64,000 nucleotides of DNA from Octopus vulgaris (lineage: Eukaryota): contig OX597815.1 of NCBI GenBank assembly GCA_951406725.2, positions 183,024,001-183,088,000 of the forward strand, in the 5' to 3' direction. The position numbers and the translations under genes were made by a program. Under the pieces are notes generated by a model. That model did no database searches, was not told where the DNA came from, and saw nothing but the letters and a program-made list of their open reading frames with translations. Positions 1 through 64,000 of the stretch are shown here, one piece after another. How positions within the stretch are numbered: position 1 is the stretch's first letter; every line of letters begins with the position of its first letter.

Positions 1-509
1 TTTATGCGCATGTGTGTGCGTTTATGTGTGTGCTTAATGCATGAGGGCACCATCCCATATTACATAATCATTTGTTTGATTCTAGGCACGTCAATGATTA
101 ACTTACTGAAATAAAGCATGATTATATATAAAAATCTCTGGCTTTGCGTACGATACATCAAAACCCTACAGCTAATTTTATGAATATGAAAGCCAAATCC
201 TAATATCTCCTATATCATCTCAATTTTCTTATGGTTGTTTTATGTCATTACATCCGTTTGTGTGTTTCTGTTCTGCTATCCAAGAGTATTATTTCTGATC
301 AAAGTGCTTTATACTGAGGCGTATTTATTTCTATTTATCACAACGGATTTTCATGGGTTTTTTTTTCCTGCCGTAACGTTAAGCATCTCATCAAAAGCGA
401 TTACAAATTCATATCTTTAAAATCGTGCTTTGGATCAGTGACATTACAAGTTATTTTTCTCGCTTCCTTTCTTGGGGTTTTTTTTTGTCCTTCATGTCAG
501 CATCATTCC

Positions 510-760
510 CTCTTCTCTCTCTCTCTACATATATATCTATCTATCTATCCATCTCTACCTACCTATCTCTTCTCTCACTTTCTCTCTCTCTCTCTCTCTC
601 TCCCTCTCAATATAATCAGTACAACTGTTGTAATACTGAATACAGAGACTTAACTTTGATTTCGAATTTATATCCTGAAGAAATGTGTATTCAGTGTGTG
701 TATGATTGTATAGCCACACATACACACGCGTGCGTGTATAATATACATGTGTATGCATAC

Positions 761-826
<66 letters not shown>

Positions 827-864
827 ATATATATGTATGTATGCATACATATGTATATTATACA

Positions 865-950
<86 letters not shown>
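510..950. repeat. (CT)n/(CTAT)n and (TA)n microsatellites
   Basis: Directly visible simple repeats. The overlapping ORFs are YI/LS artefacts. Confidence 0.95.
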
Positions 951-1468
951 CTTGTTCAAAGCTGAGTCTGTGCGAGTTTCTTCACAGCGTTTCTAGATTC
1001 TGATCTTCTGATCTTCAGGCGATTGATGAAATGATATCTGAAGCACTTATATTTATACAGTGTTTCTGCCTGTTCAAGTTATGCTGAAAAACAACAACTT
1101 GCCAGAAAGAACCAATTCCACATGAGCTCGTATAACAATGAGTAAAAGATAAATCTGAAAATTTTTATAAATTTCGATAATTTTCTAGAGGTATGAATTC
1201 TATGGAGAATTCTTATGAAAAAAATATAGAAAAAAATATTTTAATAGAGACCCTCAGGCAAACCTAAAAAGGTAGAAATAGGTATGAATTAATTATTAGT
1301 AAATAGAAAGATATTTTGCTGTTGTTCTTTGCCTGAAGGAGATTTTTTGAAGGGATATTTTATGAGAATTGAATTTGGTTTGAAATCAATTCGAATAAAG
1401 TATATAAACACAATTTCCATGAGCACAACTGCATAAAGTGTTTGTATCAGATATGTATAAAATGAGAA

Positions 1469-1550
1469 GGCGGCGAGCTGGCAGAAACGTTAGCACGCCG
1501 GTCGAAATCCGTAGCCGTATTTCGTCTGCCGTTACGTTCTGAGTTCAAAT
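1469..1550 (+). mobile_element. 5' fragment of tRNA-derived SINE family A
   Basis: GGCGGCGAGCTGGCAGAAACGTTAGCACGCC...GAGTTCAAAT head, matching the full copies elsewhere in the window. Confidence 0.85.
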
Positions 1551-1600
1551 GAAAGACGAAGACAGGTGCATTAGTTTAATGCTCAGGAAGGTGAGAAAGT

Positions 1601-1634
1601 CTTTTACGTTTCGACCTACGTCTTCAACAGAAAG
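1601..1634 (-). ncRNA. Minimal hammerhead-like motif (Penelope-type variant)
   Basis: Minus strand reads CTTT-CTGTTGA-A-GAC-GTAG-GTC-GAAA-CG-TA-AAAG. Related copies at 47322-47357 and 63203-63238; a partial inverted copy at 2021-2090. The core deviates from CUGANGA. Confidence 0.5.
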
Positions 1635-1648
1635 GAACACGAGTAAAT

Positions 1649-1679
<31 letters not shown>

Positions 1680-1717
1680 ATAAAAAAAAACTTTTGGAGC
1701 TAGCAGTCAATCATGGT

Positions 1718-1769
<52 letters not shown>

Positions 1770-1924
1770 AACTTCAAAGTTACTTCGTTCCTTCAATAAT
1801 ATTGTTGATTAAGAATAATAAATTTTCTAACTTGCTACTTTGCTTGTTGGAAGATCAGAGACTGATTGTCGCTTGGTTTTCTATATATTGCAAGCTGGAG
1901 CGAATTCCTGCTATTTCTAGCGAA

Positions 1925-1985
1925 CGGGTGTTCACCACTGATGATGGTAACAAATAGCCTGAAACCGTTCGGTCTGGTTATCCCG
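1925..1985 (+). ncRNA. Type I hammerhead ribozyme
   Basis: ACCA-CTGATGA(1938-1944)-TGGT aacaaata GCCT-GAAA-CCG TT CGG-TC^TGGT. Helix I ACCA/TGGT is extended by CGGG/CCCG. Lies inside inverted repeats TATATATTGCAAGC/GCTTGCAATATATA (1882-2019). U-U mismatch at 10.1-11.1. Confidence 0.7.
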
Positions 1986-2107
1986 TCGTCTGCCAGAAGA
2001 CGTCTGCTTGCAATATATACCGTAGGTCGAAACGTAAAAGACTTTCTCACCTTCCTGAGCATTAAACTAATACACCTGTCTTCGTCTTTCCTTTTTCTGT
2101 AAATTTC

Positions 2108-2167
<60 letters not shown>

Positions 2168-2170
<3 letters not shown>

Positions 2171-2288
2171 CTGCTCGCTTAGCCAGCGGGGTGGCGTCAT
2201 TTGAAAGCTAAAACAATGCGAAGCGCATTGTGACCAGCGATATGTAGCAACATCTGATAGCCTGGTCGGTCACGGTGATCACAGTGAT
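2168..2288 (+). mobile_element. 3' end of a SINE with a (CACGTGAT)-type tail inside (TA)n
   Basis: Reverse-complement match to 7952-8123. Both copies end in short repeats running into (TA)n. Confidence 0.7.
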
Positions 2289-2307
2289 ATATATATATAT
2301 ATATATA

Positions 2308-3534
2308 TCAGGTCATCCCATAAGTTCTGTCCGAATTTTGAATAAAGAAAACAAGTGATAGAATGTTATATTTAATTGAAATTTAATCATCAATGTACTT
2401 CCTCTGATTATCTATGACTTCCTTCCATTTATTTACAAGTGTTTTTAATCTCATCAGTGTAAAACTCTTTTGGTTTCAAAGCGAAGAACTCTGAAATGTC
2501 CTAGCTTGCGAAAGTTATGTCCCTCAAATGATTCTGTAAACTACGAAACAAATTGTAGTCTGAAGGAGCAAGGTCGGGAGAATAAGGTAGATGAGGAATT
2601 TTCCCAACCTAGCTCTTCGATCTTCTGTGATGTGATCTTTGCAGTGTGGGTTCGCGCATTGTCCTGATGAAACATCACTCATTTTCGATTCACTAAAGCG
2701 GGTTTTTTTCTTCAAAGCTTGGTTCAAACGCTTTAATTGCTGACAGTAGACTTGAGCATTGATTGTTGCATTAGGTGGTAACAATTCCAAGTGAATTACT
2801 CCTTTGCAATCCCACCAGATAGAGAGAAGAACCTTTTTCCATGAAGTTCCCGTTTCGGTTGTGGTTGAGCTTTTTCCCTTTTACGACGTTTAACATTTCG
2901 ATAGAAGATACATTTTTCGTCACCAGTCACAAGTCTATCCAAAAAGGGTGAAATGAGTTCGCGCAAATGGAGAGAAGAGCATATGTCAACTCGAGATTAG
3001 CGGTTGCTTTTGGACAATTCATGAGGCACCCATTTTCCAAGTTTAGGAACCTTTCCAAGTTGTTGAAGATGAAGATGAACAGTTGTATGGTTTGAACTAA
3101 GCTTTATTGCCAATTTTACAACTGATAATGCAGGATTTTCTCCAAGTAATGCCTCAAGGAGCTTATCATCAAACTCAAATGGACGTCTGTTCGATCTTCA
3201 TCTTCAAGACTGAAATCTCCACTTGTTCTTTCATTCAAGCATTCTATCCCATAATCTGAGTGTATGTTTCTAGTCGCTTCGGCTGCAGAGTTTCTTTTTT
3301 TTTTACTCATAAAGCATTATGTGCCTCAAATCCTCTTTGGATACTTCCATGTTAGAAAGGATTTTAATCAAAGAAATTTTAATTCTGTTATTCTGTAAAA
3401 TAATTTTTAATTGGTTTAAATGTACACAAATGCATAAAATTAATTTTTAATTCCATTAGGCATTCTAAAATACTATAAAATTTCATTCAATTTTAAAAAA
3501 GGTAAAATTGGACAGAACTTATGAGATGACTTGA
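2308..3534 (-). mobile_element. Mariner DNA transposon, defective transposase
   Basis: TIRs TCAGGTCATCCCATAAGTTCTGTCC / GGACAGAACTTATGAGATGACTTGA flanked by TA. Minus-strand fragments SAAEATRNI, ELLPPNATINAQVYCQQLKRL and a WVPHEL motif. About 1.23 kb. Confidence 0.9.
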
Positions 3535-3572
3535 TATATATATAAAGCTACTTTGCTATATAAAGATACCTT

Positions 3573-3614
<42 letters not shown>

Positions 3615-4094
3615 TGAGAGGGATTTGAACTTCGGACGTAGAGAGCAGGATGCACTTTGTCTGACGCACTAACGATTCTACCATTTTGCCGGTTTAGTTT
3701 TACATGACAAAAAAAGCTTTCTGTCGTTAAAACAAACGCACATCTACGATTTTCAGCAGAAAACCTGCGAGAATTGAAACCTGGACACGGACTCATGTCG
3801 TCAGCAACTTTAACGCAGCTGCAAACTACGTGAAAAAATTTCGCTCAGTAAGATTTTTATGAGTGGAATATAATACCTCAATATGCATGTGGAATTGATG
3901 AGTTTGTGTGTGCATTAGGAGTTATATAGGTATGTGTTCTTTAATTCCTTAATTTATTTTCGGAACCACTACCAAGAAATATTGGAACACTGTTTTCAAG
4001 TGTTTTTATGTGTGTGTGAGTGAGTGTGTGAATGTAGTAGCGCGTGTGTGCATGTGTGTGTATGTGTCTCTGAATGTGTCTCTCTGTGTGTGTA

Positions 4095-4477
4095 TCTCTC
4101 TCTATATAAACGGCAGTTTGTCTGTGCGTTTTCTGTGTGTCTGTTTTCTCGTACCCTCACTCTGACCACGGCTTTCAACCGATTCTGATGAAACTTGACA
4201 CACACATAGCCCAATGTCATAATTCAAAACTAACGCAGCGAAAATTTTGAAAAGTTCCCCCAGTTCTGAAAAAAATCGATAAATTCGACATGGGGTCGAG
4301 AATCAGAAACCCAAACCACAGACCGTCTAGGGGACGCAACTCCACCTTTTTTAACTCTCAAAAAAATTTACCATCATTTTTTTTCCATTTTTTTGCTATT
4401 TTTTGGTTATAACTCTCTAAAAATGCTTTATAGTTATTTCCCTTACAAACCTGAGCAACGCCGGGCGATACTGCTAG
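4095..4477 (+). mobile_element. Non-autonomous Helitron
   Basis: 5' TCTCTATATAAA start, subterminal GC-rich hairpin (CCTGAGCAACGCCGGG) and 3' CTAG|T. Inserted in a GTGT/CTCT minisatellite. Confidence 0.7.
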
Positions 4478-5629
4478 TGTGTCTCTAAATGTGTCTCTCT
4501 GTGTGTGTATGTGTCTCTGAATGCGCCTCTCTGTGTGTGTATGTTAAAAGCATATGTTCGAGATTCGATTTTTAATAACAGAAATTGATGTCCATGATTT
4601 CAGAATTAGTTATTTTTGTTGCAAAGCACCAGTCGAGTGCACTGGTGGTTACAATTTTGACCCCTTCCTTCTTCGTGTTCCTTGTTTTGTTATTTTTCTT
4701 TTCGTATCAAGTACTGCATTGCTTTAATGTAACCTTCTTATTTCTATGGCAATAGAGCGTAATTTTAGGAAGAACTGGCTTCTATTTCTAGATGGTCGAG
4801 CAAACACTTAGAAGTACTCCGTTGTTGTCTCTGTTTAAATTTAGTGAATATCCAAGATGAATATTCATAAACTACAGAAAAATCGCTTGAATATTTACAG
4901 TCTTCAGTTATATTAGCGATATTAATTGCATTGCTCTCCTTTCCTCGTAACTCGTACATTCACATGTCAAACTGTGTGATTCAAAAAGAACTGACAAATT
5001 CAACGGAAAGTAACCAAGTGTAAGGCAAGCCAGTTATACAAAGAATCCTTTGTACGTGCTTTTGTATGTATCTGAGTGTGTAACAAAATTGTTTTCATTC
5101 CATGGTGTTTTGCAAAACAAATACAGAATCCCTCTACTCTATAGCGAATGTTATTAAACTTTCACAGGCATTAATGATACAGTATCATACAAGTAGAACA
5201 GAGCACAAATTTACTTGTTAATTAACTATGCATGTGTATTAATTAGTTGCTAATAATTAGAGCTGTTCCAAATTAAGTTTTATTGATTAACTTTTGTGCA
5301 ATGTCACGTTTATTAAACAGTTTCAAAACCTTATACGGCTAACATGCTAATTCAATAAATTACTAATTTCACAGCGAAAGTATAACAACAATGTTTTCTG
5401 ACGTAGGCACAAGGCTACCACTTTCAAGGAAGGGTTATAGACAATTTAATCCATCTCATGCATGGATGGCATTTATTTATCGATCTTAATACTCTGAAAT
5501 TCAAAGTTGCTCTCAGCGAGATATGAATTCAGAAGGCAAAGGTGCGTGATCAAATACCACTACTACCTACCATCACCACTGCCACCAGTACTACAACTCG
5601 TAGTAGTAATAATAATAGTAATGATTTCA

Positions 5630-5845
5630 AATTTTGGCACAAGGCCAGCAATTTGGGAGGAGGGGCTAAGTCGATTACACCGACCCCAATCCTCCACTGG
5701 CACTTATTTTATAGACCACGAAGAGATGAAAGACAAAGTCAACCCTGGTGGAATTTGAACTCGGGAGGTAAAGACGGACAAAATACCGCTGTGCATTTTG
5801 TCCGGTGTGCTGACGATTTCGCCAGCTCACCACCATACGCCGCCT
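5630..5845 (-). mobile_element. Diverged SINE family A copy
   Basis: GATGAAAGACAAAGTCAACC...GGAATTTGAACTC...GCCAGCTCACC, the reverse complement of the family A head and core. Confidence 0.7.
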
Positions 5846-5849
5846 TTTA

Positions 5850-5888
<39 letters not shown>

Positions 5889-6857
5889 CTTTATTAAAGG
5901 CAGCGAGCTGGAACAACCGTAAAACAAACAATTAAGCAAAAATAAAAGAAACGTATTCTAAAGAAAATATAAATTGAAACTTAGAACTAAAGCATGTAAA
6001 CAATTAGGTTTCTCGCCTCATCATGGATGAGACGTTATTGGTTAGGTTAGGGTCAGAGCGTCCCACATGTCTAATCCTCTTCGGCTTCACTCGTAAGGCA
6101 GCGTATACACCCACAGTTACCTTCTAATATATTTTTAGTGATATCCAATCAAGAAAGGTGAGTGACAAGGAGAATAGAATCTACATATACTCGTCTTCAA
6201 CATTTCGGAGTGAAGTTTCAATACAGAGACAAACCAGAACAGCAGAAAAGTATTACAAACAAGGACCGAGAGATTATGATGCGTGGGTGGTGTGTAGGGT
6301 CGATTACATTAGGGTCCGTGGTTGATAAAGAAGCGAGGAGAGGACATTGTCCAGTAATTTTAGCGTTTGGGGCATTCAGGGAAATAGAAAAATTGCCGGT
6401 GTACCGTTAGACCACGTTAACCGGATTCGAACGTTTCTGAGCAAATTTTTCAGTGTGTGGTAAAATGGGCAGCTTGGTGTGCCTATAACTACAAAAACGA
6501 AAGTGAAGTAATCTTGGGGCGCTTGCTTGACACACCATATGCAACAGAACTGCATTAAACAAGGCTGCACCAGGCATTTAGGTTTCAGGTGTGTTTCTAC
6601 GATTCATTCCCAGGGAGAGTGCGATGCAATACTGTCATTGTCGAAGTTATTTAGGCACATAGTAACTTCCATCGATCAAAGGCACCCAGTGCCGCCAGCA
6701 TTGTGCCGCTCAGGCATTGTGTAAGTGAAATTGCGTTAGACATCATGTCTATTTTTTTCTTTCTTTCTCTTCTGAAGACTATATGCTATGAATGAAATTT
6801 AACTATTACTTATGTTTGCCCCAAATATTTCTCCATCAATATGCTTTTTCGATGTGG

Positions 6858-7088
6858 GGCGGCGAGCTGGCAGAATCGTTAGCACGCCGGGCGAAATGCA
6901 TAGCCGTATTTCGCCTGCCGTTACGTTCTGAGTTCAAATTCCGCCGAGGTCGACTTTGCCTTTCATCCTTTCGGAGTCGATAAATTAAGTACCAGTTACG
7001 CAGTGAGGTCGATGTAATCAACTGAATCCCTTTGTCTGTCCTTGTTTGTCCTCTCTGTGTTTAGCCCCTTGTGGGTAGTAAAGAAATA
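6858..7088 (+). mobile_element. SINE family A, full length
   Basis: tRNA-like head, central GCCTTTCATCCTTTCGG.GTCGATAAA core and GCCCCTTGTGGGTAGTAAAGAAATA tail. Imperfect TSD AATATG.TTT..CGATGTG. Confidence 0.9.
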
Positions 7089-7269
7089 AATATGTTTTGC
7101 GATGTGCTGGGGTATGTACGTATAGTTCCATTATTTTAGCACCCTTGGGACCTGAATAGTGTGCAATTACCAAATATGCTGGAGTAATGGAACACAGCGT
7201 TATATAAGCAAAATCATGTTTTATATAGATCGTTAAATGATGCAACAAATGTAACAGTATTTTCCAATA

Positions 7270-7600
7270 ACCTCAGTGTCTAGCGAATTCTTTTCGCCAG
7301 ACAAATTAACTTTACGAATACGAATTGTATTCTGTTTCTAAACCACTCAACAATGCACGCACAAGCTTCCGTGATACCCAGATCTTCGTGTAATTGCTTG
7401 CCGTTTACAATGATCATTGAACCTGAAATTGGCATACTCTCGGATCTCTTTGCTCTGAACCACTTAAATAAGTCTACATCTAATTCTGAGAATCTTTTTA
7501 ATGTTTGCCGCACATCAACCTTTTCTTTTATCTGAATTAGCCATAAATTTCATCAACTTATCCTTTTGTAAGTTAATGTCAATAAATTGTTGAAGAACTT
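7270..7600 (-). mobile_element. pogo/Tigger-type transposase relic (CENP-B-like HTH)
   Basis: ELDVDLFKWFRAKRSESMPISGSMII...LHEDLG resembles the CENP-B HTH of Tigger/jerky proteins. Degenerate. Confidence 0.7.
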
Positions 7601-7920
7601 TCCTTAGATATATTCACACAATAGCATTCTGATTTTCGCCTATTTTCAAATGCGCAGGAATATTACAATTTCCTGCTGTTAAGTAAAAGTCGCATGTTTC
7701 CTTTTCATACTTTTCCTTTGGACAATATTTAAGTAGATAAAAAGAGATACAAAACACTTGAGCCCTGGCCAGTGATCTTGTCAACTTGGATGCATTACTG
7801 CATACACACACGGATACACACATTTGCACATACATGTATAATATCATATATGAGTTCGTGTGTATGTGTGTATATATGTACACACACAAACACACACATA
7901 CACACAATTATATATATATA

Positions 7921-7951
<31 letters not shown>

Positions 7952-7957
<6 letters not shown>

Positions 7958-8123
7958 ATCACGTGACCGACTAGGCTATCAGATGTAGTTACACATCGCT
8001 GGTCACAATGCGTTCGCGTTGTTTTAGCCTTCGAATGACGCCACCCCGCTGGCTAAGCGAGCAGGCCAACAGAAGAAAGTGTGGGAGAAAGAGTGGTGAA
8101 AGAGTACAGCAGGGATCGCCACC
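7952..8123 (-). mobile_element. SINE 3' portion with a (CACGTGAT)n tail
   Basis: Homologous to 2168-2288. Its 5' part matches the body of the family C SINE at 27727-28106. Confidence 0.7.
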
Positions 8124-8596
8124 GAATATCGTAAGATGGTCGACACACTCGAAGAATGTATTCCCCTTATATACTATGCACGTAAAGAGACATAGGGATG
8201 GGCGCTGAACGATGTCATTCAAAAACCACATAGGTCTTTCTGTGTGATTGTGTTTTATTAGAGACAGACACTGCTCCAGTCGTTCCGTTGGTGTATGTGA
8301 AAAGCAAAAACTACATTTGCTGGTGTGCGCTAAGACTTCATCACGTTGAATTTGATTTAGCTTAATCATACTATGCAGCCACAATTAAAATAATGTACGT
8401 TTATATTTTAAACGGTTTTGTGCACTTGAACGCGTTAAGAGATTACGTGAAAAGTTTTAGAACTTAGCAACAAATATATTTTTTGCTGTTTATATTCACG
8501 AACGCATTTTCTAACTGCGCTACGAAGGACTGAATTAGTGCCTATCACTGATACAGCATAAATACACGTACCATATACACATAGACACTATATATA

Positions 8597-9875
8597 TTAG
8601 GTTGTCAAGAAAGTTCTTGCGGAATCTTAAATTTTGGTTTTAAATGATGTATTTTCAAATTAATTTTCGTTAAATTACTTTGACTTTATATATCATTTTA
8701 AAGGCCGTTTTTCGCTCTTCTCTAATCGTGTTACTCTTTTTTCTTTTTGAATAATTAGGCCATTTCTTTTTCCGGAACGTATACAACATGGAAAAAAAGC
8801 AAATTCGCACGATTTTCTTATTCCAGTTCAAGCTAGGCCGAAAAGCTGCTGAAACAGCTCGCGATATCAACGATGCGTTTAGGCCCAGGAACCACTAATG
8901 AACTTACAGCAGCATGGTGGTTCAAGAAATTTCATAGCAGTGATGAGAGTCTTGTAGATGATAAGCGTAGTGGTCGGCCATCGGATGTTGACAACAATCA
9001 ACTAAGAGCCTTAGTCGAAGCCAATCCACGCACAACTGTTCGAGAGCTTGCTTCTGAATTAGACGTAACGTTTACGACAATTTCCAACCACTTGAATGAG
9101 ATTGGAAAAACAAAAATACTTGAGAAATGGGTGCCACACGAATTGAACGACAACCAAAAAAAAACGCTGTTTTGAAATGTCGTCTTCCCTTCTTTTATGC
9201 AACAAGAACAACCCGTTTTTCGACCGGATTGTGACAGCGATGAAAACTAGATTCTTTACGACAACGGGCGACGCTCAGCTCAGTGGTTGGACGCCGACGA
9301 TGCTCCACGACACTTCCCGAAGCCAAAGTTGCACCAAAAGAAGGTCATGGATTTGTGGTCTGCGGTCGGTCTCATCCATCACAGCTTTTTGGATTCAGGC
9401 GAAACCATTACAGCGGAGAAGTACTGTCAGCAAATGGATTAAATGCATAAGAACTTCGACAACAACAGCCAGCATTGGTCAATAGAAAAGGACCAATTTT
9501 TCTTCACAACACTCGGCCGCACGTCGAACAACTGACCCTGCAGAAGTTGAACGAATTGAGCTACGAAACTCTGCCTCATCCGCCATACTCACCAGATCTC
9601 TCGCCTATCGACCACCACTTTTTCAAGCATCTCGACAACTTCCTGCGTGAGAAATGCTTCAAAAGCTAAGACGATGCCAAACATGCCTTCAACGACTTCA
9701 ACGCCACCAGAATGCAGGATTTTTATGCTACTAGCATAAATAAAGTTGTTTCGCGTTGGTAAAAGTGTGTTGATTCTGATGGTGTTTATTTCGATTAACA
9801 AAGTTTTGTTTGAGCCGAGATATGTGCATCTGAATTTAAAGGTTAAAAACCGCAAGAACTTTCTTGACAACCTAA
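8597..9875 (+). mobile_element. Mariner transposon (Hsmar1/cecropia-like), frameshifted
   Basis: Perfect TIRs TTAGGTTGTCAAGAAAGTTCTTGCGG with TA TSD. Transposase MEKKQIR..., WVPHEL and HPPYSPDL motifs split across frames. Confidence 0.95.
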
Positions 9876-10139
9876 TACATATGCATATATGGGTAAACAA
9901 CATGAAATACGAAAACAAATGAGTTTAATTCGCAAACAACGAGAGAACCAAATGGAAAACAGGACAAGTAACATAAAGAACTACCCTTCATCAGTTGTCG
10001 GCTGTCTATCTACTCCTCATTTCTAGCATTGAGCGACAATATGAGTCTTCGAAGACAGTTGCTCCCATAAGTACCAAACTAAAATTTGGGATTTATGGAG
10101 GGTCAAAGTTGGGAACAAAAACAGGACAGTGGATATATA

Positions 10140-10186
<47 letters not shown>

Positions 10187-10334
10187 CGTGTCCATGACTC
10201 TAAGGTGTTTTAACACCGGCGACACGAGAGTTATATATCCCGCCACGCCATTGCAGCCGCCGGAAAATACACAAAGCACATACATTGGTATATGTATTTG
10301 ATAATATTTATCATACTAGATCTGTTTTTACCTC

Positions 10335-10395
<61 letters not shown>

Positions 10396-11462
10396 TGTAT
10401 GTGAATGTATAAATACATATGTGTATATCAATACGTGTGTGTTTGCGTGCATGTGTGCGTGCGTGGGCCCCCACCTGCAAGCTCATGCGCTGTTTATCTT
10501 ACTGTATGTTCACCATACCGTACATATATGGTTGTGATGCATGTGCCTGGTGTAACCTTATCAGACGGGTAGTCATGGTGGGTATATAGGTCTTCGCATA
10601 TTTGTACCCCAGAGTCACATCGATGGCGTGTGCTGCTCTCACATACATACATACATACATACATACATACATACATACATACATACATACATGCGCTTCC
10701 TCCAATCGTTGTATCTTTCGAATGATATCACCCCACTGGCAATTCATCACAGGTTTAACCATTTAAAGGTGAACAGACTGGAGCAACGTCAACTCCAGCG
10801 TTTTGCTCAAGAACACAACGCCTCGCCCATCTGAAAAACGAAACCACAAACCAGCGGACGTGCGTACAACACTCAAAACACTTGACCACTTGCCTGCACA
10901 CACATACACCCATACACACACACATACATATATTCATACATACAACAACTTTTGTTTTCTTATTCCAAATAAGAAGGAAGTTTCTCTATTCACTTACAAC
11001 AGTTTAAGCACGTCAGTCACTACTTTTAAGACAGACTTCATTTAACTTAATCCAAGGCCAACCAAATTGCTGCTGGACAAATGTCTTCGGAAACGTTTTT
11101 GTATATTTAAAATATATTGTTTACAATTAAAGTATGTTCGTGCCTGCCATACCATACTGTCAAGATCCAATAAGACCAACACATCCGTTGCTGTCACTAA
11201 CCTCTATAACAAATATCGGTTTTTCCCTTAAGTGAATTAATTAAATATTTCCAATTAATTCTTTTTATTACATTAGCTTTCTTCTTTGAGCCTCGTTAAT
11301 GACAGCCGCTAGACTTATGTTGTATTTCTAAGTTGAAATGAAAATTTCAGATCATTAAAATAATCTTTGTGCTAAAGGCATTCGCCACATTGACCTCTGC
11401 TTTTTTTTTTCTTAATCCACTCTCATTAGTTTATTTGAATGATTAATTTTTTTTCTTTATCT

Positions 11463-11830
11463 ATTACTTGTTTCAGTCACTGAATTGCAGTCATGCTGGA
11501 GTGCCATCTTAAAGAATTTTTATTCAAACGAATCGACCCCATTACTTATTTTTAAGCAACCTATTCTATCGGTCACTTTTGCCGAACCGCTAATTTATGG
11601 GGAGTAAACGCACCAATAGAGGTTGTCAAGTGGTGACAGAACAAATATAGACAGAAAGACGTGCGCGCATTGTATGCGTCTGTGTGTGTTGTTAGTTTGT
11701 CGGGCGGCTGCGCTTTTTAGGTGTAAGAGAATAAATATAATCTCTTTTCAGGTGTAAGATAATACAATGCAGTGGGACTGAACCCGGAACCATGTGGTTG
11801 GGAAGCAAGTTGCTTCTTACACAGCCACAC
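11463..11830 (-). mobile_element. SINE family B (tRNA-derived), diverged
   Basis: Reverse complement of the GTGGCTGTGTAAGAAG...CCACATGGTTCCGGGTTCAGTCCCACTGC head and GACTGAAACAAGTAA tail. Confidence 0.75.
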
Positions 11831-12119
11831 TTGTATAATTTTATATTAATTTGAAAGTTTTTACGATTACACAGCAAACTATTTTTACATCAACGTTGTT
11901 GTAAAATAATTGGCTTTTATATCGTTCGCTGTTGAGTAATTTAAGGTGTTTCGTGCTATGGATACGTTCGTTGACAAAAGTAAGGTCGACGGCTTCAGTA
12001 CTCGATAAAATAAAGTACAGTCTACAATTAAAGTAACCATAATAGATTGTCTCCTTCTCATATATGTTTTCACCCAGCGTGTCGAACAAATCAAATAGAT
12101 TAATATTGATTTTAAAAAG

Positions 12120-12715
12120 TTGGTACATAGCCAGCAATTTCGGTGTGGAGTTAAGTCGATTATTGAACCCAAAAAGATGAAAGATAAAGTCGACTTCGGT
12201 GGAATTTGAACTCAGGATGTTAAGACGGGCGAAATGATGCGAAGCGTTTTGCCCGGCCTGCTAACGATTCTGCAAGTCATTAAGGTGACAAGCTGACAGA
12301 ATCGTTAGCCCGCCGGGCGAAATGCGTAGCCGTATTTCGTCTGCCGCTACGGTCTGAGTTCAAATTCCGCCGAGGTCGACTTTGCCTTTCATCCTTTCGG
12401 GGTCGATAAATTAAGTACCAGTTACGCACTGGAGTCGATCTAATCGACTTAATCCCTTTGTCTGTCCTTGTTTGTCCCCTCTATGCTTAGCCCCTTGTGG
12501 CCAATAAAGAAATAAGAATCGTTAGCACGCCATACACTATGCTTAGCAGAGTTTCGTCTGTTTTTACGTGCTGAATTCCAATTCCTCCCAGGTCGACGTT
12601 GCCTTTCATCCTTCAGGATCGATAAAATAAGTACCAGTTGAGCATTGGGGGTCGATCTTACTGACTTACCCCTCCCTCAAAATTACTAGCCTCGTGTCAA
12701 AATTTGAAACCAATA
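12120..12715. mobile_element. Cluster of three SINE family A copies (one minus, two plus and nested)
   Basis: 12120-12280 minus; 12283-12513 plus and full length, followed by an older plus copy 12514-12715. Confidence 0.8.
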
Positions 12716-13394
12716 CTGCATCTCAGTTACATGGGTTTACGTTTATTTTCACGAACGCACAATATTTACAAACTCATCTTAACGATTGCATTCACTTTCT
12801 TCCAAGTACAGATTTGTTTGGGAACACATTTGTATATATGTGGTTATGTGTTGTTTATTTTGTGTGTTTTTATGTGTGCTCTGCTGTTTCTACACGTGCG
12901 TGCGTGCATGTGTGTGTCTGCGTGTGTGTGTGTGTCTGCGTGTGTTTGTCAAATATAATATCGATCTTAAAGTTTCAATTTGCGTGAATTTACATCGCTT
13001 GTTTAGTTCACTGCGATGTAACAAACATGTAATTTCAGTACGCTGTTATTGGTTCGCCCTACAGCGACAGTTACTAAAAAGAAACTGGGAGGAGTTACAA
13101 TAGCTGTTCGTTAATAAGAACGAAAATATGCCCCGAATGAATAGGTTTTTGATCAGTATATCAAAGTTACTCTATCGCAACGAGTATTATTTATTACAGA
13201 GAGTGAAAGACGATAATCTGAAAAGTAACACAAAAATAACATCACAGATTGTATTAATACTTCTAATTCTATTAATATTTTTTTTTCTAATTTTATTCGC
13301 CCAGCGCAGATTGAAAGAAAACATATCCTGTGCACATGAGAGAATCATTTTCGTGCAGTCTCCAGTCTATTTTCTGTTTGACGAAAATTATTGT

Positions 13395-13478
13395 CGTTGC
13401 TGTTGTATTTTTTATTGCTGTTGTTGTTGTTGTTGTTTTTGTAGTTTTTATTGCTGCTGCTGTTGTTGTTGTTGTTGT
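13395..13478. repeat. (TTG/CTG)n trinucleotide microsatellite
   Basis: Direct observation. Confidence 0.9.
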
Positions 13479-14086
13479 TCCCCAGGCCAGCCATCATTAA
13501 GCAGATATGTGCTCTTCCAGTCGAAATCATCCCGTTTATATTTCTGTTGCTGACATATTCCAGAGCAACATCATCAAATATGTCCTTCCCTTTTTTTTTT
13601 AACTTTATGGTATGGTATGTGATTTATAAAAGATATCTAGCTGCTCTTTCTAGCAGGTAGAACTCTCCCATAAGGCTCCACGTAACATCATCAGTGTTAT
13701 TGTCATTTGTGCTGATTAACTCTCGATCAGCCTTAATGCAGCAGGGTTATGATTAAACCATTGGAGATAAAACCGTCTAATCTTATTTTCTGACAATATA
13801 TTCAGAACTACATTGTTCAATATATTCTTATTTTCTGAAGATGTTATGGTACGCTTAGAAGGAAACTTGACTTTTATTCCCTACAAACCGAGTGAATACT
13901 TGAATACTCCTCAATGGTGTATTAGTAACAATATTGACTGAATTAATTACGGCTACTTACACCCACATACATACATTCATATATGCATACATACACACAC
14001 ACACATACATACATACATACATACATACATACATACATACATACATACATACAAACACACAAACACACACACACACATACATACAT

Positions 14087-14622
14087 AAGGATCTTGGATA
14101 GATAAGAGAAACTGTCCACAGTTGTGGTAATTAGCTGCCCAGCGGATGTTAACATAAAGCTTAAGATCAGTGAAAAAGAGAACACCTATGCTGAACTATT
14201 GAGAAATCTGCAGTTACTCTATCTAGATTACGAGTTCAGGTTTATACCTGTCATTATTAGGGCCCTGGGATATGTAACACACTGTCTAAATACCAATCTT
14301 GAGAAATTAGGCTTCTCAAAACCAGAAAGGGGAAAGCTAATTCGAAGACTACAGATCCAATCCATCACTGGAACTGTAAAAGTCTGTAAAACTTTCCAGA
14401 AGTTTATCATTTTAATATATATGAGCCTGTCTAGATATGTAACTATATGCATGGGAATACATACACAAAACATATAAATCTGCACATACATGCATACATA
14501 CAAACAAACAAACAAAAATACCCTGTTGTTGATGTTGAAATTCCAATGAAGGAGCCTTGGATCTAGGTTAGAAACCGGTTCTTTCTCTATTGGCTAGAAA
14601 TCTTTAAATAAACTGAATAATG
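14087..14622 (+). mobile_element. 5'-truncated R4/Dong-like non-LTR retrotransposon (restriction-like endonuclease C-terminus)
   Basis: VVISCPADVNIKLKISEKENTYAELLRNLQLLY..FRFIPVIIRALG matches the RLE tail pattern (EK..KY..L...PVVIGALG). Flanked on both sides by (CATA)n. Confidence 0.75.
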
Positions 14623-15690
14623 ACACATATATACATACATAATACATACATACATACATACATACATACATACATACATACATACATACATACATACATA
14701 CATACGCACATACATAAATGCATGTTTACATACATGCGCACACAAACCGAACTAATGGAACAGTCCCTACGAATGAGAAAGACCTGCAGGGATCAGCAGC
14801 TAAATCTTCCTCAAATCTTCTTTTAATGTGTAAAAAGGAGAAAGACTGTATAATGTGGTTCTAGGTGCGCTGTCAGGATGGCCACAACTGGAATGTCTTT
14901 GATTATAAAGTCTGCTCAATGAAGGATGGCCTAAGGACAATCATCAACAACAGCCAGTACATACGTATGTACAGACAGACCACTTGACACAGGGTTTTCG
15001 TGCATTAACCCCTAAACCTGACAAATGAGCAAAAGTGAAAATCAAAAGTGTAGGAAGATTTTAGCTTGATGGATATTGATAGGAACTGGTGGACTTGGCA
15101 AAATCATTAGAGCATGAAACAAAATCCATTGTGGTATTTGTTCCGGCTCTGTCTGTTCTGCGTTCTAATCCCGCCAACGTTAACTCTTTGCTTTTTATCC
15201 TTTCGGGGTTCGCATGTAACTTCCAGTCTAGAGAGGTGGGTAGATAGAACTATTTTATATTAAGGGTTTCCTGAAATTTGAAAAAGTATAAAATATTAGT
15301 TGAATAAACGCAGAAAACTACGCGCGTTATCTTTTCACCGTTTTCCTGATGGAAGCAGAATATCAACTTGCTTCCCTTTTCCTATATAAGTGTCACATAA
15401 CAACGTAAGATTATATATAGGTATTGCGAACTGACAGAAACATAATCTAAGCGTATAAATATTTATTAGCATCTAACACTATTCATTATCAGCTCTTACT
15501 AGATAAAAATTGCTTTTGTGTCATTTGTATCGCAAAAATGTTGAAATATTTCACGGAAAGGGATGCAACAGCTCGTGTTGCTTCCCTTCCACAGATTTTG
15601 TGTGTATGTGCCGTCTGCCACTGCTTGTTTCATGCTAATTCCTTCAATAAAAATCTGAAGCTTATGATGCCATGTAGTTAATATTAATTT

Positions 15691-15790
15691 NNNNNNNNNN
15701 NNNNNNNNNNNNNNNNNNNNNNNNNNNNNNNNNNNNNNNNNNNNNNNNNNNNNNNNNNNNNNNNNNNNNNNNNNNNNNNNNNNNNNNNNN
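15691..15790. other. Assembly gap (100 N)
   Basis: Run of N. Confidence 1.
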
Positions 15791-16475
15791 TAAAATAAAT
15801 ATAAAAGAGTGTTCACTATATTGATCACTCTAGCACCAGTTAATCCAAGAGGTTTCAACCACGAAAAATACATGTTTCCCATGAAAGCCGGTACGACTGT
15901 TAGCTCACACGGACAGGGCAACAAAAAATAACAAAAATACAGATTATTTTGGGACAATTGTTTCGCTATTAATGAATTAAATGTAATATTACTTACAGTA
16001 ATCCATTTGTAGCTTCAGCCAAGACTATCTGGATGAAATCCACTCAATCACACGCCAGATTTTACCATAACGATAAATACGCGTGCGGTTCAATTGATTA
16101 CATCGGACGTTATAATTCAAATGCCCCAACCAACAGCGCGCCAAACTCTCACGGAAAACAAATACAGCATTTAGAAATAAATGCAGCATAATTATAATTA
16201 ATTAATAAGGGTGAGAGAATTAGATACTAATTTAATAGTATATTTATTCCACACCAAGTGGCCTAGTGCTACGAGAATTACCTGGATTATTATAATATTT
16301 TATAACATATTATAATATTTTCACAAAATAAATATAAGAGAGTGTTCACTATATTGATCACTCTAGCACCAGTTAATCCAAGAGGTTTCAACCACGAAAA
16401 ATACATGTTTCCCATGAAAGCCGGTACGACTGTTAGCTCACACGGACAGGGCAAATAAAAAATAACAAAAATACA

Positions 16476-16565
16476 GATTATTTTGGGACAATTGTTTCGC
16501 TATTAATGAATTAAATGTAATATTACTTACAGTAATCCATTTGTAGCTCTTCAGCCAAGACTATC
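16476..16565 (-). ncRNA. Type I hammerhead ribozyme (array unit 2, intact)
   Basis: Exact reverse complement of the motif at 17648-17737. Confidence 0.85.
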
Positions 16566-17647
16566 TGGATGAAATCCACTCAATCACACGCCAGATTTTA
16601 CCATAACGATAAATACGCGTGCGGTTCAATTGATTACATCGGACGTTATAATTCAAATGCCCCAACCAACAGCGCGCCAAACTCTCACGGAAAACAAATA
16701 CAGCATTTAGAAATAAATGCAGCATAATTATAATTAATTAATAAGGGTGAGAGAATTAGATACTAATTTAATAGTATATTTATTCCACACCAAGTGGCCT
16801 AGTGCTACGAGAAACCTGGATTATTATAATATTTTATAACATATTATAATATTTTCACAAAATAAATATAAGAGAGTGTTCACTATATTGATCACTCTAG
16901 CACCAGTTAATCCAAGAGGTTTCAACCACGAAAAATACATGTTTCCCATGAAAGCTGGCAATGACTGTTAGCTTCACACGGACAGGGCAAATAAAAAATA
17001 ACAAAAATACAGATTATTTTGGGACAATTGTTTCGCTATTAATGAATTAAATGTAATATTACTTACAGTAATCCATTTGTAGCTCTTTCAGCCAAGACTA
17101 TCTGGATGAAATCCACCAATCACACGCTAGATTTTACCATAACGATAGATTACGCGTGTGGTTCAATTGATTACATCGGACGTTATAATTCAAATGCCCC
17201 AACCAACAGCGCGCCAAACTCTCACGGAAAACAAAATACAGTATTTAGAAATAAATGCAGCATAATTACACTTAATTAATAAGGGTGAGAGAATTAGATA
17301 CTAATTTAATAGTATATTTATTCCACACCATAGTGGCCTAGTGCTATGAGAAACCTGGATTATTATAATATTTTATAACATATTATAATATTTTCACAAA
17401 ATAAATATAAGAGAGTGTTCACTATATTGATCACTCTAGCACCAGTTAATCCAAGAGGTTTCAACCACGAAAATACATGTTTCCCATGAAAGCCGGTACG
17501 ACTGTTACTCACATGGACAGGGCAAATAAAAAATAACAAAAATACAGATTATCTTGGGACAATTGTTTCGCTATTAATGAATTAAATGTAATATTACTTA
17601 CAGTAATCCATTTGTAGCTCTTCAGCGTGTGATTGAGTGGATTTCCA

Positions 17648-17737
17648 GATAGTCTTGGCTGAAGAGCTACAAATGGATTACTGTAAGTAATATTACATTT
17701 AATTCATTAATAGCGAAACAATTGTCCCAAAATAATC
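17648..17737 (+). ncRNA. Type I hammerhead ribozyme (array, first inverted unit)
   Basis: GATAGTCTTGG-CTGAAGA(17659-17665)-GCTA..AATGGATTA..TGTAA/TTACA..TAATTCATT..TAGC-GAAA-CAATTG-TC^(17726)-CCAAAATAATC. The canonical core is complete and helices I, II and III can all pair. Confidence 0.9.
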
Positions 17738-18179
17738 TGTATTTTTGTTATTTTTTATTTGCCCTGTCCGTGTGAGCTAACAGTCGTACCGGCTTTCATG
17801 GGAAACATGTATTTTTCGTGGTTGAAACCTCTTGATTAACTGGTGCTAGAGTGATCAATATAGTGAACACTCTCTTATATTTATTTTGTGAAAATATTAT
17901 AATATGTTATAAAATATTATAATAATCCAGGTTTCTCGTAGCACTAGGCCACTTGGTGTGGAATAAATATACTATTAAATTAGTATCTAATTCTCTCACC
18001 CTTATTAATTAATTATATTATGCTGCATTTATTTCTAAATGCTGTATTTGTTTTCCGTGAGAGTTTGGCGCGCTGTTGGTTGGGGCATTTGAATTATAAC
18101 GTCCGATGTAATCAATTGAACCGCACGCGTATTTATCGTTATGGTAAAATCTGGCGTGTGATTGAGTGGATTTCATCCA

Positions 18180-18269
18180 GATAGTCTTGGCTGAAGAGCT
18201 ACAAATGGATTACTGTAAGTAATATTACATTTAATTCATTAATAGCGAAACAATTGTCCCAAAATAATC
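18180..18269 (+). ncRNA. Type I hammerhead ribozyme (array, second inverted unit)
   Basis: Identical motif: CTGAAGA at 18191-18197, GTC^ at 18258, 532 nt from the previous cleavage site. Confidence 0.9.
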
Positions 18270-18541
18270 TGTATTTTTGTTATTTTTTATTTGCCCTGTC
18301 CGTGTGAGCTAACAGTCGTACCGGCTTTCATGGGAAACATGTATTTTTCGTGGTTGAAACCTCTTGGATTAACTGGTGCTAGAGTGATCAATATAGTGAA
18401 CACTCTCTTATATTTATTTTGTGAAAATATTATAATATGTTATAAAATATTATAATAATCCAGGTTTCTCGTAGCACTAGGCCACTTGGTGTGGAATAAA
18501 TATACTATTAAATTAGTATCTAATTCTCTCACCCTTATTAA

Positions 18542-22929
<4,388 letters not shown>

Positions 22930-23068
22930 CCTTCGCTTCAGGAGTCTCTTAGCGCGCCGGAACCAAGACATTTGAAATTTTATTCCCGATGTAATCAGTA
23001 AGACTAAGCACGTGTCTGTCTTGACACAGAGGGCTGGGGATAGTCTTCCGGTTTGCATCTCGAGGACC

Positions 23069-23145
23069 GAATGTACTGAAGAAGTCACGGACACTTGAAT
23101 TATGCAAGTAATTCTTTGTTAAGACCGAAACCGAGGTATGCATTT
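23069..23145 (+). ncRNA. Type I hammerhead ribozyme (helix II closing-pair mismatch)
   Basis: GAATGTA-CTGAAGA(23076-23082)-AGTC..ACTTG/CAAGT..GACC-GAAA-CC GA GG-TA^(23138)-TGCATTT. Helix I is 7 bp including G-U pairs. A-C at 10.1-11.1. Confidence 0.7.
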
Positions 23146-23409
23146 AAGTCTGTTTTTTATTTAATTTTTCATATGTCCTGCCCGCCAAATTTGGTTCTGG
23201 TGTTCGCTGAATTCTTCCTCTAGAGAATTTCCTTGTAGTTTGATCGTTTATGATCTATTTCTAGAATTCTGGCCGGCTACCTAGCAGGCCAGCCCTGCCA
23301 ATATACACATATATTTGAATTTTCTCTGACTCCTCAGATTTTTTTGAATGCTGGACTACTGGTTTTAAATTGATGTTAAAATTAATATTAATTTATCTCC
23401 CTCAATTTT

Positions 23410-23451
23410 TATATACATACATATATATATACATACATATATATATATACA

Positions 23452-23482
<31 letters not shown>

Positions 23483-23561
23483 ATATACATACATATATAT
23501 ATATATACACATATATATATATACATATATATATACATACATATATATATACATACATATA

Positions 23562-23653
<92 letters not shown>

Positions 23654-24056
23654 CATATATATATACATATATATATACATATATATATACATATATATAT
23701 ACATATATATACATATATATACACATATATATACATATATATATATACATATATATATATATATTATTCCAAATTAATTAATTTCACCCTATATTGTTAT
23801 TGTTGCATATATATATACATATATATACATATATATACATATATATACATATATATATACATATATATACATATATATATATATACACACATATATATAC
23901 ATATATACACATACATATATATACTTATATATATATATGTATATATACATATATATACATACATACATATATACATACATACATACATATATATACATAC
24001 ATACATACATATATATATACATACATACATATATATATACATACATACATATATAT

Positions 24057-24089
<33 letters not shown>

Positions 24090-24638
24090 CATATATATAT
24101 ACATACATACATATATATATATACATACATACATATATATATATACATACATACATATATATATACATACATACATATATATATACATACATACATATAT
24201 ATATATACATACATACATATATATACATACATACATATATATATATACATACATACATATATATACATACATACATATATATACATACATACATATATAT
24301 ATATACATACATACATACATATATATATACATATATACATACATACATATATATACATACATACATATATATATATACATACATACATATATATATATAT
24401 ACATACATACATATATATATATATACATACATACATATATATATATATACATACATACATATATATATATACATACATACATATATATATATACATACAT
24501 ACATATATATATATACATACATACATATATATATATACATACATACATATATATATATACATACATACATATATATATATACATATATATATATACATAC
24601 ATACATATATATATATACATACATACATACATATATAT

Positions 24639-24671
<33 letters not shown>

Positions 24672-24712
24672 CATACATATATATATATACTTATATATAT
24701 ATATATATATAT
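23410..24712. repeat. Compound (TA)n/(CATA)n/(CA)n micro- and minisatellite
   Basis: Direct observation. Confidence 0.98.
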
Positions 24713-25231
24713 AAAGTTCAAGTTCATTAATAACAGATTTAAGTATAAAAACATTTCTAAATTTGGCAAGCGATGTTCAGAATTATTCTAAGCAATAATT
24801 TGAAAGCACGAAGATTACATATTCTGCAGACCCACTGACGTGATACGAGAGCAACGTGTATCGCCAGACTACATGCTGAGCGTTTGTCTTCTCTTTATCT
24901 GCACTATTCAATCTTTACAAACACGCTGGCTCCTTTCCAAATAATTTTGTCAGCTACTTAGGCGTTCTGTAAAATACGTAGCGTTTAGTTTATCGAGATA
25001 TCACGTCTGAATAAAGTTTTATTGATTACGGATAACAACAAGAGGATTTTATAAATTTACTGACAAGATTTTAGTATAAATTACATGAAACAATATAGGT
25101 ATTGATTGCTTTGGAAATTGATACTAAATTAAAGGTTGCGATACTTTTAATACATGTAAACATACATATATGCACACGCGAGTAAATACATGCATATACA
25201 GGCGCACAGAAACGAGGCAATAGGAAAGTCT

Positions 25232-25317
<86 letters not shown>

Positions 25318-26057
25318 GTAAACGAAGCCGAACGCACATACACAAGATGTGTGTTTTTAGTTGGTCGGGCGGCTAAATATAATCTCAATGCCCTTGGTGT
25401 AAAAAGACCCGAAAGCAGACCCTAGCCAACTGAGTTCGACTTTGTTTATACACCACGAGCTGATTTTTAATTCATATTTGAATTTTTTTCTGTGGATTGA
25501 CATGTTGGAACGTACCAGCAGATAGTTGTTAAACTATTTAGCATATAGTCATACCCAGTTAGACAGCCCACAGCAGACCCCTTACTCGATATGCGGCACT
25601 GACAAGTCAAAACAATCATGAAACATTGATGTCTGTCGCTCTGTAAAAAGAGATTTGGTGTGATATCAAACCAGTGCGTGTGTTGTTATTATTATTGGCG
25701 TACTGATCCCACCCGCAAGACACAAGATTTGTTTCAACATGTGAATTCACACAACATGTGAATTCACAACATATCAATATATAATGAAAACGAAAGAGGG
25801 TGCGGTCCACATTCTTTACGTCCACCCAGTTCTGTATATCGATGAGTTTTCATAGTTTCTTCTTGGATTTTTCAGGTCGAGGATTCTCGAAAATTTTCCC
25901 GATAACCTTGATCAGACACTGCCATAGGGGCAAACGCATTGCCTTCTGCAGCTATGGTCGTATTAAAGCTGCTAGTAAATGAACTAATCTGAAATGTGTG
26001 AAGACTGGTGTCCTGAAAGTTTTTACCCAAAGGTAGCAGTGGCGGATCGGGGCTTAT

Positions 26058-27684
26058 TTCTGACACCTGTTCATGATAAACTTTCGCAGTAGATATTATT
26101 GGTGTATTTGTAACCGAAAAGAATGAAGCTAAGGATAATGTACTAAGGTGGTTTGAAATCCCGTCATATCAACATCAAGAATTTCGTCGAACATTAGCTA
26201 ACTTAAATACTTGAACTTATATAAACAATCAAGTTCATGTATGTAAAGAAATCGACATCTAAATTTCTGCTATATATAACCTAAACTGTTTCATTTTCTA
26301 CCATAAAAGTGCAATCCTGGTGTTCCAGAGTAGCAAAGAAAGTTACAATAGAATTGTGCGGCTCTAATACGGCTGCTGGAATATGTGGCACCGGATAAAC
26401 TAAAAATTTAAACTTAGTCTTTTTGCTTATAGTCAAAATTCTTCCATTCTATTAAAACGAATGTGAAGCCAGTAACAGTACCCCCACCGAAACAGCGGGG
26501 CGGGATGGAAATCAAGAAACCTTAGAGGCCGCAACATTGCTCCCACAATTTATGGACCCGATCACCCACCAAACCATTGATTTCCTTCGCAATAATGTAG
26601 TGACTCCTGCGTCTTTCATACCTATTTCTTTACTACCCACAAGGGGCTAAACACAGAGAGGACAAACAAGAACGGACACACGGATTAAGTCGATTACATC
26701 GACTCCAGTGCGTAACTGGTACTTATTTAATCGATCCTGAAAGGATGAAAGGCAAAGTCGATCTCGGCGGAATTTGAACTCTGAACGTAACGGCAGACGA
26801 AATACTGCTAAGCATTTCGCCCAGCGTGCTAACGATTCTGCCAGCTCGCCGCCATTGCGTCTTTCATACCCGTGACGAGTTCGTCCGGGTGGAATAGTTC
26901 ACAGCTTTTGTCTGTATGCACTTCATCTGGAAAAATTAGTTATTGGAAAATAATTATATCAAACCGGCATTATCAACATAATTTTGAAAGATTTTCCTCA
27001 GAAGATCATAAAATGTGGAGATAATTAAATATTTTAAAGTATCGTTTGTTTTCTTTTTGTTCATTCTCTCTTTCAGTTGTTCAACCGAGAGAGAAGTATC
27101 ACTTTTCTGTGACAAAATTATTCCAATGATCCTTTGAACGTCGTGGATTTAATCCCAAAAGCAAGTTTCTAAACACTGCTTACGTTCAAACAACAGATTT
27201 ACAACAACAGAATTTTGCGAATCTGCTCGTAGTTAACTCGGAGTCAAGGCAATAGTTTCACTGCTTTTGGCAGCTTCGGCTTACAACAGTTTCATATATT
27301 TACAAAGATAAATATCCAATACTTCCAGGTGACCTAACAATAAAGGAATTATTTCTTTATCTTGCAAGAAGTCTCTGCTGAATTCTGTACCAACAGAAAG
27401 ATTTCGAAAGGCGAGGAAAACAATAAATTCATTTTTAATAGTCTGCTTAGTATATTCATGCAAAAAGGTGTGCAACTTCTCAGTAACAGGTGGTTCTAAC
27501 AGCTCTGTCTCTTGAGACGCCTTTCCCAGAGTTTAAAGAAAATGCTGGACGAATCGATATTACCAATAGACACTTTCGGTAAGTGGTCATTTGGTTGGAT
27601 ATCGTATTCCAAACAATATAGTCCCCTGCAGACATTACCAACGTGAACTGCAGCTTGTCCATCATGGATGCTAATATATTTTCT
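26058..27684 (-). pseudogene. Alpha-tubulin pseudogene, unprocessed and C-terminally truncated
   Basis: ag|RKYISIHDGQAAVHVGNVCRGLYCLEYDIQP; ag|DEVHTDKSCELFHPDELVTGMKDA; FGGGTVTGF; AVLEPHNSIVTFFATLEHQDCTFMVENE; PIISTAKVYHEQVSEI. Contains stops, frameshifts and a SINE insertion. Confidence 0.9.
26623..26853 (-). mobile_element. SINE family A, full length, with 15-bp TSD
   Basis: TSD TGCGTCTTTCATACC at 26608-26622 and 26856-26870. Confidence 0.95.
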
Positions 27685-27726
27685 CTGAAAATAATGTAAT
27701 AGATTTGTCTTATTAAATGCTAAATT

Positions 27727-28106
27727 GTGGCACTCCATCGTTACGACGACGAGGGTTCCAGTTGATCCGATCAACGGAACAGCTTGCTCATGAAATTAAC
27801 GTGCAAGTGGCTGAGCACTTCACAGACATGTGTACCCTTAACGTAGTTCTCAGGAGATTCAGCGTGACGCAGAGTGTGACAAGGCTAGCCTTTTGAAATA
27901 CAGGTACAGCAGAAACAGGGAGAAAGAGAGAGAGAAAGTTGTGATGAAAGAGTACAGCAGGGTTCGCCACCACCCACTGCTGGAGCCTCGTGGAGCTTTA
28001 GGTGTTTTCACTCAGTAAACACTCACAATGCCCAGTCTGGAAATCGAAACCACGATTCTACGTCCACGAGTCCGCTATCCTAATCACTGGGCCATTGCGC
28101 CTCCAC
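27727..28106 (-). mobile_element. SINE family C (tRNA-derived), full length
   Basis: Minus strand starts GTGGAGGCGCAATGGCCCAGTG (A box) with a GGTTTCGATT B box. Homologous to 53063-53405. Confidence 0.85.
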
Positions 28107-28305
28107 ACACTTTATATAAATCACAAATGATTCAGCTGTTTAGGTAATCGTAAAACGTTTAATCGAATTGATTGATTTAAGTAATCATCAAAAATATTCA
28201 AATAAGGTATTTTTCAATACAATGTTGTATAAACAGAGGAGGGCGCTTTTAATGTCGGCCGAATTAGGGTATTGTTTGATACTCCTTTATCACTTAATAG
28301 AATAC

Positions 28306-28904
28306 CTATTTCTTTATTGCCCACAAGGGGCTAAACGCAGAGAGGACAAACAAGGACAGACAAGCGGATTAAGTCGATTATATCGACCCCAGTGTGTAAC
28401 TGGTACTTATTTAATCGACCCCGAAAGGATGAAAGCAAAGTTGACATCGGCGGAATTTGAACTCAGAACGTAGCGGCAGACGAAATACCTTATTTCTTTA
28501 CTACCCACAAGGGGCTAAACACAGAGAGGACAAACAAGGACAGACAAACGGATTAAGTCGATTATATCGACCCCAGTGTGTAACTGGTACTTATTTAATC
28601 GACCCCGAAAGGCTGAAAGGCAAAGTCGACCTCGGCGGAATTTGAACTCAGAACGTAGCGGCAGACGTAATACCTATTTCTTTACTACCCACAAGGGGCT
28701 AAACACAGAGAGGACAAACAAGGACAGACAAACGGATTAAGTCGATTATATCGACCCCAGTGTGTAACTGGTACTTATTTAATCGACCCCGAAAGGATGA
28801 AAGCAAAGTTGACCTCGGCGGAATTTGAACTCAGAACGTAACTGCAGACGAAATACGGCTACACATTTCGCCCGGCGTGCTAACGATTCTGCCAGCTCGC
28901 CGCC
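28306..28904 (-). mobile_element. SINE family A head-to-tail trimer within one TSD
   Basis: Three tails and one head. TSD CACTTAATAGAATAC at 28291-28305 and 28913-28927. Confidence 0.92.
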
Positions 28905-29249
28905 TTTTTTAACACTTAATAGAATACATGTGAGCGCAAGATTTAGAGTTGAAGCGTTCTTAGTGAACACTGTTTGAGCTTACGCCTAGGGTTGTAGCGT
29001 GAGCTCGGAGCAAAAGTCTTAAGTGCACAAGAATTTCAAAAGAAATAAACGAAGTGGCAGCAATAAAAAGAAGAAACAGCGCCTTCCCTCCGCAAAACGT
29101 GTCCTACCGCGAACGCTGGCAACCTGTTTTCCATCATTGACTCCAACTTTTAAGGCACCGTTTTAATCTTCGAACGCGGATCCGGTAAGATGCACAGCTC
29201 TTGTTGTTTAACCCTAGGTCAAAACGGATTGAGCAGACCTTTGATCAAT

Positions 29250-29790
29250 GGCATTTTCAGATTTTGGCAAAATCTACATTTTCAAAGTTGTGTACTGCCT
29301 TGAGAAACTATACTCCGAGTATCAAAACCAGAATCCGTGTTGAACTGTTATGACTACACTGTGTTAATGTATGGAAGTGAGGTATGGCCTATAACATCAC
29401 AAATATAAAGGTGTCTGGAAGGCGGTGAAATGTGGTTCTTAATGAAAATATTGAGGACAGCATGGACAAAGAGTCTAATGAAGAAGCAATGACCTGGGAT
29501 GCCATAAATAGGAAACTGCTTTGTGAGATAAGGGCCAAACAACTGAGATTTCTTCCTCATGTGATGAGGAAAGGGAGCCCTCAAGAATTTAGTGATGACC
29601 AAAGATTGAAGAGAAAAGAAGCAGAGGAAGGAGAAAGATGAAATGGATGTTAAGCTTAAAGAACTCAGTGGAAGAAAGAGGCATTAAACATCAGGAAGTG
29701 GAACTGTTACAGGAAACTAAGAATGGACAGTTTTGGTAGGACCTGTTCGACTATGTCCTACACAATGGATATGGCAGCTAACGAGAGACA
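29250..29790 (+). mobile_element. RTE-clade LINE 3' relic
   Basis: KTRIRVLNCY...VLMYGSEVWPIT...EGGEMWFLMKILRTAWT, the RTE C-terminal motif. Frameshifted. Confidence 0.75.
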
Positions 29791-30152
29791 GACACCATAA
29801 GCATTTCTAAATGGAGGGTAAATTGTTGCTGCATTCAAAACTTCATGCCGTATAAATCTAAGCAACTTTTTTGGAATAAAAAGGCAGCAAGAGGTACTAT
29901 ATATGCCCGATTAAACGTGGAAATTCTATTAACACCAGTTATACTGCAGTAGATACCATGAGAGGAACTCTGGTGTTGGCTTCTGTCATTTTGTGCCGCA
30001 TATGTAATCGTTTGGTCGGTCAATGGATAGAAAATGGCAAAAGGCTGGCTCGTATAATTAATTAACCAACAGCCGCGAAACGATCGAAAAACTCACTGCA
30101 GTGTTTGTTTTGATACTTTTTTCTTTGTCCAAGGGTTTCGAAACCCGTATTG

Positions 30153-30439
30153 GGTACTACTAGCAAACAGTGGTCCCGGTGCGCGCACTCGCGTATCCGC
30201 GCTAGCTACTCGTAAGTAGTCGATCACACAGCGACTTTTTAACCCTGACCCTAAACCTAACCTTAGTTTGTTTATAAAAATAATTTATTTACTTAGTTTA
30301 AAAAATTATTTACTTTGCGTTTTATTTACTTTGTTCGAAAAATGTAATTTAATTTTCTTTGATATGTATTCAGCCTTGAAATACAAACATACGCGCAAGT
30401 CGTTGTAAGATCGACTGCTTACGACTAGCTAGTAGTACC
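30153..30439. mobile_element. MITE, probably Merlin superfamily, copy 1
   Basis: TIR GGTACTACTAGC/GCTAGTAGTACC; 9-bp TSD CCCGTATTG; internal (TAACCC)-like repeats. Confidence 0.85.
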
Positions 30440-30590
30440 CCCGTATTGTACACTTTCTTTGTAGCTTTATCTACTCCGTGTTCCACAGTTTAAAATAATT
30501 TCATTTTTTCCGAAGTTTCTAAATTCTATTGTAAGCCCTACACTCATATCAGTTCTCCACAACCGGAATGGTGGTTGGGGTATTTGTACC

Positions 30591-30821
30591 TATTTCTTTA
30601 CTACCCACAAGGGGCTAAACATAGAGTGGACAAACAAGGACAGACAAACGGATTAAGTCGACTATATCGACCCCAGTGCGTAACTGGAACTTATTTAATC
30701 GACCCTGAAAGGATGAAAGGCAAAGTCAACCTCGGCGGAATTTGAACTCAGAACGTAACGGCAGACGAAATGCCGCTAAGCATTTTGCCCGGTGTGCTAA
30801 CGTTTCTGCCAGCTGGCCGCC
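30591..30821 (-). mobile_element. SINE family A, full length, with TSD
   Basis: TSD TTGGGGT(A/G)TTTGTACC at 30575-30590 and 30822-30837. Confidence 0.93.
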
Positions 30822-31103
30822 TTGGGGTGTTTGTACCATCAACGACAGTCCTGAACCCTAAACTGTGTGATTTTTAGGAGTAATCAGTTACTTTTGCTGT
30901 AATGCCTTATTTGGTTAACTAGCTGAATTCCACAACTGAATTCCACCAAACGGTTCGCGCATACTGACAAATTCCACGAGCCATTAAACGGAAATAAGAG
31001 ATAAGCGTTGATGAGTCATTGGTGGAAGAAAAAGAATAATGCAGTGATAAAATTCCAAGCAACCAAATTACATTGTCTTTTGAAGGAAGATAGCAGAAAA
31101 AAT

Positions 31104-31393
31104 GGTACTACTAGCGAATAGTGGTCCCGGTGCGCGCACTCGCGCATCCGCGCTAGCTAATCGTAAGTAGTCGATCCTACAACGACTTTTTAACCCTAAC
31201 CCTAACCTTTGTTTATAAAAATAATTTATTTACTTAGTTTTAAAAAGTATTTGCTTTAAATTTTATTTACTTTGTTCGAAAAATATTTAATTTTCTTTGA
31301 TATGTATTTAGCCTTGAAATACAAACATACGCGCAAGTCGTTGTAGGATCGACTATTTACGACTAGCTAGCGCGGATGTTCACTAGTAGTACC
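31104..31393. mobile_element. MITE, probably Merlin superfamily, copy 2
   Basis: TIR GGTACTACTAG/CTAGTAGTACC; 8-bp TSD GAAAAAAT; highly similar to 30153-30439. Confidence 0.85.
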
Positions 31394-32054
31394 GAAAAAA
31401 TGGTCGCCAATTTCTTTGATGTTTTCTGGATTTTAATCTTTTCTTTGCCTGGTGAATCATCTGGACCTTCAGTTATGGTAGGTTATATTTTGCTTTCATA
31501 ATTTGATATCGTCGGAAGCATTTTTGATTTCAATCGAAGTAACGCTCTTTAAAGTCCACAGAATTTGAATCCCTCTGCTTAATATTTTTCAAACGTAAAG
31601 AATATGGTGAGTGTGTAAAGAAAACTCAGAAACAGAGATATAGTTTCAATTACGAAGCAAAGTCGGTAAGAAAGTTATTTTACAACTTTCTTTCTTCCTC
31701 TTAAAATTTAATCCAATCCAAAATAATTGTCCAGAATTTTGATTTTCATATTCAATATCAATGAGTTAATATCACAGTAAAGTTACCTTCACTTTTTTTC
31801 ACCTGCGGTCTGATAATTAAAAGTACGGGAGGAGCACAAAGGTCAATTAAATCTTTTTATCCTTAACAACGTAAGAAATTCATTGATTCTTTATTACCCA
31901 CTATATGTTAGAAATTCATATATAAAAATATTTCAATTTACCCGAACCGGGAATTGAAATCGTGCCAACGATAATACGTATTATTGAACACTATTCCGTT
32001 TTTAATTTTTATGTGCGAGTTTTGTGTTCGATACAAAATGTTACTTTTCTTCCA

Positions 32055-33000
32055 AGAAAAAAAATGTATTTTTTGCACAAACCGTTGTCTAGGTGAACGA
32101 TTACCACTAGAACCTTTCCTGCCCGGAACATGGAATATTCCCTAATGGACAAATCAATGTGAAGATTTCCGAATTAGCTAATTGATCTGTGAGACGAGAG
32201 GTGAAAATATGTTCTTGGATCCTTTGAGATCTCAATGCTGAAAAGATCAAATTTCACTCGGATCATAAAGGACTGTCTCGGGTGTTTTGTAATAATAATT
32301 TGGATGTTTGTCGTTAATGAGCCTATCTATCATGCTCAGAAGATTGAAGATACAAACTAATAAACCCCATCCCCCAACACTGAAATCCCCTAATCCATGG
32401 AGTGGAGATCTACTTTTTGACACCGAATCCATTCTGTCACATTCAACGCTAACTTTGCAGTGGCCATTATAACACTGTCTTCTTTTCAAATGAAGGTTTT
32501 CTTGGTATATACTGATGAACTAGTTAATAACCTATTTCTTTACTACCCACAAGGGGCTAAACACAGAGGGGCCAAACAAGGACAGACACACGGATTAAGT
32601 CGATTACATCGACCCAGTGCGTAACTGGTACTTATTCAATCGACCCCGAAAGGATGAAAGGCAAAGTGGACCTCGGCGGAATTTGAACTCAGAACGTAGC
32701 AGCGAACGAAATACCTGTTTCTTTACTACCCACAAGGGGTTAAACACAGAGAGGACAAATAAAGACAGACAAACGGATTAAGTCGATTACATCAACCCCG
32801 GAGCGTAACTGGTACTTGTTTAATCGACCCCGAAAGGATGAAAGGCAAAGTGGACCTCGGCGGAATTTGAACTCAGAACGTAACGACAGACGAAATACGT
32901 CCGGCGTGCTAACGTTTCTGCCAGCTCGCCGCCTTAGACTAGTTAATAACCATGCAAGGAATCACTACGCTATTGAGAAGGAAATTATTCGAATGCAACA
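32055..33000 (+). pseudogene. Highly decayed alpha-tubulin N-terminal relic
   Basis: AQTVV*VNDYH*NLSCPEHGIFPNGQI aligns to [43 protein letters not shown] aligns to ANNYARGHYTIGKEII across a SINE insertion. Confidence 0.7.
32533..32933 (-). mobile_element. SINE family A dimer within one TSD
   Basis: TSD ACTAGTTAATAACC at 32519-32532 and 32938-32951. Confidence 0.92.
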
Positions 33001-33374
33001 ATCTAATATTTTTGACAGTTAAGTCTTTTTTTCTTTTCCTTAATGACAAATCCCGCAAATTCTTCTCTTTTTGGATACTGAAATTATTTCATCAGGTTCC
33101 TCGCCACCAAGGAGTTCCTCAGCCAACATTTTAAGAAATTCCTGTCTAGATTAGAGTTTGTCCTGTTTGAATTGTAGCTGCTTTTCAAAATATAACAACA
33201 ACAAAAAACGTATCAATCAGGTTGTAAAATATTGCATTGGCCATCTTTGTCGTGGCGGTGAGCATACATGTGATTAGACGTTGAAATTTTGTTGTGTAAA
33301 GTGATTAATATCGCGCGAGGCGTTTGCCTCCACGTTTGGAAACCTTCCGAAGAAGGTGAATTGACCCTCTAGTC

Positions 33375-34778
33375 ATGGCGACTTACGCGGGGGTCACGGG
33401 AAAGAAAAATAATGATTCGGCAATAATCGTGAAGGATGTTTTCTTTGAGAAGAGTAAACTCAAAGAATATGAAAAACTATTCAAAAGGGAGGGTGATAGC
33501 GTGAAGCTAATCCCCCCCGCGAAAGCAAAAGAGGACAAAGAAAACAAGACTGTAACATATAGAACCCAAGAAAAAAATACAAAGAAACTGGCAAGAGTGG
33601 AGATAGCAGAAATCGAAAAATGTCCGGGAGACATAATGGGGAAATCGACCTACGTGAGTAGAGGCAAGAAATTTGGTACGGTGGAGGTGAGATATGCAAC
33701 GGAAGAAATTGCAGCCTCACTGGCTACCACTGTACTAAGAGCGGAAACATTTATAATGTGGCCCTCATACAAGGGAAGAAGAGGGGTCCGGGTTAAAATC
33801 CCGAATATACCCCCAGAAGTAAAAACAGAATGGCTGGCAACAGCTATTCTAGGAGCAGCAGAAGAGGAAGTGGAGGTGGAATCCTTTAAGGAGTCCAACG
33901 TGATAAACTGGAGAGGATATGGGGTGGAACTGTGTTTGATGGCCACAAAAGAGGACATTGAAAGGTTCCCCTACAGAATAGAAATTGAAGATGAGAAAAC
34001 CCTCAGTGTAATTGTAGAGGGAAGAAAGCCAAATTGCTACTTGTGTGGGACAAGGGGGCACATTAAAAAAGAGTGCCCGTTATACGAATTCGTAGCGGAG
34101 TGCGAGCAGGAGCTCGAGAGGAGGAGTGCGGTAAATGAAAGGGAAAACATAGAAAAGGAAACAAAACAACAAGAGAAAGGAAATAATAAGTCAATGAAGG
34201 AAAAAGAAATAAAAGAAAAGAAAGAAATAGAACCAAAACAGAGTCAAGAAAAGAAAAAGGAAAAAGAAACAACAGGAAAAAAACAAGAGAGAGATCAGAA
34301 CCAAACGAAAAGAAAAGACGGCACACAAAAAGAAAAAGAAAAGGAACATAAAACACGAGAGAAAGATAGAACAGACAAAGAACCAAAAAGACAAGAGAAG
34401 GAAGAGGAAAGAAAAGAAGGCAAAAAGAGAGAAAGAGAGAAACAAAGAGAGGAGAACAAGGAAGAAATAAGCCCGAAAAGAAAAACGAGGGAAAACGTAG
34501 GACGGAAACAAGATCAAGGCTTCTACAAGTTAGTAACCTTCCATTTCTGCCCTGAAATGAAAGAATTGACAAGTAGTACGGAGGGACATATATGGGTCGA
34601 CAGGATGACCGATCAGTGGCAGGAGACTGCTCTAATCCCCGAAGAAAGAGTCGCTGAGTTCCTCAGAGCTGCCGGTGAGAGTGTAACATTTTACACGAGT
34701 GTTCGAGTGAGAGAGCGGCTGCCTGAGGGCTCAGTGATAGACTTTAGAGAATTGAAAACTATCATGGAATATGTTTAG
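33375..34778 (+). CDS. Intact ORF1/gag-like protein (467 aa) of a non-LTR-type element lacking ORF2
   Basis: Intronless ORF in a good ATG context. CX2CX4HX4C zinc knuckle CYLCGTRGHIKKEC, RRM-like N-terminal region (FGTVEVRY, VRVKIPNIPPE) and a K/E-rich linker. A SINE-like 3' tail follows at about 34970-35013. Confidence 0.8.
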   Translation: MATYAGVTGKKNNDSAIIVKDVFFEKSKLKEYEKLFKREGDSVKLIPPAKAKEDKENKTVTYRTQEKNTKKLARVEIAEIEKCPGDIMGKSTYVSRGKKFGTVEVRYATEEIAASLATTVLRAETFIMWPSYKGRRGVRVKIPNIPPEVKTEWLATAILGAAEEEVEVESFKESNVINWRGYGVELCLMATKEDIERFPYRIEIEDEKTLSVIVEGRKPNCYLCGTRGHIKKECPLYEFVAECEQELERRSAVNERENIEKETKQQEKGNNKSMKEKEIKEKKEIEPKQSQEKKKEKETTGKKQERDQNQTKRKDGTQKEKEKEHKTREKDRTDKEPKRQEKEEERKEGKKREREKQREENKEEISPKRKTRENVGRKQDQGFYKLVTFHFCPEMKELTSSTEGHIWVDRMTDQWQETALIPEERVAEFLRAAGESVTFYTSVRVRERLPEGSVIDFRELKTIMEYV

Positions 34779-35015
34779 AACTGTGAGAAGAGAGAGAAGA
34801 AAGAAGAGAAAAAAGAAAATATTGTGAACTATGTGACGAAAATGTAACCTCTCGATTCCGGGGATCGAGTGGGCATTTGCATCTCATTGTAAATATTCTT
34901 TCATATGTCATTTTTACTTTTATTTTTTCCTTTTCTTGTCATTTGCTTTCTTATTTTAAGTTCCCCGATTGTACTGTCCCCTCTATGTTCGCCCCTCGTG
35001 GGTAATAATAAAATC

Positions 35016-35305
35016 ACATGTGTATTAATAACTGAACAGCAAATGAACGAAATTAAAGGATACAACGAAGGATGTGAGATATGGAAAGCGAACTATGACA
35101 CGAATTGCCAAAAGCTATAGATTATGAGGAACTAAAAATAATGGAATACATAATGGAATACAGAGGTAAAGGCAAGTAACATTTCCATTTAACACTTTCA
35201 TTGTTTTTTTCATTATATCATACGTTTTATTCTTTTTTTTTCATTTGTACTGTGTCCCCAAATGTATTGTATTGTCCCCATCTTCGTGTGGTTCGTCTCA
35301 CCGAA
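35016..35305 (+). mobile_element. Older 3' fragment of the same ORF1-only family
   Basis: AIDYEELKIMEY matches VIDFRELKTIMEY, followed by a T-rich UTR and a TGTCCCC tail-like sequence. Confidence 0.55.
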
Positions 35306-35836
35306 TAGCATCTACTCAGTTGGTCAAGTGTGTCCTAGTTTCCGAACACTAAAGAAAATTCAAGGGTCTGTTTCTTGATACGGATTTATTTTTATCTACA
35401 AAAAAACATTGTTGACAGGACTACAGCGACCCGATTTATTTACACACTTTACTTTTAACTGAAAGTTCAAACACAATATTTTTACCAATATCTTGGGATA
35501 AGTTCAAAATATAGTATTAATTTACAGCACCGTTGATTTATATTAAATATTTTTTATATATTTTTTTTAAATGGCTTCAACACAGGACTGCTACGGTCAC
35601 CTCCATGTTTTGAGGGTTAATGCCGTCTGTTTTTGCATGGTATATTTTTCTTAATTCAAATCTCTCTTCTTGAAAGGCCTAATCCTGGACTGAAGCAAAC
35701 CGCTTGGATTTTCAGTTTATTCGGTGCCATGAGTTAAACAGCTCTATTAGAACGGTGCAGTTCCTTCCAACCGTTCAAACTACTCTGCAACACTGATCGT
35801 GCGTTTGTCGTTGACATTGAATCAATTTGATATACC

Positions 35837-36068
35837 TATTTCTTTATTACCCACAAGGGGCTAAACATAGAGGGGACAAATAAAGACAGACATAGGTAAT
35901 AAGTCGATTACATCGACCCCCAGTGCGTAACTGGTACTTAATTTATCGACCCCGAAAGGATGAAAGGCAAAGTTGATCTCGGCGGAATTTGAACTAAGAA
36001 CGTAACGGCAGACGAAATACGGCTACGCATTTCGCCCGGCGTGCTAACGTTTCTGCCAGCTAGCCACC
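35837..36068 (-). mobile_element. SINE family A (3' part of the tRNA-SINE chimera)
   Basis: Full head-to-tail copy. Shares a TSD with the adjacent tRNA. Confidence 0.92.
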
Positions 36069-36083
36069 TTGAAATAAACTACG

Positions 36084-36156
36084 CGCCCGCAGAGGGACTT
36101 GAACCCGCGACCCTCAGATTGAAAATCTGATGCTCTACCGACTGAGCTATGCGGGC
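36084..36156 (-). tRNA. tRNA-Lys(TTT)-derived copy with TTC anticodon, probably a retro-pseudogene
   Basis: GCCCGCATAGCTCAGTCGGTAGAGCATCAGA-TTTTCAA-TCTGAGGGTCGCGGGTTCAAGTCCCTCTGCGGGCG. 73-nt cloverleaf with a Lys body, G73 and one T-stem mismatch. Confidence 0.9.
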
Positions 36157-36601
36157 GGACAAATCAATTTGATATATCAAAGAAGTTTGGATATTGATTT
36201 CCCAACATACATGAATTTACACCATCTGATTACGCAGGGACTTAGTTCAATTGCTGCTTCTCTGAGGTTTGATGCGTTTCTTGATGTTGATTTTAAGTTT
36301 CAAACCAGCCCGGTTCCTTACCGTCGGCTTCGTTTCTCATGGACTACATATGCACCAATGATATCTGATGAGAAAGCTTATGAACGACAATGTTTAAGTA
36401 ACAAATGCTGGTTTTGAAACCACTAACCAGATGATTAAATGTAACTACATCATAGAAAATACATGTTGTGGTGTTTTGTACTGAGTTGATATCGTCTCGA
36501 GATATTGTTGTTGCGATAATGAAGACCAATTTATCAACCACTAATTGTTGTTTAATGTGAGCAACTGGCCAAAGTGCAATGAGTTGCTTGTATTTCGAAT
36601 A

Positions 36602-36952
36602 TTGGTCTGGTCTGGGACTCCCTTCGGTCACGACACTGACCATGGGATTGCGCCTAGAAAGTTACCCTCCTAGTCACAAGTCTGGGCAAGGTGGTTTTAT
36701 AGAAGGCCAGCAGTCGCCCATGCATACCGGCCTCCCCTCTCCATGCCACCAGTGTTATCCAATCGTAAGGCAAAGGCCGATACAGCTTGGCACCTGTGAC
36801 GTCACAACTCATTTCTACAGATGAGTGAACTGGAGCAACGTGAAATAAAGTGTCTTGCTCAAGAACACAACACGCAGCCCGGTCCGGGATTCGAGCTCAC
36901 AACCTCACGATCGTAAGCTCGACGCTCTAACCACTGAGCCATGCGCCTTCAC
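36602..36952 (-). mobile_element. SINE family D (tRNA-derived) with TSD
   Basis: Minus strand GAAGGCGCATGGCTCAGTGGTTAGAGCG...TCGAATCCCGG head. TSD ATTTCGAATA at 36592-36601 and 36953-36962. Confidence 0.88.
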
Positions 36953-38272
36953 ATTTCGAATAATACGACAGCGAATACTGAAGCTTGGACTAGTTTATAT
37001 TATAAATTTCACCTAATGTTTGCCAATTAGTTTTCTGATCACTAGTATGTGAGTGAAGGCATAGAAAATGGGAGCTCGCTGAAACCTGAGGAGGTATGAC
37101 TACGTTTGAAAGATCATAATATGGCATTGTCACGGATGGCACAGAAGACGGAATGAGAAAATATTAATTGCCAAATCAAATTAAAACGAAATCCTAAAAT
37201 ATTAGTCTTTTTTTCAGCACATTTTATTTTCTGAGTTCTGTTTTTAAAATGTTCATTTGATATTCTCTTGAAATGCAAGAATAAATGAATTTTGGTTCTT
37301 ATGAAATGTCACAAATTTAAGCAGGACAGTTTGATAGCCTTAGACAATTTCATCTGATTCAATAAAGGCCTCCGAATTTGAGAAGGTATCTTCAAACCGG
37401 AGAAAGCCTGAATGCTGGCAGAAGACGAGATTCTAATTGAAATAACCAATGTGCCAGATGTAGTGTAAAACCAAGCGACGAATTAAGTTCAAGTAGGTCA
37501 TGGCAAGATTTGAACACACTTCAAACATTTCGAAAATATAAGGTTGTCCGGAAAGTTCTGAGCGATTTTTAATATGCAAAAGGAATATGAATAATTCACC
37601 TTTCAATATATTTTTTAAGTAAATGCGGCATTAATTTTACTCATTTGAAACTTTACACAGCTACGACTGTGGAATACGAACTAATGACACACAATTTACA
37701 AATTTGGAGCCTTACTCTGTCATTTTTTCTCAGCGAATTGTCATTTTATAATACTCATCATTTTGAGTCTTTGTTGATTTGAACCACGCATCAAGAACTG
37801 TAGAATAATTTATATCAATAAGTTCATTTTTTTTCTTTTCAAATATAAACTCACTTTAATCACCATGGGACGACATAGTTCCAACTGAATTACTGAGAAT
37901 AAGTAATTTTCAGCACCATATCAGTCACAGTTAGAAAAGCGGCAACAATTAATGTAAGAACCATGCAATAATTTTGAGCACGTTGTGTGTTCAGTTGTGG
38001 AAGCGTTGGTACATGAATCTCAGTATGTGACCAAGGTGGTTTTCTGAGTGGTGCTAGTGGTGTGATGCCCTGAGTGAGTAGATTGTAATAAGTTCTGCTG
38101 GAAACAAAGGAGTACGATTTGTGTGTATTGTGTATAAACTCTGTGTGTGGATGCTGGTTTTTGTATGTTTGAAGTATTTATGTGGGTGTAAGATAGGGTG
38201 TTTTTCGTTTTCCTCCTAGCCATAGTCCAATCTTAGTTACTCACCTCATATGATGTTGAAGGTAGATATTTT

Positions 38273-38503
38273 GGCGGTGAGCTGGCAGAATCGTTAGCAC
38301 GCCGGGCGAAATACGTAGCCGTATTTCGTCTGCTGCTACGTTCTGAGTTCAAATTCCGCCGAGGTCAACTTTGCCTTTCATCCTTTCGGGATCGATTAAA
38401 TAAGTACCAGTTGCGCACTGGGGTCGATATAATCGACTTAATCCGTGTGTCTGTCCTTGTTTGTCCTCTCTGTGTTTAGCCCCTTGTGGGTAGTAAAGAA
38501 ATA
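38273..38503 (+). mobile_element. SINE family A with TSD
   Basis: TSD G(G/A)TAGATATTTT on both sides. Confidence 0.92.
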
Positions 38504-39387
38504 GATAGATATTTTGGTGTCTCTTACTGGGTACATTCCTTTTTTATCAAAGCCTCCCCTGACATGGTCTTGCTTTTCTTTTGTGTCCTCTTTTCATATT
38601 GTTTGTCTATTACGTGTGGGTTTCCTTTTCCTCCTCCTGGCTGTCTGGCTTGTTTGCCGCCGGCTGTGCTTCAGGTTGCCGGTCCAGCGGGCACGTTGCC
38701 TTAATGTGTCCCGTTGGACCGCACCTGAAGCACCTTGGTCTTCTGTCCTCAATCATTATCCTTAATTTAGTGTCGTCTGGTAATACAACAAATTCTGGCA
38801 TTTTTTCCAGATCGTTAGTAGTGGCCTGAATTATTAGGCTTAAGCTTTTGCCACACCATTTCTGTTTACCTTTTCGGAAGCTTGGAGGATGGTTACATCC
38901 TTTACGTTAACAAATACGGCTAGTATCAGCCACTCCGTCATAATTTCTGGCGGAATTCCTTCGAGGGAGATTCTAGCCGTTCTTTTCGCGGCATCAACAT
39001 TAGCTCTGCCGACTTAAAGGTTATTATTATTTTTATTATTGAGTGTTCTTTCGCTTCCTTCTCTGATGCGAATCGCACCTTTACCGTGCCAAGCCTCTTC
39101 CATCTGTTGATCTCCTCAAATCTGCTCCATATTGGTTTTAGGCATTTCTCGAAGGCATCTCTGGATGCCATCTCTACCCACTTCGTTTTCATAGACAGTC
39201 CTAAGAATGGTTATCTTTTTTTTCGTCTTCCATCATTTCTCCTGGGGAGTATCAGCCTCACATTTGATCCCTCTCCCTGTAAAATTGAATCAAACTTCTT
39301 AAGTCCGGGCTGATGTTTTGCATCTCGTCAAAGGCTTCGCCTGCGTAACTGGTTCCCTCACTGTCCTCTTGTATGCTTTCTGGTACG

Positions 39388-39906
39388 TTAAGTTAAGTTA
39401 ATTTTTTGGCTCAAAAAGCAAAAAGCAAGGCCATGTAGGGGGACATGGAGTTATGTACAGGGTTGTTCATGCAAAGAGTTCAGGCCATTTCTGGTCAAAA
39501 GAGACTTTGAACTGAGCGGTCGTCGGCATCTTCACTATCTCGTCCGTAAGCTTATTCCACGGATCCGCAATCCGGACGGAGAAAGCCCCTCCCCTTCGAT
39601 TGAGATGAAATCGTCGCAGATAGAGCCTTTCGGAGTGACCCCGCAATTGACGCTCTGGAACAGGAGTGAAGAACAGCTCTTTCGAGAGGTTACACTTTCC
39701 GCTTATGATGTTGTGAGCAAGAATGAGATCACCACGACGTCGTCGTTTTTCTAGAGAATAAAGGTCGAACGTCTTCAGCCTTTCTTCATAAGACAAATGC
39801 TTGAGACCAAGAACCATGCGGGTAGCCAGCTTCTGGACTCTTTCGAGATGATGTATGTCTTTGAGGAGATAAGGAGAAGAGGCTTGAATCCCGTACTCCA
39901 ATATTT
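39388..39906 (-). mobile_element. CR1-clade LINE 3' fragment
   Basis: LEYGIQASSPY..KDIHHLERVQKLATRM..LSYEERL..LEKRRRRGDLI..RGH..WNKL; (TTAAC)n tail; GTACGTT on both flanks. Confidence 0.88.
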
Positions 39907-40187
39907 GTACGTTGACACAATACCTCAGCTTCATCCTTACTAAAGGGTTTACACAGTTTGTCCAATTCTTCCGGAGTCGAACACACGTAAGGGAAGTCCG
40001 CCACTTCTATATCGTGTAAAAACAAAACTTTTCACACAAAACTACTCACTGCTCACCCTTAAAAGGGGGAGGGAAACAAATATGAAAACAAACCTTCCGA
40101 AGCAGTCAATGTGTTAAAACAAATGACACAAAAACACTTAATTACCAAAGATAATCACAAAAGGGAAAACCTACACAAGTATAACAA

Positions 40188-40737
40188 GATTTCTTTATTT
40201 GGCACTCAGGCCACTAACATAGAGGGGGACACTACAAGGACAGACACAACACCACAGTGGGGACAGTAAGCATAAAACGGATGAGAATGAATATTATACA
40301 ATAATGAACAATGAAATAGCTGCATGGGCCCCACTCCTCATGCAGTACCATTGGAACGTTTTTACACACTGTTATTACAATCTTGTTATTTTATCTGGGG
40401 ATTTTTCCATTAATTATCATTTTTTTCTTCAAAAATATATTTTCCTTTCTCTCTCTCTCTCTCTTTCCCACCCCGCTTTTTACCTCTTTTTTTTTAACGC
40501 TTCATATACGGCTCCAGTTCTACCAGATCAATTACTGGTGGCAGTTCATTAAACTCCACTATCGCTCCGCCCGGGTCAATTCTATCCCTGCACTTGTCTT
40601 TAAGTTTTCCGTAGGCTACCTTATCGACCACCAAGCCCTTCACTCTCTCAGGGTACGTGTCACTGGGCATTTTTACTCTTATAGTGTGCTTGAACTTCAC
40701 GATTTCCTTCTCCACTTCCTTGTTTTCTGAATAAGTC
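40188..40737 (-). mobile_element. 5'-truncated retrocopy of an ORF1-only element with 15-bp TSD
   Basis: ORF end RDRIDPGGAIVEFNEL matches RERLPEGSVIDFREL. Tail TGTCCCCCTCTATGTTAG..AATAAAGAAA. TSD ACACAAGTATAACAA at 40173-40187 and 40738-40752. Confidence 0.8.
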
Positions 40738-40809
40738 ACACAAGTATAACAAACAAGTACTTAACAGCGATCATAATTGATAGATTAAATGTGTTATTTA
40801 TCCTTTCAA

Positions 40810-42245
40810 TAAATTTCATTCAATGAAATAATTTCCATTATTATTAATGACCTATGCCCATCTTTCAGGCAATTTAAATATTCCATCAGCATAAAATTTG
40901 GTTTTGAAGACAAAGTTATCTAAATGCAGTTTGACTCCATCTAAATCGTTAAATGTTTTCCTTTGCAATGAGTTATGTAGAGGCAAAAACAAGTGGTAGC
41001 CGGATGGTGCAATATCAGGAGAATATGGTGGATGGGGTAAGAGATCCCAGCCAAGTTCATGTAACTTTCTTCGGGTAGCCAAAGACACATGTGGTCGGGC
41101 ATTGTCTTGTTGGAACACTACCCCTTTCCTGTTCGAAATCTCCGGCCTCAATTCTTTGATTTTTGGTGGGTTCCAACTTAACCAGCTGGCGGCAGTACAC
41201 ATCAGCATTAATAGTCTGGTTTTGTGGGAGAAGCTCGTAATAAGTCTTTATGATCCCACCGAACACAAAGCATAGCTCTTTTGGCATGGATGTTCATCTT
41301 TGGTTGCTGTTTTGAGGGATCCTTATGCAAACTCCGGGGCTTTTTTCGCACTACATTTTCGTACACAATCTATTTTTCATCTCCAGTCACCAGTTGTTTC
41401 AAAAACGACATGCTTTCATTCCGTTTCAAAAGCATATTACAAATAGGATACCGGTCTAAGCAATTTCTTTCTGGGAGTTTGTGAGGGACCATACATTATA
41501 GCAAGAAATGTACCCTAGCTTCACTAGATGTTCATGAGCCATTTTTGTAGAAACTTCCAACTCCTCTGCAAGTTCTCTACTCGTGATATTTCAGTTTTCT
41601 TCGATTTTTTTTTCCTTCAAAACAACTTCATCCAGTTTTGAAAGTCTTCCACTGCGACTGTCATCTTCCAAGCTAAACTCTCCAGCTTTAAATTTTGCAA
41701 ACGGCCTTAGAACAGTTCATTCACCAACAGCATCATCATCACCATAAACTTTACAAATGTTTTTGCAAGTCTTTGCAGCATTTTCTCCTTTTTCATAAAG
41801 GAAAAGCACAACAACGCGAATATGACATTTTTGGCGAGCTGGCAGAAACGTTAACACGCCGGGCGAAATGCGTAGCCGTATTTCGTCTACCGTTATGTTC
41901 TGAGTTCAAATTCCACCAAGGTCGACTTTGCCTTTCATCCTTTCGAGGTCGATAAATTAAGTACCAGCTACGCACTGGAGTCGATATAATCGACTTAATC
42001 CGTTTGTCTGTCCTTGTTTGTCCTCTCTGTGTTTAGCCCCTTGTGGGTAGTAAAGAAATAGGTTATCCATGTCAAATGTTAAAGGGTAACCGGAATGGAA
42101 GATAGATCTATTTTTAGTCAGGGACAAAGAAATGCACTGCGACTTCAAGCAACACCGAAATGTTAACTGCTACATTTCAGGTGTGTTCAATGAAGTGCTA
42201 AAGGATTTAGCTTAAAAACGCTCAAAACTTTCCGTATAACCTAAT
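40810..42245 (-). mobile_element. Mariner transposon relic with an inserted SINE
   Basis: QQDNARPH, HPPYSPDIAPS and ELLPQNQTINADVYC motifs. TIR at 42213-42245 matches a TIR at about 37540-37572. Confidence 0.88.
41833..42060 (+). mobile_element. SINE family A
   Basis: Full core and tail, ending AAAGAAATA|GGT. Confidence 0.9.
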
Positions 42246-42450
42246 CTATCGCGAAGCGTCCGGTGCTCCATAGTTGTAAACAAATACCATCCAACGCTCT
42301 GAAGACTCGCTCAACTTGATCGTGCGAGTGTGGTGAGAGGAAAATGAAGAATAGACTCGTGTAGAAACAAAATAAGGAATTATCAAGCATTCCTGCTCAT
42401 ACAAAGCAGCTAACTAAATGCCTGTAAAACTACTGTATTTTTTTTTCTTT

Positions 42451-42481
<31 letters not shown>

Positions 42482-43345
42482 AAATGTAATATTCATCGGT
42501 TTTCTATCAGTCGAGAATTTATGAAATCTCAAACGTGTTCTTTTCATTTTCTAACTGCACTACCTGACTGAAATGTCAACAACAACAAAAGAGTTGTGCA
42601 GTAATAGTTCTAAACTAGACTTTTTTTAATATTCCTTAAAAGTAAACGTTTATAGTCGTAAGAAAATTATTACACTGTAGCTAGAGTTACTTCCCTTACA
42701 AATTAAGTCCAGTAGAGTTATTTCCCTCTAACCGTTCCATTTTGTAGCAATTGTTTCTCATTTTTGATAATCCATAATTCTGGAGAGTAAAAAAAAAATG
42801 GATTAGGAGAGTGGGTAAATTTATCCATGTTGACTCGGTGAGGTTTGGACATTACTTGCAACGTTTTGGTTTGTAAGAGTGGAAGGTTAGCAGAATTGTC
42901 AGGGCAGCGAACAAAATTCCAGCCAGCCTCTCCTTGCGTCTCATTACATAAGCCAAGTCTCACCGGATTGAACTTTACTTAATCCTTCTGAGATAAATGA
43001 AATTGTCACTAGTCAAATACTGGAATCGATATAATCGATTAGCGTGCGGCCTTGTGTTAGTGTTACAGAAAAATATTAACTAGTGTGCGTACATGTATGT
43101 GTGCACGCGCATATATATACAAATAAGAAAAGAAGAAAATGGAGGAACAGATTCCTTTCAATCATCAACTTACAGATAATACCAATTCATATAATTTATT
43201 AACTAATTAAATAGGAACATCCAAATCCAACAGAATAAAACAGAGTAAAACAATATACATCAATAAGTAAGATATATATATATATATATAAATGAAAGAA
43301 AGAAAGAAAGAATGAATGGAGTTGAACGACGATTTAACAAAATTC

Positions 43346-43439
43346 CTTTATTCTCGACATATGTTTCGAAGACTGCATATTCCTAATTTCGAAGGAATAA
43401 GGGGTGCATTATGCCGCCTTCTCATCAGGATGAACAAAA
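43346..43439 (-). ncRNA. Type I hammerhead ribozyme in a fold-back element
   Basis: Minus strand TTTTGTTCATC-CTGATGA-GAAGGC.GCATA...TATGC.GTCTTC-GAAA-CATATG-TC^GAGAATAAAG. Canonical core with a palindromic helix III. Confidence 0.85.
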
Positions 43440-43725
43440 ACTTTTAGATGACTGCACACACGGAGTCCATTATCGCTATGGACTCCGTGTGGGCAGTCAT
43501 CTAAAAGTTTTTGTTCATCATGATGCTGACATAAGTTCCTTGTTAAATCGTCGTTCAACTCCATTCTTTCATTTATTTGTATTAAAAAAACACACAAATT
43601 TCCACACGAAAGCACGTGATCTCTGCCCTTGGCATGTAGCTTCAACCGTGTTTTTCTGACGTGAATTTGCTACCCGGGTATCGGTTAACTGAATTATCCA
43701 TACTAGGATAGTTCATTCAACTACT

Positions 43726-43759
<34 letters not shown>

Positions 43760-43761
<2 letters not shown>

Positions 43762-44340
43762 CGTTGAGATTCTGCAGACGCCAGCTTGGCTTTTTCTTCC
43801 GTCTTAAACCTCACTTCGTTCGTGGCATATTTGGTTCCCCTTGTAAGGTATGCCACGTCGTTCCAAACTGGTCTTAGACATAACTCTACCGCTTCTTTAC
43901 TGGCCATGTCCAATTTTTTTTTAGTTTTCATCAAAAACGATTTGTAAATAACGGTGCAACGTATTGCTTTATGCGTTGTTTCGCTGAGAGGGATAACTTT
44001 AGCTTCGTTCCCCTCCCTTGTATTTCATTAGCTCGTCATGATCACAGTTTCGGCTCTTACGAGTTACAACCAGCGGCTGCTGCAAAATTCGTCTTTTTTT
44101 CCCTTTTACAAGTTCTTCACCTGTTGGCATACTTTTTAAAACGGTACTGCTCCCACAGTTCATAAATTTGGTTGCTGTACTTCTGCTTGAAAAAGGTTCC
44201 TCGTTGGACCTGTCTTTCACTGGAGATTTATTCATTCTTGTAATAGCTAGGCGTAAATGTTCCATAAAAATTATATTTCCCCATTTCACGCAAGAGGGGG
44301 AAACGTTAACAAAATCTGCCGTAAAATAAAGTGTTTAAAA
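43760..44340 (-). mobile_element. 5' part of another degenerate ORF1 element
   Basis: KLDMASKEAVELCLRPVWNDVAYLTRGTKYATNEVRFKTEEKA matches STYVSRGKKFGTVEVRYATEEIA. Confidence 0.7.
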
Positions 44341-44479
44341 TAACACTGCAAGTTTAATTCTTTATTGGGCACGAGGCCTGAAACACAGAGAGGGCGGTAC
44401 AAGGACAGACAAGGCAGTACACGCGGGTACATAAAACGTAAAACTATGAATGAAAATAAATATATGTTCAAATGACGTC

Positions 44480-45400
44480 TGTTGAGTTAGGCGTAAACGT
44501 TTTCTATGGGGTGAAAAGAGGTTAAATTCTCGAACATCCCAGAAGCCATATAATGCCACAGCTTCACGCTAGTTGGTGATTTATAGATCAATCATGTGAA
44601 ATTGTGGTGGCTCACGCGTTAGGCCTCAACAGTTTTACTTAAGAGTAGATTAAAGGAGATGGTTAGCTTTATCATTAATAACACGAATATTGCTTTTGGG
44701 AAGGATATCTAAACAAATTAAAGCTATGTCGCCTTTTATTAGCCGATATATATTTATCATCTTGAGAACTTAATGATCTATACGAAAGGGAAAAGATAGC
44801 TTTTGTCAAACAACTTAATGGTTGCTACAGATGTGGTGGTTATATTCTTATTCCTCACTACATTTTGAATATTTGCTTGAGAAAATATTCAGATTTCAGT
44901 ATTAGTTACTCGGTAGACGAGGTTAACTTAGGTATTATGTTAGTTTGTGAGGGGTAAAAAGATTACAACTAGAATTTATGATAAAAACTGATAACTTAAA
45001 TTTTTATACTGTGTACTTCCCTAGGCACAGAACTGAATTCCGCGAAGAATTTTTTTCTATAACGTATTTTCTAATCAAGTTATTAGGTATGGCAGGTTTC
45101 CGAGTTTTGTGTATTTTGGAAAGAATTAATGATGCATTTGAAGAAAACAAGGTTGTGTTGGTTAAATGTTTTAACTGTTGCTTGAAAAGACAGTAAGAGT
45201 TTGAGAAAATTTGAATTGATTTCTAGTTACGGTTTAATGTGGGTAGGATGTGTACCATGTCACCTCTGTTTGGGTGTAATTAAGGACTTCCACTCATAAA
45301 TCACAAATAATCTTTTGATGGTGAACAGCAATTACTTAAAGAAGAAAATCAAATAATGCCCTGTCACCTTAAATAAAGGATTCATTGCACAATTTTGCAA
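44480..45400 (+). pseudogene. Possible very old alpha-tubulin relic
   Basis: Short collinear matches only (ILEH..IMP, YHLENLM, LRFNV, ENQIMPC). Confidence 0.3.
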
Positions 45401-45677
45401 TACAAAAAAGATGAGGTAGTCACACTTGAAATTCTTTTGATCAAAGGACGACTCATAAGGTTTTAAACAACATTGACAAAAGGGTTTCGAATTACAAAGG
45501 CTACAAACTATAATTACTGAAGTGATGACAAGGGCCACAAGTCAAGCAGGGGAGTCAATGAAATTGACTACGCCCCTCCCACTAAATTTCAGGCCTTGTG
45601 CCTAGAGTAGAAAGGAATATTTCTAGAACTAGAACTACAGTAGAGAATGCATCTTTTTTTCCCCTGGATGTCGGGCT

Positions 45678-46515
45678 GTGATTTTACATTTAGCAACCAA
45701 CCTTGACAAAGTGTTCTGGAAGTATGTACATTCAAAGCAGAGACCTCACTCTCCAGTTGGCCCCCATCACAATCCCCAAACAGACCAGATTACTGACAAT
45801 CCCAAAGAATGTACAGAAATCATTGCTGGATGCTATGCAGGCATCTTTACTGTCGAAGATCAAAATTTTCCATCCCCTTCACCTCTGACACCGGACTCTA
45901 TAACTACTATGAAATTTACTCCGGCAATGCTACAATGCCACCTTAAGAATAAACGTAACTATTCCTCTCCTGGTCTCGATAGTGTTACATACCTACTTCT
46001 CAAACACGGTAGGTACTTTCTTCTGAACCAACTTTCACTATTCTTTCAATTCTGTCTTGACAATGGTATTACTCCAGAGCAGTGGAAAACTGCCAGTGTT
46101 ATGCCTCTGTTCAAAAAAGGTGACCCCACATCGCCTGTCAACTATTGCCCTGTCAGTCTTACTAGCTGCATCGCCAAACTGATGGAATCCTGTGTCAGAG
46201 AAACCCTCTGGAACTTCTGGAAGTCTCATCCAGCCTTCATAATTTGGATTTATTCCTAACTCCAGCTGTTGTAATCAACTCATCGAGTTTCTTGAGGACA
46301 TTACCTGAATCACTGATGGCGGCTCCTGGGTGGATGCTGTTTACCTGGACTTTGCTAAGGCTTTTAATTCTGTGCCACACAAAAGACTTATGGTGAAACT
46401 CTCTCTGATGGGTGTAAGAGATGATCTCTATAACTGGTTGAAGTCCTTCATTATCGGCCGAAAAGAGGTTGTCACAGTTCTAGGACAGCACTCTTCGCCC
46501 TATGAGATGACATCT
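45678..46515 (+). mobile_element. CR1/L2-type LINE RT fragment, degenerate
   Basis: FWKYV, SPGLD, WKTASVMPLFKKGD, NYCPVSLTS and VYLDFAKAFNSVPH motifs, with stops and frameshifts. Confidence 0.85.
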
Positions 46516-46725
46516 GGGAAATTTTTGGGGAAAATTTTCGAAAAATTTTTTGGTGAAATTTTCGATGAAAATTTTCGAAAAATTTTTGGTGAAAATTTTC
46601 GAAAAATTTTTGGGGGAAATTTCACCAAAAAATTTTCGAAAAATTTTTGGGTTAAATTTTCGAAAAATTTTTGGAGATAATTTTCGGTGAAAATTTTCGA
46701 AAAATCTTTGGGTAAAATTTTCACT
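46516..46725. repeat. ~24-bp GGGGAAAATTTTCGAAAAATTTTT minisatellite
   Basis: Tandem units. The reverse complement occurs inside the Merlin element at 49085-49260. Confidence 0.85.
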
Positions 46726-46875
46726 GGAAAATATATACAATGGATATATACAATGTAACGGTAAATATTTTCTTTACAACTTCAATCACTGTTCTTTCAT
46801 CTTTACATAATGGAAATCAACAAGGAACCAATCATTACAAACTGGTGATGACTCTGACATTATATATATATATAT

Positions 46876-47232
46876 TGGCTGTGTGGTAAGTAGCTTGCTA
46901 ACCAAACACATGGTTCCGGGTTCAGTCCCACTGCATGGCATCTTGGGCAAGTGTCTTCTGCTATAGCCCCGGGCCAACCAATGCCTTGTGAGTGGATTTG
47001 GTAGACGGAAACTGAAAGAAGCCTGTTGTGTATGTGTTTGTCTGTGTTTGTCCCCCTAACATTGCTTGACAACCGATGCTGGTGTGTTTACGTCCCCGTC
47101 ACTTAGCGGTTCAGCAAAAGAGACCGATAAAATAAGTACTGGGCTTACAAAGAATAAGTCCCGAGGTCGATTTGCTCGACTAAAGGCGGTGCACCAGCAT
47201 GGCCACAGTCGGATGACTGAAATAAGTAAAAG
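46876..47232 (+). mobile_element. SINE family B, near full length
   Basis: TGGCTGTGTGGTAAGTAGCTTGC..GGGTTCAGTCCCACTGC..GACTGAAATAAGTAAAAG. Confidence 0.88.
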
Positions 47233-47976
47233 TGTATATATATATTGAGAATTTATGAAAAAAACTAAAGGTGAAGACAATAAACAGGTGTATTAGTTTA
47301 ACACTTGAGAAGTAAGAAAGTCTTTTATGTTTCAAGCCTATGTTTTTCAACAGAAAGGAACGCAGAAATAAGCAGTGAGACAACAGGCTTCTTTCGGTTT
47401 CTATCTAGACAACTTCACTCATGGCTTTGGTTGGCTCAAAGTAAAAGGTGTCACAGAGTGGGGACTGAGCCATGTGGCTGGGAAGCAAGCCTCTTAGCAC
47501 ACAGCCATGTCCATGTAAACTGAAAAAATATTATACTTATAATTCAATATTTTAAAGAACAAAGCACATGTAAGGTTAACAAATGGCATTGGCAATGACA
47601 AAATTAGCTAAATGTAAAAATAAGATTGTTTGCAACAAATTGCTTTGAAAGTATTTATTTCACAAATTGATTCAAAAGTATTTAATTTATTCAATCAGTT
47701 ATTTTATTACAATTGATGTCTTCTGTCTTTTAGTTCAGCTTCAGTGATATGTTTTGTTAACTGAAAAAGAAAAAAAAAATCTTAAAATATCAGATGTGAC
47801 TCTATTATAATAACAAAAACAATTTTCCTTTGTTTTCTTTCTTTCAGACCTGAACGACCGAAAAGTAGTGAAGACTACGTTGAGGTAAGACAAAGCGATG
47901 TTTCGTCTTGACTCAAAATTTGTAACCATTCAATTTGGTAGTTTCTGTGACTACACGTTGTCTTGTCAACTGTCAG

Positions 47977-49650
47977 CTGATGTACTGAAATGGGAAGAGA
48001 AAGCTTATGAGTTGTGCATGAGTGTGTGCTTGTTTTTGTTTGTGTGTGCTTGTTCCTGTGTGTGTGTGTGTGTGCATGCGCTTGTTCTTGATTGTGTGTG
48101 TGTGCATGTTCAATTGTGTGTGTGTTCCTGTGTGCATGAATGTGTGCTTGTTCCTCTGTGTATGTGTTTGTTCTTCTTTGTTTGTGTGTGTGTGTACGCC
48201 TGTTCTGTTTTTATGCATTTGTGTATTGTAGAATGTAGATATAACAAATTTATGCCAAGAAGGAAAAAAGCTTTGCATATTTGTTCTTCCCTGCTTCGTG
48301 TATGTATGTATGTAAAATCTGTAAATTTCCAAACAGAAAACGAGAACGCCATATCAGTTATAGTAGTCCATGTGAGTTTTTTTTTTTAACCGCTAAAGAG
48401 CAGAAATATTGCAACATGCATGGAGAAAAGGTAGGACTATACAACACGTTTTATGAATTTCATAAACATTTTTGACAGTATAATACTGTCTAATGCACTT
48501 TATGAAATTCACTGGATTGAAATGGATTGTAAAGTCTGTGGTTATGAAAGAAGTTGGGATCGCATCAGAAACAATTGTCAGTTGGTATAATTACTTTTAG
48601 GATATTTGTGCCATATGGTGCATAGACAATCCTGCCCAATTTAGGGGACAGGATGTTGTCGTAGAGATAGACAAATCAAAGTTTATGCATCGCAAATATC
48701 ACAGAGGTCATTATCAGCCAGGCCAGTGGGTTCTTGAAATGGTAGAGCATGGGATATTAAGATGTGTTAGTTCCTGTCCCGGATAGAAGTGCTGTCACAT
48801 TGCTGCCAGGGACTAAGATTGTAACTGGCAGACATATAATGCTTTGCCAGGTCATTCAACAGTGAACCACAGTGCTCGTTTTGTCAACCCCAATGACTCT
48901 ACGCTTCACACGAACATGGTTGAGGAACATCGTTGAGGAAACATGGTTGAGGAACCATGTAAAGACAAAATATTGCAACATGCATGGCACATCATGTGCG
49001 TTATTTTCAACATATCAGTTGGAGTCTAGTTGGCGATGATACAACAGAAATAGTTTTATGGATTTCATAAAATGCATTAGACATTTTCCCCATAATTTTT
49101 GAAAAATTTTTTGAAAATTTTCCCCAGAGACTTTTGAAAAATTTTTCGAAAATTTTCCCCATAATTTTTTGAAAAATTTTTTGAAAATTTATCCCCAAAA
49201 ATTTTTTCAAAATTTTCCCCAAAAATTTTTGAAAAATTTTTTGAAAATTTTCCTCAAAAATGCCGTTAAATTTAAACTTCAAAAATGTTTTTTATGAAAC
49301 TCATAAAATGCGTTATATAGTCCCACCTTTTCTCTATGCATGTTGCAATATTTCTGCTCTTTAGTGGTTAAAAAAAAAAAACACATGGGCTACCATAACT
49401 GATTCGGTGTTCTCATTTTCTGTTTGGAAATTTACGGATTTTACATACACACATGAAGCAAGAAAGAACAAATATGCAAGGCTTTCTTCCTTCAAGTTTA
49501 ACATACGCATCGTTGGCATAATTTCGTTTTATCTATATTCCACAACACATAAATACATAAACAAAACAGGCATGCATGCACGCACGCACGCACACACACA
49601 CACAAACACACAACTCATTAGCTTTCTCTTCCCATTTCGATACGTCACTA
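47977..49650 (+). mobile_element. Merlin (IS1016/IS1595-like) DNA transposon relic with long TIRs
   Basis: 48540-48930 encodes [54 protein letters not shown]. 47977-48470 and 49286-49650 are inverted repeats. Confidence 0.85.
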
Positions 49651-50778
49651 TTTGTCAGTATATTCCTGGGTTCTCTTAGGCACCTCCATCAAGCAGGGTC
49701 CCAGTCAGTCCCTGTCTTCACGAGATGGGGACGAACTCACCTCCTCTTCTACCTTGATGACCATGTACTATGTCAACTGACACACGCCATCAATTCATCC
49801 TCATTGAAGAGAATACTGTAAGCAGGATCTAATTCAGAAAATCAAATTTACCCATTGCTTTTTCTCATCAAATTCATTCCATGATTGTAATTGACCAAAA
49901 CAGGTCAACTGTATTCCATAGATAGTTGCTATGCACAAAAATTGATCAAAATTACTCTTGTGTGTGAAAATAAATAAATGCTCCGTAATACAACTTTTGT
50001 ATGCAGTTAATATTTCTTTGGTCAGCTATATTTCTTATACAAAGTTATTTTTTTCACAAACTTAGAGATTTTTAACAACAAAAATAATTTCAATATTACC
50101 TACTTTAAAGGAATCTTAATATGATACTAAGATACAGCAAATGGCTTTCTTATGTGTTTGAATATACCTCAAGCTTATTTGAGCTGGTTTTAAATTTGTA
50201 TGTATACTTAGTGCTGTCACCCAGTATTTTAATTATTGTGAGAAACTGAATAGCGGAACCAGTCATTGAATGATGGGAATATCATAAGAGAGACCTGTCT
50301 TTTGTGTTAGTTCGCAATGCCTGTCTTTTCAGTTTCTGTTGCTGAAGAGGAGATAACCATTCCAAAATGCATGCATCTCACAGCCTGGTTAGAGAATACT
50401 GTGAGCTGACTCAGTGTATTTATACCCATTTAACTAGAGTGAGTAATTTTCTCCATGGCAAGATACAGTGAATACCCTTCTCACAGGTTCAAATACGTCT
50501 GAAGCATTTTTGAACTGGTAACAAGCTTATATTTATCTTTTACTTGTTTCAGTCATTTGACTGTGGCCATGCTGGAGCACTGCCTTTAGTCGAGCAAATC
50601 GACCCTGGGACTTATTCTTTGTAAGCCCAGTACTTATTCTATCGGTCTCTTTTTGCCGAACCGCTAAATATTTAAATGATTTTTACAAATTGTATTCAAT
50701 AGTTATCCTAAACTAAAATAATTTTCATAGAAAACTATACTGACTACTCAATGATTAAATCTTTGAAGCAGACCTACC

Positions 50779-53700
50779 TTATTGACATCTGCTACATTCA
50801 CAACTACAAATTTGTGGATAGTACATAACTGTCTTCTCTTGATCCGGACCACATAGTACTATGACTTCCTTAATTTTAGAAGCTTTACCTTTGCAACACA
50901 AGCATTCATTCTCAAATAAAAGATTCAATTGGTCGACTGGTTTCTTTGTAAGTAATGCTGGCCTCACAGTACTCAATCCACATTTACCCGAACAGTATGG
51001 AACCTTTATTTGAGTAGTTGAGCGACATTGGCTGGTTCTATTCTCCAAATAAGTAAATTCATATTTCAATTGACACTGAGCAACTAAATGAAAAAGAAAA
51101 ACATCTTAATAATTTCCCAAATATAGAGAACTGTTTAATAATTCAAAAACAATATAGTTATATTGTCTGGAGAGAGTCATGATGCCTTATCTAACCAACA
51201 AACTCACCAACATCCATTGACAAGGTTGCAAAAGCAATGGAAATTTTGGAACAAAAATATAAAAAATGAGTGGGAATCAAATCAGTGAAGTGTGCTAGAT
51301 AATGAGGCATTAAGACAACATGGTTCTCCTCAGACACAACATCATTTACTTCAACATGAGTTCAAATAAAGAATCTTGCAAACCAGATACAAAAACGAAG
51401 TAAATATAGGTATAATTAATACTAGACTACCTGTGACCCATTGGATCACCTGGAAAGTCTGAGTTTCCAATCAACGGAGTTTTGTTTTATGGGGTTTTTT
51501 TTCTTTTCCGGGTTATTTCACATACTTTCAGCAAATGTGACATCAAAATCATGCATAAACAGCTTCTTTCCCTGGAAAAGGAAAAACTTGGCTGCTACCA
51601 CATAAGTATTTCAGGTTTTTTATCGCAAATAGCTGTTACGTGGTAGCAGGGCATGCTAGAAATAGCAGCCAAATCTTTGGAGCTGAGATACATTGAATGC
51701 ACTTGAAAAAATTTTTATAATGGTATTCCCTTGGAGTGATCTTTCACTTTGACTCTCAGAACAGTCATCCAGATCAGCTGGTTTTGTTCATTAATTTCTG
51801 TAAAAAATTATTTATCTACTTTTGTTTTAAAGTGAAAAAGAAAGTGAAAGTTGTATGAATGTGTATATGAAATGGATGTGTGTGTGCGTGTGTCTGAGAG
51901 AGAGTACCACTTATACATATATGAGAACACACATGTTTGCTCGCTCGCTCACTCACTCACGCACATACAATACAAAAAAGATATACACACATGTATTGAT
52001 GTATGTATGTATGCATACATGACAACACACACCTTCACTCTCTCTTCCTCACACACACATACATACATACATACATTCATTTCATATACACGTATATATA
52101 TCTTTCACTTTCTCCACTCTTTTACTTTAAAACAAAAGGAAAGAATTTTTTTACAGAAATTAACGACTTGAAAATAATTTTTAAAAAAACATAAAAATAT
52201 TGTCTGTTTCAAGAAAGTTAGAATATAAATACTTACTGTACAAACAACTTATATTTTTGAAATCACATTGTTAATATTTTTAAATAAAATAAAATATTGC
52301 ATACATCAAAAAGTCAACATTTTCTTTCTTAGAGAATGCAAAGACTATATGTGTGTATATGTCATAGACAGCGGACATGTATTTGTGTTGATTGATACGC
52401 TAGGACATTCATTATGTGTGTGTATTTGGTATTGACATCATGAGTAAACACAAAAATTATGTTTACTCATTTTCATTGATAAATAGAGTAGGGTGCCAAG
52501 AGCACCATCTGAGTGTGATCGTTGCCAGAGCAGCCAACTGGCTACTGTGCTGGTGGCACATAAAAGGGCACCATTTGAGCATGATCGTTACCAACATCGC
52601 CTTACTGGCACCTGTGCTGGTGGCATGTGTAAAAAGATTCGAGCGAGGTCGTTGCCAGTACTGCCTAAATGGCTCCTCGGAGTGGTTGGTGTCACTCTCA
52701 GAGTGGTTGGTGTCAGGAAGGGCATCCAGCTGTAGAAACTCTGCTAAATCAAGATTGGAGCCTGGTGCAGCCATCTGGTTCGCCAGCCCTCAGTCAAGAT
52801 TGTCCAATCCATGCTAGCATGGAAAGCGGACATTAAATGATGATAATGATGAAATAGAGATCCAAATGTCACAAAAATTTGTACTACACTACAGAAAGTA
52901 AGTATGAAAATATATGCAAAAACAATTATGATAAAATATACTATTTCTGAGATATTTCCGCTACATACAAACATTCCTAGAGTCTTAGTATTATTAAGAT
53001 TCATGTTACTAATAATTCTATCAACAACAATTTCAAGTTACATTTCTGACTAAATAATGAAAGTGGAGGAGCAATGGCCCAGTGGTTAGGGCAGTGGACT
53101 CACAGTCGAAGGATCAAAGTTTAGATTCCCAGACTGAGCATTGTGAGTGTTTGAGCACAAACACCTAAAGTTCCGGCAGGGGGTGGTGGTGAACCCTGCT
53201 CTCACCCTTTAATCCTGTTTCTGTTGTACCTGTATTTCAAAGGGCCAGCCTTGTCACACTCTGTCAGGCTGCATCTCCTCGAGAACTATATTAAAGGTAC
53301 ATGTGTCTGTGGAGTGCTCAGCCACTTGCACATTAATTTCATGAGCAGGCTTTTCTGTTGATCAGATCAACTGGAACCCTCGTCGTCGCAACCAACAGTG
53401 CCACCAATTATGAAAACAATTTTTCAGTGTTGAATAAAAACTGAATAAAATGCATTTATAATGATACATTGTGGAAAAGATTTTAAAAATGGTTCAGTAA
53501 AGCTGTCATCTTACAAAAGACACACTTGACAAGAAAATATAGATAAGATAAAAGTATATAGCTAAAGAATAATTTTGGAAGATAAAAATTTAATAAATAA
53601 ATAAATAGAATGCTCTTACAGTTTTTAGGTTTGCAAACTGGACAGCAAGTATTTGAATCTAAATATACGAGGTCTTCATTCTGTTAAAAATAAAAGTTAT

Positions 53701-56700
53701 GGAAGTAGAATGTAAAAAATATATACAGATATCTGTAAACATTAACATTTTTTAAAAATAAATTTCCAAATAAAAGAAATATTATGATATACAGATGACA
53801 ATTTCTTTGACCATTGTAATAGAACCTTGGTTCTGTGATACAGAACTGTCAGCTTTAAAGTACATTTCACTTCAACTATTTAGCATTTAATCTAGCCATA
53901 TTTAGTAAAATATTCTACTTGTTTTTATGTTCAAACCTGTCAGATCTGGCCTATTACACCTACCCAACAGTATCACTCTGAAAATTTTCATGATGTGATT
54001 GTTTAATTTTAAAGTTATGAGATAATGTATATGTGAATACATAAGCATTACTGTGTTAAAAGGTTAACCCTCCAAGTTAAGCAGGAAAAAAAAAAAACTT
54101 TTATGTTCCAAACATCAGTTTCATAATGAAAAAGTTAATTTTCTGAATCTTAACAAATTCTTGATTATATTCAAAATGAAGTGAGACAGAAAAAGTATAT
54201 TCCATTAGAAATATAGAATATGTTAGTCTTAAAATGTTCTGTTAGTGATAATACAATGCTAAATTGGTAAAGGTAGTTTCAAACACTGACAAAAAAATAC
54301 TGATATATAATAAGTTTAGCATTACAAAACTTCAAATGTAATATTTTGAAATAAATCTAATCCTGACTTCTCCATTGTTTGATGTTGTTCAACCACCATC
54401 TTTGTGGTCTTCTTACTCTTGCAGAGTTGGTCTCTGCATGACAATATTTGCAAGAGGTATGGTATTATGATGTACTACTAAATAACCAAACCCTTTCATT
54501 TTCCCAACTTTTAATGACTAACTGAAGAGCTTTGTGGTTCACTGTTTTCCCAACAGTGCTTAAGCATAAGTAAAAATGAAACTAAGCTAATACTTACTTC
54601 TTGACAGACAGGGATTTTACAAATTCTTTCACATTTTATTTTGCCTCTAATACACTGACATAATGTACAATTGTCATCACTCTTTTTCCATATGTCTTTA
54701 TTCTGAAAAAAATAACATAATTATTTTTTTATATTATTTCAGAAATGATTTTCTGAAACATAATTATAGTTTTGATCAAAGTAAACCTATGTTTAATATT
54801 GTTCATGTAATTTTTGATACTGAAAATGACAAATTTAACATCAAACTTCTCCAACTAAAATCAGATATTTCAAATTTTTAGCTTCTGCAAAAGTCCACAT
54901 ATTTGACATTTTCCCAGACTGACATTTTTACTGTTCTGTTGTGGAAACCAGCTTTTCAAGATTTTAGCACAATCATTTAATAATATTGTTAGAATTATCA
55001 AATAAGATGGCTCTAGGGAAGATTACAAAGATTAGGTGGTGTCAGTTTCTATCAAATTACCTCAACAAATTCTCATTTATGCTAATGATCATCATCATTT
55101 AATGTTCACTTTTTATGCTGGCATGGTTGGATGGTTTGACAAGAGCTGGAACGTCAAAGGGCTGCACCAGGCTCCAATTGTCTGTTTTGGCATGGTTTCT
55201 ACAGCTGGATGCCCTTCCTAATGCCAACCACTTTATAGAGGGAACTAAGTGCTTTTATGAGGCATTAGCACCAGTGCTTTACATGGCACCAACACAGGAG
55301 CTTTTTGCATAGCATGCCAATTTACTTTCATAATAATATACTTTATCACATAGTTTTGAATTTAATAAACACTTTCGAGGTTCATTACCATCATGAGTTA
55401 GATAATGCCGGGCTTTCTGCAGCTAGATGTTTGTGCTGATACCAACCCTGATCTGTTTTCAATCGAGGTAATAAACACCCCAATCTATCAAACAACAAAC
55501 AGTTCAGGCAGGTTGCACAGAGAACTGGAAGCAAACAACACTATTTGAATGAGTCTTTTGTTTACAAAGATTGTGCTACATGTCAAGAAGCTCAGACATG
55601 TTTGCATGTTGGACAGCAATCAAATGCTACCATCTGTATGTGTATTTACAATCAGTAAATACACAGAGACAGAGAGATACAAGTTCACAGAAACATACAT
55701 ATATATGATGGCCTTCTTCAGTTTTCATCCACCAGTTTCACTCAACAGATATTGGTCAAACCATGGCTATGGTACAGGTCAGGACATCTAATATCAATGT
55801 TAGATATTTTACACTGTACACCCATGTCACACATACCATTTCTCTTCTCTATGACTTACACAGATATGATTAAGAAGATATGTTTCTGACATCTGAGCAA
55901 AGCAGAATCTGTCACAACTTAACTCAGAATAGCATTTTGTTGTTTAAGCAATTAGACAGAACACTCCACATTCATTCACACTCATTTGTGCAGAGAAAGA
56001 CAAAAAATATATTTCACAAAATTATTCTCTAACAATGATTTAATGAAAAGGTTGATGTTTATTAGTTTTACAAGAATAATAATGAAGTGCTGCCATTCCA
56101 GCAGAAAATTGAAACCAATTTCTATATTATATTCTCCAAGAATTAATACCCAATCATGCACCTATCCTAGTTCACTGTTATTAAATATAACTAAAGTCTT
56201 GTCTATTTTAATGTATTATAACAGAGAAAAAAGTAAGCTTCTAGAATGTTATGGGGTGTTTTTTTTTCCTTGGGTGGGAGGAGGGCCTCCAAGACAGGTG
56301 GGATGGAATGAGGAAGGTACCCTCAAATTGAAATTCAAGCTTAAATGCTTACAACTCTGTTAAGGTCACCCAAGGTGCCATGTGATGAAATTAAACCAGG
56401 CAATGGTCCGAGTCTACCACTCCAAGTAGGCCCTGGTCAGATTTGAGCTTAGATCACAAAGAGCTGCAACAAACACCCCATGGGTATTCAGCCCAATCAT
56501 TTTCTTGCTGCTGATCCAAGTCTTGGATTGACACATTTTTATTATCGAAAGATAAAGTTGAGGTGGGTGGGATTTGAACTCAGAGCACAGAGTAGAAACA
56601 AATACTGCAAAGCATTTTGTCTAACACTCAAATCTTTCTGCCAACTCCTCACCAGACTGTCATCCAGTTTTGATTCAAACAAAAGCAATTTCATTTTCCT

Positions 56701-59700
56701 TATACCCTTTATGCCTATGGATGAAGCATAACAGTCACAACTTATTATAACTCAAGAGCTTTTTTTCTAGTCCACAGTATAATATAGGATTATGTAGATG
56801 TAAGCATGGTTATGTGGTTAAGTTCCCTTCACAACCATATGGTCATTAAAGGGCTTCAGACTTACTGCATGGTACTTTGGCTAAATGTTTTCTACTATGA
56901 CTAACCAATGCCTTATGAGTGAATTTGGTAAACGGCAACTGTGAAAGCCTGTCTATATATATATATTTGTGTGTGTGAATGTATGTATCTTTGTCTCCCA
57001 TTCCTTGCTAGCTGGTGCCAGTTTACGTCTGCATGGCTTAGGGTTTAGCAAAAAGAAAGTAAAATTAATGGAATAAGTAACAGACTGAAAATAAGTTTAG
57101 TCACATGACTGGAATCAATATGATTGCCCCAGTATGGCCACAACCCAGTGGATGAAACAAATAAAATCAATGACGCATGTGTATGAACTGCAATGTTACA
57201 TGATAATGAAACACGGGCCCTGAATACAGAGAACATGCAATGGCTAGAGATGAACGAAGCTGGTATGCTCTGCTGGATGAGTAATATTCTGTAAAGTGGT
57301 TGGCATCAGGAAGAGCATCAAGCCGTAGAAACCATGCCAAAACAGACCATGGAACCTGGTGTGGCTCCTGACCAGCTCCTGTCAAACCATCCAACCCATG
57401 CCAACATGGAAAACAGATCTTGAATGATGATGAAGATGATGATGATGAATGGAATAAGTAATAAACTTAAAATGAGTTTGGTCACTTGACTGGGATCAAT
57501 TTGATCAACAAGACTATTCAAGGCTGCCCCAGTATGGTCACAATCCAATGACTGAAACATGCACAATCAATGAATAAATACTGATAACAAATTAGAATTC
57601 AATTTACTTACCTTTTTTACAGTACCATTTACTGAACAGGAAAGATCACATTGATCTCTACGAACACATTTACCATTTTTGTCTCTGTACAAACCGTTGA
57701 TACATTTGCAGCCATAATTCCAATTTTCACAGAATGAACTATTTGCAGGAGAAACAAGTTCTTCACATTTGGCTTCACAACCAGCAATTACAGACCATTC
57801 TTCTAAACTACTGTTACAATCTGAAAATAATAATGATTTCTTTTATGCTATTATTTAATACAGTCTAGTTCAGTGGTCCATGGACCCCTGGTGGTCTGCA
57901 AAGGTATCTGTGAATATGTTAAGCTGACAGACCTTTCAATATCCTGGGGTCTGTGGGAAAACTCATTTAAATAAAAGGAGTCTTTGGTAGTCAAAAAGGT
58001 TGGGAACCACTGGTCTATATAAATATTAATAGTAAAAGAATTCTAGCACTACACAAGGGATAAGATGAATAGAAGAAAGTTTGAAGAGAGAAGATCAGGA
58101 ATGGTAGATGGGTAAAGTTGCAAGAGTGAGTGGAGAGAGTGAGAGATGGTGAGAGTCAGGGGTAGCAGTTGATGTAGTGAATGAGGGACAAGAGTGAAGT
58201 AGATATATATACATATATATTGTAAGCATATACTCACAAAGAATTTTCTTTTTTTACTAGTTTAATGAGGAGATAAAGAGGAAATAGATTATTCTGATAC
58301 TAGATACCTAACCTGAATGTCTGCAACAAACTGTAATCTGAAAAAAAGTACTCAAGAGCCAGGTAAATGTAAAACCAGGTGACTAATTATGTCTACCACC
58401 CTAAACCAGGATCAATCCAATCCTTCCAAGGGGCTTGTACATAGTTTCAGTTGACCAGATATTATTCCCAAGGCCTTGGACAACCCAAGGATATACGAGG
58501 CAGTTGAATGTGAGAGGAAGAGACAGAAAAAGAGTGTAGTGAGAAACCTCATAAATTGTTTCCATTTTTTTTTCTGCGATACTCATTTGCTCTTGTAAAT
58601 TTGATCTTTAATTTTTATTTCCATTTCATTCGTATGCAACAGCTTATTTCTGATAAGGTCTTTCTCATTCTATCTATTTTTTTTAATACCCATTTCTACA
58701 AGGAGAAACAATTCTTAACTTTTATTCAACTCAATGTCTACATACTTTTCCATTATAGTCAATTACTTTCTTCCAACAGATTCTCCTTATTTTGAAAACT
58801 AATTGACCTATCAGCTTTAAATGTTTATTTGGTGAGTTGGTAATTATGAATACTTATAAATACATATAGATTGTTGCATTGTTTGAATACTCACAACTAT
58901 CTGATGATCAATTATGTGAAACCTATGGTAACAGTTTGTGAAGACTTTTTAACTTCATTAAAATATTATTTTACTCTAACTTTGTCATTTGAGTACTATT
59001 TTTTCCACCTTATTGCACTCATGTGTGTATCATCATCATCATTGTTTAACGTCCGTTTTTCATGCTGGCATAGGTTGGACGGTTTGACTGAGGCCTGGAG
59101 AGCCAGCGGCTGCTCCAGGCTCCAATCTGATCTGGCAGAGTTTCTTCCTAATGCTAACCACTCCAAGAGTGTAGTGGGAGCTTTATACATGCCACCATAT
59201 ACAGTGATGCTGATAAATGTAAAATGATTGATGCCAGACCTAGTCTACATTGCTGTGTGGTTACACAGTCCACTTTACAATCATATGGCTTGAGGTTTGG
59301 TCTTACTGCATATGATCATCTACTACAGTCTCAGACCAATGAGAAGAAGTTGGAAGATGGAAACTGTACAGAAGCATACTCTGTGTATGGAGGTGTATAC
59401 ATATGTGTGTGTGTGTGTGTGTGTGTTTATTTTTATGTATAGTTATAAAACAAAAACAATCCACTCATAATTGAAATATAACTTAATACACTTATATAGA
59501 GAATTACATTTTTATGCAGAAAAGAGTGACAATGACTTCAAAGATCCACAGGTTATTGGTGTCATTAGAATATATATGTGACAGAATGCTTATGTGTGTG
59601 CCTGTGTGTGTGTATGGGGGGTGCATTGGTGTGTTGGCATGAGTACAGAACTTTTCCTTCCTACATGTCTTCACATTTGTCAGAGTTTGAATAAAAGCAG

Positions 59701-62700
59701 TGATGCTTATTAGCATCTAGAAGCAATACATAATGTATCTTGAAGTTTCAACAAGTAAAGGCCATTAATAAGATACACTATTTGAAGAACAAGTAGGGAC
59801 TAGTAACAGGAAGGGCATCCAGCCATAGAAAACTGCCTCGATAAGATTTGTTTGACCCCTGCCAGCATCAGAAAAGCAGGGGTATTAAACAACAATACTG
59901 ACAATGATAAATATCAAGTCCACTTTCCATACTGGCATAAGTTAAACGGTTTTACTGGAACTGGTAAGCCAGAGAGCTGCACCAGGATCCAGTCTGATTT
60001 GGCATGGTTTCTATGGCTGGACACTCTTCCTAAAGCCAACTACTCCAAGTGTGTAAGAGGTGCTTTTTACACACCACAGACATGGGTGCCATTTACATGA
60101 AACTGGCAGTGGCCATGACTATGGTTTCACTTGGCTTGACAAATCTTATCAAGCCCAGCATATCGCTAAAATCTTGGTCAATTGTCATTGCCTCTGAGAG
60201 GCTCATCATTTGAAGATCATGCTTCACCACCTCATCCCATGTCTTCCTGGTTCTAACTCTTCCACAGGTTCCCTCCCCAGTTAGAGATCAGCACTTTTTT
60301 ACACAGCTGTTCTCTTTTATACGCATCACATAATCATACCAGTGCAGTCGTCTCTCTTGCACTTCGCATCTGACGCCGCTTATACCCATCTATCTATCTA
60401 TATATATAAAGGTAAAAACCTCCTGCAGTCACAAACTGAAGACAGTTGAAAGTGGTTATTAAAGAGTGGATAGAATTCCTTGAGGTATTCATTCCAGCTT
60501 TCTGACTTCTAAGTTCAGACTGCACCAAGCTTAGCATTACTATTCAGCTTTTTTGTGGTTGATAAATTAAGTACCAGAGTGGTAGATGAGCAGAATTAAA
60601 ATGTTGGAAGAGATACCTTGCAGTATCTGTTTCAACTCTGCACATAATGAGTTCAAATTGTGCTGAGGTGGCAATGGCCATGGCTAATCACTCAACCACC
60701 AGAGCACCCCATTCAACCCCGAGTTAGCCAATATAGATACATAGGTGCACAACCAGCAGAGATAAAATGACAACAGCATTGACACATAGGTACAAAGAGT
60801 TTCACCCAGCAAAAGACTGACAACAACTGATAGAAACCAACTGAAACATAGTATAGCTGACAAATAAAATGGGATTCATAGTGTAAACATTTCAACAACC
60901 ACAGCCAATAACACAATAAATCAGTCTACTTACTGCATTTGTTGTCTAAGTTACATTTAACAAAGTCATATTTGGTTTTGCACAGCGAATTAGTTGATTC
61001 AGTGCTATAGACAATAAACTTCCGAAATCGTGTTCCTAAATTGCAAACACCAGAGCAAGAACTCCAGTTAGACCATTGTCCACAAGCAGCTGCAAAAGAA
61101 AATATAATAGTCAGGTTCACTACAGTTTTATTTTTTAAGAGAAAATTTCAGGGGTTAAAAAAGGAGACATTGTTGTGTGTAAGCAGTGGAGAATTAAAAG
61201 TGAAATAAATGGCAAATGCGAGATGGGGTAAGTTTATTAGTTAGAAGGGGAAGATTCTGTACAGTTGGTATGAGAGCGATGGAAATATATTCTTCAAAAT
61301 GCATTAGTGTAGAGGATAAATAATTACTTCTAATTTTAACCCAATGTCAAACTTGGGGATAGAGTTATTGATAGAAAACCATAAGATGTAAATTAGAAAA
61401 TTACTATTTATAAATCTCACAATGAGAGATATTCAGCAACAATACTTTGGAGTAAAGATAATTTGCCAACATAACATGGCAACGTGTTCAAAAATATAAG
61501 GACACAGATCGTGTCATATAGCCAGCTGGAGACGATGTCCCATGGGACTAAATTACAGCAACAATCGTCCTAAACTAAGACTGCCATCTTATGTTGGCAA
61601 ATTATCTTTATAAGATGTAAGTCACAAGAATTATGAATGCATATTTAATATCTTAAACATAATAGTATACAAATGTAAAAATTTGTTTCCCTTCTTATTT
61701 AATTTTAGTTCTTTTACCTATCACATCAGATAAATAGATATTAGAGAAAAATATAAAATTATCTTAATTATACCTTCACAGGGCTGTACTTCACAAGTTT
61801 TTCTCTCATTTATCGGGTCTACATCACAATTATTTTTATCCATGCTCTGTCGCTGTCTTGTTTGAATACCAGGGCCACAACTCGCACTGCAACTCGACCA
61901 GAATGACCATGGTGTATATGTACAACCTTAAGGTAGGCAATAATAGTTGATGATGTTAATAGTTTTCAAATTAGAAATAATAATTAGATGAAACTTGAAA
62001 AAAAAATTAATTTAAATGTCACAATTAATTCAGACTTGGATAGAATTTACATTTTATTAATAACATCAGAATCATTATTTTAAGTAATCATTACTCAAGA
62101 ATTTCTAAAAACTTTAAACCTGAAATAAAGATTAACATGCTTTATAACACAACCAGCTCCTATTTATGAAATTTTACAAATCTTAACTTATTTGGCAATT
62201 TTAAAAGTTTCTTCAAGCCAGTTTAGTTATTTTAAATAATCGTTAAGAGATGGTGTATTGAATATTGTTTGCAAAAGTATCTTAACTAAAATTTCCAACT
62301 TAGTTGGAGAGAAGAAGTAAAAAAGGAAACCAGTAATAATTGTTAGAGAATCCCAAAGAAAAGGAAAAATAACTTTTAGAAATTAAGAAAATGATCTCTC
62401 AAGTTATGTGCTTGGGGAAAAGTCTGATCTTTGTTTACTGGCAAGAGACAACTATGATCATGTTTTGCTCTATAAGACCTCATCAGCTTACTTGATCAGT
62501 TAACAAAGAGACATTGTATGCTTGACCATTAAAAGAAAATCAAACATCAAACCAATTATGGTTGCTAATGATAAAGTATAAAAACAAAATCAATCTAATT
62601 CAGAAAAAATGTGAGGAAATGTTTAATATATATAAGTAAATTATAGGCACAAGAGTGGCTAAGTGATAAGAAGCTTGCTTCCCAACCACATGGTTCCATA

Positions 62701-62888
62701 TCCAGTTCCACTGCATGGCACCTTGGGCAAGTGTCTTCTACTATAGCCTCAGGTCAAACAAAGCCTTGGGAGTGGATTTGGTAGATGGAAACTGAACGAA
62801 GCCTGTCATATATATATATATATATATGACAGGCTTCTTTCAGTTTCTATCTACCAAATCCACTCCCAAGGCTTTGTTTGACCTGAGG

Positions 62889-62923
<35 letters not shown>

Positions 62924-63930
62924 TTAATTAATAAGGGTGAGAGAATTAGATACTAATTTAATCTGTCCGTGTGAGCTAACAATCGTACTGACTTTCATGG
63001 GAAACATGTATTTTCGTGGTTGAAACCTTTTGGATTAACTGGTGCTAGAGTGAGCCATATAGTGACCACTCTCTTATATTTATTTTATATTATATATATA
63101 TATATATATATAGGGAGAGTTTACGCAAAAAACAAAAGACAAAGACAGGTGGTGTACAAAACAAACAGATGTATTAGTATAACGCTCAGGAATAGAAAAT
63201 GTCTTTTACATTTTGAGCCTACGCTCTTCTACAGAAAGGGACACAGAAAAAACAAGGAGAGAAAAAAATGTGTGTAGTGGCTAACGATCTATCATGCCGA
63301 CTGACTTCTGTCTGTGTTTGTCCCCCACCATCGCTTGACAGCCAATGTTGGTGTGTTTATGTTCCCATAATTTAGCAGTTCAGCAAAAGTGACCAATAAA
63401 TAAGTACAAGGCTTACAAAGAATAAGCTCTGGGGTCGATTTGTTCAACTAAAGATGGGGCTTCAGCATGGCCACAGTCAAACTACTGAAAACAAGTTAAA
63501 GAATTAAAAAAATATAAGTAAATATAAGAAGCAGTTCTACTTACAAAATTCTTGTTCATTACAAGGCTTCACTTCAACTGCATCACCTAAGCATTTATCT
63601 CCTCCACAACGAGGCAGGGGATTTGAGCAAAATCTGTTCCTGGATCTTAATCCTCCAGGTTGACAAGAACGACTGCATTCTGTCCATTGCGTCCATTCAG
63701 TCCAGTTAGCATGTACTAAAACCATAGGAGACATTTTAAATCAGAATCTCTTTATATGTGACAATAATAATGTGATTAAAATATTTGGTTTACATCGAAA
63801 TTATCCAGAAAATTCATCTAATTCAGGTGGAAATTACTTTAAGCATTTTTAATTAAAAATCAAAAACAGTTTTAACTTACCAATAGCATTTGGTTGTGGA
63901 CGACATGTTTCTTTGTAATTCTCACAAATA
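50779..63930 (-). CDS. 3' portion of an SCO-spondin-like secreted protein gene (TSP1 x3, TIL, VWC, CTCK)
   Basis: Eight phase-compatible GT-AG exons: 63881-63930, 63545-63715 (WTEWTQWTECSRSC), 61774-61926 (WSFWSSCSASCGPG), 60934-61089 (WSNWSSCSGVC), 57612-57820 (TIL), 54598-54702 and 53620-53680 (VWC, CCPVC), 50779-51083 (cystine knot, stop). The gene continues beyond the window. Confidence 0.9.
51790..52166. mobile_element. Old MITE-like inverted repeat pair
   Basis: TTAATTTCTGTAAAAAATT..TTTTGTTTTAAAGT and its reverse complement flank a microsatellite-rich interior. Confidence 0.55.
52490..52850 (-). mobile_element. RTE-associated SINE or 3'-UTR repeat with (ATG)n end
   Basis: GGAAGGGCATCCAGCTGTAGAAACT..CCATGCTAGCATGGAAAGCGGAC. 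Related copies at about 55090-55300, 57290-57450, 59030-59200 and 59900-60130. Strand uncertain. Confidence 0.6.
53063..53405 (+). mobile_element. SINE family C
   Basis: Homologous to 27727-28106, CpG-depleted. Confidence 0.85.
60130..60390 (-). mobile_element. RTE LINE 3' coding relic
   Basis: VQERRLHWYDYVMR..EGTCGRVRTRKTWDEVVKHDL. Confidence 0.75.
61453..61610. mobile_element. Small MITE
   Basis: 29-bp inverted repeats TAAAGATAATTTGCCAACATAA.ATGGCA. Confidence 0.65.
62646..63500 (+). mobile_element. SINE family B carrying nested insertions in its (TA)n tract
   Basis: Head at 62646-62808 and tail at 63305-63500. The middle holds a fold-back duplication, a fragment of the 534-bp repeat and a minimal-hammerhead element. 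Confidence 0.8.
62921..63086. repeat. Dispersed, internally inverted fragment of the 534-bp hammerhead repeat
   Basis: 62921-62962 matches the unit in one orientation and 62963-63086 in the other. Several substitutions relative to the array. Confidence 0.9.
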
Positions 63931-64000
63931 CTAGAATAAATAAATGGAAACTACACAGATTACAAAAGAAAATTAAGAGAGTGATTTTGCATTAATTAAA

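Follow-up and report, generated by a model that had tools for sequence, protein, structure and literature searches.

How does an element spread that encodes a zinc-knuckle protein and neither endonuclease nor reverse transcriptase, and why does it end in a tail like that of a SINE lying close by? The question is raised by a 64,000-nt stretch of Octopus vulgaris DNA (contig OX597815.1 of assembly GCA_951406725.2; hereafter the window, whose own positions are used below). The element and its immediate surroundings comprise the following features.

33252..33272 (+), left remnant of an older ORF1-type element that hosts the unit; 20/21 nt match locus L172 before the common ACATGTG
33266..33272 (+), left copy of a 7-bp target duplication, ACATGTG; its last 4 nt also fit the element start
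33269..35015 (+), family A ORF1-only non-LTR unit; alignable with copies of 87-99% identity from 33269 through the tail
33375..34778 (+), intact ORF1 of 467 aa (open reading frame)
33516..34022 (+), two tandem RRM-like domains, predicted from an AF2 model (about aa 48-135 and 136-216)
34032..34079 (+), single CCHC zinc knuckle (Pfam PF00098)
34095..34514 (+), Lys/Glu/Arg-rich low-complexity linker, then a family-specific C-terminal region (from sequence and alignment)
34967..35015 (+), 3' tail with a short 4-bp hairpin, common to LINE and SINE
35016..35022 (+), right copy of the target duplication ACATGTG
35016..35305 (+), 3' part and degenerate tail of the older host element; 41 genomic matches

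The initial annotation had placed the element at 33241..35013; the unit itself is real, but alignment with family copies sets its 5' start at about 33269. Full-length copies of family A are ~1780 nt long, and the window copy is ~30-35 nt shorter at its 5' end. The tail motif starts at 34975, 197 bp past the ORF stop, and the tail is identical to that of a SINE copy (35838-35878) at 36/41 positions, which bears out the annotated arrangement of an intact 467-aa zinc-knuckle ORF about 200 bp before a SINE-like tail. A 15-mer of the tail is matched 12 times in the window, as compared with 0.06 matches expected. The tail hairpin has only 4 bp, and changes on both sides were seen at 3 of the 4 pairs in 15 aligned rows, a weak signal. 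When the ORF2 of the partner LINE described below was searched against the window, no relative was found near the ORF, confirming that no endonuclease or reverse transcriptase follows it; the sole match was an unrelated reverse transcriptase at 19831-20253.

The window copy landed at a look-alike site, GAGCAT^ACATGTG, within an older ORF1-type relative whose uninterrupted form is present in L172. The sequence at 35016-35305, previously listed as a diverged relative, does belong to an older ORF1-type element, but it is the flank of the family A unit, with 33252-33272 as its other side. Among the matches to 35016-35305, an ORF1 knuckle lies upstream in L172, L176, L177, L181 and L182, and an ORF2 was found in only 1 of 11 loci, 3' of the match. 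The window copy departs from the usual pattern of the units: it is 5'-clipped, bordered by a duplication of 7 bp and nested in an older relative.

Regarding the protein, Pfam placed a zf-CCHC knuckle at aa 220-235 (E 8.6e-5, above the curated cut-off), and the knuckle was matched in 15/15 family members. Sequence searches of Pfam and PDB explained the knuckle alone, which resembles retroviral nucleocapsids at E values of 0.001 and weaker. An AF2 model covering aa 4-239 of the 467 residues, built on a 106-row alignment, reached a pLDDT of 92.7; folding without an alignment gave a pLDDT of 41 and was set aside. The best Foldseek matches of the model were tandem RRMs (E 1.8e-4), and VIA gave a Z of 9.2 for the first RRM-like domain (rmsd 2.6, 78 residues aligned) and of ~7 for the second. 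From this fold we infer that the ORF1 product is an RRM-RRM-knuckle protein with a predicted nucleic-acid-binding function. Note that L1 ORF1p was absent among the fold matches listed by Foldseek and VIA, an absence that excludes nothing. A word search returned 10 ORF1 homologues, all from Octopus vulgaris, and a profile search reached proteins of O. bimaculoides and Argonauta.

A genome search with ORF1 scored 150 of 14,631 candidates, and part of the 150 was examined. At each of the 30 best loci (30/30) a copy extends from the ORF into the tail, and 75 full-length units (~1780 nt) from 26 loci all end in the tail. The tail is thus part of the unit, in these 75 copies as in the window copy, and its origin as a separate SINE insertion is excluded. 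None of the examined copies continues into an ORF2; continuation of most copies into one had been named beforehand as a refutation. A rare autonomous element with an A-type ORF1 may exist among the rest of the 150 scored matches. Family A is accompanied by other ORF1-only families, B, B2, C and D (454-498 aa), which carry variants of the tail and are intermixed with it in the same head-to-tail trains. Note that the 26 ORF1-first loci were hand-picked, mostly from clustered matches, so that trains are overstated among them.

Are these families decayed leftovers of a complete LINE? Comparison of the N-domains (Nei-Gojobori, single copies) gave dN/dS values of 0.11-0.15 among the ORF1-only families at dS above 1.2 (A-B, A-B2, B-B2 and C-D), which shows purifying selection on their ORF1 after ORF2 loss. 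In a 25-row ORF1 tree, the A/B and C/D clades, long-branched and each supported at 100/100 or 100/99, lie outside all sampled LINE ORF1 clades. Since these two deep clades stand apart from the sampled LINE ORF1s, the ORF1-only families are old lineages and did not arise by recent deletion. Note that the tree rows labelled 'unk' (L183, L185, L186, L151 and L153) carry an ORF2 by blastn, which the motif label missed, and that row E has a long branch and an unsure placement. The dN/dS values, the tree and the existence of several families support the earlier view of an ORF1-only, non-autonomous, long-lived and diversified family. The homology of ORF1 with the ORF1 of the partner LINE (32%, N-domain) and the likeness of its knuckle to retroviral nucleocapsids would also fit a recent internal deletion of an autonomous LINE, an LTR gag remnant or a host gene. 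However, this explanation is hardly credible in view of the long separate branches and the low dN/dS within the ORF1-only clades, and the tail, the target duplications, the RRM-type fold and the fact that no terminal repeats were seen speak against it as well. Target duplications and 5'-truncated copies (L130 and the window) are present in this multicopy family, and the unit is, as judged by a structure with an ORF1 homologous to LINE ORF1 and no ORF2, a HAL1-like ORF1-only non-autonomous LINE.

Contigs from four sequencing runs, presumed to be RNA, cover the 5' part of the ORF; none of them bridges the tail and the next unit with enough letters, and where transcription begins cannot be read from contigs. 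RNA editing would leave a surplus of A>G changes; over 76 units there were 36 A>G and 14 T>C, which is not significant once base composition is taken into account (p 0.55). Of the 10 changes private to the window copy, 6 are A>G.

The unseen autonomous L1/Tx1-like LINE with the same tail, which had been postulated from the window, was found as a 5.2-kb LINE standing behind many trains. Its tail agrees with the window tail at 42/47 positions in the copy on C7 and at 46/49 in a variant at L188. The ORF2 of this partner contains Exo_endo_phos, RVT_1 and zf-RVT domains (APE-RT-zf), and its best solved relative is human L1 ORF2p (E 5.6e-65). With two ORFs, an APE endonuclease, a reverse transcriptase and a C-terminal zf-RVT, the partner belongs to the L1/Tx1 superfamily. 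Among named homologues the best carries the label Tx1 149-kDa protein and is only 26% identical, and a target preference with duplication was observed, with 15/20 loci at one site (Tx1-type duplications are ~12-16 nt); a place in the Tx1 clade is thus suggested by target behaviour and one weak label rather than by a tree, and we call the LINE L1/Tx1-type. The 138 scored copies of its reverse transcriptase are 96-100% identical and many have a 1132-aa open frame: the LINE is young. A frame of 2499 aa was rejected as an artefact of N gaps and simple repeats. Autonomous LINEs also form arrays of 4-7 copies on C27, C30 and C58. At L064, L065, L048 and L191, the reverse transcriptases are 96-100% identical and the 5' halves only 68-90% alike, which corresponds to ORF1/5'UTR replacement on a constant ORF2.

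The LINE and its passengers insert at one site, GATTTGAAC^ACATGGAGGAAA, with a duplication of ~12-13 nt, in a ~1.1-kb Helitron-like repeat. Of 20 loci chosen for their LINE score, 15 have the right half of this host repeat 3' of the LINE, 2 a train member, 2 look-alike sites and 1 a gap. Exact empty sites numbered 197, with 0 in the control, and 10/10 fetched empty sites lie in the same repeat. Helitrons are recognised by a 5' TC, a 3' hairpin with CTAG and the lack of a target duplication; by eye, the host repeat starts with TC, ends in a hairpin and CTAG and has no duplication, and it is from these features that we call it Helitron-like. Its middle is a decayed captured ORF1 fragment (tblastn E 1e-6). 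Both the insertion site and the trains in this repeat had been missed by the earlier reading. A second site further 3' in the host repeat, with a ATTCCAGTCT-type linker, holds older A and B units at L047 (C4a), L049, L021 and L023. Exceptions to the main site are LINE variants and one A unit at a different site (L187-L192); these loci, together with L105 and L106, show other common sites with AACTGAATACTC-type and CCCGACAGGACG-type linkers, seemingly in another repeat.

The trains might also descend from a single capture by the host repeat, which then multiplied them by rolling-circle transposition, as they sit at one position of the repeat, whose left half precedes 17 of the 26 ORF1-first trains, and as the repeat holds a captured ORF1 fragment. 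However, over 66 locus pairs the closest units differ by a median of 0.95% and the host flanks by 5.1%, and the two distances are uncorrelated (rho -0.01). In the closest locus pairs, units 0.17% apart are found in hosts that differ by 3.6% and 5.5%, and units 0.17-0.6% apart sit in hosts 2-8% apart. That the units are far closer than their hosts, with no correlation, indicates independent entries and not hosts that carried trains. Train content also differs from locus to locus, the 197 hosts mentioned above are empty, and 5'-truncated insertions occur at L086 and L130. Spread by rolling-circle transposition is contradicted by the host and unit divergence unless ectopic conversion maintains the similarity of the units, and we consider it very improbable.

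The trains run head to tail, contain several ORF1-only families and the LINE, and reach 22 units; they are interstitial, with the host repeat on either side, and are not chromosome-end arrays. The exact 32-nt A-type tail occurs 131 times, and the first 30 occurrences comprise 28 A units and 2 LINE copies with the same tail. The sequel of the 28 A tails is another A unit (15), a LINE (10), the right half of the host repeat (2) or, in the window, the older relative (1), where members of one array are not independent. The order is not strict, a LINE being followed by A or B units in C2b, C10b and L079. Wherever a train contains two A subtypes (6/6), the 5' side is occupied by the one that differs least between loci, suggesting that the youngest-looking units stand there. 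Along C7 the linkers shift step by step, the same linker variants turn up on different contigs, and the 5' and 3' copies of the duplication are often not alike; the recurrence across contigs suggests that the donor RNA carries the linker. At L050 and L081, trains contain inverted, truncated units that face each other.

Taken together, the reading that we prefer, with a probability of about 0.8, is that the window holds a 5'-clipped ORF1-only unit whose RNA was likely copied in trans by the ORF2 of the 5.2-kb L1/Tx1-type LINE, the ~49-nt tails of the two being nearly the same, that such units build tandem, site-specific trains, and that the SINE moves via a sister LINE. Specifically, the unit's own RRM-RRM-knuckle protein would package the unit RNA, and the tail hairpin would recruit the ORF2 of the partner. 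Target-primed reverse transcription would then rebuild the site at the 5' junction, so that units would be added mostly on the 5' side, with the left flank of the site and one duplication copy left behind at the 5' junction of every insertion. Full-length RNAs may carry the short linker of the donor site, which would help 5' joining and spread linker variants, and long uniform runs may be further lengthened and homogenised by DNA recombination.

It could be argued that the trains grow mainly at the DNA level, by unequal crossing-over and gene conversion, and that only single insertions are retrotransposed. Units within C7 (units 5-10 and 13) and C22 (units 5-7; 1 and 4) differ from each other at 0-1 positions, and units at subtype boundaries are mosaics of two subtypes; these identical neighbours and mosaics can be accounted for by recombination no less than by insertion, and they suggest that recombination also acts in the trains. 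As the main source of growth, however, it is unlikely, although it keeps some chance of being right, because trains mix families whose proteins are 30-70% apart, the nearest relative of many units lies on another contig and not beside them, and the polarity of the two-subtype trains is the same in all six, with the linkers of C7 shifting stepwise. A further alternative is that transcription begins in an upstream unit and continues into the LINE, the resulting RNA being copied as a multi-unit block (5' transduction). The LINE stands directly after a unit in 16 of the 26 ORF1-first loci, an ORF1-only unit lies directly upstream in 8 of the 20 loci picked by LINE, and orders such as C-D-LINE recur (L083 and L087), as such hitchhiking would predict. 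On the other hand, 7 of the 26 ORF1-first loci end in the right half of the host repeat without a LINE, and single units have their own duplication (C17a and the window). In addition, a train of 39 kb exceeds what one event of target-primed reverse transcription copies. Block copying is quite unlikely to explain the trains.

The SINE and the remaining relatives in the window are as follows.

32534..32915 (-), tandem SINE pair, the second from about SINE position 46
35838..36061 (-), SINE copy with related tail, then AGGTA
38276..38502 (+), reference SINE copy, inside a broken relative
38628..39306 (-), broken distant ORF1 relative (tblastn E 4.9e-23)
40188..40737 (-), relative truncated at its 5' end, carrying a variant tail, flanked by a 15-bp duplication (40173-40187 and 40738-40752) and placed immediately ahead of where the 38000-40170 element starts
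43767..44021 (-), relative of the ORF1 N-terminus, broken (tblastn E 1.9e-7), preceded by a variant tail at 44358-44463

The diverged relatives listed by the initial annotation survive in part: 38628-39306 and 43767-44021 are ORF1-related and 40188-40737 is tailed, but the former are distant broken families with 25-46% identity to ORF1 types over short stretches only, and no ORF1 match was found in 40188-40737 (-). The lone tail reported at about 44355-44460 is a variant tail, 73% like 40188-40737, and precedes the broken relative at 43767-44021. Two further pieces lie in the stretch 38000-40170: the 3' part of an unrelated LINE (89% to L071) and a SINE on the opposite strand. A short repeat at 43380-43560, near the distant relative at 43767-44021, contains an inverted pair (~43424-43470 and ~43482-43528). 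Elsewhere in the window, 18889-20331 and 21929-22711 (-) are near-identical 3' parts of an unrelated LINE bearing a reverse transcriptase (RVT_1 E 1.3e-30), with a long TA repeat between them, and the broken ORFs at 8873-9485 (+) and 40852-41700 (-) may be pieces of mariner-type transposases. The output of a repeat finder on the whole window was dominated by microsatellites.

For the SINE, the initial annotation had proposed that one LINE mobilises it together with the ORF1-only lineage. SINE tails are followed by AGGTA 39,202 times and by AACAT 3 times, and 10 of them lie within 4 nt of ACATGG, whereas ACATGG-type sites follow the ORF1-only family and its LINE. The AGG may belong to the SINE's own end, which would weaken the comparison of AGGTA with AACAT; the ACATGG count of 10 agrees in direction. 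Sister LINE families have tails ending in AAAGAAAT, like the SINE, and a sister LINE was found in the SINE head, at SINE position ~45-61, in 8 of 20 fetched loci taken from mid-ranked matches. SINE tandems restart at the same SINE position at which the sister LINE inserts. The SINE tail is about equally like that of the partner LINE (37/42) and those of the sister LINEs (30/34, 26/27 and 37/43), and an enzyme that is permissive might prime in another way on another RNA end, so that a single LINE could still serve both. However, the different 3' flanks and the sister LINE in the SINE head contradict that proposal, which we now regard as improbable. A sister LINE with a GTAT-type target, and not the partner, likely mobilises the SINE; the SINE and the ORF1-only family have a common tail lineage and likely separate enzymes.

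SINE tandems at 28306-28904, 32534-32915 (-) and G000:C1:4607435-4608389 have a 184-bp period, with later copies starting from about position 46, and C1 carries a run of six SINEs. None of the SINE copies in 32400-45000 was matched by Rfam. A tRNA-like gene at 36083-36156 (-) adjoins a SINE head (Rfam tRNA, 70.5 bits; ARAGORN Glu, anticodon TTC); we take its body to resemble tRNA-Lys, so that it is possibly a pseudogene or an anticodon variant. Of the named octopus SINEs OK, OR1 and OR2, OR2 is mentioned by name in PMC4758252.

A broader picture, which we offer tentatively and would rate somewhat below even odds, is that of a guild in which sister L1/Tx1-type LINEs share an RNA tail and divide targets (a relative's ORF1 fragment within a Helitron for one, the head of its own passenger SINE for another), old ORF1-only lineages retain their proteins and adapt their tails to the active LINE, and a landing site carried at the 5' end of each full-length RNA rebuilds the next target. 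If true, these would be HeT-A/TART-like polar arrays without telomeres. The genome contains a natural series, with near-identical tails on different ORF1s and sister ORF2s with different targets, making three questions testable: why a non-autonomous LINE keeps its ORF1, by what means ORF2 selects its tail and how the choice of target shifts. The LINE clade that likely drives a SINE with at least 39,000 exact-tail copies is indicated as well.

The combination of HAL1/HeT-A and Tx1 behaviours appears to be new. In a literature search, with Repbase, subscription journals and supplements outside its coverage, no account of this octopus system or of its combination of features was found. The HAL1 paper is reportedly that of Bao and Jurka (2010). 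A repeat annotation of O. vulgaris reports 13 recently active L1-Tx1 families with 421 insertions, and its main text, as far as it was accessible, is without the words 'ORF1' or 'nested' and without ORF1-only units, trains or target sites (PMC13282606).

Known ORF1-only LINEs include HAL1, HeT-A and Ag-Sponge (PMC5786205, PMC5753468). Like HAL1 and Ag-Sponge, as portrayed in the accessible parts of these papers, the octopus families encode ORF1p alone, have a LINE-like 3' end and multiple origins, and depend on an L1-superfamily partner, inferred here (PMC5753468, PMC5786205). Unlike them, the octopus partner is Tx1-like and target-specific, the units lie in trains at one site, and one partner tail is common to several families whose dS is saturated or nearly so. 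We file the octopus family as an independent analogue, not as HAL1; the ORF1 of HAL1 proper derives from the coiled coil-RRM-CTD ORF1p of the L1 clade, and the model obtained here has two RRM-like domains and a knuckle.

Tx1 LINEs and SINEs target non-autonomous DNA transposons and stack there in Xenopus and crocodilians (PMC4494074, in the sections available). As in Tx1L within Tx1D of Xenopus and Tx1-Mar and SINEU within Mariner-N4_AMi, LINEs and passengers share one transposon site, and tandems sandwich the duplication, which was read there as sequential insertions (PMC4494074). In contrast to these, the octopus passengers encode a protein, the host is Helitron-like and its insertion site belongs to an ORF1 fragment captured from a relative, up to 22 units form a train, and a sister LINE targets the SINE.

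Drosophila telomeres consist of polar arrays of ORF1-only and autonomous families (PMC13534243). Like HeT-A and the telomeric Jockey elements, as far as the available text of that source describes them, the octopus system has ORF1-only lineages with autonomous partners, polar arrays and clades that beget new families (PMC13534243). Unlike HeT-A and TART, however, the octopus arrays are interstitial, occupy dozens of loci in a small DNA transposon, have target duplications and are of L1/Tx1 type and not Jockey. ORF1-only passengers and polar arrays, best known from fly telomeres, can thus apparently form inside chromosomes, given a site-specific LINE that regenerates its target.
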